Source of the DNA: a virus | Strand: one strand, 5' to 3' | IMG/VR virus record: IMGVR_UViG_3300043172_000590 | Coordinates: 1-64,000 of that record | Length of the DNA: 64,000 nucleotides | In this document: piece by piece, positions 1 through 64,000 of the stretch | Layout of the letters: each line of letters starts with the position of its first letter | Numbering within the stretch: position 1 is the first letter of the stretch | Notes under the pieces: generated by a model | Told to the model about the DNA's origin: nothing | What the model saw: the letters and a program-made list of their open reading frames with translations, nothing else | Database searches by the model: none | Made by a program: the position numbers and the translations under genes

Positions 1-304
1 TTTTATATATCTTTAATTTTTTCAAGGTTCTTATTATCCCCTTCTCATTTTTAATCATTTCTATAAACGCAAGAATGCTGTCGTTTATAAGCCCCTGCTC
101 TTTAAGTATATAATATATTCTTTCGTAATTTTCCTGCTGGGAGAAAATCATATCTATTCTTTTTTTACTCCATCCGCTTATTTCGGCCTGATCGTTATAT
201 GTATGTTGAAGGTCTGAGAGGTTTAAAAATCCATTAGTGTCTTGTCTTATTGTAGTCCCAAAAAGTTTCCTGTCTGTAGATGTCATTATTGCTTTTGTTT
301 TCAT
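1..304 (-). CDS. KilA-N-like DNA-binding protein (partial, runs off the window)
   Basis: Not in the ORF track. Hand translation from ATG 304 gives MKTKAIMTSTDRKLFGTTIRQDTNGFLNLSDLQ...ERIYYILKEQG, open to base 1. Resembles Bacteroidota phage KilA-N proteins. Confidence 0.6.
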   Translation of the reverse strand, partial: MKTKAIMTSTDRKLFGTTIRQDTNGFLNLSDLQHTYNDQAEISGWSKKRIDMIFSQQENYERIYYILKEQGLINDSILAFIEMIKNEKGIIRTLKKLKIYK

Positions 305-329
305 CTCTATAACATTTGATTTGTTTATG

Positions 330-337
330 CAAATATA
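330..337 (-). promoter_or_regulatory. Bacteroidota sigma70 -7 element (TATATTTG)
   Basis: Matches TAnnTTTG upstream of ATG 304. Palindrome ATTGGTAAACCAAT at 347-360 overlaps the -33 region. Confidence 0.6.
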
Positions 338-424
338 GAATAAAGGATTGGTAAACCAATAAATATTAATCAAAAACACACAGCCAAGTAACAAAATGTT
401 ACATAGTCTAGTTAGTAAAATACT

Positions 425-468
425 AAACAGCTACTCAGAGGGAATCGAACCCTCTGAGTAAACCGTTT
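425..468 (-). other. Hairpin with T-loop-like TTCGATT loop
   Basis: Perfect 11-bp stem 432-442/450-460, extended by G-U pairs on the minus strand. Confidence 0.6.
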
Positions 469-482
469 GGGAAGTTGATCTT

Positions 483-710
483 TTATTCACTTATAATTTC
501 ATCTACCCGATCATCCTCTGGCTCTTCCTTTTTTGCACTCACAAACCTATTGCATCCAAGCAATTCGCCACAATCACCATTAAACTCATCGTCATTATTT
601 GCTCTTATATCGCAATAAATCCAAGCAAATCCTTTTTTGCATTCTTCGCCTATACCTGTACAGTTAGCACAGCAATCTACATTTGTTTCAACTAAACTAA
701 ATTCTGCCAT
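483..710 (-). CDS. Hypothetical Cys-rich protein
   Basis: 75-aa ORF co-oriented with neighbours; several Cys. Confidence 0.5.
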   Translation of the reverse strand: MAEFSLVETNVDCCANCTGIGEECKKGFAWIYCDIRANNDDEFNGDCGELLGCNRFVSAKKEEPEDDRVDEIISE

Positions 711-745
711 AAAAATCAGCTTTTTAAATTATTTAAGTAAAAATT

Positions 746-1114
746 TTATCTCTTATATTCTAATTCTTCAAATCCGGACAATACATATTTGCAGAATAAA
801 ACTATAACAATGTGCTGAATACTACCTGAGAAAATTAAATACTCATTGAATCCCAAGAAGTAAATATGCATGAATATGGTTGCCCAAGTAGCGGTGCAGT
901 AGATGCAATATCCTAATGCATAGGCTATCTTTCCCTTGAATTTTCTCCACATTGAAGAGCCTGGGCGTCTGGATGACAAAACCCAAATGTTTAAAATATC
1001 ATACCAGAAATTGAAAATCATATTCCTTGGTTTAAGGCAATTCCTGAAAAATACTCCCAGAAAAGCTCCACCAATTCCGATTATCACAGATTCTAATAGT
1101 AAATACAAATTCAT
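746..1114 (-). CDS. Membrane protein with CxxC (DUF1360-like)
   Basis: Hydrophobic segments and GYCIYCTATW motif. Confidence 0.5.
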   Translation of the reverse strand: MNLYLLLESVIIGIGGAFLGVFFRNCLKPRNMIFNFWYDILNIWVLSSRRPGSSMWRKFKGKIAYALGYCIYCTATWATIFMHIYFLGFNEYLIFSGSIQHIVIVLFCKYVLSGFEELEYKR

Positions 1115-1461
1115 ATAAGCGATTTTCTTTTTCCAGTCGAAAATTTAATAAACTTGTGCGGCAGGTTAATAACCATGCCACCAATATTCAACCGGCCCTC
1201 AATCCTTTCTTCTCCATCCCGGATCTCAACGGTGGTTACCTGCAGTAGTTTGGCGCTCTTGATTTGATTCTTAAGGAACAGCGGCTCTATTTTATTGTTT
1301 CCGGTCCTGAACTTAAACCAAGCGTGTTCAAAGGTCAATGTGGAGCGTTCTGTTTTAGATAGGCACATTTTATGCTTATTGTCAATCCATTCGCCGTTTC
1401 CGACTACTTCCCGAAATCTAGCAGGAAATATTTTAATAACCCCTCCGAAAGTTTGTTCCAT
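1111..1461 (-). CDS. Hypothetical protein
   Basis: 116-aa ORF, ATGA overlap with the next gene. Confidence 0.6.
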   Translation of the reverse strand: MEQTFGGVIKIFPARFREVVGNGEWIDNKHKMCLSKTERSTLTFEHAWFKFRTGNNKIEPLFLKNQIKSAKLLQVTTVEIRDGEERIEGRLNIGGMVINLPHKFIKFSTGKRKSLI

Positions 1462-1479
1462 TTTATTAAATAAATTAGT

Positions 1480-1806
1480 TTACAATATTCTTATATCAGT
1501 AGGATAAATTTCAGCATCCCTAAACACTCTGTCTTCTATTTTGGTGATGTAATAATTGAGTACCCCTTCTATATAAATCTTGTCATGCCTGCGTAGTTTC
1601 GCCCCAACCCTTTTCGCCCTCAATCCCCGGACCATTACCCTATGGATGTCATCAACAATCTTCATTACGCCGGTTTCCTTATCCTCGGATGCTCTCTCTG
1701 TCCTGACATTTATCAATAAGAAATGCCTGTCTTGCCGGTTTATTATCTTAGGAGTCCCATATACCACCCCGACTATTATTACTTTTTGTGATGTTGATCT
1801 TGACAT
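1480..1806 (-). CDS. SSB-like OB-fold protein lacking an acidic tail
   Basis: KVIIVG...DIHRVMVRG..AKRV...LRRHDKIYIEGVL follows the SSB pattern. Confidence 0.65.
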   Translation of the reverse strand: MSRSTSQKVIIVGVVYGTPKIINRQDRHFLLINVRTERASEDKETGVMKIVDDIHRVMVRGLRAKRVGAKLRRHDKIYIEGVLNYYITKIEDRVFRDAEIYPTDIRIL

Positions 1807-1812
1807 ACTGAT

Positions 1813-2265
1813 TTATATTTCAACATTTTTAAGTTCAATTTCTCCATTAGTTATTTCTGCTAAGTCGTGGAGGGTTTTAATAGGAATCCATTCTTTAGTC
1901 TCGTTATCAAACAAAAATATTGCACCATCCTTTTCTGATTGCATCCAGTATCTTCCTATTCTCCATACATCACCTACCGGCTCCACAATAACATTTTCAA
2001 ATATTACTTTCTTTTCGGCCGTTTTCCATGACTCTAACCTTTTATAAAATGCCTCATCAGTCTCCGCAAATCCCTTATCATTAATTGGCTTTATTCTCTT
2101 ATTAAACACCATCTCTTCGGTTAATGGTTGTTTGATGAAATTAGTATATCCAACAACGGTATCGAAACACAGTGCTTTGAATTGCATCCTTTTTATGATT
2201 ATATTACGCTCAGGGATTAAGATTTCAATAAATTGACTCAGTGTATGTAGTTTATTTATTTTCAT
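1813..2265 (-). CDS. Hypothetical protein
   Basis: 150-aa ORF in a tightly packed operon. Confidence 0.7.
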   Translation of the reverse strand: MKINKLHTLSQFIEILIPERNIIIKRMQFKALCFDTVVGYTNFIKQPLTEEMVFNKRIKPINDKGFAETDEAFYKRLESWKTAEKKVIFENVIVEPVGDVWRIGRYWMQSEKDGAIFLFDNETKEWIPIKTLHDLAEITNGEIELKNVEI

Positions 2266-2267
2266 AG

Positions 2268-2477
2268 TTATTTAGCTTTTAAATGATCTACGATAAACTG
2301 CGCCTCTGGTAATTGTAGCTTGCCTCCATTTTCCATCACATCTTTCGTGTCCTCTTCCTCGTTAAGTCCTGCGACTTGTTTGACATAGGCTTTCTTTTCA
2401 TGCCCGTTGTCGGTCAAGACGATTCCGACGATTCCACTCATGGATGATATCCATATTGCCTGTACTTCCTTGCTCAT
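2268..2477 (-). CDS. Hypothetical protein
   Basis: 69-aa ORF, 2-nt spacing to the next gene. Confidence 0.6.
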   Translation of the reverse strand: MSKEVQAIWISSMSGIVGIVLTDNGHEKKAYVKQVAGLNEEEDTKDVMENGGKLQLPEAQFIVDHLKAK

Positions 2478-2520
2478 AATTTCTATTGTTTTACCTCTCC
2501 TTTAGAGGAAAGGGGTTTGA

Positions 2521-2835
2521 TTAATCATCACCTATTACATAAATAAGCAATCCGACAAATACAATAAATCCTATAATAAATCCACCTATTGCCGCATACT
2601 GGAAGTTGTATTCTAATTGCACGTCAAACCATTTACGTAATAATAGTCCTGTATAATATGAAACATTAGCAACTACTATTGTTATTGTCAGATAGGCGGC
2701 AACTTCAAGTATTAAATAGTACCATTTGCTATCAATAGGAAGTAATTTTTCAATTATTAATGGCAATAATGGGAGTGCCACTGTAGCTATGAATATCACG
2801 CCAATTATATATCCAAATTCTATTACCAATATCAT
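2521..2835 (-). CDS. Membrane protein (3 TM)
   Basis: Three hydrophobic stretches. Confidence 0.6.
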   Translation of the reverse strand: MILVIEFGYIIGVIFIATVALPLLPLIIEKLLPIDSKWYYLILEVAAYLTITIVVANVSYYTGLLLRKWFDVQLEYNFQYAAIGGFIIGFIVFVGLLIYVIGDD

Positions 2836-2864
2836 AACTATCTATTTTAATTCATTAATATTAA

Positions 2865-3290
2865 CTATTTACGATATCCATTCTTTTTTAACCAACTCCA
2901 AAACCCATCTCTCGTAGGCTCTTTTAACTTTATATAACATATCTTCTCCCGGGTTATTTTTGTTGTGAATGTTTCTTTTTCGGAAGAGTCAACATAAGTG
3001 ACTATATTAAGATGGGTGGTGGTCCCAGAATAATCCCAGAGTATTACATTTTCATATTCCTTATATTCACCACATTCAATCAAAACCCATGCCGTATCAA
3101 TAGGAATAAGCTTCAACTCCCCACTTGATGCATCAATATCATAGTGCACTATCCCGTGTTCAGTGATGGTGTCTGGCACTATTTCAGAACATTCATCATG
3201 AAAGGCATTCCATAGTTTTAAATATTCGCTATCCTGTGGAAAAACCTGGCTATATATAGCCATTGTGATAATCAATAATAATGTTTTCAT
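2865..3290 (-). CDS. Exported hypothetical protein
   Basis: Signal-peptide-like N-terminus MKTLLLIITMAIYSQVFPQ. Confidence 0.6.
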   Translation of the reverse strand: MKTLLLIITMAIYSQVFPQDSEYLKLWNAFHDECSEIVPDTITEHGIVHYDIDASSGELKLIPIDTAWVLIECGEYKEYENVILWDYSGTTTHLNIVTYVDSSEKETFTTKITREKICYIKLKEPTRDGFWSWLKKNGYRK

Positions 3291-3295
3291 AACTT

Positions 3296-4090
3296 CTATT
3301 TTAAAGTATTAATATTTATGATTGCTCCTTCTTTAAATGCTTTTTTTGCAAATTCCATATTCACGAGCCTATCATATACCTCGTCGGTTAATTTCCCTTT
3401 ATAACTGTTCGCAAGCTCAATAATATATTCCTTTTTAGCTTTAGCCCATGATAGATGTGCATCTATTTCCGATGAATAGAATCCGAGATTTATCCGGTTT
3501 CCATGTTTACCAATAAATGCCCTATATCTGCCATTTGAATATTCTCTAACTCCCATGAGCAATTTATTCTTTTTCGCATAATTAGAATGTACTGCTAGAT
3601 TTATTTTTCTTGGAACAAAACAACATCTGTCAAGGCGATACTCCCTATTCCCACTAATCAATATATCTTTATCAATTTCAAACCCTCTGATATAATTATC
3701 ATAAAACCACTTATTGAAATTAGTAAAACTATGCCATTCATCGCACACAAAACAATTTAAATACGTTGGTTTTCTTTTTTTATATTCAGTATTATATCCT
3801 CTCACAATCATTGCAGCCCAGACTTTATATGACAATTTAGTTAGGCTATCATTCTGTATGGATATGTTGCTTCCTATGTATCCAACACCGCAAACAGTTT
3901 TCTTTAGAAAATCAAGAACCTCCCCTTTTTTAATATTACCAAGCTGTGCTGTCACAATCGAACCGGTATTTACAAATTGGCATTCTATGCTTCTAGCGTG
4001 ATTATATTTAACAATAATTAAATCCCCGCAATTATTTGTACTAAACAATCTTCCTTCGTACTTTAATTTATTCTCTATTCTCTTACACAT
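3296..4090 (-). CDS. HNH homing endonuclease with C-terminal AP2 domain
   Basis: CDEWHSFTNF..W, IDKDIL..GN..Y....CCFVP..IN, then AP2-like GV.....RYRA.I......NLG.Y....DAH. Confidence 0.8.
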   Translation of the reverse strand: MCKRIENKLKYEGRLFSTNNCGDLIIVKYNHARSIECQFVNTGSIVTAQLGNIKKGEVLDFLKKTVCGVGYIGSNISIQNDSLTKLSYKVWAAMIVRGYNTEYKKRKPTYLNCFVCDEWHSFTNFNKWFYDNYIRGFEIDKDILISGNREYRLDRCCFVPRKINLAVHSNYAKKNKLLMGVREYSNGRYRAFIGKHGNRINLGFYSSEIDAHLSWAKAKKEYIIELANSYKGKLTDEVYDRLVNMEFAKKAFKEGAIININTLK

Positions 4091-4120
4091 GATAAATAGT
4101 TTTTATATACGTTATTAGAA

Positions 4121-4187
4121 GTATTGGGGCAGGAACGCATAACCTCATTGAACTAAGCCGCTAAACTTAGACTCCAATACAAATACA
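4121..4187 (-). promoter_or_regulatory. Promoter (TGTATTTG) followed by a structured 5' leader of the HNH-AP2 gene
   Basis: -7-like element 4180-4187; stem 4121-4129/4172-4180 with inner stem 4153-4157/4166-4170. Confidence 0.45.
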
Positions 4188-4230
4188 ATAATTTACTCAT
4201 AGCCAATTGCTCTATTGTTATCATATAGTT

Positions 4231-4422
4231 TTAAATATTATATGGTGTTTTTAGTTTCTCAGGCTCGATCACCGACATATTTTTAATATAGTTATCAGTT
4301 TCAGTTTCACTTTCAGTTTCAGAAACTTCATTAATAATATTTTGCCCTTCTTCCTTCAACCATTCAGCGACCTTTTCTAATTGTTCTATTGTTAACTTAG
4401 CTTTATTTATTCCTAATGCCAT
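4231..4422 (-). CDS. Hypothetical protein
   Basis: 63-aa ORF with ETESETET low-complexity run. Confidence 0.5.
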   Translation of the reverse strand: MALGINKAKLTIEQLEKVAEWLKEEGQNIINEVSETESETETDNYIKNMSVIEPEKLKTPYNI

Positions 4423-4834
4423 AGCTACCTAGTTTTTCAAAATACCCCTTAATTTCAGCGTACTCTTTCTGGAATTTAAAATTGAATTCATTGTTTTTAT
4501 ACTCATTCTTGACATGGTAGTACATGCTTTTGTGCATTTCTACTTTGCGCATAATTTCGGTACGACAATGGCCATCTCCAAGTACATGGATACACAAGGA
4601 TATGAACACATACTTGCGCCTCACATTGTCCTTATGGCTATCCGACATTAATTGCTCGTGGGTCAATCCGTAGTGAAGTAATATAAATTTGTAAACGTTG
4701 GATATCACATCCCCCTCTGATTGTGGGAAATGCCCTGAAACATCATTCGCTACACGCTCGAAGCTAGTGAAGGGTATAAACGGTCCGTTCCGCTGCAGTT
4801 CTTTCAAAACAATATCATATACCTTGCTTCTCAT
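4403..4834 (-). CDS. DnaA C-terminal-like helix-turn-helix protein
   Basis: HYGLTHEQLMSDSHK...RRKYVFISLC...EIMRKVEMHKSMYYH resembles DnaA domain IV. Confidence 0.45.
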   Translation of the reverse strand: MRSKVYDIVLKELQRNGPFIPFTSFERVANDVSGHFPQSEGDVISNVYKFILLHYGLTHEQLMSDSHKDNVRRKYVFISLCIHVLGDGHCRTEIMRKVEMHKSMYYHVKNEYKNNEFNFKFQKEYAEIKGYFEKLGSYGIRNK

Positions 4835-4866
4835 ATATTGTTGAATTTTACGATTTTAGGTAAAAG

Positions 4867-4904
4867 CAAACATACGGCAGATTGAGTTAAGAATGAAACT
4901 GAAT
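4867..4904 (-). promoter_or_regulatory. Promoter TATGTTTG with Fur-box-like 19-mer 11 nt upstream
   Basis: caaacata 4867-4874, N11, gttaagaatgaaactgaat 4886-4904. Confidence 0.6.
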
Positions 4905-5101
4905 TACACTTTGCCAGCCTCCTCAATCTTTCGCTCCAACCACTGCACATAATCGGATGTATAGAATGTATCATCGCCAATATTAGCGTCGGCAATAGCT
5001 TCTGAGTGATGATAGCAGATGTCGTCAACTTGATATTCCGTGGCTGAAACTACAGCGTTATGTCCAGTGTCGCTTCGGTATTTGATATGTAGGTCTTTCA
5101 T
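4904..5101 (-). CDS. Hypothetical protein
   Basis: 65-aa ORF ending in the common phage motif DYVQWLE. Confidence 0.6.
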   Translation of the reverse strand: MKDLHIKYRSDTGHNAVVSATEYQVDDICYHHSEAIADANIGDDTFYTSDYVQWLERKIEEAGKV

Positions 5102-5107
5102 TTTGAT

Positions 5108-5656
5108 TTAATTTCTTTTGTATTCAGTACGAATGTTGGACGGACCCCAACTTAAGGGCTCCATTTTTCTTATAAACTCATTTAGTTCAGAAATCTTAAT
5201 GGACAAGTCCTTAGGTAATTCTCCCTCTGAATTCTCCGGTAAATCATCCTCCCATAAAGATTCATCTATTTCTGTTGCATAATTTGGGCTACATATCACC
5301 AACTTCAGGTCTGACGGAGACATGCCATTCTCTTCTAGGTAATTCTCTATATCATCAACATCCCAGAAGTACTCATCTCCATCGTATAGACAGACTGGAG
5401 ATTTCATATCCCATTCCTCGAATGCGTATCTGCCATACATCTCATTACTATGCTTAATGCGGCAATACTCACATCTACTATACCTTCTAGGCTTCAATTT
5501 TCCGCATTCGCATTTAGAATGGGTGCTTCCATTGTATCTCGCAGTCCTTTCGTCAGAACCAAAAAACAATCCATTTCGACTAACCCATCCTGTGACAGTC
5601 TTTAGAGATGCAGCCGCGTCATCTGTGTATAAAATAATTATTTCTTCTTTTTCCAT
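5108..5656 (-). CDS. Conserved phage protein with Zn-finger-like CxCG/CxxC
   Basis: AASLKTVTGWVSRNG.FFG.DERTARY.GSTH.KCECG. Confidence 0.7.
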   Translation of the reverse strand: MEKEEIIILYTDDAAASLKTVTGWVSRNGLFFGSDERTARYNGSTHSKCECGKLKPRRYSRCEYCRIKHSNEMYGRYAFEEWDMKSPVCLYDGDEYFWDVDDIENYLEENGMSPSDLKLVICSPNYATEIDESLWEDDLPENSEGELPKDLSIKISELNEFIRKMEPLSWGPSNIRTEYKRN

Positions 5657-5702
5657 GATTTTATAATGGTTTTAAGGTTTAATCCTTAGCGCTTTAATGA
5701 CA

Positions 5703-5978
5703 CTATTTTTGCCCATCTTTTCCGACTTTAGCAAATCCAATTAATCCACCAGTAGAAGCAACAACCTTGCTGAATGGGCTGCCGAAGGCAATGGATGATA
5801 TCGGGTCCATCGCAACACTGACGGGTGGCTTGACATATGCATCACATACATTATGCCCGGAAGTGTGTCCAATTAATGTATTTGGATTACCGCAATTGCT
5901 GTCATTGAATTCTGCACAGGTATCACACGAGCCCTCTCCTTTAACTGCTGATATCCTGTGGTTGTGTTTTGATTTCAT
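5703..5978 (-). CDS. Hypothetical Cys-containing protein
   Basis: Start moved from the track's 5996 to ATG 5978, directly after the -7 element. Confidence 0.5.
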   Translation of the reverse strand: MKSKHNHRISAVKGEGSCDTCAEFNDSNCGNPNTLIGHTSGHNVCDAYVKPPVSVAMDPISSIAFGSPFSKVVASTGGLIGFAKVGKDGQK

Positions 5979-5982
5979 AACA

Positions 5983-6020
5983 CAAACATATGCCAAATAT
6001 CATTTAGAACAAATTCAAAT
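5983..6020 (-). promoter_or_regulatory. Promoter TATGTTTG with Fur-box-like 19-mer
   Basis: caaacata 5983-5990, N11, atttagaacaaattcaaat 6002-6020. Confidence 0.6.
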
Positions 6021-6171
6021 AGCAAAAGAGGCGATTTGAGCCTCTTTCTGCACCTCTGGACATATCTATGTGCCACAAAAGGGATATGATTGAAATTTTG
6101 AAGGATGAAGTGGGTTGAGTGGGAAATTTGGGGATTAGTAAGGAATAACTAATATGGAATAAGGGCTAATG

Positions 6172-6459
6172 TTAAAGCCACATTGCGTTATCTATCGCTG
6201 CCCTGCCGCAAATACTGCAGGATACGCTCGCGCTTGATATATAGATATCCTTTTCTCTAAGGAAGTGCAACTTGTCGTCATTGCACATATTCAAATTAAG
6301 TTTCTCTTTTTTGGTTTTTTCAAATAAGGTACCATCAAATCCATCGGTAAATCCATAAATCACATCTCCTTTGTCATTGCATTCGTGGTCCGTAGGTTCT
6401 CCGCCGCACATAAAGCCAGTCATATTGCCTACCTTGAATTGTCTGCATCCTTGTCTCAT
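6172..6459 (-). CDS. Hypothetical protein with Cys motifs
   Basis: 95-aa ORF, C-terminal CSICG. Confidence 0.6.
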   Translation of the reverse strand: MRQGCRQFKVGNMTGFMCGGEPTDHECNDKGDVIYGFTDGFDGTLFEKTKKEKLNLNMCNDDKLHFLREKDIYISSASVSCSICGRAAIDNAMWL

Positions 6460-6461
6460 AC

Positions 6462-6992
6462 TCAGAGTATTATAATTTCAGATTCCTTATTCCTGTTGAT
6501 ATATGCAAAAACATCTTCTTTATAAATGCCTCGTATTTTTATATGACTTTTGTTAAACATTTTTGCGTACTGATTAGCATATTCTTCGTGTAGCGTCCAC
6601 GAGAGGCCCTTGTCGTCGCCAGAAGTGTTCTGGGCCCTATAGACATTGAATTCATCCGGTAGGGCTTCGAGAAATGCATGTTCTTCTGGTGCGCTAAAGT
6701 AGTTCCTATGCTTCCGTCCGGAGGACATTAGCCCTTTAAATATTGATGCTAATCCAGTACTGCCGCAGATTATCCACACTGTTCTCAATAGCTCCCAGTA
6801 CCGGTAATCCGAAAGTAGGTGGCAATGTTGCATGAAGATGGTTAGTACTTTATCTCTGTCGTGCTCTATATCCCACGCAACCATCAACTTCTTGGCTATC
6901 TTACTGTCCCTTTTTGCGACTTTAGCTGGTATCTGAGGATATCTGCGCGTCATCGGCACTTGTTGGTTGTTTGACAATGTGTTTAGTTTCAT
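6462..6992 (-). CDS. Putative ADP-ribosyltransferase-fold protein
   Basis: VYRA...GLSWT...ESEIII has the order and spacing of an R-S-E ART triad. Confidence 0.45.
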   Translation of the reverse strand: MKLNTLSNNQQVPMTRRYPQIPAKVAKRDSKIAKKLMVAWDIEHDRDKVLTIFMQHCHLLSDYRYWELLRTVWIICGSTGLASIFKGLMSSGRKHRNYFSAPEEHAFLEALPDEFNVYRAQNTSGDDKGLSWTLHEEYANQYAKMFNKSHIKIRGIYKEDVFAYINRNKESEIIIL

Positions 6993-7008
6993 ATCGTAAG
7001 GAATCAGG

Positions 7009-7269
7009 TTAATCTATTCCAGGCAATGGGCACCAATGAGTGACGACTCCTGGCGCAGGTATGGATGGGATACTAAAATAATACCCGGTAAGGAGCCCGG
7101 CACCGGTCAATGAACGTGGTCCGCCATAAGCAACTTCTTCGGGAGTGTAATGCACGCAGGCTATCGTCCTTCTTTTCTCTCTGCCCCATTTAGTATAATC
7201 CAACAGCACCAACACGTCTTCTCCGACCTTAGGCTTTTTGTCTTCTAATTTTATCCATGATTTATCCAT
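7009..7269 (-). CDS. DUF551 family phage protein
   Basis: WIKLEDKKP...VLV...VTHWCPLP. Confidence 0.75.
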   Translation of the reverse strand: MDKSWIKLEDKKPKVGEDVLVLLDYTKWGREKRRTIACVHYTPEEVAYGGPRSLTGAGLLTGYYFSIPSIPAPGVVTHWCPLPGID

Positions 7270-7281
7270 AAAGCTATAAAT

Positions 7282-7422
7282 TTACTCAAACGGTGATTCC
7301 TCAATATGCTCCTTGAGCCTGCTGGCTATCAATTTCTCCTTTTCTCCTGCCTGGTAGTTACTGGCGGCGTAGTCAATTACCTTGATAATCAACTTAGCTT
7401 CTTCTATTCCTATTTGTATCAT
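7282..7422 (-). CDS. Small hypothetical protein (46 aa)
   Basis: Not in the track; MIQIGIEEAKLIIKVIDY...SPFE fills the intergenic gap. Confidence 0.55.
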   Translation of the reverse strand: MIQIGIEEAKLIIKVIDYAASNYQAGEKEKLIASRLKEHIEESPFE

Positions 7423-7426
7423 CTTG
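7385..7426. repeat. 42-bp repeat, inverted copy at 23084-23125
   Basis: 41/42 identical (caagatgatacaaataggaatagaagaagctaagYtgattat). Confidence 0.9.
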
Positions 7427-7432
7427 AGAAAT

Positions 7433-7696
7433 TTAAATTATATAACCTTCCAGTTCTTCAATACGCTTCTTCAAAGCCCTTATTACTTGGCAAACAGCAT
7501 AGTCGTTTATCCATTTCGGGTCTTCAATAAAGGCTAGTATAGTTGCCTCATTCCGGTTCAGGTCGTAGAGCATGCCGTCGATAGGCTGTTCTATGAAATC
7601 ATCGAGAGAAACTACAGATAGCCCTTCGACTCCGGCAATTACTATATTGCCGTCCATGTATTCTTTTAAGACTTTGTCCTTTATTTCGTTTGCCAT
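7433..7696 (-). CDS. Hypothetical protein
   Basis: 87-aa ORF in operon. Confidence 0.65.
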   Translation of the reverse strand: MANEIKDKVLKEYMDGNIVIAGVEGLSVVSLDDFIEQPIDGMLYDLNRNEATILAFIEDPKWINDYAVCQVIRALKKRIEELEGYII

Positions 7697-7702
7697 TTCC
7701 GA

Positions 7703-8623
7703 TTAAATAAGATGTAAGTGTTTCCTCAATCTATCCCTACCCTTAGTGAATTCTCCACCATCTTTCTCAATTAAGATAAAATCCCGGTCAGTATTAATGC
7801 AGGCCACGCCAGTTGTTGCCCTTCCGGATGTATTGTCCAAGACAATTTCTCCTGGATTTGAATACGTCTTGATTATTTCCTCAATCAATTTAACCGGTTT
7901 CTGCGTAGGACCAGTCTTTTCTTTTTGCTTGTCCAGGGGGAACTTCCATATACTTTTAGGGTATCTTTCGGTGCTCCCTCCACCGCTAATACCTTTTTTT
8001 GTTTCCCCGAAATTGCTACCATCATTGCCGTTCTTAGTATATTTATTGACAGGCTTGTGCCCCGTGGTTTTCTGGGGATTGTAAGTGCCAGTATGTTTAT
8101 AAAATACCATAATATCTTCGTGGTACCTAAGTGGCATTTTCTTCGCCATAAACGGATTGGAAGGACCGGTTTTCTCCCAAATAAGATTGTACCTATGGCG
8201 TATATCACTGAGCATTACCTTTGCCGTAAACTTATCTTGCCCGAATAATACAACAACCCCATCTGGCTTTAATATGCGCCAGTAGTGCGACCAGAGCCCC
8301 CTCTTGCGCTTATTTTCCCATTCCAAAACTATACCACAGGGATTGACTTTGCGCTCTGGGTCAAATATACGATGCTTTAAGTATTCATCGAAAGATGCAT
8401 TACCAATCTTCCCATTGAACTTTTTTATCTCAACATAGTCATTCATTGGAATAATAGTATCCCAAGGATTCCTCGTCTTGCCGAAAGGCAAATCTGCGCA
8501 AATCAAGTCCACGCTGCCGCCAGGGATACTGTCCATTTCAACAAGGCAATCCCCGTGGATGCAGGCACCGCTAAGCAATCTGCCGGAAACAGGCATTGTT
8601 TTATGTATCTCATAATTCTCCAT
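7703..8623 (-). CDS. DNA N6-adenine/N4-cytosine methyltransferase (beta class)
   Basis: HGDCL, DLICADLPF (motif IV), PTQKP, VLDNTSG..TTG (motif I), FILIEKD. Confidence 0.88.
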   Translation of the reverse strand: MENYEIHKTMPVSGRLLSGACIHGDCLVEMDSIPGGSVDLICADLPFGKTRNPWDTIIPMNDYVEIKKFNGKIGNASFDEYLKHRIFDPERKVNPCGIVLEWENKRKRGLWSHYWRILKPDGVVVLFGQDKFTAKVMLSDIRHRYNLIWEKTGPSNPFMAKKMPLRYHEDIMVFYKHTGTYNPQKTTGHKPVNKYTKNGNDGSNFGETKKGISGGGSTERYPKSIWKFPLDKQKEKTGPTQKPVKLIEEIIKTYSNPGEIVLDNTSGRATTGVACINTDRDFILIEKDGGEFTKGRDRLRKHLHLI

Positions 8624-8628
8624 AATAA

Positions 8629-8666
8629 CAAAGTAATGAAATGTCTTGGCAAGAATGAGTATAAAC
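8629..8666 (-). promoter_or_regulatory. Promoter TTACTTTG with Fur-box-like 19-mer
   Basis: caaagtaa 8629-8636, N11, ggcaagaatgagtataaac 8648-8666. Confidence 0.5.
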
Positions 8667-8905
8667 TAAGGAAGCTCTTTCTCTTCCACAACATATTTCT
8701 GGAATTCATCATCTGACAAATAATATGTCTTAAGCACCTGATCGAAGGAATCTCGTATCTTGCAACACGCAGCATTCCTTTTGTTTGCCAAATCCTTAAC
8801 AACGATCTTTAATATTTCCCCATGGTCGATTTTAACGCTCACGCTTAAGGCGTCTCTTAACTCATTGTAGGGTTTAAGAAGTCTATCTCTTTCTGATGCT
8901 TTCAT
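8666..8905 (-). CDS. Hypothetical protein
   Basis: 79-aa ORF. Confidence 0.6.
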   Translation of the reverse strand: MKASERDRLLKPYNELRDALSVSVKIDHGEILKIVVKDLANKRNAACCKIRDSFDQVLKTYYLSDDEFQKYVVEEKELP

Positions 8906-8921
8906 ATGAGTTTAATTTGCA

Positions 8922-9464
8922 TTAAAATGAGCTGATTTCATACAGTGCCTTTTTTGCTTTACAAGCTTCTAACTCCTCCTTCATTCTACCAATATTAGAA
9001 ATCAAATCACTTTTAACTGACTGCTGATGTTTGAGGGTTAAGGTTGTTGAAAGAAAAATATACGTTTCTATTTCATTCTCTAAGAGGCTAATCTTGGTAT
9101 CTATAGCCGTGACATCACCACTTCCCCTCCCGTTTAATGGCTGTTGGCCTTCCTGATAATAGCCCATGTACCAATATGTCCTATTACTCTCCCATATCTC
9201 GATAATCTCCTCAAATTCCCTACCTGTTTTCTCAGCATAATGCTTTGCTCTTTCGATTACCCATTTGTATTTGTCGCAGTATTTATGGAAACATTTAGAT
9301 ACACGCTTACATGCCTGAGTCATTCCCATTTCAATTAACGCCGGATTAGTCTCCGGGACCATCCTTGTAAATTCATGGTCGCATCCATTCTCATTAAAGC
9401 AACCTTCGCCGTCTTTGGTATTTAGCAATACGGCTGCTTTTAAGCTTTCTAATCCTTTTTTCAT
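8922..9464 (-). CDS. Conserved phage hypothetical protein
   Basis: KYKWVIERAKHYAEKTG...WE..RTYWYM.YYQ motif plus C-terminal coiled coil. Confidence 0.7.
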   Translation of the reverse strand: MKKGLESLKAAVLLNTKDGEGCFNENGCDHEFTRMVPETNPALIEMGMTQACKRVSKCFHKYCDKYKWVIERAKHYAEKTGREFEEIIEIWESNRTYWYMGYYQEGQQPLNGRGSGDVTAIDTKISLLENEIETYIFLSTTLTLKHQQSVKSDLISNIGRMKEELEACKAKKALYEISSF

Positions 9465-9473
9465 AATCGCAAA

Positions 9474-10481
9474 TTACCTGTTTTTTATATTGTCTAGAAT
9501 CTCGCCCATTAATTCCCTGGAACCACTCTCATCAAGAAAGGCGTCCAGCTCGTCTCTTACCGCCTGTCTTTTTTGAGCAAATCTATCTCTTGCATCTGCT
9601 CCTAAATATCCCTCGATAGTCTCTCTTACAAAATCCCTTGCGATATCCGGCAATACCACAATAGCGTTCGCCTCGCATTTACGCTCTCCGATATCCCTTA
9701 AGTACTCTTGAACATATGGCATTTTATGATTTTTATGGGACGGACTTGCCAAGTCTTTTCCGCTACCAGTGGTAAGATTATCTATCCATGAGAATCCATT
9801 TTCTTCGATAAAATCATAATTTAGGCCAAATCTATCAACAATAAGGTCATAAGGATCATACCCACTTACGCCATCATTCCACAACACGTCACTTAAATCA
9901 CTCAGATTTTTGCGTATAAATTCAGATATCCTCAATCCGTCAGGGTCGTGGTCGCCGCAATATAACAATACACACTTAAGTCCCTTATCCCTCGCCTCTG
10001 CGAACCTACGTGCATATTCCGCCCGTTGAAGCATAGAACTCCATCCTTTCGAATTAGCAATAGGTATATGATATTCTTCACACACAGGGGAGAATAATGT
10101 AACTAAGTCTATTTTTTCAACCACCATTTGCACATAATATTCTTCATTATCCCACCAATCCGGAGAGTAATATTCTGCGGCACTAAGAGCTGCTTCTGCC
10201 CATTTCCCAAAGTCATCCACAACGTCCACTTCACACGGCTTCTCAACACCTCCAAATGCCCTAGAGGATTCTTCTGCGGTGAAATCAATAGGGAGGAGCC
10301 CCTTTTTACGACACTTATTGATGGCATTATTTACCTTGTCAAACTGGCCCTTATTTATAAATCGCTTTTGCTCTAAGATATAGGCCCAGCCTCTTGCTGA
10401 TACTCTAAATCCCACCTCCTTAGAGATTTCATTTATAAAGTTTGCGAACGCAGGAAGGTTTTTGAAGTCTAATTTTTCCAT
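9474..10481 (-). CDS. Topoisomerase VI-A/Spo11-like WHD + TOPRIM protein
   Basis: SARGWAY (winged helix with Tyr), VVEK, SKGWSS, LLYCGDHDPDG, CEANA. Confidence 0.75.
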   Translation of the reverse strand: MEKLDFKNLPAFANFINEISKEVGFRVSARGWAYILEQKRFINKGQFDKVNNAINKCRKKGLLPIDFTAEESSRAFGGVEKPCEVDVVDDFGKWAEAALSAAEYYSPDWWDNEEYYVQMVVEKIDLVTLFSPVCEEYHIPIANSKGWSSMLQRAEYARRFAEARDKGLKCVLLYCGDHDPDGLRISEFIRKNLSDLSDVLWNDGVSGYDPYDLIVDRFGLNYDFIEENGFSWIDNLTTGSGKDLASPSHKNHKMPYVQEYLRDIGERKCEANAIVVLPDIARDFVRETIEGYLGADARDRFAQKRQAVRDELDAFLDESGSRELMGEILDNIKNR

Positions 10482-10485
10482 ACCA

Positions 10486-10523
10486 CAAACATATATGGAA
10501 ATCCGTTAAGAATGAATATGGAT
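10486..10523 (-). promoter_or_regulatory. Promoter TATGTTTG with Fur-box-like 19-mer
   Basis: caaacata 10486-10493, N11, gttaagaatgaatatggat 10505-10523. Confidence 0.6.
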
Positions 10524-10619
10524 TAACAGAGAGTTCCGCTGCCCCGCGAGAAACAGAGATACCAAACATGCGCGGAGCGTCGATTTTTTGAAACAGACGG
10601 AGGGATGGGGATAAAGATA

Positions 10620-10829
10620 TTAAAAACGAACACGTATTGGCGCTGCCCACCACTCAGCAATACATGCCACAGCCCTATAAATAAAGGATTTTCTCTTCGG
10701 GGGTTCTGGCCATGGTTCAATAGGGTCTGTGTCCGTAGGGACAATTCTTGTCAAGGGATATGGGGATTGAATATGGAGAATGAGAGAGTCGAATGCGTAC
10801 TCTTCTATTTGTTTGCGAGGGTCTTCCAT
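10620..10829 (-). CDS. Hypothetical protein
   Basis: 69-aa ORF whose ATG lies 4 nt after a perfect -7 element. Confidence 0.5.
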   Translation of the reverse strand: MEDPRKQIEEYAFDSLILHIQSPYPLTRIVPTDTDPIEPWPEPPKRKSFIYRAVACIAEWWAAPIRVRF

Positions 10830-10833
10830 GGTG

Positions 10834-10871
10834 CAAATATAAGTATTGTGGGATTTAGAAGCAATATAAAT
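10834..10871 (-). promoter_or_regulatory. Promoter TATATTTG with Fur-box-like 19-mer
   Basis: caaatata 10834-10841, N11, atttagaagcaatataaat 10853-10871. Confidence 0.6.
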
Positions 10872-11269
10872 TATCTCTCACTCCTAGTCTTCTCCTTGTG
10901 GCAATCCACACATAAGGTTTGAAAACCATTAATATCACAGCCTCCACCGCCTTTGTGGACCGGTACGATATGGTCAGCCTGCCAGAATTCATCAAACACA
11001 CCACATTTGCGACAAAAGCCATCATCTACAATATATAACTGCTTTCTTATTTCGGAGATATTCCCCTTAACAATAGAATATTTGAGATAGGCATTATTGC
11101 TGCATTCCTTTGATGCCCATCTTGTTTTCCTGCCGGTAAGCGGAATATTACATCCACATGCGCACATTCCCGGTATTGAAGGGAAGAGGTGAATCATCTT
11201 CAAATCATGTTGGTAACGGGAATACTTGTCGATTATTGGGTGCATTGGGGCAATATAGGGAACAACCAT
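10871..11269 (-). CDS. HNH endonuclease
   Basis: CRKCG...WQADHIVPVHKGGG...FQTLCVDCHKEKT. Confidence 0.9.
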   Translation of the reverse strand: MVVPYIAPMHPIIDKYSRYQHDLKMIHLFPSIPGMCACGCNIPLTGRKTRWASKECSNNAYLKYSIVKGNISEIRKQLYIVDDGFCRKCGVFDEFWQADHIVPVHKGGGGCDINGFQTLCVDCHKEKTRSER

Positions 11270-11650
11270 ATATCAAAAAAGATAAAGGGGTTATCTGACA
11301 TTACGAAAATCTATATCGTCGATAGTCATATCAGGGGGAAGGACCTTGTATCGAGACTCTAGCTGGGATAAATCGTCAGTCTTGGACAGCTCTCTGAGCT
11401 TGTTTGATAAATACTCGTTCATAAGGTAAAGGTAGGGATAATTGATTAAATGCACAAACTTGACTACGAGCAGTTGGTGGGGTGGTTATTGCTCGGTCCG
11501 GGAAATCCGAAAGTCGTTTTCTGAAACCCACCCCCCTTCTTTTTATATTCACGTTTATTTGACTCGCAACATAAAGCGGAACCAATTCCAGCCCCAATTT
11601 AAAGCGGATTGAAAACGTTATGTTGTTTTGTTTCAGTCGATTACAAGGGT

Positions 11651-11678
11651 TTGTCTTATAATCGTTATTATGTATACT
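11651..11678 (+). other. dif-like XerC/XerD site
   Basis: TTGTCTTATAA-TCGTTA-TTATGTATACT: 11-6-11 layout, right arm one mismatch from TTATGTAAACT. Confidence 0.6.
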
Positions 11679-11725
11679 AGAAAGTTAAATAGGGCGTAAC
11701 ACGTTAGTATGTTGTGTGTTAGGTG

Positions 11726-11770
11726 CTGTTCGTCACTGTTCGTCACCCTTATTTGATGGTCATTTGATGG
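11726..11770 (+). repeat. Short tandem direct repeats
   Basis: ctgttcgtca x2 (11726-11745) and atttgatgg x2 (11751-11770). Confidence 0.7.
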
Positions 11771-12288
11771 GTTGGACCTGTTTGTCGTGTTGTGTTAGGG
11801 TTTTTTGTAAGGGTGACACACACACGCGTACACAACTGTGAACCAGTGCGGTAGCGTCCAACTGGTAGGTACTGGTAGTGTCACTCAACCGCTACAAAAA
11901 TCTCAACCACCTAGTATAGGTATTAATTAATATAATAAAGCAATTTACCCCACTTTTCCAAGCCTCAACTCTTTTACACCTCCCATATCCCTTGTATACA
12001 CAGGCATTACGCTCTCATCTGTTATACTCTGTTCTACCTTTATTATACACCCTATTCTACTACACTTTACTATACTCTACTGCATACTATCCTATTCTCT
12101 TTCCTTCTGCCTGGCTTGTGTAATACTTCAATCTACAGCTATATCATTGCTCCGCTTTTTTTTAAAGGAAACCTTTAAAAACAATAATCCCCTCGCTTTC
12201 CCTTACCTTATACTACATAATGTTGCTTTGGGTTCCCCTCCTGTCATTCAGTAGACAAGAGAAAGATTATATATAATATTTAATAATA

Positions 12289-12415
12289 TAACAGGTAGTT
12301 GGACTTATACAAAAAAAAGAACATTTATTTTAATATTAATTTATAGTGGACTGGTTAACAGGTAGTTATACTCTTATGTTTATTTAGACTAATTCTGTAT
12401 AGAATCAATTGTTTG
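12289..12415 (+). promoter_or_regulatory. Cluster of IHF-like sites and a Fur-box-like site
   Basis: taacaggtagtt at 12289 and 12356; AATCAAttgtTTG (WATCAANNNNTTR) at 12403; atttagactaattctgtat at 12382-12400. Confidence 0.4.
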
Positions 12416-12639
12416 CAGGTGTCAACATTTTGACGTTATTTTGGTTTGTGGTTCGGAATTAAACAAACTGGATTATACACGTTCATTCTCTTCATTGTTC
12501 CCTGTTATGTGTGCGGACACCTCTATACTATTAGAGGACAGTTAAAAAATACCGCTTAAGCACACGTATAGTATATATGAACATTTAGTAAATTGTTTGC
12601 ACCTGTTAGTTATTTTCGCAGACTGTTAACAGTTTACCT

Positions 12640-12700
12640 TATATTAGTAATATGGTGACATGTAATAGAATGGCAATAATGTTTGTTCATTGACATACTG
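12640..12700 (+). promoter_or_regulatory. Promoter (TATATTAG) and boxA-like antitermination element
   Basis: -7-like element 12640-12647; tgttcattgacata 12684-12697 resembles the Bacteroidota rrn leader boxA (gttctttgacat). Confidence 0.5.
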
Positions 12701-12709
12701 TAATATTTA

Positions 12710-13295
12710 TTTGCTTAGAGCAGCCTGCGCGCCTTAACTGTAGTACAAGCGTAAAAGAAAGATGTAATGTGTACCTTATCATTGTATCGAAGTAGCTACC
12801 TACCAAACTGTTTTCCTTGACTATTTATATATACTTTGAGTTTAGACCATTGTATTCTCTCTGACCAAATACGGCAGAGCCTGGGAAATAGAGGTTTAAT
12901 TGTTATCTAAGCATCTATATGAATATTGCACCTACTTAGTAGGGCACTGGATTTGTAGCGGAGAAAGTCCGTTGACATGGTTTTTAATAACGTTGTTAGC
13001 CATTCGATGAAAGTGCGATAAGTTACCCAAATGGAGGGAAACAGGTACGCAAGTACCATAATATCCATACGTCCGAGGACGTTAACCGTTATACAATCGC
13101 AATAATATTAAAGTGTGGTAGGCCTGTAGTGGCTCACATCAAAGATAACAACCTGATGAAATTAGAAGTAATCCAGGTTGTTTGTTGTATATAAATGAAA
13201 TAACATATTAATAGCTGATTACTCTTAGTTTACTTACAGTGCGTTTGTAGCCTATTCAGGTGATTGATTGGAGTTGCAAATACTCCGATGGGCTC
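12710..13295 (+). ncRNA. Candidate large structured non-coding RNA (~585 nt)
   Basis: No ORF. More than 12 stems with G-U pairs only on the + strand, GNRA tetraloops, long-range pairings and a 3' T-loop three-way junction. Confidence 0.65.
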
Positions 13296-13338
13296 TATTT
13301 ATTTATCCAAAATTATTCATTTACCAAAATTGCAAGTT

Positions 13339-13737
13339 ATGAAAACTAAGAAAATTAATCAAAAGTCAGTAGTTAACAGCAAACTCAAAGAGTCAGTATT
13401 TTCGTGTTCTGGCCTAATCCGTCACATCAACAGCAATGTAGATGCAAAGAAGCATGTTGAAAAATATTTAAAATCATTGGCAGAGAAGCACGAAACTATT
13501 GTTTCTATTAAGCAAATCAACACGCTGACAATCTCTGCTTATGGTTCTGAGAGAGAGTTAACACATGTTAAGACGGGCAAAAACCGTTCTCAATTTAGCT
13601 TTTGGACATTGTTAAACTGTATTACCAGGCAAGTAAAAGATACTGCGAATGGTGGGTTGATTATGAAGGAATATAAAGCAGCGAAGGCGAAAAAAGCGAG
13701 TAAAGAAATTGAAACTAAAGATAATAAAGCAGCATAG
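13339..13737 (+). CDS. Basic hypothetical protein, first gene of the plus-strand arm
   Basis: Start likely ATG 13339 (MKTKKINQ); Lys-rich. Confidence 0.7.
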   Translation: MKTKKINQKSVVNSKLKESVFSCSGLIRHINSNVDAKKHVEKYLKSLAEKHETIVSIKQINTLTISAYGSERELTHVKTGKNRSQFSFWTLLNCITRQVKDTANGGLIMKEYKAAKAKKASKEIETKDNKAA

Positions 13738-13776
13738 GGTTGTTATATGTAGTCGGGAAACCGGTTTTCAATGAAT

Positions 13777-13809
13777 GGGGCGTGGTGCTTTGCTGCGCCC
13801 CCTTATTTT
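13777..13809 (+). terminator. Intrinsic terminator
   Basis: ggggcgtgg/ctgcgcccc stem followed by a T-rich tract. Confidence 0.7.
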
Positions 13810-13838
13810 ATTCTGTAAATTAATACTTTAAATAAATC

Positions 13839-13991
13839 ATGAGAAAGACTTTTAAGGCGTGGACACGCAAACGTAAGAGCAATGATCAGTTTATCACAAC
13901 TGAAATAAGCGCAAGCAGTAAGAAGAGAGCAAAAAGCACAATCCTATCTCTTGGGCTTGAAGTGCAGCAAGGGACAGAGATATACATTTAA
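13839..13991 (+). CDS. Small hypothetical protein (50 aa)
   Basis: Not in the track; MRKTFKAWTRKRK...EIYI. Confidence 0.5.
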   Translation: MRKTFKAWTRKRKSNDQFITTEISASSKKRAKSTILSLGLEVQQGTEIYI

Positions 13992-14134
13992 CCTTTCCCT
14001 TAACGGTATTTAAAACAAACCAAGATGCAAATAGTAGTAACAGAATTTTTAAACGCCCTTCCATGGGTAGCAGTGATTTTTATTATAAGTGCAGTATTAA
14101 CCTATATCCGTGGGCGTAAATAAAACAATAAAGA

Positions 14135-14422
14135 ATGAAAAAGATATTAGAATATGCAGGAGATAACCCAGGCGCTATGTCCTTTATAATCGAACTTTTA
14201 GACCCGACCAATGGAGCCGCTGGCATTATCGTCTTTAGCAAGATTGATAAAATACACTCGCTCCGTGGAACCAATTTGTATGTGATGTGGTCCGACTTAT
14301 GCAATAGGGAGATGGACAAAGTTGTCAAACTTTGCCGCAAATGTCCCGATGAAATACTCGCAGACGCCTGTAATAGGCAGGATTATTCTGGACGTGAACT
14401 TGTAGCGGAATATTTAAAATAG
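14135..14422 (+). CDS. Conserved phage protein (NPGA motif)
   Basis: GDNPGAM...LRGTNLYVMWSDLC. Confidence 0.65.
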   Translation: MKKILEYAGDNPGAMSFIIELLDPTNGAAGIIVFSKIDKIHSLRGTNLYVMWSDLCNREMDKVVKLCRKCPDEILADACNRQDYSGRELVAEYLK

Positions 14423-14595
14423 CAACTAACTGACATAGCGATGGAAAATAAATACACATTGCAAGAGTTGCAGAACAGAATTAACGGCATACTTAAGGAT
14501 AAAAGCGGACTAAGCACACCCGAGGTAGTTGAACCGCACTGCACCAAAGAAGGGTTTGCAATCAACGAAAGGGAGCTATGAAATAATCTATTATT

Positions 14596-14648
14596 AAGCC
14601 GTGACTTATGCCATCCTAAGTGGAGAGGTCACGGCTTTTATTATTTTA
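14596..14648 (+). terminator. Intrinsic terminator
   Basis: aagccgtgac/gtcacggctt stem plus T tract. Confidence 0.65.
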
Positions 14649-14732
14649 TACAACGCTTTAAAGACTTGAAACATAAGTAACTACAATAATATTAATTCTT
14701 GGTTTTCTGTTAGTTGGTAATTTGGATTGGTT

Positions 14733-14779
14733 AGCGGCGTACTGTGCCCATTGATTTGGTTGTGTGGTGCGCTGCTTTT
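14733..14779 (+). terminator. Intrinsic terminator
   Basis: agcggcgtac/gtgcgctgct stem plus tttt. Confidence 0.55.
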
Positions 14780-14832
14780 CCATTAAAGATATTTCAAACA
14801 ATTGGTGGTGAACTGAGGCAAATATATATCCA

Positions 14833-15366
14833 ATGTTAACAATAACAATAAACCTCTATGAGTTCAAGGAGCTTAGCGAGGATATAAAACAAAAAGTACT
14901 AGGAAATCTACATGATATAAATGTTGATTTTGACTGGTGGGGATCTATTTACGATGATGCAGAAAATGTGTTCATTGAAATAGAAGGTTTTGTGCTCGGG
15001 CGGGGAGAGAATATTGATATGAAATTTACAAGCACCCCACACGAGACAGCGGATAAAATAATATCAGAACATGGCGAAGTCTGCGAAACACGGAAGACTG
15101 CCGAAGCCTTCTTGAAGGGGAGAGATTCTTTGGTTAAAAAATATTCCGATGGTATCGCTCTCGATAAAGTTTCAGAAGATAACGAAGCTGAATTTGACGA
15201 GGACTGTGATATATTGGAGGCTGAATTCTTAAAAGACATAGGGAATGATTATCTCACCATGCTAAAAACCGAGAGCGTCTATTTAATGAGCGAAGAAGCG
15301 ATAGTAGAAACCATTCTGTCAAATGGTTACACATTTGAAGAAAATGGTGTAATGCGTAATAAATAA
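14833..15366 (+). CDS. Conserved acidic phage early protein
   Basis: LYEFKELSEDIKQK...YLMSEEAIVETILSNGYTFEENG pattern common in phage early regions. Confidence 0.7.
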   Translation: MLTITINLYEFKELSEDIKQKVLGNLHDINVDFDWWGSIYDDAENVFIEIEGFVLGRGENIDMKFTSTPHETADKIISEHGEVCETRKTAEAFLKGRDSLVKKYSDGIALDKVSEDNEAEFDEDCDILEAEFLKDIGNDYLTMLKTESVYLMSEEAIVETILSNGYTFEENGVMRNK

Positions 15367-15370
15367 CTAT

Positions 15371-15610
15371 ATGAAACCAAGAGAATTAAACAGAGACGTT
15401 GCCCGCCTTGTAAAGAAATACAAGAAAGCGAGCACACCCGAACACTACGAGAAAGAACTTCCCGAAATAAAAGCGGAGTGGAAAAGGTTGTGGTATGCAG
15501 ATAGAAAAGCGGAGTACTTTAATATCAAGTCTTTAAAGGCAATGGTAAGGCTCAATGTTATTATCCGTACAATACCGCTTTATCATATTGGATTAGATTT
15601 TGAACTTTAA
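15371..15610 (+). CDS. Hypothetical protein
   Basis: 79-aa ORF in operon. Confidence 0.6.
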   Translation: MKPRELNRDVARLVKKYKKASTPEHYEKELPEIKAEWKRLWYADRKAEYFNIKSLKAMVRLNVIIRTIPLYHIGLDFEL

Positions 15611-15622
15611 TATCTTTACCTC

Positions 15623-15808
15623 ATGCCACAAGAGATAACCAAAGCCGAATGTATTGGATGGCTATGCAATCAGGAGAGCCATATTAAAACTTTCGTAGAA
15701 ACATGTAGTGTTGTTTCATCGAGATTCCCATCAACCAAAGATCAAATGCCCAAGGCAGCAAAAGAGTTAAGGGTAATCAGAAAGATACTACAGCTAATAA
15801 GCGACTAA
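15623..15808 (+). CDS. Hypothetical protein
   Basis: 61-aa ORF. Confidence 0.55.
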   Translation: MPQEITKAECIGWLCNQESHIKTFVETCSVVSSRFPSTKDQMPKAAKELRVIRKILQLISD

Positions 15809-15827
15809 TAACTTAAGTCATAGAATA

Positions 15828-16061
15828 ATGAAAACAAATACACACGCAGTTTACCACGAATATAAAAAGAGGGTGACTTCCCTCGCTGACAATCTAACAA
15901 CAAGCGATCTGGCTTGGAGAAGACAAGCATTGAACGATCATCTCGATGCGCTATGTCGGGAATTAACCCACGAGGTTGATACTGGGAATATGAGTGCGGC
16001 AAGGGGCAGCCGGTACAAGAACCGGCTAACCAGCTATACGATTGAAAGACATTCGAAGTGA
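15828..16061 (+). CDS. Hypothetical protein
   Basis: 77-aa ORF. Confidence 0.6.
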   Translation: MKTNTHAVYHEYKKRVTSLADNLTTSDLAWRRQALNDHLDALCRELTHEVDTGNMSAARGSRYKNRLTSYTIERHSK

Positions 16062-16276
16062 ACCATATAATATAAACATTGATAGTGAACGGCTGATAGA
16101 TATATCGGTCGTGAAAGCGTTCTTACCCCGGCGGTCCTGTATTAAATGTTCTTTTTGGATAGAGCAAATGCAAATGTGAATAACTTGTTTAAATCTTTTG
16201 GGACGGTTGGGAGAATCCCTGGGCATTGGTTTGTCCGGGGATTTACTTTAATACAAATCATTAACAATTAGAAACG

Positions 16277-16513
16277 ATGGTACATTTAATATACAAAACA
16301 GACGTGCATCATAGTTATGCATCGAGAGCTTTAATAGGCGTAGCCATGGAGGCATTTACCGCACTAGGGATTATTTTAGAGCAGGCACAAAAAGAAGGAG
16401 AAGATTTGTCTGACGAAGATGCAGCCAACCTAATCAATATCAAGCAAACCCAAGGCTACAAAGGAGAAGGAGAATTTCAATACGAAGAAGTAGAAACAGA
16501 TATTTTACTATAG
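16277..16513 (+). CDS. Hypothetical protein
   Basis: 78-aa ORF (LIYKTD.HHSYAS..LIGV...QTQG). Confidence 0.65.
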   Translation: MVHLIYKTDVHHSYASRALIGVAMEAFTALGIILEQAQKEGEDLSDEDAANLINIKQTQGYKGEGEFQYEEVETDILL

Positions 16514-16553
16514 TGTAATCCATTTACAAACAATCATAAGAAAACCTATTATT

Positions 16554-18344
16554 ATGAAAAGAGAATTGACAGAAGCAGCCAAGGCAGCCAAGGCAATAAG
16601 AACTGAGTTAAAAGAGGAATTTCCGGGAGTTAAATTCTCGGTTAAGTCGTCCAATTTTTCAATGGGAGACAGCGTCCACATATCCTATGTTGATGGACCG
16701 TTAACAAAAGATGTAGTAATCATCACAGGTAAGTATCAGCAGGGACATTTCGACGGAATGACAGATATGTATGAGTATTCCAACAGCAGAGACGACATAC
16801 CTCAAAGCAAATACGTACAAGTTGGTCGCACCATGTCAGCAGAGACGAGGGATGCGATATGGAAACATCTACAGGAGACGTTGACCGGATGCGAGGGCAA
16901 GGATATTGAGTCTCTTATTCCTGAATGGAACCAGTACGGATCACATTTAACCTACCGTGTATTTTCAGAGACTAACTACTATACTGAGCCTGAAAAGAAA
17001 GAGTTATCCGCATCTACCGTGGAAGGATTAGATTTTGAAATGGAAAAAACAGTGCACACTAAGAAGGGGCACGACGTCTGGGTAGCTAAATCATCTACCC
17101 GTGTCGGCAAAGATGAGTTCAGGGACTTGCTGGACTGCGCTAAGATGCTGGGAGGGTACTACTCTTCGTACAGTAGAGACGGAGCAGTGCCAGGTTTTCA
17201 GTTTAAATCAGATGAGGCATGCAGGGAGTTTGTAGCTAAATGTAGTAGCGAGACAAAAGAGCCGGTCGATAACACTATTGAGACATCAACAGTAACATCG
17301 AAGACGACAACAAAGAAGTCCGATGTAAAAAATGAGGTAATGGCTGCTAAGTGGCAGAAGCTTTCTGATTCATACAGAAACGAGAGCGACAAGCTGTATG
17401 ACAGGTTGAAGAATGCGCAGACCAATACACCTAAGCGGAACAGGGAATATAATTCCAAGAAAATTGATGCTGATATATTGAGTGATGTATCTATTCTTGC
17501 TCATGGTATTGCATTAGGATACGAGGATGGGACTTTAGCCGAAGAGTTAAAAGTATTGCAGCCAATTAAAAATAAAAGACAACTAATGATGTTTGTCCCG
17601 GGCCATGCTAATACCGGTGGATACTACGACGCCTTTAGAGACACCGTTCCGAATTACAAAAGGAATGGCAATATCACTGCTGGATTAAATGATGTGGGTA
17701 TTGAGACTGAGGCGCAAGCGGATAAGATACTGGAATTATTGAGCGCATTGGATAATACAAGCTCAGCGGAAAAAGAGAAGAGAAAAAACGAGGACAGGAT
17801 TAAGCAGTTGGAGGATAATTTTAAGTTTCAGAAAATCAAAGGATTCTTCCCTACCCCTCTCGATATGGGGCGTGAAATGCTGAGCAGATTGGGAATAACA
17901 AACGGGCAAACTATATCTGATCCATCTGCAGGGCTTGGGCATTTAGCTGCGATTGTCAAGGAAGAATATCCAGACAACACACTGAAAACATTTGAGATAA
18001 GACCCGCTCTCTCGGAAATCCTAACACTCAAAGGATTCGATAATACGTGCGCCGACTTTCTTGAGTGCGATGAGAAATTTGATAGGTTTATTATGAACCC
18101 CCCATTTGAAAACTCACAGGATATTGACCACGTTCGTCATGCGTACTCGTTATTAAACGATGGCGGCAGGATTGTATCTATCATGGGGTCTGGCACATTT
18201 CACAACTCTTCCAAAAAACATAAGGAGTTTCAAGCGTGGATTGACGAGATTGGCGCCGAGTATGAAACAAATCCCGAGGGCTCATTCAAGGGAGCATTTA
18301 AAAGTACAATGGTTGGCTCCTGTATAGTTGTAATTGATAAATAA
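16554..18344 (+). CDS. LPD29 domain + N6-adenine methyltransferase fusion
   Basis: N-terminal AKAIRTELKEEFPGVKFSVKS..FSMGDSV.I.Y.DGP (LPD29); C-terminal FFPTP, DPSAGLG, MNPPF. Confidence 0.82.
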   Translation: MKRELTEAAKAAKAIRTELKEEFPGVKFSVKSSNFSMGDSVHISYVDGPLTKDVVIITGKYQQGHFDGMTDMYEYSNSRDDIPQSKYVQVGRTMSAETRDAIWKHLQETLTGCEGKDIESLIPEWNQYGSHLTYRVFSETNYYTEPEKKELSASTVEGLDFEMEKTVHTKKGHDVWVAKSSTRVGKDEFRDLLDCAKMLGGYYSSYSRDGAVPGFQFKSDEACREFVAKCSSETKEPVDNTIETSTVTSKTTTKKSDVKNEVMAAKWQKLSDSYRNESDKLYDRLKNAQTNTPKRNREYNSKKIDADILSDVSILAHGIALGYEDGTLAEELKVLQPIKNKRQLMMFVPGHANTGGYYDAFRDTVPNYKRNGNITAGLNDVGIETEAQADKILELLSALDNTSSAEKEKRKNEDRIKQLEDNFKFQKIKGFFPTPLDMGREMLSRLGITNGQTISDPSAGLGHLAAIVKEEYPDNTLKTFEIRPALSEILTLKGFDNTCADFLECDEKFDRFIMNPPFENSQDIDHVRHAYSLLNDGGRIVSIMGSGTFHNSSKKHKEFQAWIDEIGAEYETNPEGSFKGAFKSTMVGSCIVVIDK

Positions 18345-18351
18345 TAGGCAT

Positions 18352-18729
18352 ATGAACTACAGAAAAGAATTAGAAGACTTAGAGAAAAAGATATCTAACA
18401 GGTTCAATGATTTGACCGACAGATACGACTCCCATAATTTCCTATCGCCTCTATTTGAAGTGCATACAATACTTACCGATGAGGAGATGATAGAGGCACT
18501 GGAAGAAAAGAACGAACTCGACTCCCTTCCTCGAATAGAGGTATATACTACCTACGGTGATGTATTTGACATCTTCGTTACCTCTGTTATTGGGAAGGAC
18601 ATTTATGGAGTGGATGTGGAAGAAACGGACTCCGACAAGACTGCAAGATTTACTAACATCACATCCACATTATCCCGCATAAATCTGATTGAATCCATGA
18701 TTAAATTAAAAGGTATTAAAAATGAGTAG
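18352..18729 (+). CDS. Hypothetical protein
   Basis: ORF 18334-18729; likely ATG start MNYRKEL. Confidence 0.6.
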   Translation: MNYRKELEDLEKKISNRFNDLTDRYDSHNFLSPLFEVHTILTDEEMIEALEEKNELDSLPRIEVYTTYGDVFDIFVTSVIGKDIYGVDVEETDSDKTARFTNITSTLSRINLIESMIKLKGIKNE

Positions 18730-18934
18730 GCCAATAATACTAATAGAGATTAAAGCCGGATGTTTAATAGCAACATCGGCGACCGAAGACATGGATATCC
18801 TGCTACTTGACCATGACTCCTTAGAGAAAGGACAGATAACATGCAAGGATATGCTTAAGCCTGACCAAGTAGTGTCGAGGAATGTAATTGTACTCACAGC
18901 TATGAAAAGGATGGCTGAGAATGATAATAGTTAA
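18722..18934 (+). CDS. Hypothetical protein
   Basis: 70-aa ORF overlapping the upstream stop. Confidence 0.6.
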   Translation: MSRPIILIEIKAGCLIATSATEDMDILLLDHDSLEKGQITCKDMLKPDQVVSRNVIVLTAMKRMAENDNS

Positions 18935-18938
18935 TTAG

Positions 18939-19343
18939 TTGATAGTGAACAAGGAGGAACATATGAAAGCAATTGATAAAATGACAGACCATGAAGTCTG
19001 GTTGGATTGGGTCAATAATTTTGTGACAGTAGAGGCCATGGCGGAATATTACTCCGTAGGTGCCATAGAGATACACAACAAGCTAACCTTAGGGCGTAAT
19101 GAGCACGATAGGTTAGCGAAAATAGAGAAAGCAAAGAAAACCCTCTCAGATGTCGGTTTCCATACCGATAACCTCTGGCATATTGATGATGTCAAGTCAA
19201 AGTTTAAATGCACAGGCAAACAGGCCATGAGTATTCTCAGCGAGGCATTGGCTAATGATGCGACCATGCAGCAGATATGGTACGCTATTGGGTTTCATGC
19301 GGAAGAGGAGGGGCTGTGTGAGGTGGAAGAGGAGCCAGTTTGA
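18939..19343 (+). CDS. Hypothetical protein
   Basis: WLDWVNNFVTVE.MAEYY and NLWHIDDV segments typical of phage early proteins. Confidence 0.65.
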   Translation: MIVNKEEHMKAIDKMTDHEVWLDWVNNFVTVEAMAEYYSVGAIEIHNKLTLGRNEHDRLAKIEKAKKTLSDVGFHTDNLWHIDDVKSKFKCTGKQAMSILSEALANDATMQQIWYAIGFHAEEEGLCEVEEEPV

Positions 19344-19384
19344 AAATTATATATCTTAACATTTTTACATAAAATTGATTTAAA

Positions 19385-19624
19385 ATGAAAACATTAAAAT
19401 TATTACAACGCAATTTACTATGCATATTGCTATGCGTTATCCTGTGTGCCGGATGCAAGACCGAAGAAACTAAACCAAAACCGTTTGAATTACCACGTAA
19501 TGATATTATGGTTATTTTTGAAAACGGGTACAAAAAAGGTGCACTACATGTGCTAGAAGAGGGTTGCTACAAGCCTGAAAGATGGGAAAAAGATTCTGTT
19601 TCAGTGGTTGTGTTTTGGCAATAA
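19385..19624 (+). CDS. Putative lipoprotein
   Basis: Hydrophobic N-terminus ending LCAG-C (lipobox). Confidence 0.6.
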   Translation: MKTLKLLQRNLLCILLCVILCAGCKTEETKPKPFELPRNDIMVIFENGYKKGALHVLEEGCYKPERWEKDSVSVVVFWQ

Positions 19625-19625
19625 T

Positions 19626-19852
19626 ACATAACGTAATTAATAAACGCAGTTTTATGAAGAATTTAATAGAAGAAATACAGTACCAATTTGAAATGCTAAA
19701 ACGATGGATGCGAGAACAAAAATTGCGTTTATTTGGTGTTAGCAGGTCGTTTTATTGCCAATCAGATATTGAAGGCAATAGAAAATGTAAAAACCAATGC
19801 GACCACTGCAAAGAATATTACAAACCATTAGAGCAATAATATGACTGCTAAC
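19626..19852 (+). mobile_element. attC-like interlocking inverted repeats (cassette remnant)
   Basis: ACATAAC(19626)...aataaacgcagtttt / aaaattgcgtttatt...GTTAGCA(19738); second IR 19738-19758/19833-19852. Confidence 0.5.
19654..19839 (+). CDS. Small Cys-rich protein spanning the attC-like junction
   Basis: MKNLIEE...LFGVSRSFYC...CKNQCDHC. Confidence 0.6.
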   Translation: MKNLIEEIQYQFEMLKRWMREQKLRLFGVSRSFYCQSDIEGNRKCKNQCDHCKEYYKPLEQ

Positions 19853-19870
19853 TAGCAAATAGACACACCC

Positions 19871-19975
19871 ATGAAATTAGACAAAGATAAAGTAGAGATA
19901 ATACTCGGTTCTGTAGTATTGGCAATAGGATTGTTTTTAGTTGGCATATTACTGAACCTATTTGGAGGAAATTAA
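19871..19975 (+). CDS. Small membrane protein (34 aa)
   Basis: Not in the track; single hydrophobic helix. Confidence 0.45.
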   Translation: MKLDKDKVEIILGSVVLAIGLFLVGILLNLFGGN

Positions 19976-19979
19976 AATT

Positions 19980-20516
19980 ATGGAATTACTGCCAGGAATA
20001 ACATTCACAGGAAAACACTTCACCGGAAGAGTGGAGGTGCTTGCAATTAATGAAGAGCATAACGTATTGTGGGTTAGGTGTACTAGCCGAATCAATGGCC
20101 ATTGCTCTCAATTTACAGAGCATTGGGATCTGCAGCATGTAAGATGGGGTATTGAACAGGGAGAATATACCTACGCTCAATTCCCAAATTATCCGTCAGC
20201 CCATTTTTCTGGATTTACTGAGAAGGAGAAATTTATAGATGAGTGTGAAAAACTTGACAATCAATTGTATCATAAGCTCAGAGAGGCAGGGATTGAAAAG
20301 GCGAAAACTCCCGACCACGATAATGTTCCAGATGCTTCTGGCAATCCTATATTTATCCGTCCCACAATGGATGATTTTAAGGATATGTATGGCAGGTCGA
20401 AGCAACTAACCCACGGACACTACGATACTATAAGGACGAGCGTAAAGATAGAGCGGAACAAGCCGTGTCCTTGTGGCTCTAAGAAGAAATATAAAAAGTG
20501 TTGTTTAAATAAATAA
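19980..20516 (+). CDS. SEC-C motif protein
   Basis: C-terminal RNKPCPCGSKKKYKKCC. Confidence 0.8.
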   Translation: MELLPGITFTGKHFTGRVEVLAINEEHNVLWVRCTSRINGHCSQFTEHWDLQHVRWGIEQGEYTYAQFPNYPSAHFSGFTEKEKFIDECEKLDNQLYHKLREAGIEKAKTPDHDNVPDASGNPIFIRPTMDDFKDMYGRSKQLTHGHYDTIRTSVKIERNKPCPCGSKKKYKKCCLNK

Positions 20517-20524
20517 TCGGACAT

Positions 20525-20851
20525 ATGTTATACATCTTAAAGAACCACAGGACTTCGATTGAAGGTGAATGGAAGTATTTCATCTTTGATAGTGAATGGC
20601 AAACAAGGAGCGAATTTACCGCTATGCCTGAAATGGCTAAGGAGAAAGCCCGTATGTTTCAAATGAAGGCAATAAGTCCGCTATACGCTAAGCAGTACTT
20701 TGAATTTAAGGCTGTAGCACTAGAGGATTTTATGTCGAATATAAAGGCCTATCGAGTGAGTCGATTTAATCTCTTGCTGGGTAAGGTCTTGGCAGTAATA
20801 TTGATAATTATAATTGCATGCTTCGCTCTGGGGCTGCATAATAAAATTTAA
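20525..20851 (+). CDS. Hypothetical protein with C-terminal TM helix
   Basis: 108-aa ORF. Confidence 0.6.
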   Translation: MLYILKNHRTSIEGEWKYFIFDSEWQTRSEFTAMPEMAKEKARMFQMKAISPLYAKQYFEFKAVALEDFMSNIKAYRVSRFNLLLGKVLAVILIIIIACFALGLHNKI

Positions 20852-20852
20852 T

Positions 20853-21203
20853 ATGAACAATCTAAACAGCAAACAAATAAATGGAATAGTCGAGTGGCTT
20901 GAATCATGGAGCGTCATAAAGGGCACTATTATTCCGTCCCAGTTCAGGGAAGTGGCTGAGAAAAAAGGACACATACTGACCGGGGCCCTGGCAAAAGAAG
21001 CCTTTGCCAATTATGTGTCCGGTAGAATAAAACCAGTCACCCCAAGCATGGGAGGATACTGGTTTGATTATGACAAGAACATATTTATTGCATATAGTTT
21101 CTCTTCTTTCGAGCTGTTTCAAGAAGAGTTTGGTAATCCGGTAGAAGCTCATAAATACGCTAAAGGCGAAGAGGCGACTCTTCCTAGTGGAGATAAGATT
21201 TAA
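20853..21203 (+). CDS. Hypothetical protein
   Basis: Likely start MNNLNSKQ. Confidence 0.6.
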   Translation: MNNLNSKQINGIVEWLESWSVIKGTIIPSQFREVAEKKGHILTGALAKEAFANYVSGRIKPVTPSMGGYWFDYDKNIFIAYSFSSFELFQEEFGNPVEAHKYAKGEEATLPSGDKI

Positions 21204-21226
21204 TTATTTACTAATATATAATACAG

Positions 21227-21478
21227 ATGTTTAAAAATAAAGGGCAAATAGTAGAGATTGTAAATAGGGCGGTCCCCTACTCTGGACAGATATGTAACTG
21301 GCAACTCGATAGAGGCGATGGTTCTGTCAAGTTTGATTGGAGAGGCGCCACTTATCGGGTTGAGATCGATGGTTCGGTACGAGAAATAGGGGGCAACCTT
21401 GAAAAGAGTGGTTCTGAGTCTATGCTCATGGAGGCTCTTCTTGGGGCTGTGTTTACATTGAGCTGTAAAGAGGATTAA
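21227..21478 (+). CDS. Hypothetical protein
   Basis: 83-aa ORF. Confidence 0.6.
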   Translation: MFKNKGQIVEIVNRAVPYSGQICNWQLDRGDGSVKFDWRGATYRVEIDGSVREIGGNLEKSGSESMLMEALLGAVFTLSCKED

Positions 21479-21502
21479 ATTGTTTACTAATATTATTTAC
21501 AA

Positions 21503-21775
21503 ATGAAAAGAGCTGTCTATAAATATCCGCTAATGCGTACCACACAAGAAATCACTATGCCTAAGGGCTCAGTGATACTTAGCGTTCAAGCACAGAATGA
21601 CGAACCTCAAATATGGGCGCTCGTGCCTGTTGACGAGGAGGAGACGCAGGCGCGCAGAATATTTATCTTAAATACCGGAGAACCGATAGATGTTATCACA
21701 GAGTGCGTCTTTTTGGGCACGTTTCAGTTAAGGAATGGAGCTTATGTGGGACATGTTTTTGAGATGATAACATAG
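21503..21775 (+). CDS. Conserved phage protein (IYKY...GHVFE family)
   Basis: VYKYPL...MPKGS.ILSVQAQ...IWALV...TG...GTFQ...VGHVFE. Confidence 0.75.
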   Translation: MKRAVYKYPLMRTTQEITMPKGSVILSVQAQNDEPQIWALVPVDEEETQARRIFILNTGEPIDVITECVFLGTFQLRNGAYVGHVFEMIT

Positions 21776-21792
21776 AAATTCATAGGTGTAAT

Positions 21793-21822
21793 TTTGTTTT
21801 TCTGATTTTTGTGGTACTTTTG
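21793..21822 (+). promoter_or_regulatory. Bacteroidota -33/-7 promoter
   Basis: TTTG (21793) and TACTTTTG (21815-21822). Confidence 0.55.
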
Positions 21823-22244
21823 AGGTGTTAATCACAGGTGGATTAGAATACGCCTCAAAGAGAATACGTCATGAAAATCGAGAATAATTTACATTCTATA
21901 ATAAATCCGACCTTTGGCTTGACGTATGCTAATTCTAAGGGGTCGGATTTTTCTTTTTCTTTCTACGATACGTAAGGCTACACACGAAAGGTAGATAGAA
22001 CAAACTACTCAAAATATAGTTTCACACCGAAAAAAGGCAGCGCTTATTGCGCGCGTTTTGCTGTTTAAATTGTAGTATGATTTCTGGGTACTTATTTTCT
22101 GCTACGAGCCTCAACCGATTCCTCGATTGTTTATACGGATGATATGGTACAGATAACTACTCTTCTTTCTGGGAGGGGGAGGGGTACTTATCTTTTTTAC
22201 CTTCCCTTCAAACCTCTTCATGTTTACCGGATAACACGCATACA

Positions 22245-22676
22245 ATGAAAAAGAAAGGCAAACATCAAGTATCAAAAGAGCTGAAACAACGAAAAGCAAA
22301 TAGAACTAAGGCACGTAAATACTCAGGACAATTAAAAAGACGAATCACAAGAGCTGAAAGAATGGTTAAGAGCATCTTGGATGAAGATGGAATAATCTAC
22401 ACTTTTCAGAAACCATTCTACTCACATAATTGTTGTTATATTGTCGATTTCTACTTTGAAAATAAACTAGGAAGGAAATACATAATTGAGCTAGACGGCA
22501 AGACTCATAATCGACACACTAAAGCATATGATAAGAATCGATCATTTTTCTTATATCACAAAAAGGAATGTGCTGTCATTAGGTTTAGAAACGAGGATGT
22601 ATTCAATGATATCGACAAGATTATAGATAAAATTTATAGCTTACACCCCCAATGTATTGATGATATTTTTATGTGA
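22245..22676 (+). CDS. DUF559/Vsr-like PD-(D/E)xK endonuclease
   Basis: TRAE...FQKPF...YIVDFY...IIELDG..H...D..R...VIRFRNEDV. Confidence 0.85.
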   Translation: MKKKGKHQVSKELKQRKANRTKARKYSGQLKRRITRAERMVKSILDEDGIIYTFQKPFYSHNCCYIVDFYFENKLGRKYIIELDGKTHNRHTKAYDKNRSFFLYHKKECAVIRFRNEDVFNDIDKIIDKIYSLHPQCIDDIFM

Positions 22677-22748
22677 AAAGGGCGCGTTCTGTACTGAAAA
22701 ATGATTACCAGATAATTAAAAGTACTTACATATACACAGTTTAAACTT

Positions 22749-23075
22749 ATGGAATATTTATTAGGAGCCTTTGGGCTAGGCGTATTTTTGATGATAGCCT
22801 ACCAGTGCACTGGATTCACCAAGCAGATACACGTCAAGACCACAGATGAAGCTAGGTCTTTGATTAGAAAAAAGTACGGTGCTGACTGTAATGGATTTAC
22901 TTCTTGCGGACAGGGATTTTATATAAAAGGATCTGACGATGTGTATTATTGTTTTTTAGACAGTGCGGGCTCCGATAAGAAGTATGGATTGTATTTTTTA
23001 TATTATAAAACTCATTCAGACGCTAAAGCATATGATGTGTGCGATATAGGAATGGCACTTACTGGTCCCTTTTAA
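22749..23075 (+). CDS. Hypothetical protein with N-terminal TM
   Basis: 108-aa ORF. Confidence 0.55.
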   Translation: MEYLLGAFGLGVFLMIAYQCTGFTKQIHVKTTDEARSLIRKKYGADCNGFTSCGQGFYIKGSDDVYYCFLDSAGSDKKYGLYFLYYKTHSDAKAYDVCDIGMALTGPF

Positions 23076-23087
23076 CACCCCCGCAAG

Positions 23088-23135
23088 ATGATACAAATAG
23101 GAATAGAAGAAGCTAAGCTGATTATTAAAATATAG
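23088..23135 (+). pseudogene. Truncated copy of the 5' end of ORF 7282-7422
   Basis: MIQIGIEEAKLIIKI* with an early TAG. Confidence 0.65.
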
Positions 23136-23160
23136 CACACACTACCTAAATCAAAAGAGT

Positions 23161-23388
23161 ATGTTGGAATTTTTTACAGATGAGATAATAGATCTCACCT
23201 CTGACAACACAGCGGGAACGCTGCTTGACCGGGAGGCAATAGAATTGATTGTGAATATCATTATCGAAAAGCAGATTGTAAATAAGCCATACATAGATGT
23301 GCTTATAGCCAAGAACGAGAGCAATGGCGGCTATATGGCAAAGGCTAACGATTTCATTGATGTATTAGATCCTTATATTAACGGATAA
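23161..23388 (+). CDS. Hypothetical protein
   Basis: 75-aa ORF. Confidence 0.55.
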   Translation: MLEFFTDEIIDLTSDNTAGTLLDREAIELIVNIIIEKQIVNKPYIDVLIAKNESNGGYMAKANDFIDVLDPYING

Positions 23389-23403
23389 TTAAATATATGC
23401 ATT

Positions 23404-23889
23404 ATGCTAGTTAATTTAACACCAATAACAGAAGAAATAGAAAGGTGTAAGAGAATAGCAAAAGAGAATGAATTTGAATATGTGTCACAGTCTGACCCTA
23501 AATGGTTACAAGAGACTGGCATTTACCAATGTGCTTTTGCTTATAACTTTTCTGAGAATGAATTTGAGGAAACGAAAAAGCTTAATTGGGATGATAGGTA
23601 TAAGATTTTCCCTGATTCCAGCAAGGGCACTTTTGGAGTTGCTGATAATATAGACCAGATAAAAAGGTACTACAAAGAAGAGGTCGAGGATGAGACCGAG
23701 AGATACGCTATATGCGTAACGCCAGTGTGGCAGGATAAGGAAAACAAGGGCAACGGTGGCGGATGGAGATGGCATAAGTGGGGCGAATATATTGGAGAGT
23801 TAAATCCTCAATGGGAATATCTGGATGACGAAGATTTTGGAGAAGACTTTGAGTGCGTACTTGTATTTGGCATATTCAAAGTAAAGTAA
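23404..23889 (+). CDS. Conserved phage protein (GGWRWHKWG.YIG)
   Basis: Distinctive Trp-rich motif. Confidence 0.75.
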   Translation: MLVNLTPITEEIERCKRIAKENEFEYVSQSDPKWLQETGIYQCAFAYNFSENEFEETKKLNWDDRYKIFPDSSKGTFGVADNIDQIKRYYKEEVEDETERYAICVTPVWQDKENKGNGGGWRWHKWGEYIGELNPQWEYLDDEDFGEDFECVLVFGIFKVK

Positions 23890-23942
23890 ATATTGGCAGG
23901 AATAATCTCGATAAAAAGCACACTAATCCTAATACTAAACAG

Positions 23943-24233
23943 ATGAAAAAGAAGGAACAGCGAATCATGACAGTTACATACTGCGACTATTGCGGAGAGG
24001 AAATAGAAGGAAGTTATCATACATTACATAAAGCAGATAAAACTAAACTCGATTTTTGCAACGAAATAAAGGAGGGAAACAAGCATAATTGTTTAGTTAA
24101 TTTCCGGAAAGATCAAATGGCGAAGCCGTCTTGCGACTGCCTCCTTGGGGAGTGGTGTTCGAATTGCTATGAGTCCAAGAAGTCGATGCTAATGGGTGGC
24201 AGTGTTAATGCTTTAACGGAAAAGAAATCATGA
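23943..24233 (+). CDS. Zn-finger-like hypothetical protein
   Basis: Likely start MKKKEQ; CDYCG and CSNC motifs. Confidence 0.55.
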   Translation: MKKKEQRIMTVTYCDYCGEEIEGSYHTLHKADKTKLDFCNEIKEGNKHNCLVNFRKDQMAKPSCDCLLGEWCSNCYESKKSMLMGGSVNALTEKKS

Positions 24234-24297
24234 ACAACAAATTCACAAAAAGGCTAACTGCATACTTAGATAGTGAACAATAATATATAACTAACCA

Positions 24298-24891
24298 ATG
24301 GATAGAAAAGCTTATAAAATGATAGCTGAGCTTAGATACCAGCTACCCCCAATAAAAGAGACGCCTATCGGACAGAAATTTCACATCAATGAGATAGTTA
24401 GGATAATCGACATACAGGGCCATCCGTGTAGGATAGGGAGAGAGGGCAAGACAGCTAGGATACAGTACTCGTACAGCCAAAAATATAGTGGCGATGATGT
24501 TAAGTCGTATTCTTTAGAACATCTATGGGAAAAGAATTCGTCTGCGTGGTGGGATGAAGAGCAGCTGGAATTAGTTAAGGGGATTGACGAGATTAATGAC
24601 GAGATTGATTTGATTGAATACGAGAGACTAAAAGTTAAATATAAAACAAACGCTATGGGAACAATAAGCAATCCAACTTTCGACAACAAAGAGCGACGCA
24701 GATACTACGGTTTAAGGGTCGGGGATACAGTTAGGGTTAAAGATCCGGGTGGTCGAACATGGGGCACCAGGGAGGTTTTAGAATTATGTGCAGGAGACAA
24801 CAACCGAGTTGTCATAACTTCAGAAAAAGGAAATCCTATCGAATGGGTCGCCGAGTGGTGTGAAATCATAACTAAAATCGAGGATAAATAG
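24298..24891 (+). CDS. Hypothetical protein, two SH3-like modules
   Basis: FHINEIVRI...W..EEQLELV and LRVGDTVRV...W....CEII. Confidence 0.65.
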   Translation: MDRKAYKMIAELRYQLPPIKETPIGQKFHINEIVRIIDIQGHPCRIGREGKTARIQYSYSQKYSGDDVKSYSLEHLWEKNSSAWWDEEQLELVKGIDEINDEIDLIEYERLKVKYKTNAMGTISNPTFDNKERRRYYGLRVGDTVRVKDPGGRTWGTREVLELCAGDNNRVVITSEKGNPIEWVAEWCEIITKIEDK

Positions 24892-24899
24892 TATTAGGC

Positions 24900-25361
24900 A
24901 TGGAGATTCAATTCGGAAAAGGAAAGACAAAATACGGACCAGGCGTACAAATAGATTTAACTGGCGACGAAGTTGCAATAGCTATTAGTGCCTATTTGGT
25001 TGCACATGGAGCTCATATTAGTGGGGCAAGGACGATAAGGGTAAACGGCGAACTCTGCGAGAGTGGGAGTATCTACGTAGATCCTGATGGCTTCCTAATA
25101 AAGGATGGCGAAAAGTATTCTGGAAGAGGACCAAGTAATACTATGACAAAAGAGGAGTTTGCCCCCAAATTCAAAAAGCTTTGTCGCCAATTATCTGAAA
25201 GACAGGTTGCCGTAGAGTTCAAGAAAAAGCCTGACAAATATTATCAAGAGAAAAGAAACGAATTTATAAGCTTGATAGACAGGGCTGTTGCGTCTGGGTG
25301 GTTTGTTATACCTCCATCGAATACGAGAGTGTATAAAATATATCACGACAAATGGAATTAA
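24900..25361 (+). CDS. Hypothetical protein
   Basis: YGPGV.IDLTGDEVA.AI.AYLVAH...YVDP.G conserved phage domain plus extension. Confidence 0.7.
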   Translation: MEIQFGKGKTKYGPGVQIDLTGDEVAIAISAYLVAHGAHISGARTIRVNGELCESGSIYVDPDGFLIKDGEKYSGRGPSNTMTKEEFAPKFKKLCRQLSERQVAVEFKKKPDKYYQEKRNEFISLIDRAVASGWFVIPPSNTRVYKIYHDKWN

Positions 25362-25385
25362 AGACACTTAATAAATCTTAGAAAT

Positions 25386-25769
25386 ATGAAGCAGGAATTT
25401 GAAATGACACAGGAGGAAATGGACGATATTATCGCCATCAACAAAAGTCGAATGCCAGTAATGAAAATTGGTAACGTAACCACTGGAATGGACTTGCAGG
25501 AACGTATTAACGGATATTGGAAAGGCTTATCTGACAAATACGGATTCAAACAAATGACAGTTGAGGGTAGCAGTAGGGGAAAACTCTTCTTCTTGGCAGA
25601 ACCAAAGCCAATTGTTAAGCCTAAGACACGAGAAGAGATTGAAATGGATAAATACGACACTCTTCAAAAAATAGTTGACCAACTTGAAATGAGTGATTAC
25701 GAGTGCGAAGGAGGATATTTAAAAATGAATGTAGCATTTATGAAATTGAAGCAAATGGCTAAAGCCTAA
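25386..25769 (+). CDS. Hypothetical protein
   Basis: 127-aa ORF. Confidence 0.7.
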   Translation: MKQEFEMTQEEMDDIIAINKSRMPVMKIGNVTTGMDLQERINGYWKGLSDKYGFKQMTVEGSSRGKLFFLAEPKPIVKPKTREEIEMDKYDTLQKIVDQLEMSDYECEGGYLKMNVAFMKLKQMAKA

Positions 25770-26002
25770 TGAAAAGCACAATAACAATAACACCCATGTC
25801 CAATATAGAGAATACGAGGACACTCATAGACCACAAGGCGGTCACAACAGAAACTTGGGACAGCTTCATGGATGTGTTCGAGCTTAGAAATGTCCGTACC
25901 GATAAAAGACGAAGGACTAATCTAATGGATATCTCGCTGTATGATGACGTAATTGTACGTGCAGGGATAGAGTATAAGGTTTTAGGAATGATGACTAAAT
26001 AA
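25769..26002 (+). CDS. Hypothetical protein
   Basis: TAATG coupling with the upstream gene. Confidence 0.6.
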   Translation: MKSTITITPMSNIENTRTLIDHKAVTTETWDSFMDVFELRNVRTDKRRRTNLMDISLYDDVIVRAGIEYKVLGMMTK

Positions 26003-26020
26003 CTATTTAAAGTTTGCACT

Positions 26021-26230
26021 ATGAGACCACAAGATTTAAAACTAGCACAATTAAAGGCCATCCCATTAGAGGAGTATGACGGCATTGGATATCACAATAA
26101 GACAAACTATGCGATCTGCGATGATGATGTTATCCCAGAAATAGAGTGTGAGGATATCACATGTGATGAATGCTGTTTGAGTTGCTGTGTAGATATTGAG
26201 GCTAGGATTAAAGAATTAGAAACCAAGTAA
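26021..26230 (+). CDS. Cys-rich hypothetical protein
   Basis: 69-aa ORF, CEDITCDECC. Confidence 0.6.
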   Translation: MRPQDLKLAQLKAIPLEEYDGIGYHNKTNYAICDDDVIPEIECEDITCDECCLSCCVDIEARIKELETK

Positions 26231-26234
26231 TGAT

Positions 26235-26363
26235 ATGCCAAATAGACCTAAAAACCCCAAAGAAGCCGCAAAACATCGCCGCATTTTGATTATCTTCATC
26301 ATCTATGTGGTAATATATACTTTGACGGCGATAAGCTATTTAAACGCAAATTACAAGTTTTGA
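26235..26363 (+). CDS. Small membrane protein (42 aa)
   Basis: Not in the track; MPNRPK...ILIIFIIYVVIY. Confidence 0.45.
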   Translation: MPNRPKNPKEAAKHRRILIIFIIYVVIYTLTAISYLNANYKF

Positions 26364-26366
26364 TAT

Positions 26367-26642
26367 ATGACGTACAAAAAACTACCGGCAGATAAGGACC
26401 GGCGAAGAAAATTGACCGAACAGGCCCGTGAAGAGATTCAGCAAAGACATATCAATGGTGAGTCTATGAATTCATTGAGCAAACTGTTCAATGTATCGAG
26501 GGCTACAATTGGCAATGTACTGCATCCAGAGAGGACAAAGAACCGCAATCCGCAGGCAGGATACGGCAAGGAGGAGGCCTCAGAGAGCAGGAAAAAGACA
26601 ATTGAGTATCGGAGGGAAGTATTTTATAATGCTTCTAAATAG
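26367..26642 (+). CDS. Helix-turn-helix DNA-binding protein
   Basis: KLTEQ..EEI......GESMNSLSKLFNVSRATIGNV. Confidence 0.75.
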   Translation: MTYKKLPADKDRRRKLTEQAREEIQQRHINGESMNSLSKLFNVSRATIGNVLHPERTKNRNPQAGYGKEEASESRKKTIEYRREVFYNASK

Positions 26643-26718
26643 TCATACATTTAGGAAAAGACACAATATATCAATATCTTGCAGTTCAATTAATGTTTAA
26701 CTAAAACGCAGCAAAAAG

Positions 26719-27168
26719 ATGAGAAATTTACTTTTTATTCTTTTGGTGTCCATAATCTCTTCGATGCTTTATAGCTCCCAAGCTGTAGCATTCTTTTGTC
26801 CGGACACCGAGCGCATTTACAATCAGGTTCATGCGCCACCGTCAGTAATCGTAGTTGAAGAAACTATAGTAGCTGATATTTTTATTGTAGAAGCAATCCC
26901 GGTTCTCGAAATCATATCCTTGAAGTCGTATAACGATGGTTACGGCATGGTGTTAAGGATAGATGCATTTATAGGTAGAAATGAAATCACTAAACGTAGT
27001 TGCAGCGAGTCCAATACAAGGTCAGTTGAAAATGACAAATTGAATGGCTACAGCGCAATGCCAGACGAAACCTTTGATATAAGTAAAGAAACCTTTACGA
27101 AATCAAGCCCGGATCTCTTGACTCTATATGGGACAATAGGTTATACTATGGCCGTCACTGTGGTATAA
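26719..27168 (+). CDS. Exported hypothetical protein
   Basis: Signal-peptide-like MRNLLFILLVSIISSMLYSSQAVA. Confidence 0.55.
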   Translation: MRNLLFILLVSIISSMLYSSQAVAFFCPDTERIYNQVHAPPSVIVVEETIVADIFIVEAIPVLEIISLKSYNDGYGMVLRIDAFIGRNEITKRSCSESNTRSVENDKLNGYSAMPDETFDISKETFTKSSPDLLTLYGTIGYTMAVTVV

Positions 27169-27194
27169 TCTTTAATAATACGAATTTTATTCAT

Positions 27195-27227
27195 AAAAGG
27201 GACTCAGATAAATGGGTCCCTTTTTTT
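27195..27227. terminator. Bidirectional intrinsic terminator between convergent arms
   Basis: aaaagggactca/tgggtccctttt stem with A and T tails. Confidence 0.8.
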
Positions 27228-27284
27228 AGTGCATGTGTGTAGCCCAGGGATGGACTAGTGGGAATATATTTATTGTACTATTTA

Positions 27285-27713
27285 TTAGAGTGGTAAATCA
27301 TTTTCACTATCATTTTCTTCTGTAATTTCAGACATTGACTGATCTCTTATTTCATCCTCGTCTTCCTCACTCATTACCCTCACCTTTCGTCCTTCAAGGA
27401 TTTCTACTCTGTGCCACGACTCTACATGAGTGGCAACAAACCATGTCTTAGAACCATCCTTTTTTATGAAATATCTTCTTTTTACTGCACCTTCTATCAG
27501 TAGATGTGTACCGGGTGTTATATATTTTTCTATAAGGTTCTTTGCCCTACTTCCCCATACCGCAATCTCAACCCATTCCGTAGCCTTACTCCTACCGTCC
27601 GTGGTTGCTATCTGAAACTTAGCGATAGTATTAGCCTTTATTTTCCCTCTCTTCTTTATATCTATTATAGATATGTGCCTGCCAACGAATCCAGTAACTA
27701 TGTGCCTATTCAT
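27285..27713 (-). CDS. ssb: Single-stranded DNA-binding protein
   Basis: MNRHIVTGFVG...FQIAT...TEWVEIAVWG..A...YI.PG..LLIEG plus acidic tail ending DLPL. Confidence 0.9.
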   Translation of the reverse strand: MNRHIVTGFVGRHISIIDIKKRGKIKANTIAKFQIATTDGRSKATEWVEIAVWGSRAKNLIEKYITPGTHLLIEGAVKRRYFIKKDGSKTWFVATHVESWHRVEILEGRKVRVMSEEDEDEIRDQSMSEITEENDSENDLPL

Positions 27714-27723
27714 ATGCTATATT

Positions 27724-28635
27724 TTATGTAACATCTTGAGATAAACTTAGAGTACACGGAGTATTTCCGCTCGTAGAATTTATCGTTAACGTAGCTGTCA
27801 ATGTCGTTCCTGTGGCACCTGTAGTGTCTGTATCTATAGTTATGACTTCATTCGATTGCCCCGCTATAGTAAAAGGTGTGCCAGGGGAAACGATACTAAA
27901 TTTAGCAGCGTCAGGACCTGTCAGGATCAGTGAATTTACATCAAGTGGCACAAATCCTATGTTTTCTATTTTAAAATCCCTCGTCCCTGGGGCAGGATCT
28001 GCCGTTGATGGGATGACATAAGGATCTCCGCAATCTAATACGCCGTCAATTTCTGTTTTTAATTCTAATGCAAAAGAGACAGTCTGAATCAACGTAAAAT
28101 TACATGCCGGATTTTCAGAACTATCAGAATTTACAGTTATATCGGCAAGCCATAAAGAGAAAGCATCCCCCATGTTACTGTTTGTAGAAAATTGTATTCT
28201 CTGTTCTCCTCCTGGAAGTATCGTAAATGGAGTTGCAGGGGTCGGAGGAGTTAAATTGAACTTGGATGCATCGGCTCCGGATATTACAAGAGAAGATACT
28301 GCTAAATCTTTACCTCCGGAATTAAGAATATAGAATGCATTTCCTCCATTGTTACCTTCTGTCAAGTCAGTGAATAATATCATATATACACCACATTCTA
28401 TAGGGTCTCTAAGTGACGATTCAAATTCTGCGATGGATTCAGTCAATGACTTTATTTCATCCACCAACACTTGTATCTCGTCCAGTGTTGTGTTTATTGA
28501 ATCTAAATCTGATTCTATCTGGACATAATCCGAATCAATCTTGCCCAGTTCTGTGTTGATATCTACATATAAACCATTTAATGTTTTACAACATTTTTTC
28601 CAAGCTACTATTAATTCTTGTTGGCTGCTGCTCAT
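27724..28635 (-). CDS. Virion fibre/decoration protein: CC coiled coil + two ASH (choice-of-anchor D)-like Ig domains
   Basis: Repeated F.I.N.G...L.V.SL..G.DA.KF.....TPFTI units. Confidence 0.65.
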   Translation of the reverse strand: MSSSQQELIVAWKKCCKTLNGLYVDINTELGKIDSDYVQIESDLDSINTTLDEIQVLVDEIKSLTESIAEFESSLRDPIECGVYMILFTDLTEGNNGGNAFYILNSGGKDLAVSSLVISGADASKFNLTPPTPATPFTILPGGEQRIQFSTNSNMGDAFSLWLADITVNSDSSENPACNFTLIQTVSFALELKTEIDGVLDCGDPYVIPSTADPAPGTRDFKIENIGFVPLDVNSLILTGPDAAKFSIVSPGTPFTIAGQSNEVITIDTDTTGATGTTLTATLTINSTSGNTPCTLSLSQDVT

Positions 28636-28820
28636 GACAAGTTGTCTCTTATTTGTTCAAAAGATTCTTTTGCAGTTGTGACTTTATCGTCTAAATCACC
28701 CATTTTTATCACGGATGAGGCGGTTGAGGTAGATATGTTTTCGAATGACGCCTTTATCGCCTCAAGGTTTGCCTGCTGGCTGGCACAGCACTGTTCTATT
28801 GCATCTATTATTTGTCCCAT
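28632..28820 (-). CDS. Mini CC coiled-coil protein
   Basis: IIDAIEQCC...NLEAI heptads paralogous to the N-termini of both neighbours. Confidence 0.65.
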   Translation of the reverse strand: MGQIIDAIEQCCASQQANLEAIKASFENISTSTASSVIKMGDLDDKVTTAKESFEQIRDNLS

Positions 28821-28848
28821 CCTACATCGGGTTAAGGGTTTTTATAGT

Positions 28849-29820
28849 TTAAGGGTAATCGAAAAATATTGTCTCAGATTCGTAATCAGTCAAAGCCCCT
28901 ACATTGCTATATGTTTGGATCTCGTAAGATGTAGGAGATATTCTCTCCACCGCAGCCCACCCCATAAGGGTAATACCATCATCCCTGACAATGGTGCTGC
29001 CAATTCCAAATATAGTTGTAGGTGCCGTAAATGATAATGTGTATTTCCCTGTGTCTGGGTGTCCAAAAGAAAATCCAGAGAATCCTCCTTTTGTCGTCGC
29101 AACTCCTGCTTCTGTAAATCTAACAACAAATATGCGAGGCTGTTGGCTCCCGTCTACTCTAAATTCCCCTGAGACATCCACGTTTGTAAATTGAGGGGTG
29201 TCCGCCGTTTTTAGTCCTGTTATTTGCTCTTTTGTGTAGTCTCCTACCTCTGCAGTCACTACGCCATCCCTGCTAAAAACTGATGTTACTGGCGTCGCTG
29301 GCTGGTTTGCAAGTTTTGTTCTTTCTGTATCAAGAAATATTTTAGTAGTTGCGCCCTCTACCATGTTATCCATGGCGAAAGCGTCCCCCGCAACAAGAGT
29401 AGGATCGTAAACTGACTTTAGCATAAGCACTGACAAGTCTTGGTCTCCTGTATTTGTGCCGCTCTGGTTGCCTACCGTTGTTCTTTCTGCATCGGTCAGT
29501 ATCTTAGTGTTTGCCCCTTCTGCCATATTGTCCATGGCAAAGGCATCTCCTTCTACCAACGTTGGATCATATACAGGCTTCTGCATTGGGTCTGTGCCCC
29601 CGGTATTTGTTTCTATCTGATCAAGAGTAGCCTGTATGGCATCCATTTTAGACAGCGTACTGGTCAACTTAGCGTCAATGCTCGTGGTGTTACCATCAAT
29701 AGATTCTGTGGCAGTTTTTATGTCTGACAGATTACCGTTGGTCGTAACACAACAACTCTTTATCTCAATAATTATTTTATTGGATTGTTCGGTTCCAAAA
29801 GGATCGCTTTTATCTGCCAT
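28849..29820 (-). CDS. Fibre-like virion protein with CC coiled coil and internal ~40-aa duplication
   Basis: VYDPTLV.GDAFAMDNM.EGA.TKI..D.ERT x2; VTSVFSRDG.V fibre motif. Confidence 0.65.
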   Translation of the reverse strand: MADKSDPFGTEQSNKIIIEIKSCCVTTNGNLSDIKTATESIDGNTTSIDAKLTSTLSKMDAIQATLDQIETNTGGTDPMQKPVYDPTLVEGDAFAMDNMAEGANTKILTDAERTTVGNQSGTNTGDQDLSVLMLKSVYDPTLVAGDAFAMDNMVEGATTKIFLDTERTKLANQPATPVTSVFSRDGVVTAEVGDYTKEQITGLKTADTPQFTNVDVSGEFRVDGSQQPRIFVVRFTEAGVATTKGGFSGFSFGHPDTGKYTLSFTAPTTIFGIGSTIVRDDGITLMGWAAVERISPTSYEIQTYSNVGALTDYESETIFFDYP

Positions 29821-29822
29821 AG

Positions 29823-30068
29823 CTATATTGATTTAATATTTTTTATATAAATAATAGCCTCATGTACCTGATTTAATAAATGATCTATCAAGCCTCCATT
29901 AGTTTCTAAATCGACACCCAACTCAATAACTTCATTAAGGAACATCTCTGCCATATATCTTACAGACAGTATCTTGTCGGCACAGTTTTTATTTGCCTTT
30001 TTGAGTATATTTAGCTCAAGTATAGTACATTCGACCAATCCGACTTGTAATTCATCTATTATACTCAT
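29823..30068 (-). CDS. Hypothetical structural-module protein
   Basis: 81-aa ORF in operon. Confidence 0.6.
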   Translation of the reverse strand: MSIIDELQVGLVECTILELNILKKANKNCADKILSVRYMAEMFLNEVIELGVDLETNGGLIDHLLNQVHEAIIYIKNIKSI

Positions 30069-30643
30069 GGCAATGGCTGTTCAGTTAATTCGTTAACCGT
30101 TCCTGTCAATACGTACAATGCCGCAAGTATTGATATGTATTCCTCTTCAAGAAATTGGTCCGCGGCAAATGCGAGTTCTGTTTTTAAGCTTAACTTTCTT
30201 GCAGACACAGAATTGCAATTACACGTACATGATAATTCCTTTTTCCAGTCAACGGCTAATAACTGTTGTTGCACCGTGTTGGTTATCACTGCTCTGAATC
30301 CAGCGGTGAACTCGTCCTCTTCCGGAGTCCCAAGATAAGTATATTCTATCTTGGTGCGATAAACGTAGTCTCCGAAGAAATCCAACCCACTCACTTCCCC
30401 ATCAGGAGGCAAGTCTGCAATATTTACAGTAATGCCATCATCCAAAAGAAATTCCCAATCTGCGAGGATGTCAATTTGATATTCACTACCATCATAAGTA
30501 TTTATCAGCGTCAATGTTGCAGCCGTCACGCTTCCACCAGATAAATCTATGCCTGCATCTGCATATTCTTGTTGCGTCGTGGTGTCCACAACTCTGAAGT
30601 TGTACTTATCAAGTTCAATTGTCTCATGCTTTAATATAGACAT
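30065..30643 (-). CDS. Putative tail/hub structural protein
   Basis: Beta-rich N-terminus, helical C-terminus with CTCNC; position in the structural module. Confidence 0.5.
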   Translation of the reverse strand: MSILKHETIELDKYNFRVVDTTTQQEYADAGIDLSGGSVTAATLTLINTYDGSEYQIDILADWEFLLDDGITVNIADLPPDGEVSGLDFFGDYVYRTKIEYTYLGTPEEDEFTAGFRAVITNTVQQQLLAVDWKKELSCTCNCNSVSARKLSLKTELAFAADQFLEEEYISILAALYVLTGTVNELTEQPLP

Positions 30644-30645
30644 AT

Positions 30646-31290
30646 CTACCTCCTTACTTTTTTATACTTGGTCACGGTTATTTCTCCACATCCGTTTGTT
30701 TCGGCAATAATTTTACCTTCCTTTCTTCCCAGTCTCGGGCCAACGCCCCACAATATTCTCCTTCTTTTGGTAAAGTCTATTATGACTGCCTCTGCTTTAA
30801 AACCCGGGTTTGTAACCTCCATTTCCATACCGCCATCAAAAGTTATTTTGGCATCAAAAAACATGCAGCCATCATTGAAGGTGTATCCACCTACCACGAC
30901 CATGCTACTATCCGGTTTAGGCGCTGTTTTTTCAACTACTTTTCCCGGGAGATACAAAGTGTCCATCCTTGGCTTTAAGACGTAATTTTGAGCAGATTTG
31001 TACTTTATGATTAAGTGTTCTGCGGCATTAAGTTGTTGATCCTTGATATTATACTTCTTTTGGATGCTGTCAACAATGGACAGATGTTTGTCGTCTGACT
31101 CTTTTTTGAGTCTCCTCAATTCTTTGGTCGTGAGCAGTGCTATCCGAACACTGTCACTTGAATGCTTATAGTTGTCTGTCATCCGGATTCTGGACTTACG
31201 TTCAGTGTTCCACATCTTAGACATTATTCCGCCGCCAATACCAAGGGCTACAATTAGCAATATTAATATTGTTTTAGGACTTAGCTTCAT
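30646..31290 (-). CDS. Spanin-like (Rz-type) lysis protein
   Basis: N-terminal TM plus coiled coil, after endolysin and holin. Confidence 0.5.
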   Translation of the reverse strand: MKLSPKTILILLIVALGIGGGIMSKMWNTERKSRIRMTDNYKHSSDSVRIALLTTKELRRLKKESDDKHLSIVDSIQKKYNIKDQQLNAAEHLIIKYKSAQNYVLKPRMDTLYLPGKVVEKTAPKPDSSMVVVGGYTFNDGCMFFDAKITFDGGMEMEVTNPGFKAEAVIIDFTKRRRILWGVGPRLGRKEGKIIAETNGCGEITVTKYKKVRR

Positions 31291-31594
31291 TTTCTATAAT
31301 ATTATTTGTTTCGTTTTTGAATCTTTTCATGCCCTTTCTCCATAGCCATAGTCCGGCGGCTCCCATAAACATCCAGAACAGCAGATTTACATCTACGCCG
31401 TAGATTACCCAGCTTATTTTGACGCCTGCCCAAATAAACCCCATTCCTATAAGAATATTGATTATTCCTGCTAATAGGTTCTTTTTAAAGAATATGGACG
31501 ACTTATAGTCTATCCTGAACCATGCCGACTGTAGTTTTATTAAGGTCATTATGACGGCCCCTAATACCAATAATACATAAGGTAAAAATTCCAT
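31274..31594 (-). CDS. Putative holin (3 TM)
   Basis: Three TM helices and a basic C-terminus, adjacent to the endolysin. Confidence 0.55.
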   Translation of the reverse strand: MEFLPYVLLVLGAVIMTLIKLQSAWFRIDYKSSIFFKKNLLAGIINILIGMGFIWAGVKISWVIYGVDVNLLFWMFMGAAGLWLWRKGMKRFKNETNNIIENEAKS

Positions 31595-31596
31595 AA

Positions 31597-32166
31597 CTAA
31601 ATATCTTTAAGTAAAATAAATCCTTTAAATTCGAGCGAGTCACGCCCATATATAGTATTGTTTTTTTCCAATGTTATCTTCCCTTCTCTCTCTCCCGCTA
31701 ATGAGGTATTGCCTTCAACTGCTTTAAATTCATCGTAATCAGGTGTTGTCACCTCTGTAGCAATCCCTATATGCCCATGCCAAGCGTGCCCTTTTTTCTT
31801 CCAAAAACAAAGAGCTCCTTTTTGTGGGGTGTTTGAAAACTCCCATCCTTCCCTTTTGAACTTCGCCAAAGTCCCCATTGCAGAACCAGTAAATAGCCTA
31901 TCTATTACTGAAACCATTGACGAATCGTATATAGAATATGATGTCTTCCAAACGAGCTCAGCCAAGTAGTCACACCATGCTTGCCCTTTTTTCCATCCTA
32001 TCGTTTTAAACACCTCTTCTGATGAAGCAATTGACAGCCCATGGGATTTAACCAAGTTGAGGTACGGCTGCGGGAATCCATAGAATCCTGAGTTTCCCGG
32101 CTTCTCCATTAAATTGGTAAGACTTCGAGCCACTTCTACTACGATGTCATTAATTTTCATTGTCAA
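31597..32166 (-). CDS. CHAP-domain endolysin
   Basis: AWC (Cys), GHIGI (His), VEGNT. Confidence 0.85.
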   Translation of the reverse strand: MTMKINDIVVEVARSLTNLMEKPGNSGFYGFPQPYLNLVKSHGLSIASSEEVFKTIGWKKGQAWCDYLAELVWKTSYSIYDSSMVSVIDRLFTGSAMGTLAKFKREGWEFSNTPQKGALCFWKKKGHAWHGHIGIATEVTTPDYDEFKAVEGNTSLAGEREGKITLEKNNTIYGRDSLEFKGFILLKDI

Positions 32167-32211
32167 TATCGTCTCTTAATTTATCAAGATTTATCCTCAT
32201 CTCCCCGGTCT

Positions 32212-32538
32212 TTATTCCTTTATTAATTTTATATAATCCTTCAAGTCATCGAATCTATTATCTTGGGTTTTGCTGAATGCTTCAAATTTGTTGTCAAAAT
32301 ATTTTTCTAATCTCTCTATTTTGTCATTCTCATTTTCGGCGTGCTTTCTTATTTCGTCATCCGTGTGCTTTATTGCTATATTATGTTTTGTGTCAACATA
32401 TATAGTTGATGCCGCATTTTCTATTTTAGCCTCTTTATTTATGTACCCACTAGCCGTAATCGCTCCTGCAAAAGCAAACATTGCAGATATAAATGTCATT
32501 AATAAATATATTTTCCAGTTTTCCTTAAGATTGTCCAT
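32212..32538 (-). CDS. Lysis-cassette membrane protein (TM + coiled coil)
   Basis: Single N-terminal TM upstream of the endolysin. Confidence 0.55.
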   Translation of the reverse strand: MDNLKENWKIYLLMTFISAMFAFAGAITASGYINKEAKIENAASTIYVDTKHNIAIKHTDDEIRKHAENENDKIERLEKYFDNKFEAFSKTQDNRFDDLKDYIKLIKE

Positions 32539-32881
32539 TTTTATAATATTTTAAGCACAACCCCATAAACATAAATAATGTAACGCCCCCGAAAACATAT
32601 TTAGATATTTCACTATTCGCACTCAGCATATAGTCCTCATATTTAAGATTTCTTAAACTAAATTCATACCAGGCCCTTCCTATCAATATTAATGAAGCAA
32701 GCGAATAAAACATTTTTGACAATTTACTGCCTATTAACACATCGTCAAAGTCAATCAGCGCAATAGCCAAGAATATCGAAGTAAAATAAAATACACTCCA
32801 CCCAGTACTACCAGATGGAGCTTTTGCGTCGAATAAGAAAAATGCAAATAATAGATATGATTTACCTATAAATTTAAACAT
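32525..32881 (-). CDS. Multi-pass membrane protein
   Basis: About 4 hydrophobic segments. Confidence 0.6.
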   Translation of the reverse strand: MFKFIGKSYLLFAFFLFDAKAPSGSTGWSVFYFTSIFLAIALIDFDDVLIGSKLSKMFYSLASLILIGRAWYEFSLRNLKYEDYMLSANSEISKYVFGGVTLFMFMGLCLKYYKNGQS

Positions 32882-32984
32882 CTTCTTTATCTTCTTCTTT
32901 CTTTTCTTTCTTTTCTTTCTTTTGTTCTTCTGGAACTTCTACAGATCTTGTTTTGGGATCTGTAGGCTTTTCTGGATGTGGCAT
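32874..32984 (-). CDS. Small charged peptide (36 aa)
   Basis: Not in the track; MPHPEKPTDPKTRSVEVPEEQKKEKKEKKEEDKEDV, stop overlapping the next ATG. Confidence 0.5.
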   Translation of the reverse strand: MPHPEKPTDPKTRSVEVPEEQKKEKKEKKEEDKEDV

Positions 32985-33039
32985 AATTAATAATTTAAAA
33001 GTTAAACAATATCACAAGTTAATATAATTTATATTAAAA

Positions 33040-33447
33040 CTAAAAACCATCGAACAATTTCTGCTCCTGTATTTTACGCAGTTCAATGTCGTCAAGTTCG
33101 TCCTGAATTAAATCATATCGCTGTCTTAGCCTATTTAATCGGTTATCCCTGGATGCTGAGTCTAACTCTGCATTATTTTTGATAGTCAAATACTGAGTCT
33201 TTAGTGGCGTTATAGCGTCCTTACAATTCATTGAATCTTGGACTAGCCCTGCAATCTTGATAGACACTTGTTCAAGAGTTGTTGTTCTTTTTTGTTTATA
33301 TACTTTTTTAGTATGCTCCCAATAATGCATATAAACATTTCCACTTATCGTTACCACCGTGTCAATATCGTTAAAGTATTCTCTTTTCTGTTGAGCCTCC
33401 GTGCTTAGCACGAAGAACATCATTGCTATTATAATTGTGTTTTTCAT
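33040..33447 (-). CDS. Signal-peptide-bearing coiled-coil protein
   Basis: MKNTIIIAMMFFVLSTEA/QQ. Confidence 0.7.
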   Translation of the reverse strand: MKNTIIIAMMFFVLSTEAQQKREYFNDIDTVVTISGNVYMHYWEHTKKVYKQKRTTTLEQVSIKIAGLVQDSMNCKDAITPLKTQYLTIKNNAELDSASRDNRLNRLRQRYDLIQDELDDIELRKIQEQKLFDGF

Positions 33448-33450
33448 AGT

Positions 33451-35100
33451 CTATTTTACAACCCATGAGCCATTTTCATAAAAGTTAAATGCATTAATTG
33501 TTGTGTTGTATATTACCATTCCATTTACTGCTGTTAAATTATCTCTTTGGCTTGTTGCCATTCTAGGAAGTAATAATGCCCCTGATGTTGATTTTATTTC
33601 AAGAGCTGCACTTGTTTCTGGGGTACTCGTTCCAATAGCAAAATCTGAGTTAGGAACAGAAACTAATCCAATACTTGTTCCCCCTCTATTACTTGCTTTG
33701 ATAATTGACTGAGTTGCTGTATATAAATCACTTGCAGTTTTAAGCACAAACTCTTCATTAGATACTTCAATCATCCAAACTTTTTCACTACTTCCAGCAT
33801 CTGACTCTTCCAGTATTATTCTTGGTGAATCTGATACAATATGTAATTCGTCATTAGCAAGATCTATTCCTATTCCTACATTACCAGTGAAATGGGGATT
33901 GTTTAATGGGGCTTTTGAATCTAAAGCTGATTGAGTGGCTAAACTTATTGGTTTATTGTCATCAGAAGTATTATCTACATTTGATACGCTTGAATTTAAA
34001 ACGGCGATATCTACATCATCGACTGTTCCACTCAATGTAACGTCTCCAACTATATCTAAATTATCCTGAACTGTAAGAGTATTGCCGTCTGTATTTCTTA
34101 TAATTGGTGTCTCAATATAGTCAGTTGCATCTATCGTAGTACCAGTAAAGCCAGCACCACTAATATCTCCTACATAAAGAACGCCCCTGATGTCAAAATC
34201 ACTATTGACCATAAAACAGTTATCACCAGACGACCATCCAAAGTAATCGGTTCCACTGTCGTTGAGATAAATCTTATCGGCTACTAGAGAACCATCACTA
34301 TCAATAGAGGCAACATCTACACCATCGCTGTCTTTGATATACACCTTTTTAGAGCCAGCATTATCACCTAGTTTAAAGATTATATCCTTAGTGACAGAGT
34401 TAATTGTAAATGTTTGCTGCCCTTGTAGTGTCAAATCAGCACTTGCATGAATCATTCCGGTTTTACTCGAAGTAATATAAAATCGTATATAATCATTGCC
34501 TTCTGCAGCTCTTCTCCAAACTTTAAATATCTTACCCGCTTCATCATTGCCAACATCAGTATCACTAAATACTTCAACATCATCATTTGCATAAGGTTGA
34601 ATCTTTAAAATATCATCTGGGAAATATAAGATAGGAGTTTGTATTCTGTACGGTACTTTGAAAGTTCCTACTTCCGACAATAATGCTCTTTCATCACCAT
34701 CATCATACCCGCCAGTATAAAAAGATATATCCTGATTACTAGCGATTCTTAACTGGCCAGACTCAACCCCTATAGAGTATACATCGGAATACAAATTAAT
34801 CTTTCGACCTGTAGTAGAAGGAAATTGAAGGAGACTTCCAGTTAAATCCGCCAAGTCTTTATCCCATAATGAAAATATTGGATCAGTTTCAGTATATGAA
34901 GTCAAAACAACTTCCCAGCTATCCCCATCCCAGTATTCAAACTCACCCGTGGTAACATTATGAATGAGCCAATGTTTCCCGCTAGGATCTGAGAGGGCAT
35001 CCCTTTGTGCCGTTGTTGCTTCTATATGTTTAATAACCTGTTCTTGTCCGTATGTAAAACTTGAAATCAGAATTACAAGTAATAAAATTAATTTTTTCAT
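33451..35100 (-). CDS. Tail-fibre-like trimeric protein with Sec signal peptide
   Basis: True start likely ATG 35100 (MKKLILLLVILISSFTYG/Q); ETDPIF, NVDNTSD..KP.S.ATQ.ALD.KA and GNVGIG motifs; TTAQRD...YNTT...W modules at both ends. Confidence 0.75.
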   Translation of the reverse strand: MKKLILLLVILISSFTYGQEQVIKHIEATTAQRDALSDPSGKHWLIHNVTTGEFEYWDGDSWEVVLTSYTETDPIFSLWDKDLADLTGSLLQFPSTTGRKINLYSDVYSIGVESGQLRIASNQDISFYTGGYDDGDERALLSEVGTFKVPYRIQTPILYFPDDILKIQPYANDDVEVFSDTDVGNDEAGKIFKVWRRAAEGNDYIRFYITSSKTGMIHASADLTLQGQQTFTINSVTKDIIFKLGDNAGSKKVYIKDSDGVDVASIDSDGSLVADKIYLNDSGTDYFGWSSGDNCFMVNSDFDIRGVLYVGDISGAGFTGTTIDATDYIETPIIRNTDGNTLTVQDNLDIVGDVTLSGTVDDVDIAVLNSSVSNVDNTSDDNKPISLATQSALDSKAPLNNPHFTGNVGIGIDLANDELHIVSDSPRIILEESDAGSSEKVWMIEVSNEEFVLKTASDLYTATQSIIKASNRGGTSIGLVSVPNSDFAIGTSTPETSAALEIKSTSGALLLPRMATSQRDNLTAVNGMVIYNTTINAFNFYENGSWVVK

Positions 35101-35104
35101 ACTA

Positions 35105-37975
35105 TTATTGTTTAATGAACCATCCATAAGAGTCATCCCATTGAATCTCAATTGATCCCGCAGCCAACAGAGTCTGATCTGCTGCTGCTCCATTTATAGT
35201 ATTTCCGTTCCTTGCAACCGTGCATGTGAACGTGGAGTTTGTGCAAAATATGTCATATACTTGTCCGTGTACTGGACTGGCATCTAGTGAAATAGTAACC
35301 GTATTAGCAGTTGCGTCCACTAGGATGTTGCGTTCTGTTCCTGTTAGGGTGTAATCTGATGTCTTTGTGACCACTGACTGAACTTCGCCACCTGATGTTG
35401 TTATATTTCCTGTTACTACAACATCTCCATTAAAATATACATCTCCATCGACTCCGAATAGTTCTGAGCCTACGGCTGCTGTTGTTCCTACAAATACGCC
35501 GCCACCATCTTCTTGCAGTATTAAGGCTCTATCACTAGAAACCCCTCTCTCTGTAGCGTCCATAGCAATTCCTCTTTCAGATGCTGTAGCACTACCTAAC
35601 AATCTTATTTGGAGAACCATGGGCTGAGTAGCTTCTGACGATCCAAACAATGCTATATTGCTAGATGCTGTTTTTGGGGCATCGTCAAAAACATGAAACG
35701 TTTCTAATGGCGCATCATTAGAGCCCACCCCAAAAGGCCCCATCACATAACTATCCCCTGGTCCGTCGATGTTGATCTCTTCATCTACGGTTAGGGTTCC
35801 TCCAATATTAGCATTCTTAACAACCCCTAATCCTCCATCTGTCTGAATAGCTCCTGTTATTGTTGATGTGGATTCGGTTGTGCCTTCTACGGCTAGGGTG
35901 CCAGTTAAGGTAGTATTCAGAGAAGCATCTATTTTCAAAGCATTCCCAGTGCCAATAGTAGCCCCTACGCTAATTTTATAGGAATCCCCATCGCTATTGT
36001 CAACTCCCGCTGTGAATTTAGATGCACCTTGAATCTTATAAACTGTCTGTGGGCTAAATGTAGTAGAATTAGCATGAATTTCCAATATTGCATTTTCTGC
36101 GGATGTTGCTATTACTGCGTTGCCTCCGTTTACTGCTATGTCATTATTAAAAGTAGCAACCTCATTAGTCCCATCAATCAAAACCCTACCGCTTATATCC
36201 TCAACTGTCCAAGTGTGGGTAGTTGCAGTAGAAATTCCCGACAGATCAGTAACTAATTCTTTTGTTACGTCAGTAGCGTTGTGTAATTTCCATTCAGCAT
36301 CGGAGAAATTTACTTGAGAACTAACAGCCCCACCAGATCCACCTGTAGACCCAATAATTTCCCCTCTCTTATCTTGCACGTCACTTCCACCGACTAGATT
36401 TATCAATGTTCCGCTACTGCCTGTTTGATATCTTAAAACAACCCGACATATATTAAAAAAAGTATGTATAAATTTATCATCAATCGCAGTAACGTCATAA
36501 TCACTAAAATCATTCAATGCATTGACATCAGTATTATATTTGCCAGTCGGAAGCGTTACATATAATGCATCATCCGTATTTGTTCCTGACGTTTGATTTC
36601 CCCAGATCCTCAATCCATATCTGTCGTTGTTATTCCGGAGGGTAACGCCGTTGGCATCTACGTCCAGCTCATTCAGATCTGTATATTGCTGGGTAACCGG
36701 ATTGGTCGGATGGTTCATTACATAAAAGACCGGAGTTCCGCTTTGCGCTGGGAATACCTGCTCCCAGAATTGTTGGGTAATTCCGTCGGTAGTCGTAATG
36801 ACTGCATTATCAATAGCCCCTCCATTTACCGTTACAGTTAACAGGGGATCGACCCCAGATCCATCTTCATATGTAACGCGATGTCGGGCTTTATTCCTTA
36901 TTGTTTCTTCCTGCCCTTTAAATAAATCTTCCCTGTATAGTCCGTTGTTATACCTCTGTATGTTTACAGTACCTTGCGAGTTGGTTGTTGCCACACTTGC
37001 AATTTCTGCATATCCCAGCAATATAACAGGAGTTGATGGTTTCGTAGTCGAAGCTGCAAGTTCCAAATCAAGCGTCCCATTCATTTCAGCATACACCCAG
37101 TTTGTTACGGACACTGCATCCGTCCCTGCTGTAAGTGCTATCCTCGCATGCCCATCTATACCCGATCCCGTTGTTGTGTTTAAATTGAATACGCGATTGC
37201 TCCCTTCTATAAAACCATGTAAATTGAAGTCTGCCAGTGATATTTGTTCCCAGTCATCAGGTGAGATATCAGGCTGGTTGCCTGAATTTAAGTCTGTTTT
37301 GGAGAAATACCGCATATTGTTATATATAACCTGATTACCCCTATTATAAGTATCTCCGGGTTCATAACCATTTGCAGAACTCCACACTTCCATATAAACA
37401 ACACCGCCATCAATCACCACCTCAAATTCATGTGATTCAAAAAACCCATTGTTCAAAAGTGCACCTAATATATACTCGTTCTGTAGTGCGGTTGCATTAA
37501 TAACTGCATTCTGGTCTATTGCGCCCTGAACGTGTGACGAATCTAACCCGCTTATGGTATTATCATAAAATACATTTTTTGCTGTATCTATAGAGTTCGC
37601 ATTCAATCCGAACCCATAACTAGTAAGGATTTCATACGTGACTCCAATATCTTGCAATTGAACTGATTGCCCTATTCCGGTCAGCGTCCATACTTCGGTG
37701 TCAGATACGTTTCTTATAACCACAGTGTCTCCACCTACCTGACTAAACTCGGCCCAGAACCCACTAGGGGTATTTGTTGCGTCAGGGATAATAATAGTGT
37801 CATTACCCTCTGCTGTGGCATCAATCCTATATAGTCTGCCTGTGGTTAGGTATGGCAACGTAGTGTCCCCGGAAATATCCTGGCTGCTGTGAACATTTGC
37901 TGTGTATTGACCTGACACAACTAATTGTATCAGGAATAAACACAGGAATAGTGCGGTTTTAGTAATGTTTTTCAT
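35105..37975 (-). CDS. Large tail-fibre/spike-like protein with Sec signal peptide and CBM5/12-like insert
   Basis: MKNITKTALFLCLFLIQLVVSG/Q; YDNT.SGL....VQGAID; Y..G.TY..G.QV.YN...Y...W; GA....GGLGV.KN.NIGG; TKTSDYT..ILVDAT fibre module. Confidence 0.75.
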   Translation of the reverse strand: MKNITKTALFLCLFLIQLVVSGQYTANVHSSQDISGDTTLPYLTTGRLYRIDATAEGNDTIIIPDATNTPSGFWAEFSQVGGDTVVIRNVSDTEVWTLTGIGQSVQLQDIGVTYEILTSYGFGLNANSIDTAKNVFYDNTISGLDSSHVQGAIDQNAVINATALQNEYILGALLNNGFFESHEFEVVIDGGVVYMEVWSSANGYEPGDTYNRGNQVIYNNMRYFSKTDLNSGNQPDISPDDWEQISLADFNLHGFIEGSNRVFNLNTTTGSGIDGHARIALTAGTDAVSVTNWVYAEMNGTLDLELAASTTKPSTPVILLGYAEIASVATTNSQGTVNIQRYNNGLYREDLFKGQEETIRNKARHRVTYEDGSGVDPLLTVTVNGGAIDNAVITTTDGITQQFWEQVFPAQSGTPVFYVMNHPTNPVTQQYTDLNELDVDANGVTLRNNNDRYGLRIWGNQTSGTNTDDALYVTLPTGKYNTDVNALNDFSDYDVTAIDDKFIHTFFNICRVVLRYQTGSSGTLINLVGGSDVQDKRGEIIGSTGGSGGAVSSQVNFSDAEWKLHNATDVTKELVTDLSGISTATTHTWTVEDISGRVLIDGTNEVATFNNDIAVNGGNAVIATSAENAILEIHANSTTFSPQTVYKIQGASKFTAGVDNSDGDSYKISVGATIGTGNALKIDASLNTTLTGTLAVEGTTESTSTITGAIQTDGGLGVVKNANIGGTLTVDEEINIDGPGDSYVMGPFGVGSNDAPLETFHVFDDAPKTASSNIALFGSSEATQPMVLQIRLLGSATASERGIAMDATERGVSSDRALILQEDGGGVFVGTTAAVGSELFGVDGDVYFNGDVVVTGNITTSGGEVQSVVTKTSDYTLTGTERNILVDATANTVTISLDASPVHGQVYDIFCTNSTFTCTVARNGNTINGAAADQTLLAAGSIEIQWDDSYGWFIKQ

Positions 37976-37988
37976 GACAGTACGATTT

Positions 37989-38546
37989 TTAATTCTCAGT
38001 TACAACATGACATTTCCCCCCGCCAGTCGAATCTATCGTCACAGCTTGGGCGATTAAGCCGTCAGCCTGCCATTCGAATGATTGACCTTGAATATACGCT
38101 ACGGAGCTTCCTCCTGCCACAGATACAGTAACGCTTCCGCCCTCAACCATAACAAATATCCTATGGTATGTATCAGCTGCAAATACAACAGGGGCAACAT
38201 TATCTAAGGTTTGATTATCAACATTATTATACGCTACTCCTGCACCTCCTGCCGGAGTCAATCCAGATCCAGTAGCAATCATTGTGTTGAATGCGACAAC
38301 AAATTCTTCGCATGTTGCATATACTGTTCCGTCAAGATTTAGCTCAGATGGCAACTCTTGATTAATTATCTGCTGGTTTAAATGTTCTTTATGCCTTATG
38401 GATATCCGTCCGGTAGTGTCGGTTCCGGCTTTTGGGATACATAATGCTTCATAATTCTTGGGAAGGGCTGTAGCTCCGTCTTCTGACGTAATGTCTCCAT
38501 ACATTCTGAATGTACCTGTTCCGACTATATCTTCTATAAATAGCAT
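37989..38546 (-). CDS. Structural protein (beta-rich)
   Basis: 185-aa ORF heading the fibre operon. Confidence 0.6.
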   Translation of the reverse strand: MLFIEDIVGTGTFRMYGDITSEDGATALPKNYEALCIPKAGTDTTGRISIRHKEHLNQQIINQELPSELNLDGTVYATCEEFVVAFNTMIATGSGLTPAGGAGVAYNNVDNQTLDNVAPVVFAADTYHRIFVMVEGGSVTVSVAGGSSVAYIQGQSFEWQADGLIAQAVTIDSTGGGKCHVVTEN

Positions 38547-38576
38547 AGTGCTTTGTTTTTGTGATATTTATACTTA

Positions 38577-38609
38577 CAATATTATTGCTTATTTATAATG
38601 TTTCAAAAT
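38577..38609 (-). promoter_or_regulatory. Promoter-like TAATATTG with Fur-box-like 19-mer
   Basis: atttataatgtttcaaaat 38591-38609 matches 15/18 informative positions of ATTTAGAATnATTCTAAAT. Confidence 0.4.
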
Positions 38610-38632
38610 TATCTACCTAAAAATTACTCCCA

Positions 38633-41600
38633 CTATCTCTTTAAAAACGCTTCTGTTGCTTTTCTAGCTCTTCCTGATTCAGTTCCTTCGATTACGGACT
38701 TGGGGGCATTCATGAGTTTTAGTATATTCTCCTCTGTCCACTCGCCATTTTCTATCAAGTCTTTTGCTCCGTCGTACATAAGGTCGAGATTTTCAATATC
38801 AACGCCGCCTCCGTATATCATTATTTGCCTAGCAAGCTCAGTCATTACATCCATACTGATAACGCCTTCAGCCTCTAATGCCTCAGATACATCCTTGCTA
38901 GTTTCGTTAATCTTCTGGATTAACTGTATAGGATTGTAGTTCCATGACTTCTTGGCTACTATCTTGTCGTATCCAAACTTAGCAATGTCAGATAGTATGT
39001 ACGCGCCATCCAAAGGCCCCATTATTAACGCTCTTTTCATTTCCATTGTATCTTCATCATCCCATTCGGTCAATGATCCTGGAAGCCCTGACGCGACCCA
39101 CTGCCATGCCAACGGAAGAGCATATCCATATATAGCCATTTTTTTAAGGGCCTTGCCTCCTCCTTTTGATTTAGCATACTTTAGTCCTGATATGGCAGCT
39201 CTTGTTTTTGCAGCTTTATCTCCGATCCCTTTTTGCTTCTGAGCTTTATATGCTTTATCATACTCTCTTCTATATCCATGAACTATGTCTAAGTGGGATT
39301 CTGCTACTTTTCTCATATATGAGAATTGAGAGTTTTTGAATGTGGCAAATGCGGATTTCATTAAATTCTTTTTCCCCTGCACCTCTCCGATAAATGCTTT
39401 CTCGGATGATTGCTGAGCCAAATTATATGCCAAATCAAAATCCATTATAGACTGCTTATGGGCCTTCTCCTTGGACCATCCTAAATCTTTTTGATAATGT
39501 TTCATCTGCTGATTGTACAGCGTCTTCCCTCCGGATGTTATAGCCATAGAGTCCATTAGTCTATTGGCAAATAATCCTACATTGGCGATCCCTCTCTTTG
39601 CTTCACGAATTGCATACTTAGATTTTGAAGCACCTATTTTAGCAGCATCCCTAAAACCCCTCTGTATCTCTTCATCTCCAATATCTCCTTTCTTGTATCT
39701 CTCTCTATAGAATTCTGAATTCTTCATAAAGAACTTATGGTTCGATAATGCAGATACAGGATTCATTTTAGCAATCATCTTTCCCTCAAATGCAATAGTT
39801 CCTGTCATTGGGAGATAGATACTTTTATCTCCTATTTTTATTGTTCCTTTATTTGCATGCTCCAAAAATGCCAAATGAGAAATAGACTGCTTTCCTGCTG
39901 TCCATAGTCTTACGGCTATTCTCGACAATGCTGTAGCTCTATTCATTTTATGAAGGAATAGCTCCGAATTGTCAACGCCTGACTTGTCTGCCCCAATAGC
40001 CCTATTGGTTGCGTCTATAAGATCCTTGAAAGCCCCCGGGGCATTATTCTCAATGTTGTTTCTGACCGCTGCGTCCGCAAACAGCACATTCATATCCTTT
40101 GCAAATTTTTGATAATTATGGAACATTTCCATGGATTCAATATATCCATCAACGACTCCAAAGAAATTAGATGTAGAGCTTAATTCATTGAGATTAGCTA
40201 CCCTATGTTTAATATGCTTAGGCATAGCTGAGGGCATTAAGAATTCTGTGCCTCCAATCTTAATTGTACCCTCGCCTCTTATTCCGCCAACAGCATCATA
40301 TCGTATCGGGATATAATTATCAATCTTATCTAAAGGTGTCCTGAATATATCAATATGGGTCTGGTTGTAATCTTTGTGTAATTCCGGAAGAAGGGTTCCT
40401 GTGACCCAATCTACATACTCAACATTCTCCTTTCCGATAAATTTACTTGTTTGCTCAAGGGCTGTCTCGTCCCATCCCTGTTCTTTGAGCTTTTCTTTCG
40501 ATCCCTCCATCTTTGACAGGGCATACAGGTACATTCCTTGGGACTCGCTCATAGATTCATTTATAGTCTCCCTGTTTCCATCCTTGTCTAATTTATGTAT
40601 TCCTGTCTTAGACTTAACAGTGCTAAGTTCAGCTACTTGCATGCCACTAAGCTTTTTACCATATACTTTTTTCTGTCCAGACTCTATTTCACCAGTAATC
40701 TCACCCTTGCGTTTTAAGTAATTCTTTCTTGACTTGTACCACCCATTCTCTCCCTTCATCATTTTCTCGTAAATCCTACCCTCTCCCATCTCGCTCTTTC
40801 TCGACTCAATAAATTTGAGCATAAAATCAAACGAGGATGTGACGGGGCGGATAAAGTCCCTATCAAAACTTCTTCCTGGTTCGGACATATATGTTTTAAT
40901 CCTATTCCACCCGCTCATTTTTTGCTGGTTCTGAATCTCTCTCTTTGTCTTCCCAGCAAATCTTCCACGAGTCTGTTCCCTAGCCATGAGCTTAAGATCG
41001 TTTCTTCTGGTGACCTCTTTTTCTATATCTGCTTTAAGCTTTGACTTGCCTTCGGTAATCGTCCTGTTTATATTGTCTTTGATGTTACTCAATCCTTCAA
41101 TTTCAGCATCCCATATCTCCTTCATGTCAATCAATGCAATCTCCTCGTATATAGCCTTTTCTCTCTCATTAACATCGTCAGAGAGTTTACGTTGCTCAAT
41201 GCCTTCCAGTTGTTCGTCCATAAATCTATTGAAGGAATTAAATGCCTCACTATCAGATCTCTCATTAGCGGCTTTTTTAGATACTCTCTGAGCCTCTGAA
41301 TCTGAGGACAATATTCTTTTCTGTTGAGATTTATTAAATTGCTTCTCAGCTTTATATCTGCTGAATATGTTTTTAGCCTCATCCAAATAATATTTTACTT
41401 GCTGGGCCCCTCCCTTAGCTTTCTTAATTTTATTCCTAGCTTCTTGCGTCTTGACGGATACGAGATCCGATATATCAGATTCAATAATCTTTTTATGAAC
41501 ATCAAATGTTTTACTAACAACTTCATCAACATAATCCAATGCTTGCTGCCTCTTTTTTTCAGTATTAGCCTTCCCCAGTCTTCTTGTGATGGACTTATAT

Positions 41601-44008
41601 TGGGTTGGGGTAATAAATTTAGCATCAACCGCACCTTTGAGTTTTTCAGATATAGACTCTGACGTTTCAGAAAATTCTTTATCGGTAAGCCTTTTTGCAT
41701 CCCTCGCAGCCCTGGCTTCAAGTTTTATTTGATCTTTAAGCGCTGCAGCTTCATTGACAGATATCTTCTCTCCTTCTGACGGTAGCTTTTCTCTGGTCTT
41801 CTTTTCAGTGGGACGTTCAGTGAACCTTTCGGTTATGATATTGCCATAATCTTGTTTGACCTCTTTTTGTTTTTCACTATCAAGATTTTTATACCAATCA
41901 CTACGCTCGATAGTTTTAAACGCCTCAATGGATGCATCAGCTTCCGACAAATTCTTTTTAGATTTATCAAAAGAAGATTTAGTCTCGGCTAATAGCTCCG
42001 CTGGGATCGGGTGGCGCTGTGACGGCTCGGCCTCCAACTCCTCCTTGGGAGCTTCAACTTTTATCTCTTTCTTAATTTTTTCAGCCTCTTTCTTTTTTCG
42101 ACTTTCCTCAATGTCGAATATACGTACGCGTTCTTTCTCTCTTTCGACCATCTCCTCCGAGATACGGCCTTCTTCAATTTCTGTTCTAATTCTTTCGGCA
42201 TCACTTTCGGTTTTAATAGGTTCAACTTCGGGTAACTTTTTCTCTATTCTTTCTTTTGGAATTTCTTTTTTAGGAAATTGCTTGCCAATTAATTGTTGTA
42301 GTACATTATCATTTTTAACTGTCAATCCGGCTAAATCATCAATGGTCATAGCCTCGTCTATTATAGTCTCAGCCTCTTCTCTAGTGATGTCTTTTTCGCC
42401 TAATTGATATGATGGTCTCTGTTCTGCCTCTATTTCTTTTTTTATGGGCTCTGTAACCTTTTCCTTCTCGGCTTTAAATTCAGAGATAGCATCATAATCG
42501 GTCACAGTATCTTCTATTCTTTTAACGTAATACTCCTTTTCAGAATCCGACAACCTCTCTGATTCATTTATTTTATCTTTATGGAAGTCTGGGCGGTTAG
42601 CTACATCCTTAACCATTAAATTCAGTGATATCTGATTATCGACAGCATGTTTTGCTATAAGATATTGATTTTTCTCTGCAGGGGTTTCAGCCTTAGTAAA
42701 ATCTGTCCATAGTTTATTTGACTCTGCCCGTAATTCTCTTGATGATTTTTCGGTAGTCAGCGCATTACGTACCTGATCTCTTGTTGATGTATAGTAATTG
42801 GCGTATGATTTTTTAACCATCATATCCGCAATAATCTTCTGTTTGATGGATTTTCCCACAGCCTTACCTCTAAATGCAAGCCCCATGCCAAACTGTGTCC
42901 AGAAGTTGTCCCAGTTGATATCGCCACCGTTGTATATTTCTGGATCTGAAATGATACTATGCGATCCAAACAAAGAGCCTTCGGCTAACGCTGCAGCACC
43001 CTCGGATATAGGCTTAGATGCGCCCCATGAGGAAACAAGTTCGCCAGTAGCCTTTGAGGTCAGACCCATGGCCTCATATACGAGCCCTTCCGTGTAACCT
43101 TCGGCAAAACCTTTAAACAACTCCTTTACGTCCGCCTCCTCTTCATACATCGCCAGTCCTTGTTTGGTACCGAGAAGTACCGGAAACTTAGGTATTTTGG
43201 TTATCAGCCCCCCTGTCCATCTTCCGAGTTGTGCCAACTTCATCTCTGGCATCGTTGCCGTCGCCAGCAAGTCAGGAACGATACTCCCCATTCCAGAAAC
43301 TACATTCCCCAGTATTGTTTCTGGGGCTGTGTACTCTTCAGTGTTTGTCCCTTCTATGACATCTGCCATATCTGAAAATAGCGCACCTTTCCATTCCATT
43401 CCTGTTGCGTCTCCAAATAATTTAAGTCCTCTATCAACAGTTCTAAATAATTCTGCGGCACTACTATTAAACGCCTCGGCAAACCCAAACATGTAATTTT
43501 CTTTAGGTCCCTTAACCGGGATCACTTGCTCTACCAACCCTACTTGTTTAATGTATGCTTCTGGTAGTTGCAGTTTTATGGACGCTTCTTTTATCTTATT
43601 GTTATAGTCAGCTTCTAGTTGGGTATTGATGGCTATTTTTTCATCTTCGATAGCAATGTCGATGTCAGTAATTTGAGGTTGAATGGTGCTTTGCCTTGCA
43701 GGCTCAGGAATATCGATCATCCCATTCTCGGCTAAACTCAAACCAGCTGCCTCCTTCTCCATCATATCCTCTTCTGGGGTTTTATTAAAATCGACTGTCG
43801 TTGCCGCTATTTCTGCATCGGTCTTTATTTCTGGGGGAAGATATATACCTGTAGTTGGGGGTTTTTCTTCCTCGGCGATAACCTCTCTGTCTGGCACTAA
43901 GACTGGCAGAGCCTCGTCTTTTCCTAAATCGTCCAGCGATATTTTTCTTATCTCCTTTTTTTTAGGTGTACTGATTTCGTCTAGCGATATTTTTCTTATA
44001 TCTGGCAT
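38633..44008 (-). CDS. Large internal virion/ejection protein (1791 aa)
   Basis: Helical and charged, Gly/Ala-rich membrane-active segment; last of three ejection-type genes; no DxDxD polymerase motif seen. Confidence 0.65.
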   Translation of the reverse strand: MPDIRKISLDEISTPKKKEIRKISLDDLGKDEALPVLVPDREVIAEEEKPPTTGIYLPPEIKTDAEIAATTVDFNKTPEEDMMEKEAAGLSLAENGMIDIPEPARQSTIQPQITDIDIAIEDEKIAINTQLEADYNNKIKEASIKLQLPEAYIKQVGLVEQVIPVKGPKENYMFGFAEAFNSSAAELFRTVDRGLKLFGDATGMEWKGALFSDMADVIEGTNTEEYTAPETILGNVVSGMGSIVPDLLATATMPEMKLAQLGRWTGGLITKIPKFPVLLGTKQGLAMYEEEADVKELFKGFAEGYTEGLVYEAMGLTSKATGELVSSWGASKPISEGAAALAEGSLFGSHSIISDPEIYNGGDINWDNFWTQFGMGLAFRGKAVGKSIKQKIIADMMVKKSYANYYTSTRDQVRNALTTEKSSRELRAESNKLWTDFTKAETPAEKNQYLIAKHAVDNQISLNLMVKDVANRPDFHKDKINESERLSDSEKEYYVKRIEDTVTDYDAISEFKAEKEKVTEPIKKEIEAEQRPSYQLGEKDITREEAETIIDEAMTIDDLAGLTVKNDNVLQQLIGKQFPKKEIPKERIEKKLPEVEPIKTESDAERIRTEIEEGRISEEMVEREKERVRIFDIEESRKKKEAEKIKKEIKVEAPKEELEAEPSQRHPIPAELLAETKSSFDKSKKNLSEADASIEAFKTIERSDWYKNLDSEKQKEVKQDYGNIITERFTERPTEKKTREKLPSEGEKISVNEAAALKDQIKLEARAARDAKRLTDKEFSETSESISEKLKGAVDAKFITPTQYKSITRRLGKANTEKKRQQALDYVDEVVSKTFDVHKKIIESDISDLVSVKTQEARNKIKKAKGGAQQVKYYLDEAKNIFSRYKAEKQFNKSQQKRILSSDSEAQRVSKKAANERSDSEAFNSFNRFMDEQLEGIEQRKLSDDVNEREKAIYEEIALIDMKEIWDAEIEGLSNIKDNINRTITEGKSKLKADIEKEVTRRNDLKLMAREQTRGRFAGKTKREIQNQQKMSGWNRIKTYMSEPGRSFDRDFIRPVTSSFDFMLKFIESRKSEMGEGRIYEKMMKGENGWYKSRKNYLKRKGEITGEIESGQKKVYGKKLSGMQVAELSTVKSKTGIHKLDKDGNRETINESMSESQGMYLYALSKMEGSKEKLKEQGWDETALEQTSKFIGKENVEYVDWVTGTLLPELHKDYNQTHIDIFRTPLDKIDNYIPIRYDAVGGIRGEGTIKIGGTEFLMPSAMPKHIKHRVANLNELSSTSNFFGVVDGYIESMEMFHNYQKFAKDMNVLFADAAVRNNIENNAPGAFKDLIDATNRAIGADKSGVDNSELFLHKMNRATALSRIAVRLWTAGKQSISHLAFLEHANKGTIKIGDKSIYLPMTGTIAFEGKMIAKMNPVSALSNHKFFMKNSEFYRERYKKGDIGDEEIQRGFRDAAKIGASKSKYAIREAKRGIANVGLFANRLMDSMAITSGGKTLYNQQMKHYQKDLGWSKEKAHKQSIMDFDLAYNLAQQSSEKAFIGEVQGKKNLMKSAFATFKNSQFSYMRKVAESHLDIVHGYRREYDKAYKAQKQKGIGDKAAKTRAAISGLKYAKSKGGGKALKKMAIYGYALPLAWQWVASGLPGSLTEWDDEDTMEMKRALIMGPLDGAYILSDIAKFGYDKIVAKKSWNYNPIQLIQKINETSKDVSEALEAEGVISMDVMTELARQIMIYGGGVDIENLDLMYDGAKDLIENGEWTEENILKLMNAPKSVIEGTESGRARKATEAFLKR

Positions 44009-44010
44009 AT

Positions 44011-45792
44011 CTATTTCGGATGCTTACTTAAAAACATAATTGCTTGTGATCGACTCATTTTTTTCGCTTTCATTACAACTGGAATAGCCTCCTTTATGGT
44101 CATCTCCTTACCTCCTAGCTCAACAACTTCGGTCATGTCAATTTCTTTAGAAGCAGCCGCAACAATGTCAGCAATCAACTCGTTTTTACCTTCGGCAGTC
44201 GCCGTGTTATATTCCTTTTTCCCCCATGTAATACCAGTGCCTAATATATGGCGCTTTATTTCATCATCTGGGAAAATCTTAGCAACAGCCTCCTTGATTG
44301 GCTTGCTCTTATCGCTCTCGGAATCAAGCACTTTTATTACACCTTGAACCTCTGGCGATAATTCTTTGATGTCGGTTATGGTCCCAGCATTTGCGTCTGT
44401 GAGATATTGCTCTACAACGGGCTCGATAGTTTCCTTTGCTACTTCGTAGTACTTATCGCCTACCCTCATAATTTTAGCGTCAATCCTTTTGGGCTTAATG
44501 TCAAACAAGGCATCATTTCTCTTTAGCACATCCAAAAGAACAGTGGTGTTCATTGGGGCGTCCTGTTTTGTCAAATCGAACATGATAGACTCTTTATCTT
44601 CGCTTGAGAACTTAGTCTTTTTACCTTCTTCAAACGTCACGCCCTCCTCTTTATAGAATGGTTCAATATATGCCGGTAATCCACCGGGAACATTCTTGCC
44701 TTTATAGTTAGTGCTGCCTTGCAGTATCTCGCCGACCTTATTCTTAAACGTGTCGATATCTTGTTTCCTTTCCGTAGCCGGATAGGATATCCTGTCTCTC
44801 TGCCCATTGTCATAGGTGATGGTAAGATATTTATCCGAAGATGATACGTCTTTAACATTCCCTTTTGCAGTAATCGCAGATCCAAGCTCTTCCAGATAAC
44901 GCTTGTCTCTTCTCAATATGCCTTCCAGTGCTCTATTGTATTTATCTACAACACCCACATATTCAGGCTTTAGTCCTGCCGCCCCTGCTTTTGGCGCGGT
45001 ATATGCTTGATAGAATTTTTCAGCCTTCGTGTCCATTCCATGCATGGCGAAGAATCGCTGCCTCGCACCTTCTAGTCCTCCCGATTCCTTCTTCGCCTGC
45101 GCCTTGTATTCTGGACGAGATTCAACCATAGCGTCAAAGGTTTCAGATAATTGCTCCCTATTTTTACGCAAGAACTCGACTTTACCCTTAGCTGTGTCAA
45201 TGCTGGCTATAGTTTCACTAAACAATTTAGCCTTAGCATCTATTTGCTTGCCAAAATCACTGTACATTTTTTCTTCCAAAGACAATCTTTTGGGGGCAAG
45301 TATCTGCGTTGCACGTCCAGCTCCTATCAATCCCTTGTCTTTGATCTCCATCATCCTACGTGCAGATTCATTGACATCGTAAATATCTCTGGCTCCGGGC
45401 TTCAATAGCTCTCCACGTGCAAAATTATACGCCTTAACATCGGTCTGCATATCAGCAATCTTACTCTCCACTCCTCTTTTATCTCTTCTTAATTGAACCA
45501 GATCTTCACGGGAAAGCTTGCCACTTTTTTCCCGTAGGATATTAGACCATTTATCATCAATAGTGTCTAACTCTTTCATGTGGGTTTCCTGTATCTGGTC
45601 TGACATTCCCTGTACAGATTCTACGTCAAATACTTCTAGTATTGCCCGTTCATTTGCCGATATTTCTCCTTCTTCCCTTGCTATTGCTTCACGTCGGCTC
45701 CTTACCATCCTGTTAGTTATGGCATCTATAGAAGGCGCTAAATCAACAGCGAATGGGCTTCTTCCTGTGGGATATCCTTGAAATGCTGGCAT
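44011..45792 (-). CDS. Internal virion/ejection protein
   Basis: Helical 593-aa ORF between the muzzle gene and the large protein. Confidence 0.6.
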   Translation of the reverse strand: MPAFQGYPTGRSPFAVDLAPSIDAITNRMVRSRREAIAREEGEISANERAILEVFDVESVQGMSDQIQETHMKELDTIDDKWSNILREKSGKLSREDLVQLRRDKRGVESKIADMQTDVKAYNFARGELLKPGARDIYDVNESARRMMEIKDKGLIGAGRATQILAPKRLSLEEKMYSDFGKQIDAKAKLFSETIASIDTAKGKVEFLRKNREQLSETFDAMVESRPEYKAQAKKESGGLEGARQRFFAMHGMDTKAEKFYQAYTAPKAGAAGLKPEYVGVVDKYNRALEGILRRDKRYLEELGSAITAKGNVKDVSSSDKYLTITYDNGQRDRISYPATERKQDIDTFKNKVGEILQGSTNYKGKNVPGGLPAYIEPFYKEEGVTFEEGKKTKFSSEDKESIMFDLTKQDAPMNTTVLLDVLKRNDALFDIKPKRIDAKIMRVGDKYYEVAKETIEPVVEQYLTDANAGTITDIKELSPEVQGVIKVLDSESDKSKPIKEAVAKIFPDDEIKRHILGTGITWGKKEYNTATAEGKNELIADIVAAASKEIDMTEVVELGGKEMTIKEAIPVVMKAKKMSRSQAIMFLSKHPK

Positions 45793-45903
45793 GTCTTTAT
45801 TTATATTGTTTCTTAACTGTAATTTTCGTTATTTTACGTATAGGTTTTAGACATAATTGTTAGATGGTTTCAAGGGTCAGTGTAATCGCTGGCCTTTGTT
45901 TTT

Positions 45904-46566
45904 TTATTGCCCCCAATACAATTCACTGCTTCGTTCCATTGGTCTTATTGGCGACCTGCTCTCTATGCGCTGCGGGCCAAATCTTTCTGACATCCATTGT
46001 TCATGTGCTATATCAGCTTGGCTGAGCTCTTGTTGTCCTCCATATATAGAGACTCCTGATTTTATCGCACTGCCAATATTTGCTCCTCCTGCGGCCTCTA
46101 GTTGCGCCGACTCCCCCATGCCCTGTACATATGGATATAGCTCATTGTATTTCCATTTCTCGGTTTCTAGTTGCCCCATCCTTCCCAGTGCTTCCATATA
46201 GACTCGCTGATTTCTCTGGTAGTTTTCAGCGCTTGCGATCCCGATATCCTTTTCTACCTCTCCCTCTCTTCCGTATAGACCGGCAAGAACTCCAAGCACA
46301 TCGGACGAGGATTCCGCAACTCCTGTTGCAGCTTCTACACCTCTGCCTGTTGCACCCCTGACTCTCTCTCTTATAATATCTGCTCCGGGTATTTCGCGCT
46401 GAGAAGCGATACCTCCGGCTACCCTCACCCTCTCCCTTTCGGAAGCCGCTATTTCATAGGGGTCGAATTCTCTTTTTGCCCTTCTTCTTTTTGCACCTGC
46501 CGAAATTGACTGCCCTATCCCTATTGCTGCTTGGGTTGCTGCTAATGCTATTAATGGTAATGGCAT
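45904..46566 (-). CDS. Internal virion/ejection (pilot-like) protein
   Basis: MPLPLIALAATQAAIGIG..SAGAKRRRA; Ala/Gly-rich coiled coil. Confidence 0.65.
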   Translation of the reverse strand: MPLPLIALAATQAAIGIGQSISAGAKRRRAKREFDPYEIAASERERVRVAGGIASQREIPGADIIRERVRGATGRGVEAATGVAESSSDVLGVLAGLYGREGEVEKDIGIASAENYQRNQRVYMEALGRMGQLETEKWKYNELYPYVQGMGESAQLEAAGGANIGSAIKSGVSIYGGQQELSQADIAHEQWMSERFGPQRIESRSPIRPMERSSELYWGQ

Positions 46567-46580
46567 ATCTTATATTTTTA

Positions 46581-49500
46581 TTATTGTGAGATACTAAATT
46601 TAATCTCTACTTCATTTAACAATAATCCCAAATCATCATTATTTGACAATGTTATTCCCATTGTTTCTCCTATCATATCCTTGCCGTTATATAACAGTTG
46701 GATATCTTCTATTCCCAATCTGTTGATAATATTCTTAAGTATTGACGCAACCATCCGATTCTCTCTTTCTCTTATCAGGTTGGTTGTCAATATTGTTTTC
46801 TGTGCCGGATAATTAGTGCCAGATGCAATATTCGCTTCCATTTCCAAAATATTTTTATCTGACGAAATATTGATATTGCTATATCTTTTTGTCTCAGATG
46901 GAAGCTTATTTGAAATGAACGTTATCGAACAGTCCTGTAATTCTCCGTAAAATGTATTTCTTGGAGCACTACTGTCGTTGTGAAGATAAAGTTTTCCTTC
47001 CAAAAAAGAAAATAACTCATCCCCGTACCATCCAAAATTTTCAGGAATAGCGCTTGCTGTCTTGAATTTGGCAGAGTACAGCCACCCTTTCTGGTTTTCT
47101 TTTTCAGAAAAAACAACTGTCTCTATTTCTGTTCCGATAATGAAAGAAACCAAGACTTCATCGTGACTATTATCTATGGTTGTTATTACATCTTTTGTTC
47201 CTACGAACTCACGAAGCTCTTTTGCTTTCTGGTCAAAGTAGCTCTGCATTTTATATTCTCGCGAAATAGCTATTTGCCCATTGGCAGCAGTTCTTATGAA
47301 CTCTCCCGTAGTATCGTCAAAATAATAAATGTACCTATTATTTGAAACAATAGATCTTCTGTATTTGGTGCCCCTATCTTCGACGTATCTACGGAAGCTT
47401 CCGAATACTTTATCGGATAATACTACAAACTCATTGCCATCGCCTTCTCGCGTATTTATCTTTCCTATATAAACAGAAGTTTCCTTGTGTTCTTGCAGAA
47501 CCTTTAGCAAGTCTCCCGTTTCTTCTATGCCGGTTATTCTCCCATAGACATCAGAAACGTCAAGAAATGTTGTTTGAGGCAGAAATATATTAAGATTATT
47601 AGTCTCTGTATTCTCGATATAATTTTCCCCACGGACAACTCTTCCGAATTCATCCTGCCTTGAATCTATCTTAGCGCCTACGCGTCCAATGTCAATGCCC
47701 CTTGAAATATAACTGTCTGAAAACTCTTGATCCTCAATAATTGCTATTGGGACATCTGTATCGGCAGTCAATATCTTTCTTAGATACACATCTCCAAAGT
47801 CCATCTCAAAACTAGGTATCGTAGCTATGTCGTAAACGCGGTAAGGAATTCCGGGAATCCCACCAGCAATGTTTATTGTAGATACTATAGCTACGTTATT
47901 GACATCGACATCAGTAACCTCAATTATATTGTAAGTAACAGTACTTATGTCAATAAAACCATCGTTTATCAATAAAAAGTTGGCAACGGATATGCCGGTA
48001 ATGTCTGCCTTTGCGATATAAACAACATTGGGAGCAAATGAAATTACTGTATTTCCCGAAAAATCTACTGCCGGATAATCTGCGGACGGAGAATCTCCCC
48101 CTCCATGATCTCTGCTGGGTAGTCCCGGATTTAATACTTCGTGCTCTTCTCCTATCTCAAAATAAATATTGTCAATTATCTCTGTATTAGGTCTATATAT
48201 TTCTATCTGATCTACTTTTATCGTAGTGGGCACAGTATCCATAGTTCCGGATATGATAAATCCACTCTCTGTGACATCCTGCCCTCCATCGTCATACGTT
48301 CTGATATACGAGGAGAGTTCGAAACTTTCTGTATCTCCGACTCTACGAACCCTATCTCCGTTCTCCCAAACATAATCAGGAGTAATAATATCAGGATATG
48401 TCTCCCTTATCTCGCCTAGCCTCTGATTCACTCTAAGGAAGCTTCTGTTGGCAGGAACTCCATTGGATCCGTCTGGCTCTAATTGCTCCACAGCCGGAAT
48501 GCCTATAGTGTAGGTATATGATTTATTCGGTAAATATGTTATCCTGTATGATTTTGCCCATACTGGGGGAATATGCCGTATTCGTATTCTTGCGGTTATG
48601 GCACTGGATATGTCGTCAGGGAAGAATGAGCGAACAAGTGGAGAATACATTTCTTCGTTTGCATATACAACATTATATCTCCCAAATCCATCATTATATA
48701 TAAATCCGAACGGATGGTACTGACCTCTTTTCAACGTTTTTACGGGAGTATTGAATGCATTTAAAACAACCTTGCCTCCTGTGTTATTTTGAGAATCTGT
48801 TGTGTTATAAAATTTCACATCTATCGCAGTACCTAAATCGTCAAAAACAAGAGGAAACCCGGACGGACACGTTCCGTACTCTGCAACTATCTGATTGTAT
48901 ATATTTGTCACAATATCTTCAGGGTAATTAGCTGGTGGATCATCTCCTGTAAAGAATGAGTATTCGTTCTTAAACGATCCTGATAAGAAGTCTATAGTTA
49001 CCAGATATTCTGAATTTGGATAGAACGTTCCCGGAAAATTAATTATGTAATTCTGATGATTGATTGTGGGATTGCCGCAAAGAACAGGTCCGGCCGCAAC
49101 AATAAATGAATATACTGTTACCATTGTTACTACATCATTAATGCCTGTATCTGTCGCTACTATATCCAATTCATAATCCAGTTCATTCTCCTTGAAATCA
49201 TACCCTTTAACTGGCATTGACATCGCCAAGTATTTTCCATCTAGTAATAATAGGTCGTTTGCAGAAATAGGGATGTCATCAAAATACCTATTCCCAATAT
49301 CAGTATTTATGTTTCTTAATGATTCAGTATTTAAAAATGAAAGCACCAGATCTTCGTCATCATTTATTATCTGAACCTCATCCTTGTATTTATCAAGTGT
49401 TCTAAAAACAGAGAAATCCCCTGAATTATTATTAGAGGCGATTCGCACAGCAACATTAATGCTCTTTACTGCCTTACTCCCGGTGTTTATCGTTATATTA

Positions 49501-50252
49501 ATTGTATTGTTGATTGTAATGTCCTCAACAAAAGACCCGTCCAAAAATTCTTCAATCGATGGCAATGGGACTTTGCTTATTGGAGAATATGCAGATCCCT
49601 GAAACTCATCATACTGATAATTGTATTTGAATTGCCAGAGCTTTTTTCTCAGGTTGTTGAAATTAATCACAACATCTTCTATCTGTTCCGTATCGGCATA
49701 GAGACACGTTGGAGCGAACCGGGGTGGTCTTTTGATGAGCGGGAATATATTATCTTCAAAAGGCAAATAATCATTATTATAAGCATCTCCGGGTAGTGCA
49801 TTTGTGAAGTTGACGGCTTTTTCTATGACGAATGACTTTGGGGCTAATGGTGTCTGTATCCAGTACAACATTCCCTGTATTACTTCCCCTCTAAGATTGG
49901 CATCAATAATGCCGAGAGAAGACTCGCTATGCCATATTTTCTGAACAATCTTTGTTTCGATAAAGTATCTCAGTATGGAATGGTCGTCGTTACTGTTATA
50001 TATGCAGTATATGATAGCCTCATCCTGTAAATTCTGGATAATCCCAACGACTTTGTTTGTGCCTGCAGGAAGCGCGAGATCAAAAAGCTTATTTCCCCTA
50101 AGTTTGACATTCGCCATCCCTTCTCCTGATATGGAATTCGTCCGCATATTAACCCTATCTCTTACGACGCCATTGTCGCTGTCAACATACTTTTCCGTTG
50201 AATCTTTATCCATCGGTCCATTAATGGGCAATATCTGAGCTTGGTCTGCCAT
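46581..50252 (-). CDS. Tail nozzle/muzzle (stabilization) protein
   Basis: GPMDKD...N.R; FKY.Y.Y.....SAYSPIS; TLK.GQ.H.FG.IY.D.FGR; beta-propeller-like C-terminus. Confidence 0.75.
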   Translation of the reverse strand: MADQAQILPINGPMDKDSTEKYVDSDNGVVRDRVNMRTNSISGEGMANVKLRGNKLFDLALPAGTNKVVGIIQNLQDEAIIYCIYNSNDDHSILRYFIETKIVQKIWHSESSLGIIDANLRGEVIQGMLYWIQTPLAPKSFVIEKAVNFTNALPGDAYNNDYLPFEDNIFPLIKRPPRFAPTCLYADTEQIEDVVINFNNLRKKLWQFKYNYQYDEFQGSAYSPISKVPLPSIEEFLDGSFVEDITINNTINITINTGSKAVKSINVAVRIASNNNSGDFSVFRTLDKYKDEVQIINDDEDLVLSFLNTESLRNINTDIGNRYFDDIPISANDLLLLDGKYLAMSMPVKGYDFKENELDYELDIVATDTGINDVVTMVTVYSFIVAAGPVLCGNPTINHQNYIINFPGTFYPNSEYLVTIDFLSGSFKNEYSFFTGDDPPANYPEDIVTNIYNQIVAEYGTCPSGFPLVFDDLGTAIDVKFYNTTDSQNNTGGKVVLNAFNTPVKTLKRGQYHPFGFIYNDGFGRYNVVYANEEMYSPLVRSFFPDDISSAITARIRIRHIPPVWAKSYRITYLPNKSYTYTIGIPAVEQLEPDGSNGVPANRSFLRVNQRLGEIRETYPDIITPDYVWENGDRVRRVGDTESFELSSYIRTYDDGGQDVTESGFIISGTMDTVPTTIKVDQIEIYRPNTEIIDNIYFEIGEEHEVLNPGLPSRDHGGGDSPSADYPAVDFSGNTVISFAPNVVYIAKADITGISVANFLLINDGFIDISTVTYNIIEVTDVDVNNVAIVSTINIAGGIPGIPYRVYDIATIPSFEMDFGDVYLRKILTADTDVPIAIIEDQEFSDSYISRGIDIGRVGAKIDSRQDEFGRVVRGENYIENTETNNLNIFLPQTTFLDVSDVYGRITGIEETGDLLKVLQEHKETSVYIGKINTREGDGNEFVVLSDKVFGSFRRYVEDRGTKYRRSIVSNNRYIYYFDDTTGEFIRTAANGQIAISREYKMQSYFDQKAKELREFVGTKDVITTIDNSHDEVLVSFIIGTEIETVVFSEKENQKGWLYSAKFKTASAIPENFGWYGDELFSFLEGKLYLHNDSSAPRNTFYGELQDCSITFISNKLPSETKRYSNINISSDKNILEMEANIASGTNYPAQKTILTTNLIRERENRMVASILKNIINRLGIEDIQLLYNGKDMIGETMGITLSNNDDLGLLLNEVEIKFSISQ

Positions 50253-50255
50253 TGG

Positions 50256-51026
50256 CTATCTTCTTGGTACTGTATTAAGCGAATTGTATATCGCGTCCTT
50301 AGCCTCCCAGAAATTATGAGGATCGTAAATCAAATCTATATAGTTTTGATATAATCTATCTACCTCATCTCTCTGTAATTGTAATTGCGCCGCAGTAAAC
50401 CGACTAGGGATTCCCATTACCATAAAGTCCAGAACAACCTTAGCTACAATCATGTCCCTCGCCTCAGAAGGTATCTGTATTCCCCTCTCGCAATCAAGTC
50501 CGTTTGTTTTATATCTTATAACGGCTCTATCTTGGATGTCGCAAGTTACATCTTGTACGTTAGATGCGACACCATCGAAGAAATCAAATCTATGGCATCT
50601 CACTGTGAATGTGCAATCTCCAGGACTCTCCTGCCAATAGCCTATAGAATTGGCTTTTGCTGCATATCTATAGCCTTTGGTCGGTATAGGGATTCCTTCT
50701 CCTTTGGTAGTGTCGTATGCCCCGTTCTCCCCTGTTGCTTGCATTGCCAAATCCGGCTCTTTTATAAAGGGCTGGAAGATCCCATGAACATATAATCCGA
50801 CAGACAATAATTTTACTAACCCCTCTGGATATTGACCTACACCCATGCTGTTGATGTCTGCATATTCTGTTAAGTAAAATGACGAATAACTGACATTCAC
50901 CTGCCTATATGTATCTAAAGCCCACTGGGTAGCTTTTGTGCGATATCTGTTTCTTTGTTCATCACCTATCTTCAATAAGATAGCTTCAACAATCGTATCT
51001 AGTCCAATGAATGCTTTTTTACCCAT
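50256..51026 (-). CDS. Tail ring/adaptor protein
   Basis: Position and size match crAss-like ring proteins. Confidence 0.6.
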   Translation of the reverse strand: MGKKAFIGLDTIVEAILLKIGDEQRNRYRTKATQWALDTYRQVNVSYSSFYLTEYADINSMGVGQYPEGLVKLLSVGLYVHGIFQPFIKEPDLAMQATGENGAYDTTKGEGIPIPTKGYRYAAKANSIGYWQESPGDCTFTVRCHRFDFFDGVASNVQDVTCDIQDRAVIRYKTNGLDCERGIQIPSEARDMIVAKVVLDFMVMGIPSRFTAAQLQLQRDEVDRLYQNYIDLIYDPHNFWEAKDAIYNSLNTVPRR

Positions 51027-51028
51027 CT

Positions 51029-51637
51029 CTAAGCAATATTATCATTAGTATTATCAGTTGGCTTATATCCCATAAGCTCAAGTATCATACTCGACACTAC
51101 CATATCTCCTGTTGGAAGATGGATGTCATCAGTATCTAAGAATTCTGAAAACGGAACAACAAGCTTCAAGTCAACAGATTCAATCAGTCCAAATTCATTT
51201 ATAGGGCTATCCAGTACGATTCTGTCTCCATCTTTATAGTAGAACACTTTTCCAGAGCAGCAGTATATTTCAAGATTCCGGATACTATCAAGTTCTGCCT
51301 CTGTCACCCTATGGAAATTAATCTTACCGCCCCTGGCCCTTGCGTGTACGAGTCCGGTTCCCATGGGTAAATCAATCACTTTCGCTGGTAATTGAATATA
51401 CCTAATATCATCACTAACAGACTGTACCGCGTTGCTATTGTATTTTTTTGCATAATAGTCAAAATCGGCTTCGAGCATGTTTTTATTGTTGGCATAATAT
51501 TGTTTGACCAATGCGTCATAGGCCCTTTCTACTTCATCCTCAATAGCCTGCGGATGTGTGTGCTCTACAGAATCAAGTGTAGGCTGTTGTCTTACAACCT
51601 CTTGTCTTACCAGTTCGACTAATTTTGCCTTTTCCAT
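51029..51637 (-). CDS. Tail ring/adaptor protein
   Basis: YIQLP..VIDLP...G...; position in the module. Confidence 0.6.
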   Translation of the reverse strand: MEKAKLVELVRQEVVRQQPTLDSVEHTHPQAIEDEVERAYDALVKQYYANNKNMLEADFDYYAKKYNSNAVQSVSDDIRYIQLPAKVIDLPMGTGLVHARARGGKINFHRVTEAELDSIRNLEIYCCSGKVFYYKDGDRIVLDSPINEFGLIESVDLKLVVPFSEFLDTDDIHLPTGDMVVSSMILELMGYKPTDNTNDNIA

Positions 51638-51647
51638 CGGTTTGTAA

Positions 51648-52331
51648 TTACTTTCCTGTTTCTGTCAATTTAACAGCATATTGCTCTACCATGCTTTTTT
51701 CTACATTAACTCCAATATCCTGCAATATCATGTGGAGTATAGCCAACCTGTTGCCATCATCCCATTCTAGTTCTGTTGAGCCAGCTTCGTTATAAACCTC
51801 TTCATAAAATGCATCCACTGTTGTTTTGAACACTGGCGCTATAGGCAACCTCCAATACCAAACGTTTACAGAAGTTAATGTTATTGGGTAAACCTGTAAT
51901 CCACCCTTTGCCAGGGAACCGGCGATATCTTTAACTGTAGGTTTAGTCACCGCATTATTCAGTCTATTGCTTTTCTTCTGCCCGCTTATAAGACTTGACG
52001 ATCTCGATGTATCAGTATTAAAGTCGTCGATGTAATAAGCGTCAGCGATAATAATCTTACCATCCCCATTAGGAACAAGTGCCTTCCCCTCCGCCGCTAC
52101 ATCGCCAGATTTATAAAATGGGAGCAGATCCGCATCTATCATGCGAGTTGCACCCGCTCCCATTATGGCTGTTCCGGGCTGATATCCTTCCGGAATACCA
52201 AGCCTTCTTCTGAAATGAATAATATTTTTGGCAATCAGAGATATTTCAAACTCAGATGGCCTTATCCTGTTTGCGTTTTCATCCTTGTCTATAATGAAAA
52301 GCGCCAGTTGATATAATTCAAAATTATTCAT
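51648..52331 (-). CDS. Tail ring (tubular) protein
   Basis: LY.....I.DK......I.PSEF...VYP......V.Y.R.P..P...ELEW...ILQ.IGV. Confidence 0.7.
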   Translation of the reverse strand: MNNFELYQLALFIIDKDENANRIRPSEFEISLIAKNIIHFRRRLGIPEGYQPGTAIMGAGATRMIDADLLPFYKSGDVAAEGKALVPNGDGKIIIADAYYIDDFNTDTSRSSSLISGQKKSNRLNNAVTKPTVKDIAGSLAKGGLQVYPITLTSVNVWYWRLPIAPVFKTTVDAFYEEVYNEAGSTELEWDDGNRLAILHMILQDIGVNVEKSMVEQYAVKLTETGK

Positions 52332-52379
52332 TCAGAACAGTATTAATTATTTAGGGGACTATTGCTGTTCGCCTGCTTT

Positions 52380-53342
52380 CTACTTCTCCTTTCCCTGCAT
52401 AAATTTAAGGTAAGAATGAACCTCATCTTTGTGCTTTTCGGGAACGCGATACTCAGTTGGTAATCCTGCTTCTTCCGCAGCCTTATTCAGGTTCTCTGTA
52501 TTCATGAGTTTTCCTACAGCTGGCTTAAAAGGTATTTTCTTTCCGTCAGAAAGAGTGACTTCCGTGGGATTATTAGGCGCCTTAATCTTCTCTTTATCAA
52601 GTCCGAGACTTCGACATGCTTTGTGCAGTACATCAAATCCATAGCTGCGCTTAAAGATAGATTTTTTCTCTGCTTCGCCTGCCATTTGGATTGCTGAAAC
52701 ACCAATATCTTTAACGCTCTCCATATCACAGTTGAGAACTCCACCAGGGAATACTTTAGTGACAAATGCGACCATTTCTTCAAGTGTTCTGTTTTCATCC
52801 AAAAGCATACGGGTTACTTCGGCCTGCTTCAAATGTTCTCCCACACTACCCAGTAATTGCTTCTCTTTATCGTGAATAACCAGTGTTCCATTCGTTACGA
52901 ACGGAGAACAATAAATTACATACCAAGCCAAATCTTTTTGAGTCTCATCAATGATAAGCTGCTCTTTAATTTGGGACAGTGCCCTAAATGGAGGGAAAGA
53001 TAACCCTTTCCCATTTACAGATACAGGACTGTTTTTACTGTATCTTAAATCATAGGACATGCCTTTTTGTGAGTCGTAGTAGCTCGATACGGGAGGGATT
53101 GCCATTGGGGCAACCTCTTTGTATGATGTTTTTTTGACGTTCCAAGTCTTTGCGAAGCCTTGGCGGTTAAATATAAGAAGAGCTCGACCAGCCCCCTTTT
53201 GTACTTTTTTTGCCTTAGCAAATAATTTATCAATCTCTCTTAGTTGACCGTGCAATACTTCCGGAAAGGTATAATCTTCCTTTTGTTTCTTTGGATCAAG
53301 CTTTATTGGCGTGACCATTTTATTGTCTAAATAGATTCCCAT
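52380..53342 (-). CDS. Hypothetical protein downstream of the major capsid gene
   Basis: 320-aa ORF in the conserved post-MCP position. Confidence 0.65.
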   Translation of the reverse strand: MGIYLDNKMVTPIKLDPKKQKEDYTFPEVLHGQLREIDKLFAKAKKVQKGAGRALLIFNRQGFAKTWNVKKTSYKEVAPMAIPPVSSYYDSQKGMSYDLRYSKNSPVSVNGKGLSFPPFRALSQIKEQLIIDETQKDLAWYVIYCSPFVTNGTLVIHDKEKQLLGSVGEHLKQAEVTRMLLDENRTLEEMVAFVTKVFPGGVLNCDMESVKDIGVSAIQMAGEAEKKSIFKRSYGFDVLHKACRSLGLDKEKIKAPNNPTEVTLSDGKKIPFKPAVGKLMNTENLNKAAEEAGLPTEYRVPEKHKDEVHSYLKFMQGKEK

Positions 53343-53376
53343 TTTTATTTATTTTTAAATTAAGCCTTTAAGATAG

Positions 53377-53422
53377 GTTGATTACGGGAGGTAAACGAAT
53401 GTTTTTCCTCCCCATAATCAAC
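53377..53422 (-). terminator. Hairpin after the major capsid gene
   Basis: gttgatta..gggagg / cctccc..taatcaac stem. Confidence 0.5.
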
Positions 53423-53444
53423 TATATATTATTTTGCTCTCCGC

Positions 53445-54881
53445 CTATTGGTCTGTTCTTAGTACCAGTATTGTTTGGTTTAAAGCCAAGAAGATGCTCA
53501 TCATTTCTGACAGCATGTAAACACTATTGTCATCCCAATCGTCGCTAACAGGTATTCCTTTACCGTTAACACCGGCCTTATTTGCAACAATAAGCCTACG
53601 GTCTTCGCCGTTGTAGTTCAGGTAGCCTAAACTTACGTGCGATACCGACTTTTTGTATCCATCCACGGACATGCCTCCCTGATTATAACTGTTCATAGTC
53701 GCAGTTACTTTAGAGTCAGGGAACATCATACCTAATGTTTCGAAATTGAAACCATCGGCTGCATAAGTAGTCGGATTACTAAACTCAGGAATTGGGATTA
53801 AATATGATTTAAACCCGTTCTTAAATATCTCACGAACATTGAAACCAACGGTTTTCATATTGGTGTACAAGTCTGTTCCCCCGCTATATTCCTTTATGAA
53901 TGGCAATTGCGCATTCTCAATAGAGAGGTTGAGCTCCTGTCCCATGCAATACATTCCAGAACCAGACATTACACCCTGCGATGCATATAAGAATTTAATC
54001 TGGTCGAACTGATCCATATTGTATGTTCCGGTATAGAATTGCTTCATGCCATCAACATACATAGATGGAAGAAGTCCGTTGTCACTGGGAATCAAATTGG
54101 ATTCTCCAAACCTATTGGCCTGAGTCAGGGCAGCATCGTTGGCACGAGAGTTAAGTATCTTGTCGTCAAACTGATACTGCATCTTTAGCCTTAACCTTGC
54201 CATTTCTCTCAATCCAAGACTGCTTCCATCTGGATCTTGTAGCATAGCTTCCCACTCTTCAAGTGCCTGCTGTCCACCTTCGATATTGATGGTATCTTTC
54301 AGTATTTGAACTTCATGGAAGTGGCTGAAATAATCCTGAACCGAACCTGCTGGCTGTCCAGAGCCGGGAGCAAACATTGATGCACCATTTATCAAATCAG
54401 CTCCTACGGGTACCGCAGTTGTAATTTGAGCTGCACCGGTAACACTCTCCGCTACGTAGTCAAAATTTGAGCCATTGGCAACTTTGGATACGATACGATA
54501 GGTCAATACAAGATTTCCTGCCGTATTAAGCTCGGTCCCATATTTTCCCGGAACGTGTATTAAGAATCCAATACGCCCACTTCCGTTTGAGTTAACAATA
54601 GCAATGTCCGCACCTGCGCCACCGGTAGAAATCTCCGTAGCAACTTTAAGTGTCTGATGATAATGACCTTGCTCGATCACTTCAAGGGATCTTCCCTTGA
54701 TGGATATTTCTTCGCTGGCCATCTGTACAATATCTGCATATCTCAGTCCGGGTCCATATAATTGAACCAATTCCCTATATACTTGAGGCTTTAAAGTTAG
54801 GTTATTAACCGCTCTCCAAGCTGTTGAGAATATACCTTCTCTTCCGTTTCCCCTTACTGCGGGGCCTTTAATAGTACTCAT
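53445..54881 (-). CDS. Major capsid protein
   Basis: 478 aa, after portal and scaffold; GS.QP, QILKD...I.G, GL.P.....G, HK97-like layout. Confidence 0.8.
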   Translation of the reverse strand: MSTIKGPAVRGNGREGIFSTAWRAVNNLTLKPQVYRELVQLYGPGLRYADIVQMASEEISIKGRSLEVIEQGHYHQTLKVATEISTGGAGADIAIVNSNGSGRIGFLIHVPGKYGTELNTAGNLVLTYRIVSKVANGSNFDYVAESVTGAAQITTAVPVGADLINGASMFAPGSGQPAGSVQDYFSHFHEVQILKDTINIEGGQQALEEWEAMLQDPDGSSLGLREMARLRLKMQYQFDDKILNSRANDAALTQANRFGESNLIPSDNGLLPSMYVDGMKQFYTGTYNMDQFDQIKFLYASQGVMSGSGMYCMGQELNLSIENAQLPFIKEYSGGTDLYTNMKTVGFNVREIFKNGFKSYLIPIPEFSNPTTYAADGFNFETLGMMFPDSKVTATMNSYNQGGMSVDGYKKSVSHVSLGYLNYNGEDRRLIVANKAGVNGKGIPVSDDWDDNSVYMLSEMMSIFLALNQTILVLRTDQ

Positions 54882-54912
54882 AATTTAAGTCTTTTGCTTG
54901 TTTAACAAAATT

Positions 54913-56091
54913 TTATTGAGCTGGCTTTCCGAACATTTCGTTGATTCTATCCTCAACGGTTTTCTTCTCTTTACCTCCTACGATTGGCTCCTTTTTGTTT
55001 AAACCTACGCCAGCGTTATCATATTCTTTACGCACCTCATTTTCGGTCTGCGTCTTAATATGAGAACTAAGTGCTGCGAAAATCTTTTCGTAATTATCAC
55101 CAATCATAGTTTTCAATAAATCTTCCTGGATATCCTTCTGTCCCTGTTCTGTTTGCAAGTCGTAGTATCCATCCATCACATCCTCGATAATACCTTCCTT
55201 GTAGTTGCCCTTTGATGCATCCTCTGCATTAAATTCAAATACAAATCCGTCATACTCCACTTTATTTACACTTGATACAAACTTTTCCGCAGGGGCCGTG
55301 AGAGTGTCCCTCTTAGCTTTAATGTCCTCCATTGAAGCTGTTTTATCTTGGGTTAATTTTTCCAAGATATCATCACCCTCGGCCTTCGGCAGTTCGACAT
55401 CACCTCCGATTTGAGAAAGCTTTTGTCGCTCGGAATGAGCCGCATTCTTTATAATATCATTTTCAAGAGGAGTCCTTTCGTACCCCTCGGTCAATATGTC
55501 TTCAACATTCAATCCAAGCTGCGACAGTTTAACTCCCAGTGGGTTAGAGGTGCCGTTTGCAGAACTAAGTTTTGCACTTAATGTCAGCACGTCCATATCG
55601 TCCATTTTCGCAACATCAGATCTCATTACCTCATTCAATACACCTTCTTTTCCGGAATATGCCACATCTTTCGATAATTGTGCAGCTTTGTATGCTGTCT
55701 CGTCAGGGAAATATGACAATACATCAGATTGTCCTTTGAGTTTTTCGATTAATGCATCGACATGTCCGGCTTTTTCTTGTAATCCCGGCATTCCCTTGTA
55801 TGCTTCTGCGACAGCAGCGAAATCATCAACACTTGCTATCTCTAATCCTGTTGCTTTATTGAAGAATTCTAGGCGTTGTTCTGTAGTGAAGGATTCGTAA
55901 TCCGCCGGATTAGCTGGATCGGCTGGATCGGCTGGATCGGCTGGATTAGCTGGATCGGCTGGATCGGCTGGATCGGCTGGATTAGCTGGATTAGCTGGAT
56001 CGGCTGGATCGGCTGGATTAGCTGGATCGGCTGGTTTTTGTTCTCCTAAAACTGCATCTCTAATTTGCTTGTCGATCTCTTCTGTTGTCAT
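54913..56091 (-). CDS. Scaffolding protein with (PAD/PAN)15 repeat
   Basis: Acidic and helical, between portal and MCP. Confidence 0.7.
   Translation of the reverse strand: MTTEEIDKQIRDAVLGEQKPADPANPADPADPANPANPADPADPADPANPADPADPADPANPADYESFTTEQRLEFFNKATGLEIASVDDFAAVAEAYKGMPGLQEKAGHVDALIEKLKGQSDVLSYFPDETAYKAAQLSKDVAYSGKEGVLNEVMRSDVAKMDDMDVLTLSAKLSSANGTSNPLGVKLSQLGLNVEDILTEGYERTPLENDIIKNAAHSERQKLSQIGGDVELPKAEGDDILEKLTQDKTASMEDIKAKRDTLTAPAEKFVSSVNKVEYDGFVFEFNAEDASKGNYKEGIIEDVMDGYYDLQTEQGQKDIQEDLLKTMIGDNYEKIFAALSSHIKTQTENEVRKEYDNAGVGLNKKEPIVGGKEKKTVEDRINEMFGKPAQ
55900..56034. repeat. 9-bp tandem repeat x15
   Basis: atcggctgg/attagctgg units encoding PAD/PAN. Confidence 0.95.
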
Positions 56092-56106
56092 TGTGTCTGT
56101 TTTAAT

Positions 56107-58515
56107 TTATACTTTTATTTGTTCCGGAGCAGCATTACTCTCTGCAATCTGCTGTCCAGCAACCGCTTTCTGTGCCTTGGGTATGTACGGCCCATTATAT
56201 TGTATTATATAATCAAATTGAAACTTCTCTCTTTGCTTCTCTAATTCGAATTCGCCTTTATCTCTCTGTGCCTCTTTTTTAGCTTCTTCAAGCTGTATAT
56301 TTTGTTGTCCCTGTAATTGTATGAACTCTCTCTTGGATGCCTCCGCCTGCTTCTCTTTTTGCCTAAGCATGAATCCTAATATCATGCCTATCCTTCTGAG
56401 ATTTTGCCTTTGAAGAACCATATCCTGAATAAATATAGCCTCTGATATAGAGAGCTTAGATTGATCATCGGAGCCCGTAGGCTTTATGCTTACTTGGATG
56501 AAGCCCATTATAGCAGCCTTCTCCTCTGCCAGATCGCTTGCCTTAATGTTTATGCCATATTCTACATTTGATTTATCAGCCTCCAATAAGATTACCATCC
56601 GCGTCTCGCCAATAACGTTTTCATATGATTTTTTCACGATTTTATCATACTTACACATTGTCCGTATCCTGTACATTATATTTATGGACACGTCTTCTTG
56701 GAGCTCAGCTGTAGCTCTGGCAATACTGTTTATTATTTCATTAGTGCCTTGCATCGCAGCCTGCATGTTATATTTAGCCACGTTTGGGTCTGGCGTAGCA
56801 CCGGTAGATACCATATTTATACCGGATGTTTTTTCGATATTAACTATAGCCTTATCCATGAGATCCAGCTGTACCTTAATATTATTGGACGTACTGTTGG
56901 ATATTGGTATTATAGGCGGGGCAATACTTCTTGCCGCTCCCGATAATGGATTCGTCGTCCTCTTGTAGAATAGTACCGTGGATTGCCGGTAATATTCCAG
57001 TATCTTCATCGGATCCCAACTCTTGTCTTTGCCTATAGAGATATTCTTAAGGCTTCCTATATCAACCGCAAAACCATCGCCCACTGCCAATGACATAAAA
57101 TGTTGTGCTTTCAGCCATGCTCTTTGGAAATCGTCAACAAATGGCTTTATTTGCGATAGTATTGGTGTGGTAGACAGACGGATTGCCCTATAGCTTAATC
57201 TTGGTTTCTTGGTGGAGTTGCGGGGCATGTAATCTACTTTACCCATGCCGAATGTATATTCAGTGCCAATTAGCCAGCTGCTCTTCCGGGCATATCGTAT
57301 CTGGTACTCCTTTAGCTTTTCATTATCTTGTAATTCCTCATCTGTGTATTTTTTGTTTACAGTCCGATTATTTGCCGAAACTTCTATATGTTTTTCATTG
57401 TCGATATCAATCCATTCATAATCCAATACCGGCACTTTGTAGAAGTCATAGCCATAATATGTTTGTCCATACTCTTCATAAGAATATGAATAATCCTCCC
57501 AATTCGTCAAGCCAGGGTTTCCCCATTCTCCGGAATAAGATCTTGCCAGTGCGCTTGCATCTTCATGGCTTAGATTTAATTTTTGTCGTATCTGAGATAT
57601 CTCTACCCATCGTATAGTATACGCATATTCTGAGTCTTGATATGACTTGGTATTAGATAACTGTATTCCTGAGTATTTGAGGTCGCAATAATCAACCACA
57701 ACCCTTTTAAGTTCCCTATCGTATCTTTCGCGAATTATAGCATAACCTTGCGCAAATAAGTCATCATGGATTCTTTCGGCAATCTCTTTATCCCAACTCG
57801 ATACATTGAAAGTATGTTTGAGTAAATCTTCCATGCTTATCGTATAAGGGACTTTAAATCCTCCCGATGCTGCATATAGCTCCAATTCATTGAGATTTTC
57901 AGGAATAAACTCGGGTGCATCCCGTTTTATCCCGGCCATTGCCTCCTGTTGGTCAATCCATTCCTTGTTTTTAGAGTAAAAATATGCCTTATATTTATTT
58001 TGCTCTTGGGTTCTTACGCTAAATGAGTCTATTGCATCGACAGACATTTCAGTGTACATCGAACGTATCTTCTCGTTTATTCCAGTCTTTATTTTAGGAA
58101 CAACACTTACTGGTCGAAAATCTATGTTTACCCAAGCTTTTCTGCCCTTGGTCCCCCTTGCTTCTGTTGCCCCAAGATCATTGCTATCTGAATCAAACCT
58201 GCTTGCGGCATCTCCCGTATTGGTTTCTCCACCCCCGAACATCCAATCCTTGAATTTATCCATGGGATGCATCCCGTTTGCATATGCCCTATTAGTGTCA
58301 ATTTGACTATAAATACTGCTATCAATCCATGTTTTCCCAGTCGATACAAGATTGTATATCTTCTCTCCCCACATCTTATTGTACTCTACGGTATTTTTAT
58401 CCGCAGGATTTATATTCCAGTCAGGATAGTTGTACCTCCCTTTTTTGTAAGACTCGGGTTTCTTAAACTTAAAAGTCTTGGATGGCTCTATTTTATGTCT
58501 GTTTATTTTACCCAT
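56107..58515 (-). CDS. Portal protein
   Basis: 802 aa directly after the terminase; NRAYANG, NIDFRPVSVVPK motif as in crAss-like portals. Confidence 0.82.
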   Translation of the reverse strand: MGKINRHKIEPSKTFKFKKPESYKKGRYNYPDWNINPADKNTVEYNKMWGEKIYNLVSTGKTWIDSSIYSQIDTNRAYANGMHPMDKFKDWMFGGGETNTGDAASRFDSDSNDLGATEARGTKGRKAWVNIDFRPVSVVPKIKTGINEKIRSMYTEMSVDAIDSFSVRTQEQNKYKAYFYSKNKEWIDQQEAMAGIKRDAPEFIPENLNELELYAASGGFKVPYTISMEDLLKHTFNVSSWDKEIAERIHDDLFAQGYAIIRERYDRELKRVVVDYCDLKYSGIQLSNTKSYQDSEYAYTIRWVEISQIRQKLNLSHEDASALARSYSGEWGNPGLTNWEDYSYSYEEYGQTYYGYDFYKVPVLDYEWIDIDNEKHIEVSANNRTVNKKYTDEELQDNEKLKEYQIRYARKSSWLIGTEYTFGMGKVDYMPRNSTKKPRLSYRAIRLSTTPILSQIKPFVDDFQRAWLKAQHFMSLAVGDGFAVDIGSLKNISIGKDKSWDPMKILEYYRQSTVLFYKRTTNPLSGAARSIAPPIIPISNSTSNNIKVQLDLMDKAIVNIEKTSGINMVSTGATPDPNVAKYNMQAAMQGTNEIINSIARATAELQEDVSINIMYRIRTMCKYDKIVKKSYENVIGETRMVILLEADKSNVEYGINIKASDLAEEKAAIMGFIQVSIKPTGSDDQSKLSISEAIFIQDMVLQRQNLRRIGMILGFMLRQKEKQAEASKREFIQLQGQQNIQLEEAKKEAQRDKGEFELEKQREKFQFDYIIQYNGPYIPKAQKAVAGQQIAESNAAPEQIKV

Positions 58516-58523
58516 CTATATAG

Positions 58524-60875
58524 TTAACATCTGTACGACCTTGGGTTTATACTCTCCATCTCCTCTTTCTCTTCCATGCCTAACGATAATAATTTATAGT
58601 AAGCACTCTGTTCGCCTATTAATGCCTGTATCCATGATGCAAGGCCATCGAATTTAGTAAGTTCTTCCATTGACGATATCTGGTCTGCCTCTATCAAGAG
58701 CTCAGGTATATCCTCTATTGTAGAATGGAACTTGATTTGATTAGCCAAAAGCAGGAATCCATCTTTTTTGTTCTGCATACCCAATGAGGTCCCAGGCTTC
58801 GATGCCCTTTTTATTGTACCGTCAGGCATAACCGTAGTTGTATAATTCAGGTAACCGGTAAATTTCTTTTCAACAATCCGTTCCCATACCGCTGTAATAT
58901 TTTGCTCTAAATTAATTAGTCCTCCCCAGTATATGCCAGCTTTGATTGCCTCCATTGCAACTTCATCGCTTGTCCCAAACCTATGCCTGCAGAATGCCAC
59001 GGCTTTAGGAGTAATCCATTTCCGCTTATCTTCTGCGATATCAATAATTGGATTATGCATTCTTTTTACTGTAATCCCTGTGTCAGAAGTCCTTGTACCT
59101 TTCTTTTGTAGATATCTTGACTCGCCTTGGTTATTGAATTGGGTAGGATCGACACCTATCATATATTTTATATTCATAGGTCGATAAACAGTTTCGTCAT
59201 CTTCCATGAATGCAGAGTATGCTTCCATAGTAGAGACCTGATTAGCCTCACCTTTGGCTGGTTTTTCGCTAACAATCCATGGCCCATTAGGGTCTTCTAT
59301 AAAAGTTACTGATAAACTCCCTTGGTCAACAAACATCAGCCTGCCTTTTCTTGCGACCGGCTTATCTTCCAGTTCGAATAACCTTTCTCTCAGCAATTCA
59401 TTGTCAAATCCAAGCTGCCCTGCTACACCTGTCCAGCAATCCTTACAGTCCTGTGGGAACTTGCGGACAAATGAACGATATTCATCCATCATAGCAGGAT
59501 CGTCTTCGTTGTGCAAATCCACTCTTTTATTTTCTATGAACGTATTGGAGCCAATCCGTTTGATGGGCATATCGTGCTTTTTGGATAGCATTATCTGCCT
59601 TTCATTTGGCATGTCAATTATCGCTTCCCCAAAAACATCAATGTACCCTTCCATGCAGTAGTCGCTCCTATGATAACATAAAGCCAGCCCTGAGGCGGTT
59701 TGTCCATCTTTCTTCCTCTTGTAGAAGTTGGACATGTCACATAAATCCTTATAGTCCTGTCCTCCTTCTTCCATTTTTTCTACAGTTGATGGATGATCGC
59801 AATAACCAACCACCTCTGATCCTCCTCCCAGAGACATTGTTTCTTTATTTATCTGCCAACGGTTTTGTACGTTACCGGTCCTTTTCCCTTTCCCCTGTTC
59901 GTCAAATCCAGCACCAATCAGCATTTTTCCATCATTCGCCTTGTCGTCTCCCGATTCAGTATACGACAATACCGTATCTAATGTTTGCACATCGGCTATT
60001 CCATTTGATGTAAATTCAAGAGATTTCATCTTTCCGAAACCTCCAAGCCATACAGGCCTGGTCCATAATGGCCATGCTCTCCACGCAGGCATTAATTTTT
60101 GCTTAAAATGTGTCTCTGCATTATCTCCGTCCATGGAAACAATCGTACACAATTTATCTGCCCCTCTTTGCGATGCAGCTATACGGGTGATGATATGGCA
60201 AAATTCATTTGTCAATCCCTCTCTCCTTCCTTTGGGAAGTGCTGTGCCAAGCAGCAGTTTGTATCCCACATCAACCATCCGATAAGCCATTTTACCATCA
60301 ATATCAATCTTTTCCGCCAACCCTGTTTCTGGATCTGTATCTACAAATGTTTCCGTACATGTGTTTATATAATGCCTGAAAAGAAACCTTTCTTTGCTTT
60401 TTTTTCTGAACTCAGGGAATATATATCCCTTTTTGGTGGTCATTCGATGTAGGTTCAGATAACTGAAATACCAGGGAGGAAGCCATGTCGGTTTTCCGTC
60501 GTTAAAAAACCAATAGCCATGGTGCATATAATATACAAACTTGCGTATAAATTCAATCTCTTCTGTGTAGTTTTCTTGGTTTTTCTCAAGCGTTGACCAG
60601 AATTTCTTAAGTGTAGCGTTACCATTTACTCCCCGGTTTTTATTTCCGAACTCTGTAATAATACTTCTCTCTAACTCTCTCAGTCTTAATGGATTTTCGA
60701 GTCTTTTAAATATTTGGTCGTCAGGGTGTTCCCCCCATCCGCCAATCAGGTGTAGTGGTGGAGGTTTTGGCAGCGATATCCTAATAGGCCTCAGTTTCTC
60801 CGAGCCCCAGTTGACCAAAAAGCTTGTGTCTGCCTCTTGGTACAGATGGCTATATCTACACTCCTGGTTATTCAT
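58524..60875 (-). CDS. terL: Terminase large subunit
   Basis: KGRREG.T (Walker A variant), FDEQGK (Walker B), PST, IGVDP nuclease motif, KFDG. Confidence 0.9.
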   Translation of the reverse strand: MNNQECRYSHLYQEADTSFLVNWGSEKLRPIRISLPKPPPLHLIGGWGEHPDDQIFKRLENPLRLRELERSIITEFGNKNRGVNGNATLKKFWSTLEKNQENYTEEIEFIRKFVYYMHHGYWFFNDGKPTWLPPWYFSYLNLHRMTTKKGYIFPEFRKKSKERFLFRHYINTCTETFVDTDPETGLAEKIDIDGKMAYRMVDVGYKLLLGTALPKGRREGLTNEFCHIITRIAASQRGADKLCTIVSMDGDNAETHFKQKLMPAWRAWPLWTRPVWLGGFGKMKSLEFTSNGIADVQTLDTVLSYTESGDDKANDGKMLIGAGFDEQGKGKRTGNVQNRWQINKETMSLGGGSEVVGYCDHPSTVEKMEEGGQDYKDLCDMSNFYKRKKDGQTASGLALCYHRSDYCMEGYIDVFGEAIIDMPNERQIMLSKKHDMPIKRIGSNTFIENKRVDLHNEDDPAMMDEYRSFVRKFPQDCKDCWTGVAGQLGFDNELLRERLFELEDKPVARKGRLMFVDQGSLSVTFIEDPNGPWIVSEKPAKGEANQVSTMEAYSAFMEDDETVYRPMNIKYMIGVDPTQFNNQGESRYLQKKGTRTSDTGITVKRMHNPIIDIAEDKRKWITPKAVAFCRHRFGTSDEVAMEAIKAGIYWGGLINLEQNITAVWERIVEKKFTGYLNYTTTVMPDGTIKRASKPGTSLGMQNKKDGFLLLANQIKFHSTIEDIPELLIEADQISSMEELTKFDGLASWIQALIGEQSAYYKLLSLGMEEKEEMESINPRSYRC

Positions 60876-61554
60876 CTCCTACAAATCGTAATTTATCCTC
60901 TGTATAATCTTTGCCATATGGCGGACTGTCAACTAATTTTTCGCCCCTTTCCATTCTGTCCACAAGATTTTCGGGCCTTAAATCTGATATTTTCCTGTGG
61001 GCCTCTTCGTACAGTGCTATCCTGAGCGCCCTAACATCGTCGCCTTCGAATATTGTTTTTTCAAGCTCTTGTATCTTCTCGCTCCATTTTTCAATATTAG
61101 ATGAAGCTTTCTCCGCATTACTGGGAGAATCAAAGCCTGAATTTATCAACTCCATTGATTGCCCGAGTTTCGCTTCGTTGTACATTGCGTACATATTGAA
61201 GTCATTGTCGTGCAATAAGGATAGATATCGTACTATCAGCTTGTTTGTAAGATGTCTTTTACCTAGTATTATAGCTTCTGCATCATCGGTATATCTTTCT
61301 CCGTCTCTGGGAAACGCTGCTAATATTGCCGCCTCTCTCTTCTTCTTCATCCATTGGCTTCGAAATGTCATCACCAAAGGGGATTCCCTGTCGTAGCAGG
61401 AGACAATAAACTTAATAATTGAAATAATTGGCACTTTAATTGATGCTCTTATTTCTCCTATAAGCTCATCAAGATTAGGATGCAGGGACACGAAAGCGTC
61501 CTCCACATCCTTTTCAGAGAGATCTATATTTACTAGACATCTTTTATAATCCAT
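60868..61554 (-). CDS. Putative terminase small subunit / terL-adjacent protein
   Basis: Helical; FI...YD.ESP motif; overlaps the terL start. Confidence 0.5.
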   Translation of the reverse strand: MDYKRCLVNIDLSEKDVEDAFVSLHPNLDELIGEIRASIKVPIISIIKFIVSCYDRESPLVMTFRSQWMKKKREAAILAAFPRDGERYTDDAEAIILGKRHLTNKLIVRYLSLLHDNDFNMYAMYNEAKLGQSMELINSGFDSPSNAEKASSNIEKWSEKIQELEKTIFEGDDVRALRIALYEEAHRKISDLRPENLVDRMERGEKLVDSPPYGKDYTEDKLRFVGDE

Positions 61555-61561
61555 GTCAATA

Positions 61562-61975
61562 TTATGGTGCCAGTGTAGCTAAATCACTATCAACAAAAAC
61601 AGTTTTGTTCCCAAATGCACCCTCAATATAATTAACGATGACCCCCGCAGTTTTAACGCTATTGACCATAGCAAAACTGTCTTCCATCACCTTATTGTAC
61701 TTGTCCTGTAGCGTTAGGGTAGATGTTGTTCCATCCAAAAGGTTAAATACTGGTAAATCAATTGTGGCACCAGATACCAGTGCGTCAATAGTCGCTTTAT
61801 CATCAGTGACAATAAGCGTATCGGCAGCATCTCTTCTGTCGAAAGATTCGCCATAAACTATTTCTGCAACACCACCTGCATCTCTTGTTGTTACTATTTT
61901 TTCGGGGTCAATCGCCTGTACTACTGACGTTGGTAGGGTTAAACCGTTTCTCGTGGTTATAGTTACTTGTTTCAT
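61562..61975 (-). CDS. Small structural-operon protein
   Basis: Likely start MKQVTITT (61975), downstream of the promoter at 62036. Confidence 0.6.
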   Translation of the reverse strand: MKQVTITTRNGLTLPTSVVQAIDPEKIVTTRDAGGVAEIVYGESFDRRDAADTLIVTDDKATIDALVSGATIDLPVFNLLDGTTSTLTLQDKYNKVMEDSFAMVNSVKTAGVIVNYIEGAFGNKTVFVDSDLATLAP

Positions 61976-61988
61976 AACTCGTGTGCTT

Positions 61989-62079
61989 TTATTTAGTCTA
62001 AATAATAATAACGTTACACACAAAGTAAGATTATACAAACTTAAATTCCAAGCACTTTGGGAAATATTGCATATCTTTG
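61989..62079. promoter_or_regulatory. Divergent promoters and palindromic operator
   Basis: TAAGTTTG (minus, 62036-62043), TATCTTTG (plus, 62072-62079), palindrome TTATTTAGTCTAAATAA 61989-62005. Confidence 0.6.
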
Positions 62080-62100
62080 GATATAAAAACAATTTCAGAT

Positions 62101-62367
62101 ATGCCACAAGCAGGACTAAGAAGGACCGCCAGATATTATAGGTCACACCCTCTGGCAAGAAAAAAGAAAAAGGAATACGATACTAAGTATCATAGATCTC
62201 CTGAGCGAAGGAAATACAGATCTAGGCTTGGATCTATGAGAGCTAAAAGAGGATTGAAAGGTGATGGTCGGGACTTGTCTCACAATAAAGATGGGAGCGT
62301 GTCACTAGAAAACAAATCCACTAATAGGGCAAGAAATGGAGCAAATGGAAGAAGTTCGAGGAAATAA
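62101..62367 (+). CDS. Small basic HNH-like protein
   Basis: KGDGRDLSH.KDG....ENKSTNRARNG. Confidence 0.65.
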   Translation: MPQAGLRRTARYYRSHPLARKKKKEYDTKYHRSPERRKYRSRLGSMRAKRGLKGDGRDLSHNKDGSVSLENKSTNRARNGANGRSSRK

Positions 62368-62575
62368 AAACCCTTGCGACGGGAAAGATGTGTCGTGGAT
62401 TGCTCTTGATGAAATCGCGATGGGATTTCGGAGGACAAAGGCAAGGTGGATGATTGAAAACGAAACAAGACTTGATGGTGCTGCGGTAATGGAGGGTTTA
62501 AGTATTTCTTCCGAGGACATTGAGGCACTCGAGAATATCTAGCCTATCGTGCCACACGTAGGACGGAAAGGTTTC

Positions 62576-62609
62576 AAAGCCCGATAAGACATGATTCTTA
62601 CCGGGCTTT
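62576..62609. terminator. Terminator between convergent genes
   Basis: aaagcccg..taaga / tctta..cgggcttt stem. Confidence 0.6.
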
Positions 62610-62632
62610 GCGTTTTTAGTGATACTAATACG

Positions 62633-63253
62633 CTACAACTCTAATCCGTCAGCAGTCGGTTCTATTTTTGTGTTTTCAGGATTGTAGCTTTCTGGATAAG
62701 GATTAGGCTCGTTAAGCCTCTTTAGATCCATTCCGAGCCACATGATAGATTCCTGTAGTTTAGTTATAGCTAAACTGCGCGCTCTTGACGAGGGGCATTT
62801 TTTGATGTTTTGTAATTGGTCATCAAGGCCTTGTCTTAATAATTTATTTGCCTTGACATCTTTCTCCATGTGCTGGCCCGCAACCATATCCATATTGAAA
62901 TCAAACAAACTGCGCACATCTAATGCCCTAACGATAGATATAAACAATGCGTCTTTCGCTTGCTGCTCTTTTGGTAAGTCTTCGTAAGGAACAATACATG
63001 GGTGTTCTTGTTTGACCGGATCTTTAACCTCTCCGCAAACCCAGCCATTAGCAATCTTTTCTTTCATCCAGTTATTGTGGCTGTCGCAAGATTTGGAATT
63101 GGGGTTTTGAAGATGAAACTTAACACCATTAATGGCGCTTTCCTTTTGCCATTCAGGGGCATCCTCCCATGAAGACTGGGTGTCATCTCCAATACTTTGA
63201 CAATACGCCCTGTTTACTTCATGGCACACTTTAGCAATCTGCAATACATTCAT
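62633..63253 (-). CDS. RyR-domain protein fused to an Acb2/Tad1-like helical hairpin
   Basis: IAKVCHEVNRAYC...SHNNW...K...GW..G.VKD...K.HPC.VPY..LP..Q..KD..F, then SRARSLAITKLQESIMWLG. Confidence 0.75.
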   Translation of the reverse strand: MNVLQIAKVCHEVNRAYCQSIGDDTQSSWEDAPEWQKESAINGVKFHLQNPNSKSCDSHNNWMKEKIANGWVCGEVKDPVKQEHPCIVPYEDLPKEQQAKDALFISIVRALDVRSLFDFNMDMVAGQHMEKDVKANKLLRQGLDDQLQNIKKCPSSRARSLAITKLQESIMWLGMDLKRLNEPNPYPESYNPENTKIEPTADGLEL

Positions 63254-63272
63254 TTTAATTTGTTTTAAATTA

Positions 63273-63713
63273 TTAATAAGCCTGCCCTTTATCGGGCAAG
63301 TCTTCTGGTTTTACATATACCGGAACCGGCTCCTCCCATGAGTTGTGCCCGTTCCTAAAACAATTCATATATTTTCCTGCGAGATAAACCGTTTCAAGTC
63401 CAACCTCGGTTTTCTTTATATTTAACTCTCCATGGACTATCGCAGTATCCTTGACTGCTACCCGCTTATTGTCGATACCTTCTCTTAGTATCTTCTTTGC
63501 CTCTCCTTGAAAATAGATGGTAAAAATGTCATCGCTCTCCGGCCCTGTTCTATCTCTCGTGTAATCAATCAGCCTCAACCTTACTTCGATGTATGACGCC
63601 GTAACTGTCACCTCATCTATTTTTCCCACAAGCATGAAACTTCTGTCCGGATTTATTGCCGGAGCAGGATTTAGCATACTATATGCTGCGTGGGTCCTTG
63701 GCTTCTTAGGCAT
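63273..63713 (-). CDS. Divergent SSB-like OB-fold protein
   Basis: MLVGKI...DIFTIYFQGEAK.....V.VKDTAIVHGEL. Confidence 0.45.
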   Translation of the reverse strand: MPKKPRTHAAYSMLNPAPAINPDRSFMLVGKIDEVTVTASYIEVRLRLIDYTRDRTGPESDDIFTIYFQGEAKKILREGIDNKRVAVKDTAIVHGELNIKKTEVGLETVYLAGKYMNCFRNGHNSWEEPVPVYVKPEDLPDKGQAY

Positions 63714-64000
63714 TTTGGAGTATTCCGCCCTTCTCTAATAACGATTCAACCAGATTCCAATCAACATAGGGTTTCCCCTCCTTTTGGTGTATTAAAGGAA
63801 TGCCCAGTGCCGCATCATCTATATACATCTCTGCATAGCACTTATTGGAGCTTGTCCAATGTTCTTGCCCAATATCTTTCTGGATTGAATACAAGGCAAT
63901 GTTATTCTCCTTAAACCAATTAACAGCATCGGTCAATACGTTTCCGAGTTTTTGTCCATCGCTCCGCATTGTGTATAAAATAAGCTTATGCCTTGTTTTG
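63706..64000 (-). CDS. HAD-like hydrolase (partial, start outside the window)
   Basis: Frame open to the edge: HKLILYTMRS...AVNWFKEN.I.L...K.YA.MYIDDAALG.PL. Confidence 0.75.
   Translation of the reverse strand, partial: KTRHKLILYTMRSDGQKLGNVLTDAVNWFKENNIALYSIQKDIGQEHWTSSNKCYAEMYIDDAALGIPLIHQKEGKPYVDWNLVESLLEKGGILQNA

Follow-up and report, generated by a model that had tools for sequence, protein, structure and literature searches.

Integrons are the classic bacterial device for gene capture and reshuffling. Their IntI-type integrases carry an additional domain of about 40–50 aa between conserved patches and recombine attC sites at G/TT, and the recombinogenic folded form of an integron attC site is its bottom strand, which is marked by extrahelical bases. 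Small modules between inverted recombination sites are also found in the Xer-dependent pdif modules of Acinetobacter plasmids and in the shufflons, where Rci acts and C-terminal gene segments are swapped. The sites of these two systems are constant double-stranded sequences of 28 bp or 19 bp.

In phages, only bacterial integron fragments and a few isolated attC clusters have been reported so far (PMC9892861). Qi et al. (2023, PMC9892861) described such fragments together with 17 integrase-less attC clusters, one of them in Polaribacter phage P12002L, and phage attC sites other than that of P12002L recombine with IntI1. The site P12002L_attC1 was predicted by HattCI only and is the single one among six sites for which IntI1 recombinants were not verified (PMC9892861). 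The closest non-integron concept is the PeSL of T4-type phages, a conserved stem-loop motif which flanks small non-essential genes and marks exchange points, and for which mini-circles have been described (PMC2839356, PMC4122927). A PeSL consists of a sigma-70 promoter and a terminator, and the exchange proceeds by homologous recombination (Arbiol 2010, PMC2839356; Comeau 2014, PMC4122927). We found no description in the literature of phage arrays joined to an Xer-like recombinase.

The locus described here lies in a stretch of 64,000 nucleotides from a virus (IMG/VR record IMGVR_UViG_3300043172_000590, positions 1 to 64,000), which we call the window. The phage genome is complete (77,826 bp, with direct terminal repeats), and the window represents 64 kb of this total. 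It has a G+C content of 39%, contains no tRNA genes, and is divided into a region of small rightward genes at about 13–27 kb and large leftward genes, including terminase and portal, in the rest. Our comparative analysis leads us to propose, with a probability of roughly 60%, that positions 19628-19852 are one complete, horizontally acquired cassette of an integron-like system of marine Flavobacteriia-type phages. The parts of this unit and the adjacent genes are listed in Table 1.

Table 1. Features of the candidate cassette and of its surroundings in the window.
Feature	Position	Strand	Remarks
Lipoprotein ORF, 79 aa	19385-19624		
R''-like box ACATAAC (family consensus xTAAC)	19626-19632	+	Left edge of the shared unit; invariant in the family alignment
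Whole attC-like element according to covariance model R1	19628-19742	+	29.2 bits, E=0.0048, full-length
5' spacer G-TAATT	19633-19638	+	G next to AAC pairs with the T that precedes GTT (conserved G.U); remainder unpaired
L''-like 5' arm of IR1	19639-19653	+	Its sole non-Watson-Crick position is the conserved G.U of the family
61-aa ORF	19654-19839	+	Helix at residues 2-26 and C-terminal mini-domain C-x9-C-x3-C-x2-C
Loop of the attC-like element	19654-19718	+	Contains the ATG and codons 1-22 of the 61-aa ORF
L'-like 3' arm of IR1	19719-19733	+	Codons 22-27
R'-like box and 5' arm of IR2 (GTTAGCAG, bulged G, TC), then CGTTTTA	19738-19754	+	CGTTTTA is the 5' half of the loop motif
Payload, 86 nt	19755-19840	+	Four-cysteine module, Cys35 to Gln61, and stop
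ATG and 3' arm ACTGCTAAC	19841-19852	+	ATG is the 3' half of the loop motif; right edge of the shared unit
4-codon ORF	opens at ATG 19841		Not conserved elsewhere
Membrane ORF, 34 aa	19871-19975		
Protein with SEC-C motif, 177 aa	19983-20516		

The extent of the unit is given by its homologues. The 225 bases are 82–93% identical to stretches of at least 15 unrelated aquatic phage contigs, and the homology starts at 19627-19631 and ends at 19852 in nearly all cases, with an xTAAC box at both edges. The contigs which share the unit have nothing else in common with the window within 2.3 kb, and the neighbouring genes differ on both sides. Homology ends between contigs cluster at AAC boxes in general, too. 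These boundaries indicate that the mobile unit extends from AAC to AAC and comprises an element, a whole gene and a closing box. An empty insertion site was searched for and not found, neither recombination products nor circles were observed, and a DNA search of cultured phages with the region gave no match.

The two inverted repeats around which a preceding sequence-only reading had been built, IR1 and IR2, are present exactly as it described them. The arms of IR1 are 15 nt long, lie 65 nt apart and form 14 Watson-Crick pairs and one G.T pair, between the flanking boxes ACATAAC and GTTAGCA (19738-19744). In IR2, positions 19738-19758 pair with 19833-19852, with G19746 as an extra base, one G.T and one T.T, and codons 29-61 and the stop codon are enclosed. 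Judged within the window, neither repeat stands out: when arms of 14 nt or more, a single mismatch at the most and a range of 120 nt are required, the 64 kb yield two inverted repeats, against an estimate of about two by chance, and there are 9 GTT…AAC 8-mer pairs compared to about 15 in shuffled sequences. Frame repeats of the GTT…AAC type are not enriched in the window over shuffles either, and a decayed cassette array was sought in its early region and not found. The RNA fold of 280 nt gave z=-3.2. With statistics at chance level the window alone proves nothing, and it is the comparative evidence from other phages which argues that IR1 and IR2 are real.

For IR2 this evidence comes from homologues of the gene itself. 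IR2 is kept in about 20 of 27 homologues. In the set of 27 genes that share the 27-codon tail, 81% of the IR2 cells are in standard pairs, compared to 30–60% when the partner is slid, and 17 cells have changed on both sides, a number which is reached by 1 in 500 shuffles. The same payload is found with seven different complementary stems, GTTAGCAG, GTTGGCAG, GTTAACAG, GTTAGCAAA, GTTGTAAAG, GTTAGCGA and GTTAGCAAT, each of which has a matching partner ending in AAC. The payload of the window is closed by GTTAGCAG pairing with CTGCTAAC, and this pairing is kept by compensatory changes in the homologues. RNAalifold did not recover IR2 from the 27 module genes because seven of the sequences lack it. 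IR1 shows no covariation among homologues of the 61-aa gene alone, where single-sided changes break pairs, and its support comes only from the level of the element family.

This family can be recognized by the motif CGTTTTAWTG, the inner part of arm 1, which recurs in relatives, always on the coding strand, as the loop of intergenic non-coding hairpins. The hairpins take two forms, GTT-stem-loop-stem-AAC and AAC-G-spacer-stem-loop-stem-T-GTT, the second of which has the attC-like order. The module gene corresponds to the first form, with an insert that separates CGTTTTA from ATG and with flanks that are homologous over more than 30 nt on each side; the insert measures 86 nt in most copies, including the majority of homologues that share the 27-codon tail. 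In the relatives, each ORF, or the 3' part of it, is bracketed by a perfect 9-10-nt repeat of its own, of the type GTT[AG]xxxxxx…xxxxxx[TC]AAC, which we refer to as the frame. Frame nine-mers number 119 in the relatives compared to 33 in shuffles, and perfect ten-mer GTT[AG]…[TC]AAC pairs 39 compared to 4.7. In 114 cassettes from recombinase-linked arrays, the stop codon is placed at fixed offsets of 1, 11 or 13 nt from AAC. Of these cassettes, 103 have an ORF that ends at the 3' box. It begins within the frame in 59 of them and, as in the window, in the element upstream of GTT in 42 (about 40%), usually at a distance of 42-78 nt from GTT. The start of a gene inside a hairpin loop, which had been pointed out for the 61-aa ORF, is therefore also a feature of about 40% of the cassette ORFs in relatives.

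Between the frames we counted 81 distinct elements with lengths of 75-85 or 105-125 nt. The consensus hairpin of the short class has 23 pairs, 16 of them with compensatory changes, and conserved G.U pairs; the G.U between the G after AAC and the T before GTT is present in 26 of 27 family members, and the family has conserved G.T wobbles and a 4-nt 5' bulge as well. Our covariance model R1 was made from 27 short-class elements of recombinase-linked arrays and includes no homologue of the 61-aa gene. In the window, its sole match is the element at 19628-19742, which aligns to model positions 1-91 and spans both IR1 arms together with the AUAACG and UGUUAG boxes; R1 also matches the homologous positions in four other loci. 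The R''-L''…L'-R' layout proposed by the sequence-only reading is thus that of a conserved, covarying family to which the window copy belongs. The family shows the attC architecture, with an R'' box ending in AAC, L'', a loop, L', an R' box starting with GTT, an unpaired spacer and a length within 57-141 bp. The window copy at 19626-19744, with ACATAAC and GTTAGCA, does not match the strict RYYYAAC/GTTRRRY consensus. The attC-like reading receives independent support from P12002L, where a family member was called attC by HattCI: the published P12002L_attC1 primer corresponds to the family element at NC_028924 30007-30057, which has the CGTTTTAATG loop. R1 has at least four matches in P12002L, on the same strand as the genes of this phage, which lacks a homologue of the recombinase discussed below.

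A “weaker copy” of the element had also been proposed around the lipoprotein gene (19354-19442, plus strand). Its boxes exist (TCTTAAC at 19354-19360 and GTTATCC at 19436-19442), and the R-box match of 6/10 equals the mode of the null distribution. R1 finds no match there even at E<=10, so this copy is at chance level. One further locus shares with the lipoprotein gene a common leader and signal-peptide codons only, with no AAC or GTT boxes.

The elements have a marked strand preference. With DNA parameters the coding strand is the more stable one in 80 of the 81 elements, with RNA parameters in 70 of them, and among the short hairpins it is the better strand in 23 of 27. Frame pairs with one mismatch show 29 G.T compared to 10 expected and 11 A.C compared to 8. 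The strand bias and the excess of G.T indicate that pairing has been selected on the coding strand, either as RNA or as single-stranded DNA. For a classical attC site the bottom strand should be the better folder, and in this respect the likeness to integrons fails.

The cassette interpretation is supported by arrays in other phages, in which the elements separate small-gene cassettes and which end at a tyrosine recombinase. In two loci (L019 and L038) a tyrosine recombinase of 265-267 aa (PF00589, 1e-35) lies inside the arrays. Its best matches are models of archaeal XerA, XerD, XerC and IntI, all below their curated cut-offs; against TIGR02249 it scores 145 bits, where the cut-off is 265. 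In the alignment to IntI4, residues 19-181 and 210-263 align, and a counterpart of IntI4 residues 183-260 is absent. The enzyme beside the arrays of other phages is Xer-like and not an IntI.

A search with this recombinase returned 59 viral loci, and in 42 of these, some of them partial matches, we counted the frames. Perfect ten-mer frames occur in 34 of the 42 loci, as consecutive arrays with 1-9 per locus where 0-0.8 are expected, while loci of 14 full-length recombinases at 21-29% identity had zero frames. Up to nine cassettes follow one another head to tail in an array, and in about 10 contigs a distance of about 52 nt separates the last AAC from the ATG of the recombinase gene. Within 6 kb on each side of the recombinase gene in 17 loci, 84 coding-strand matches of R1 are located upstream and 0 downstream. 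Genes near the arrays are phage-typical, such as those for thymidylate synthase, methyltransferases and a virion protein. The cultured recombinase relatives in Polaribacter phage Freya and Cellulophaga phage Ingeline (33-38% identity) have no arrays. Elements without a recombinase are found in P12002L and several long contigs. The arrangement described for these arrays, with a recombinase gene next to them, is not that of the window's genome, which has one cassette and no recombinase. The sequence-only reading had noted that no integrase is present in the window, and this extends to the complete genome of 77.8 kb, which encodes no tyrosine recombinase and no protein matching PF00589. In such a genome, the window cassette would be a stranded single copy.

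Based on these observations, we suggest that each cassette has two parts. The first would be an attC-like site consisting of an xTAAC box, a short spacer, a long L-type stem with G.T wobbles, a variable loop and a T-GTTA box, and the second a payload which ends in an 8-10-nt complement of the GTTA box, itself ending in TAAC. If a cassette were excised as a circle, its two boxes would come together as the base of a single long hairpin, so that the complementarity of the cassette ends is what a circular intermediate would need. The recombinase would cut and rejoin at the AAC box of the folded coding strand, which could lead to excision, insertion and reshuffling of cassettes; its action on the sites, the crossover position and the route by which the window cassette arrived are parts of the model that we infer from the comparison of loci. 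Since the sites fold on the coding strand and often include the start codon and the first ~20 codons, recombination would shuffle whole small genes, and at the second box it would shuffle protein halves such as the four-cysteine module. In the window, the proposed cassette would sit between the lipoprotein gene and the small membrane-protein gene and is predicted to be expressed as a 61-aa protein with a helix and a four-cysteine knuckle.

Such a system would resemble integrons and CALINs in several respects: the folded sites are bounded by AAC…GTT, have R- and L-type stems, an unpaired spacer and a variable loop, and measure 75-125 nt; each cassette carries one small gene in a single orientation and has complementary ends; and a tyrosine recombinase gene of the Xer/IntI group lies directly beside the array, while recombinase-less arrays exist too. 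However, the phage recombinase has only 265 aa and lacks the IntI insertion, and its gene is located downstream of the array in the same direction instead of diverging from an attI site. Moreover, the AAC-to-AAC homology units place the phage site ahead of the ORF of the cassette, the coding strand folds better, about 40% of the ORFs start in the loop of the site, and the complementarity of the R boxes extends over 9-10 nt. In PeSLs, as in the phage cassettes, stem-loops flank small genes in plastic regions where unrelated genes are exchanged, whereas each cassette described here has stems of its own and the arrays are linked to a recombinase. In contrast to the constant sites of pdif modules and shufflons, the phage sites are folded hairpins with variable stems.

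The alternative that we weigh most seriously, as a possible though doubtful explanation, is that the elements function only as RNA. They would be conserved stems in an early polycistronic mRNA, with hairpins between the cistrons and long-range stems closing each of them, and their role would lie in mRNA processing or stability or in translational control. Cassettes would be exchanged by homologous recombination at short conserved junction motifs as in PeSLs, with the recombinase as a bystander. Every element is co-oriented with the genes, the sense strand folds better and has conserved G.U pairs, stop codons lie at fixed offsets and are often the TAA of TAAC, start codons lie in loops, and elements are present in phages without the recombinase, all of which speaks for this alternative. 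PeSLs also provide a precedent for regulatory motifs which are able to mediate modular shuffling, and even mini-circles (PMC2839356, PMC4122927). What an RNA-only function leaves unexplained is the distribution of 84 upstream matches compared to 0 downstream, although the downstream genes are mostly co-oriented, and the fixed 52-nt spacing to the recombinase start. Furthermore, no known role needs a separate 10-bp stem for each cistron, and the stem begins inside the ORF in 40% of the cassettes. A scan of 19250-20050 for sigma-70 promoters and intrinsic terminators, the scope of which does not extend to Bacteroidota-type promoters, found none above shuffle level around the window copy, and neither the window region nor five element-rich loci have a match in Rfam. 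We favour the integron-like reading because of the linkage between arrays and recombinase and the cassette-specific complementarity of the ends. Nevertheless, the hairpins of the window probably also fold in the mRNA, and a function there agrees equally well with the biased folding of the strands, with the orientation and with the fixed places of starts and stops; it may coexist with recombination or stand alone. The array recombinase could be an ordinary integrase that merely lies at the end of an early operon.

Three further explanations are unlikely. Selfish palindromic repeats are translatable in frame in the case of the Rickettsia palindromic elements, and MITE-, REP- or RPE-like repeats in phage early regions, with coding DNA that landed in their loops accidentally, would account for the “empty” hairpins (GTT-stem, CGTTTTAATG loop, stem-AAC), which are homologous in both flanks to the module-bearing form with its 86-nt insert. 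We nevertheless consider this origin improbable: MITEs have constant terminal repeats, whereas these stems covary and differ between copies, the spacing and orientation of the elements are strictly regular and tied to ORF ends, and no transposase is associated with them. That the elements are classical integron attC sites used by a host IntI is more improbable still. The AAC and GTT boxes, the two-stem layout and the length of 75-125 nt, as well as the HattCI call of one member and the activity of other phage attC sites with IntI1 (Qi et al. 2023), are in line with such sites, but P12002L_attC1, the sole family member assayed at the bench, gave no verified IntI1 recombinants (PMC9892861), the R boxes deviate from RYYYAAC/GTTRRRY, the shortest elements keep a conserved terminal loop motif, the better fold is that of the coding strand and the linked recombinase lacks the IntI insertion. 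The notion that the repeats are chance matches in AT-rich DNA agrees with the window-only statistics, yet it is hardly credible in view of the compensatory conservation, the R1 match and the sharp homology boundaries. For IR1 and IR2 chance is already refuted, and it still stands for the “weaker copy” at the lipoprotein gene.

Eight viral and 80 metagenome contigs, which come from lakes, seas and saline waters, encode homologues of the 61-aa protein. Its mini-domain corresponds to the last 27-33 residues with four invariant cysteines, and a profile search retrieved 321 clusters at 50% identity. The module is found C-terminally after more than 20 unrelated N-terminal parts, including a dCMP deaminase, and elsewhere it is N-terminal, internal, duplicated or forms a 37-38-aa protein on its own. 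Nucleotide differences in the module are mostly synonymous, which indicates a real protein module. AlphaFold predicts the helix at residues 2-26 with confidence, and the cysteine part with low confidence. Like the SEC-C motif (PF02810), the module of 27-33 residues is a promiscuous tail on many unrelated proteins; it differs from tails of the SEC-C type in its C-x9-C-x3-C-x2-C spacing and in having no match in Pfam or PHROGs, and its metal binding is putative. Searches of Pfam and PHROGs with the full 61-aa protein, the lipoprotein and the 34-aa ORF likewise gave no match.

The distribution of the module bears on the proposal that recombination at G/TT swaps N- and C-terminal gene halves, which holds in part. 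Two loci (L037 and L052) have a common N-terminal half up to the arm 1 codons, followed by different cysteine-rich payloads. The homology of the window to L052 and three other contigs begins at GTT, and that to another four contigs 10-16 nt before GTT. Homologues with breakpoints at GTT and with conserved inverted repeats do exist, contrary to the outcome which the sequence-only reading had named as speaking against it. However, the main unit extends from AAC to AAC and carries the whole 61-aa gene. Similarly, the joining of the module to more than 20 unrelated N-terminal parts agrees with an exchange of halves, but the other fusions break at Phe-Tyr-Cys and not at GTT, and in many other contigs the homology to the window begins only at these codons. 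We also considered an invertible dual-coding segment similar to a shufflon and rejected it: the antisense frame is open merely through the conservation of the sense frame, antisense substitutions are not conservative, and the frame carries no sign of selection. An inverted copy of the payload was not found.

Whether marine Flavobacteriia-type phages own a so far undescribed integron-like platform, with a compact 265-aa Xer-like recombinase without the IntI insertion at the 3' end of arrays of nine or more mini-cassettes, from which the window cassette escaped into a phage lacking the enzyme, is in our view an evenly balanced question. If so, this platform with its dozens of cassettes would offer a new, testable mechanism behind mosaic “ORFan” regions in phage genomes, a route by which small accessory genes pass between unrelated phages, and a case of protein-domain shuffling at the DNA level. 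For such studies, the 225-bp unit, the covariance model R1 and the candidate enzyme are concrete starting points. Cassette genes include methyltransferases, and most others have no known function.

We also examined the junction TAA-N-ATG at the end of the 61-aa gene with respect to translational coupling, in which IR2 would hide a start codon. The ATG at this junction is the 3' half of the loop motif of the family, which counts against a coupling role, and we rejected this possibility. The ORF which opens there is mostly 4-9 codons long and not conserved, and it reaches 24 and 31 codons in two loci.

The four-cysteine module that forms the C-terminal part of the 61-aa cassette protein also occurs detached from a translation start. 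In contig L045 (2975-3102) and in L046, a copy of the module retains an intact frame and both arms of the inverted repeat IR2, and lacks the start codon and the N-terminal half. It represents the payload part of a cassette, with no translation start of its own. In the window, the four-cysteine-tailed gene is directly followed on its 3′ side by the SEC-C gene and, therefore, two different promiscuous cysteine-rich C-terminal tails are found as neighbours.

Partial homology was observed for the lipoprotein gene of the window. Its leader and first ~16 codons (19343-19432; the codons encode the signal peptide) share nearly 90% DNA identity with positions 2446-2550 of the compared contig L177, while the mature part of the protein differs between the two. 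The homology breaks off just 5′ of the GTT at 19436 of the window, but neither AAC nor GTT boxes are present in L177.

Genes accompanying cassettes in other phage contigs, and features of the window

Feature	Location	Description
RtcB RNA ligase gene	L057:2944-4296	PF01139, 4e-39; phage contig; follows directly on a cassette that carries the four-cysteine module
Acyl-CoA dehydrogenase gene	L043:799-2097	complete, three Pfam domains; phage contig, upstream of a cassette array
Larger integrase gene	L134:6827-8074	415 aa, PHROG integrase families; second integrase, directly 3′ of the small Xer-like recombinase
Polyvalent protein gene	window 16554-18344	596 aa; LPD29 'large polyvalent protein' domain at the N terminus and DNA methyltransferase domain at the C terminus; matches giant polyvalent proteins in PHROGs
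SEC-C gene	window 19983-20516	177 aa; C-terminal SEC-C zinc-binding motif (PF02810, 6.5e-8)
Inverted repeat	window 62575-62610	strong, short-range, terminator-like; 14-nt G+C-rich arms, 8 nt apart

Judging from the second integrase in L134, the small Xer-like recombinase at the end of cassette arrays need not be the lysogeny integrase. Among the ten near-identical Polaribacter phage isolates Freya_1 to Freya_10 (MT732463-MT732472), the start of the integrase gene varies from position 50 to 4147 and genome length from 43,978 to 48,920 bp, which suggests that small genes are gained and lost just upstream of the integrase. In this group, an 8-nt frame (GTTAGCAA/TTGCTAAC, L174:3976-4100) ends 47 nt 5′ of the integrase gene.

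Of the genes listed for other phage contigs, the acyl-CoA dehydrogenase may represent an auxiliary metabolic gene, and the RtcB RNA ligase could have a bearing on any role of the hairpins at the RNA level. Besides IR1 of the cassette, the window carries a single strong short-range inverted repeat (arms of at least 14 nt with at most one mismatch, within 120 nt), which lies downstream of the leftward RyR-fusion gene and a short way 5′ of where the leftward gene 62158-61562 begins.

What the first reader, a model, noticed from the sequence alone, without database searches (positions are those of the whole stretch)
62633..63253. RyR domain fused to an Acb2/Tad1-like hairpin: candidate two-site immune-signal sponge
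The N-terminal ~110 aa is a clear phage RyR-repeat domain. The C-terminal part (LRQGLD...SRARSLAITKLQESIMWLG) has the R..SLAITKL.E..MW signature of Tad1/Acb2-type sponge proteins, which sequester CBASS/Thoeris messengers. Eukaryotic RyR repeats can bind adenine nucleotides, so the fusion hints that phage RyR domains are nucleotide-signal binders in anti-defence (inference).
Basis: partly seen in the sequence, partly recalled or inferred. Interest (0 to 1): 0.7.

Follow-up and report, generated by a model that had tools for sequence, protein, structure and literature searches.

The report
Phage RyR–Acb2 fused immune-signal sponge
A marine-sediment phage encodes one 206-residue protein that joins two known kinds of phage "sponge" module, an anti-Thoeris RyR domain and an Acb2-type module, so it probably traps two classes of bacterial alarm nucleotides at once; both parts were already known, and only the fusion is unreported.

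Summary
ORF 62633-63253 (-) encodes 206 aa.

- **RyR domain (residues 1-112).** It is 52% identical to the characterised gcADPR sponge RyR Tad (Pectobacterium phage CB1 gp68). All six of that protein's ligand-binding residues are kept (H59, W62, K77, H84, K100, D101).
- **Acb2-family module (residues ~113-206).** This is a complete module, not just a hairpin. Stand-alone 78-105-aa proteins are up to 91% identical to it. It keeps every residue named for hexamer formation and cyclic-trinucleotide binding in CmTad1, including the equivalents of Acb2 R67/T74.

It was published in two 2026 preprints (RyDEP; RyR Tad), so it is no longer new. The fusion itself is not mentioned in those papers.

The fusion is a conserved minority form: about 40 clusters at 90% identity, and one cultured phage, Sulfitobacter phiCB2047-B. 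RyR is joined to at least two Acb2 subtypes, in both orders, and the two also occur as adjacent genes.

Best reading: a Tad1-like two-module sponge against Thoeris cADPR signals and CBASS cyclic oligonucleotides. Ligand binding and the oligomeric state are untested. This scan has already noted RyR/Acb2 pairs and fusions in other genomes.

The parts
62633..63253 (-). Whole gene: 206 codons plus stop. It is the last gene of a minus-strand replication/recombination operon.
   Evidence: ORF list and translation. About 40 full-length homologue clusters at 49-66% identity. Upstream genes are an exonuclease, an MBL hydrolase, an HNH endonuclease and RecT.
62918..63253 (-). RyR / Repeat12 domain, residues 1-112. 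Four helices: 3-20, 34-49, 55-68, 95-111.
   Evidence: PF02026 E 7e-11. phmmer against RyR repeats in the PDB down to E 7e-21. AF2 pLDDT 93-97. Foldseek top hits are B. thetaiotaomicron and human RyR R12. BLASTP gives 52% identity to RyR Tad gp68, E 1e-40.
62951..63079 (-). Ligand-pocket stretch H59...D101, holding H59, W62, K77, H84, K100, D101.
   Evidence: These residues are identical to RyR Tad H129, W132, K147, H154, K170, D171 in a gap-free alignment. H59, W62, H84 and D101 have the same spacing as RyDEP H75, W78, H100, D117. All six are invariant or at least 90% conserved in the 41 homologues.
62882..62917 (-). Junction, residues 113-124 (..SLFDFNMDMV). This is the N-terminal segment of the Acb2-type module and acts as the linker.
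   Evidence: It aligns with the N-termini of the stand-alone 93-105-aa relatives (FDF motif). pLDDT 74-83.
62717..62881 (-). Acb2/Tad1 helical hairpin, residues 125-179 (helices 125-151 and 157-179).
   Evidence: PF24729. The A2 profile hits CmTad1 8kbb at E 8e-6 and Acb2 homologue 43 (9ptq) at E 0.77. AF2 models.
62738..62785 (-). Predicted hexamer interface and cyclic-trinucleotide site: R157, T164, K165, Q167, E168, M171, W172.
   Evidence: Residue-by-residue alignment to CmTad1. Roles of CmTad1 R88, T95, K96, Q98, E99, M102, W103. Acb2 R67/T74 have the same 7-residue spacing. All seven are at least 90% conserved.
62636..62716 (-). Conserved C-terminal tail, residues 180-206 (NEPNPYP.SY.P.N..I.PTADGL.L). 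Role unknown.
   Evidence: N184, P185, Y186, P187, S189, T200, A201 and D202 are at least 90% conserved in fused and stand-alone forms. It is predicted as coil with pLDDT 46-73 in monomer models.
62576..62617 (.). Inverted repeat (13-nt arms with 1 mismatch, 8-nt loop) followed by GCGTTTTT on the + strand. It lies between the convergent + strand ORF 62336-62542 and this gene.
   Evidence: Read directly from the sequence. The consensus scan did not list it. No T-run follows it on the minus strand.

Best explanation
The gene encodes a two-module phage counter-defence protein.

Module 1 (residues 1-112) is a RyR/Repeat12 domain of the RyDEP / RyR Tad family. It most likely binds the Thoeris signals 3'cADPR and 2'cADPR in the pocket lined by H59, W62, K77, H84, K100 and D101. 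It probably acts as a sponge rather than as a glycosidase.

Module 2 (residues ~113-206) is a complete Acb2-family sponge unit. Its hairpin most likely assembles into a D3 hexamer, as in Acb2 and Tad1. That hexamer would form two cyclic-trinucleotide sites at the three-fold axes through R157 and T164. It may form further sites at the two-fold vertices, where the conserved tail could contribute.

The overall layout, a ligand-binding head followed by a C-terminal Acb2/Tad1 hairpin, copies that of Tad1 with an unrelated head domain. One polypeptide would then neutralise Thoeris and CBASS signalling together.

Shown here: domain identities, residue conservation, and the recurrence of the fusion. 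Inferred: ligand binding by each module, the hexamer, dual specificity, and any benefit to the phage.
For: RyR module:
- PF02026 match above threshold.
- 52% identity, E 1e-40, to RyR Tad gp68, with all six SPR-validated gcADPR-binding residues identical.
- Same spacing as the RyDEP residues H75, W78, H100, D117.
- Six of eight tested RyDEP homologues bind 2'/3'cADPR. The two characterised sponges, H4 and H7, share this protein's sequence type.

Acb2 module:
- All 41 homologues hit PF24729, best E 2.9e-21.
- 1726 stand-alone short relatives, up to 91% identical.
- The profile hits Tad1 at E 8e-6.
- Every named CmTad1 hexamer/CTN residue is identical, as are the equivalents of Acb2 R67/T74.
- The same subfamily is in the published Acb2 homologue list. 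A divergent member, Acb2_5, blocked a 3'3'-cGAMP CBASS in plaque assays.

Fusion:
- About 40 clusters share the architecture.
- 4 of 80 IMG/VR loci and 6 of 80 metagenome loci of this Acb2 subfamily are RyR fusions.
- RyR is also joined to a short Acb2 subtype (phiCB2047-B, P0074, P0092) and in reverse order (P0255).
- The two also occur as adjacent genes (L035, L057, L221).
- No flanking gene is shared between loci that carry the fusion, as expected for a mobile accessory gene.
Against: - No experiment exists on this protein or on any fused homologue.
- The single-sequence PF24729 score (25.0 bits) is just under Pfam's cut-off.
- R157 and T164 are needed for hexamer formation as well as for CTN binding in Tad1, so their conservation does not prove ligand binding.
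- The Acb2 cyclic-dinucleotide residues Y11 and K26 have no alignable equivalent here.
- Ligand specificity in the Acb2 family is diverse: some members bind 3'cADPR instead of CBASS signals.
- The only tested member of this subfamily is divergent and carries an internal duplication.
- Whether RyR dimers and an Acb2-type hexamer fit together geometrically was not modelled.
- The host, and therefore its defence systems, is unknown. Only a distant terminase likeness to Flavobacteriia phages points to a host group.
Confidence: 0.68

Rival explanations
1. Single-specificity anti-Thoeris protein. Only the RyR head binds a signal. The Acb2-type module serves as an oligomerisation scaffold (hexamer) that stabilises or concentrates the heads, and it has no ligand of its own.
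For: In Tad1 the R and T residues are required for hexamer formation itself, so their conservation could reflect assembly alone. The Acb2 CDN residues Y11 and K26 are not recognisable here. RyR Tad gp68 also carries a second domain that showed no anti-defence activity of its own and takes part in dimerisation.
Against: The module occurs far more often alone: 1726 short relatives and 76 of 80 IMG/VR loci. It must therefore have a function of its own. The subfamily is listed in the published Acb2 set, and its tested member inhibited a cGAMP CBASS. The strongly conserved tail is not explained by scaffolding.
Confidence: 0.2
2. Both modules target Thoeris-type ADPR signals, for example 3'cADPR on one and 2'cADPR, His-ADPR or N7-cADPR on the other. 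The protein would be a broadened anti-Thoeris sponge rather than a Thoeris-plus-CBASS one.
For: Ten Acb2 homologues inhibit type I Thoeris, and Acb2_43 binds 3'cADPR using N- and C-terminal strands outside the hairpin. This module also has conserved N- and C-terminal extensions.
Against: The nearest tested member, Acb2_5, inhibited only the 3'3'-cGAMP CBASS and none of the three Thoeris types. The profile's match to Acb2_43 is weak, E 0.77.
Confidence: 0.12
3. The RyR head is an active RyDEP-type glycosidase that cleaves 2'/3'cADPR to ADPR rather than sequestering it.
For: The catalytic dyad equivalents H59 and D101 (RyDEP H75 and D117) are present.
Against: The same residues are present in the eight tested homologues, none of which cleaved (sequences). 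This domain is closest in sequence to the sponge types H7 / RyR Tad. No NARP1 NAD+-regeneration genes were recognised among the neighbours examined.
Confidence: 0.12
4. The protein has no role in counter-defence. It would be a nucleotide- or NAD-metabolite-sensing regulator of phage replication, encoded at the end of the replication module.
For: It lies in an operon with recombination and nuclease genes. The eukaryotic R12 domain is discussed as an ATP-binding metabolic sensor.
Against: Both modules belong to families whose tested phage members are anti-defence sponges or enzymes. The gene is patchily distributed with no conserved neighbours.
Confidence: 0.04

Closest known systems
RyR Tad (gp68 of Pectobacterium phage vB_PatP_CB1, NC_048653; apparently the same Pectobacterium protein as RyDEP homologue H7)
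   Same: The RyR/R12 domain is 52% identical over 106 residues. All six gcADPR-binding residues are identical. It is a phage accessory gene next to replication genes.
   Different: gp68 has an N-terminal beta domain and a C-terminal RyR domain. It is a dimer and has no Acb2 module. Here RyR is N-terminal and is followed by an Acb2-family module.
RyDEP (Mycobacterium phage DyoEdafos gp78), founding glycosidase of the phage R12-domain family
   Same: Same Pfam family. H75, W78, H100 and D117 are matched by H59, W62, H84 and D101 at identical spacing. A 139-aa 'RyR domain-containing protein' in the PDB (35tm_A) matches at E 1.6e-6; I did not check whether it is RyDEP.
   Different: RyDEP is a single-domain enzyme embedded in a NARP1 operon. 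This protein is closer to the non-catalytic sponge homologues and is fused to Acb2.
Acb2 sponge family (PaMx33 Acb2, T4 Vs.4, Acb2_43 = PDB 9PTQ, Acb2_5)
   Same: Two-helix hairpin with the R...T-K-L-x-E-x-x-M-W motif. R157 and T164 match R67 and T74. The length is that of a whole Acb2 protein. The subfamily is included in the published list of 4,204 Acb2 homologues.
   Different: It is fused to a RyR head. It has a long conserved Pro/Tyr-rich tail. The CDN residues Y11 and K26 are not alignable. The ligand is unknown. The PDB profile match to Acb2_43 is only E 0.77.
Tad1 (CmTad1 8KBB-D, CbTad1 7UAV/7UAW/8KBE-F)
   Same: The order of parts is the same: a ligand-binding head followed by a C-terminal Acb2/Tad1 hairpin. 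R88, T95, K96, Q98, E99, M102 and W103 of CmTad1 are all identical here. Tad1 is the known case of one hexamer trapping both Thoeris and CBASS signals.
   Different: The Tad1 head is a different fold; here it is the all-helical RyR domain. Only the hairpin (about 35-50 residues) is homologous. Tad1 structures are the 11 top Foldseek hits of the C-terminal model, but the E-values are not significant (0.75-2).
Sulfitobacter phage phiCB2047-B SUFG_00048 (188 aa, annotated as a hypothetical protein)
   Same: RyR-then-hairpin architecture in a cultured phage of the Schitoviridae. 40% identity over residues 1-172.
   Different: Its hairpin belongs to a short Acb2 subtype that ends soon after the MW motif, with no NPYP...TADGL tail. 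This is probably an independent fusion.

Membership tests
Phage R12/RyR-domain counter-defence family (RyDEP / RyR Tad; Pfam PF02026) | RyR/Repeat12 four-helix domain, with a Pfam PF02026 match above the gathering score | tested here: met
   42.7 bits against a cut-off of 27.4. 43.7 bits in the own-genome search. PDB RyR repeats to E 7e-21. AF2 model with RyR top hits in Foldseek.
Phage R12/RyR-domain counter-defence family (RyDEP / RyR Tad; Pfam PF02026) | Ligand-pocket residues: RyR Tad H129, W132, K147, H154, K170, D171, and RyDEP H75, W78, H100, D117 | tested here: met
   H59, W62, K77, H84, K100 and D101 are identical in a gap-free BLASTP alignment. All six are at least 90% conserved in 41 homologues.
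Phage R12/RyR-domain counter-defence family (RyDEP / RyR Tad; Pfam PF02026) | Homodimer through helices alpha1 and alpha4 | not tested
   The complex predictor could not be reached.
Phage R12/RyR-domain counter-defence family (RyDEP / RyR Tad; Pfam PF02026) | Binding (sponge) or hydrolysis (glycosidase) of 2'cADPR / 3'cADPR, and rescue of phage on Thoeris | not testable with these tools
   This needs EMSA, SPR or TLC and plaque assays. Sequence cannot separate sponge from enzyme, because the dyad is also present in non-catalytic homologues.
Acb2/Tad1 hairpin superfamily (Pfam PF24729) / Acb2 sponge family | PF24729 match above the gathering score (27 bits) | tested here: inconclusive
   This sequence alone scores 25.0 bits, E 2.2e-5, and 26.8 or 27.1 bits in the six-frame own-genome search. 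At family level the feature is clearly met: 41 of 41 homologues hit, best E 2.9e-21.
Acb2/Tad1 hairpin superfamily (Pfam PF24729) / Acb2 sponge family | Two long antiparallel helices joined by a short loop | tested here: met
   Helices 125-151 and 157-179 with pLDDT 87-97. The isolated module gives the same result.
Acb2/Tad1 hairpin superfamily (Pfam PF24729) / Acb2 sponge family | Cyclic-trinucleotide and hexamer residues: Acb2 R67/T74, CmTad1 R88/T95 plus K96, Q98, E99, M102, W103 | tested here: met
   R157, T164, K165, Q167, E168, M171 and W172 are identical to CmTad1. The R-to-T spacing of 7 matches Acb2.
Acb2/Tad1 hairpin superfamily (Pfam PF24729) / Acb2 sponge family | Cyclic-dinucleotide pocket residues of PaMx33 Acb2 (Y11, K26, with L14 and P90) | tested here: inconclusive
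   No PDB Acb2 chain other than 9ptq aligned, and that one only over the hairpin. The N-terminal segment (FDF motif) and the tail cannot be mapped to Y11, K26 or P90 by sequence.
Acb2/Tad1 hairpin superfamily (Pfam PF24729) / Acb2 sponge family | Homohexamer with D3 symmetry | not tested
   The predictor allows at most 4 copies of one chain and was later unreachable.
Tad1 (Thoeris anti-defence 1) | Tad1-type N-terminal head domain that forms the gcADPR/CDN pocket at the dimer interface | tested here: not met
   Homology to Tad1 chains covers only the hairpin (chain residues ~60-116). Residues 1-112 are a RyR domain. The protein therefore works like Tad1 but is not a Tad1 member.

The most novel reading that the evidence does not exclude
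The fusion assembles into a Tad1-like D3 hexamer. An Acb2-type core would carry two cyclic-trinucleotide sites, plus vertex sites built with the conserved NPYP...TADGL tail. Three peripheral RyR dimers would carry six cADPR sites. This would be a convergent re-invention of Tad1's 'one particle, two immune pathways' design from two independently mobile sponge modules. RyR+Acb2 joins are repeated (two Acb2 subtypes, both orders, adjacent genes), which would then suggest selection for physical coupling and not merely for co-expression.
Probability: 0.35. Interest if true: 0.6.

Novelty: new variant of a known kind. Interest (0 to 1): 0.42.

Why it matters
Phage sponges against nucleotide immune signals are a fast-moving field. 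RyR-domain sponges and enzymes were described only in mid-2026, and the published work truncated multi-domain homologues down to the RyR part. A natural protein that links a RyR head to an Acb2 core offers a ready test of three questions. Are sponge modules combined into multi-pathway inhibitors? Does hexamerisation through the Acb2/Tad1 hairpin act as a general chassis for different ligand-binding heads, as in Tad1? What does the highly conserved tail of this very abundant Acb2 subfamily do? In practice, the finding gives a function to a gene annotated as hypothetical in Sulfitobacter phage phiCB2047-B and in many uncultured marine and gut phages.

Tried and rejected
- **Foldseek on the full-length model** returned only RyR hits, so the hairpin was masked.
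- **Foldseek on the isolated C-terminal model** ranked Tad1 structures first (ranks 1-11), but at non-significant E-values of 0.75-2.
- **VIA-align second look** gave generic helical hairpins at Z 7-9 with no discrimination. Monomer fold comparison is uninformative for a two-helix hairpin.
- **Complex prediction.** A 3-copy request did not complete because the machine was unreachable. There is no oligomer result.
The contig of the 91%-identical stand-alone protein P0122 could therefore not be inspected.
- **Tree of C-terminal modules** (39 fused, 120 stand-alone). Fused forms cluster more than chance (19 changes against 35 in shuffles), but the tree is unresolved. One origin within this subtype is neither shown nor excluded.
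- **Megablast of 8 kb against cultured phages:** no match.
- **PADLOC:** nothing meaningful.
- **Neighbours.** Pfam, PHROGs and the PDB gave no family for the upstream 146-aa ORF.
- **Sequencing runs.** Only the probable source sample, a marine sediment metagenome, holds the stretch. No RNA holder is listed.
- **RyDEP Q54.** I did not map it, because the loop lengths differ.

Full report
**The gene**

An ATG-to-stop ORF of 206 codons lies at 62633-63253 on the minus strand, exactly as reported. The window belongs to a complete 77,826-bp virus record with direct terminal repeats. The large terminase next door (58524-60875) is only 24-26% identical to those of Cellulophaga, Flavobacterium and Maribacter phages. 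A Bacteroidota host is therefore likely but not shown. The only sequencing run that holds the stretch in full is a marine sediment metagenome, which is probably the source sample.

The gene is the last of a minus-strand operon that holds RecT, an HNH endonuclease, an MBL-fold hydrolase and an Rv2179c-like exonuclease. An inverted repeat at 62576-62609 follows it, and a short convergent + strand cassette lies beyond that. It is the only RyR match and the only PF24729 match in the genome, and there is no Tad2.

**N-terminal module**

- Residues 1-112 match Pfam RyR (PF02026) at E 7e-11, above the curated cut-off.
- They match ryanodine-receptor Repeat12 chains in the PDB down to E 7e-21.
- The AlphaFold2 model (mean pLDDT 89.8) shows four helices. 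Its Foldseek hits are the B. thetaiotaomicron and human RyR R12 structures.

Two 2026 preprints give this domain a function in phages.

[quoted passage not shown] Six of eight homologues bind these signals without cleaving them. Homologues H4 and H7 are nanomolar sponges that rescue phage from type I Thoeris.
- 10.64898/2026.06.04.730250 describes RyR Tad (gp68 of Pectobacterium phage vB_PatP_CB1). It is a dimeric sponge for 1''-3' gcADPR (KD 43 nM). Its binding residues are H129, W132, K147, H154, K170 and D171.

I fetched gp68 from the phage record and compared it with the window protein by BLASTP. The result was 52% identity over 106 residues, E 1e-40, with one single-residue gap that lies outside the pocket. 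All six binding residues are identical: H59, W62, K77, H84, K100 and D101. The same residues are invariant or at least 90% conserved in 41 full-length homologues. Membership of the RyDEP / RyR Tad family is therefore met for every feature that sequence can test.

Sequence cannot decide between sponge and enzyme, because the catalytic dyad is also present in the non-catalytic homologues. The nearest characterised relatives are sponges, so I favour a sponge.

**C-terminal module**

PF24729 (Acb2/Tad1 hairpin) matches at E 2.2e-5. That is 2 bits under Pfam's cut-off for this sequence alone. All 41 homologues match it, with a best E of 2.9e-21.

Residues 122-206 were searched against shorter proteins and found 1,726 stand-alone relatives of 78-105 aa that are 60-91% identical. 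They align end to end, including an N-terminal FDF segment and a very conserved tail, NEPNPYP.SY.P.N..I.PTADGL.L. The C-terminal half is therefore a whole Acb2-sized protein and not a bare hairpin.

A profile of this subfamily hits CmTad1 (8kbb) at E 8e-6 and Acb2 homologue 43 (9ptq) at E 0.77. The residue-level alignment to CmTad1 can be read against the published interface. CmTad1 R88 and T95 hold the phosphates of cA3. R88, K96, T95, Q98 and E99 make the contacts between dimers, and M102 and W103 contact the same residues of another protomer. All of these are identical here (R157, T164, K165, Q167, E168, M171, W172) and at least 90% conserved in the family. Acb2 R67 and T74 show the same 7-residue spacing.

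Sequences of this subfamily appear in the supplementary list of Acb2 homologues of Hadary et al. 2025. A divergent member that they tested, Acb2_5, inhibited the 3'3'-cGAMP CBASS of E. albertii. It did not inhibit the cUA CBASS, Thoeris types I, II or IV, or Pycsar. Other Acb2 homologues bind 3'cADPR instead, so the ligand of this module cannot be read from sequence.

**How common the fusion is**

- About 40 clusters (90% identity) of 196-264 aa share the full architecture at 41-66% identity. Many come from 70-82-kb contigs.
- At 50% identity there are three full-length clusters, plus roughly ten with RyR followed by a shorter hairpin.
- In IMG/VR, 4 of the 80 best loci of this Acb2 subfamily are RyR fusions, and none has a separate RyR gene within 4 kb.
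- In metagenomes, 6 of 80 are fused and one has RyR as the next gene.
- RyR is also joined to a different, short Acb2 subtype: Sulfitobacter phage phiCB2047-B SUFG_00048 at 40% identity, and P0074 and P0092, whose C-terminal parts are only 18-27% identical.
- It occurs in the reverse order in P0255.
- Adjacent Acb2-like-then-RyR gene pairs occur in L035, L057 and L221. Tad1-like hairpin ORFs lie next to RyR in L072 and L078.
- None of this window's neighbouring genes is found beside the fusion in other loci, which is the pattern of a mobile accessory gene.
- Both halves have closer stand-alone relatives (74% and 91% identity) than fused ones (66% and 76%). This suggests ongoing shuffling, although the module tree is too short to count events.

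**Mechanism proposed**

By homology, the RyR head binds Thoeris cADPR signals, one per protomer. The Acb2-type module builds a hexamer with two cyclic-trinucleotide sites. It possibly also builds vertex sites to which the conserved tail contributes, as the termini do in PaMx33 Acb2 (P90) and Acb2_43. The order 'head, then C-terminal hairpin' is that of Tad1, which is known to trap both gcADPR and CBASS oligonucleotides in one hexamer. Here an unrelated head does the cADPR part. All binding, the hexamer and the compatibility of RyR dimers with a D3 core are inferences. The complex predictor could not be used.

**Novelty**

Neither RyR paper mentions Acb2 or Tad1 fusions, and a full-text search for Acb2 together with RyR finds nothing else relevant. 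The fusion is therefore a new variant built from two known kinds.

Notes from this scan on other genomes already record RyR/Acb2 gene pairs, a RyR-hairpin fusion and RyR-Acb4 fusions. The theme is recurrent and this case is not unique.

Noticed in passing
proteins P0242, P0245, P0248, P0251: Proteins of 240-273 aa carry two RyR repeats in tandem in one chain (two PF02026 stretches each). This recalls the pseudo-dimeric Repeat12 of animal ryanodine receptors, whereas RyDEP and RyR Tad form homodimers.
   Followed up: partly
protein P0255 (259 aa); loci L035 4740-5567, L057 4854-5806, L221 318-1014: A reverse-order fusion exists (Acb2/Tad1 hairpin at residues 10-66, then RyR at 123-172). Separate adjacent Acb2-like-then-RyR gene pairs also exist. 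The two modules are therefore linked in several arrangements.
   Followed up: partly
window 62636-62716 (-), residues 180-206: The tail NEPNPYP.SY.P.N..I.PTADGL.L is conserved as strongly as the hairpin core in both fused and stand-alone proteins. It is predicted as low-confidence coil in monomer models. Its role (ligand pocket, inter-protomer strap or host target) is unexplained.
   Followed up: partly
protein P0122 (94 aa, contig 2,656 nt): A stand-alone Acb2-type protein is 91% identical to residues 122-206 of the fusion. That is far closer than any fused homologue (at most 76% in this part). It suggests a very recent fusion, fission or module exchange, or else a gene call on a fragment of a near-identical phage. 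The contig could not be fetched.
   Followed up: partly
window 62077-62542 (+): Two small + strand ORFs are wedged between two minus-strand modules. One is a 96-aa, very basic protein in phrog_6437 (E 3.8e-19). The other is a 68-aa ORF that ends at an inverted repeat with a T-run (62576-62617).
   Followed up: no
window 63273-63713 (-): The 146-aa ORF immediately upstream, with a 19-nt gap, has no Pfam, PHROG, PADLOC or PDB sequence match. A weak terminator-like hairpin (63281-63300, minus strand) overlaps its end just before the fusion gene's start.
   Followed up: partly
window 16554-18344 (+): In a 596-aa protein, residues ~380-596 match PHROG families annotated as DNA methyltransferase. 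The matches fall at internal positions of very large phage proteins (profiles of 1,400-3,400 positions).
   Followed up: no
L001 (Sulfitobacter phage phiCB2047-B, record 54471-55037): SUFG_00048 of this cultured phage, annotated as a hypothetical protein, is a RyR plus short-Acb2-hairpin fusion. It lies beside the thymidylate synthase and dCTP deaminase genes. It offers a tractable cultured system for testing this architecture.
   Followed up: partly
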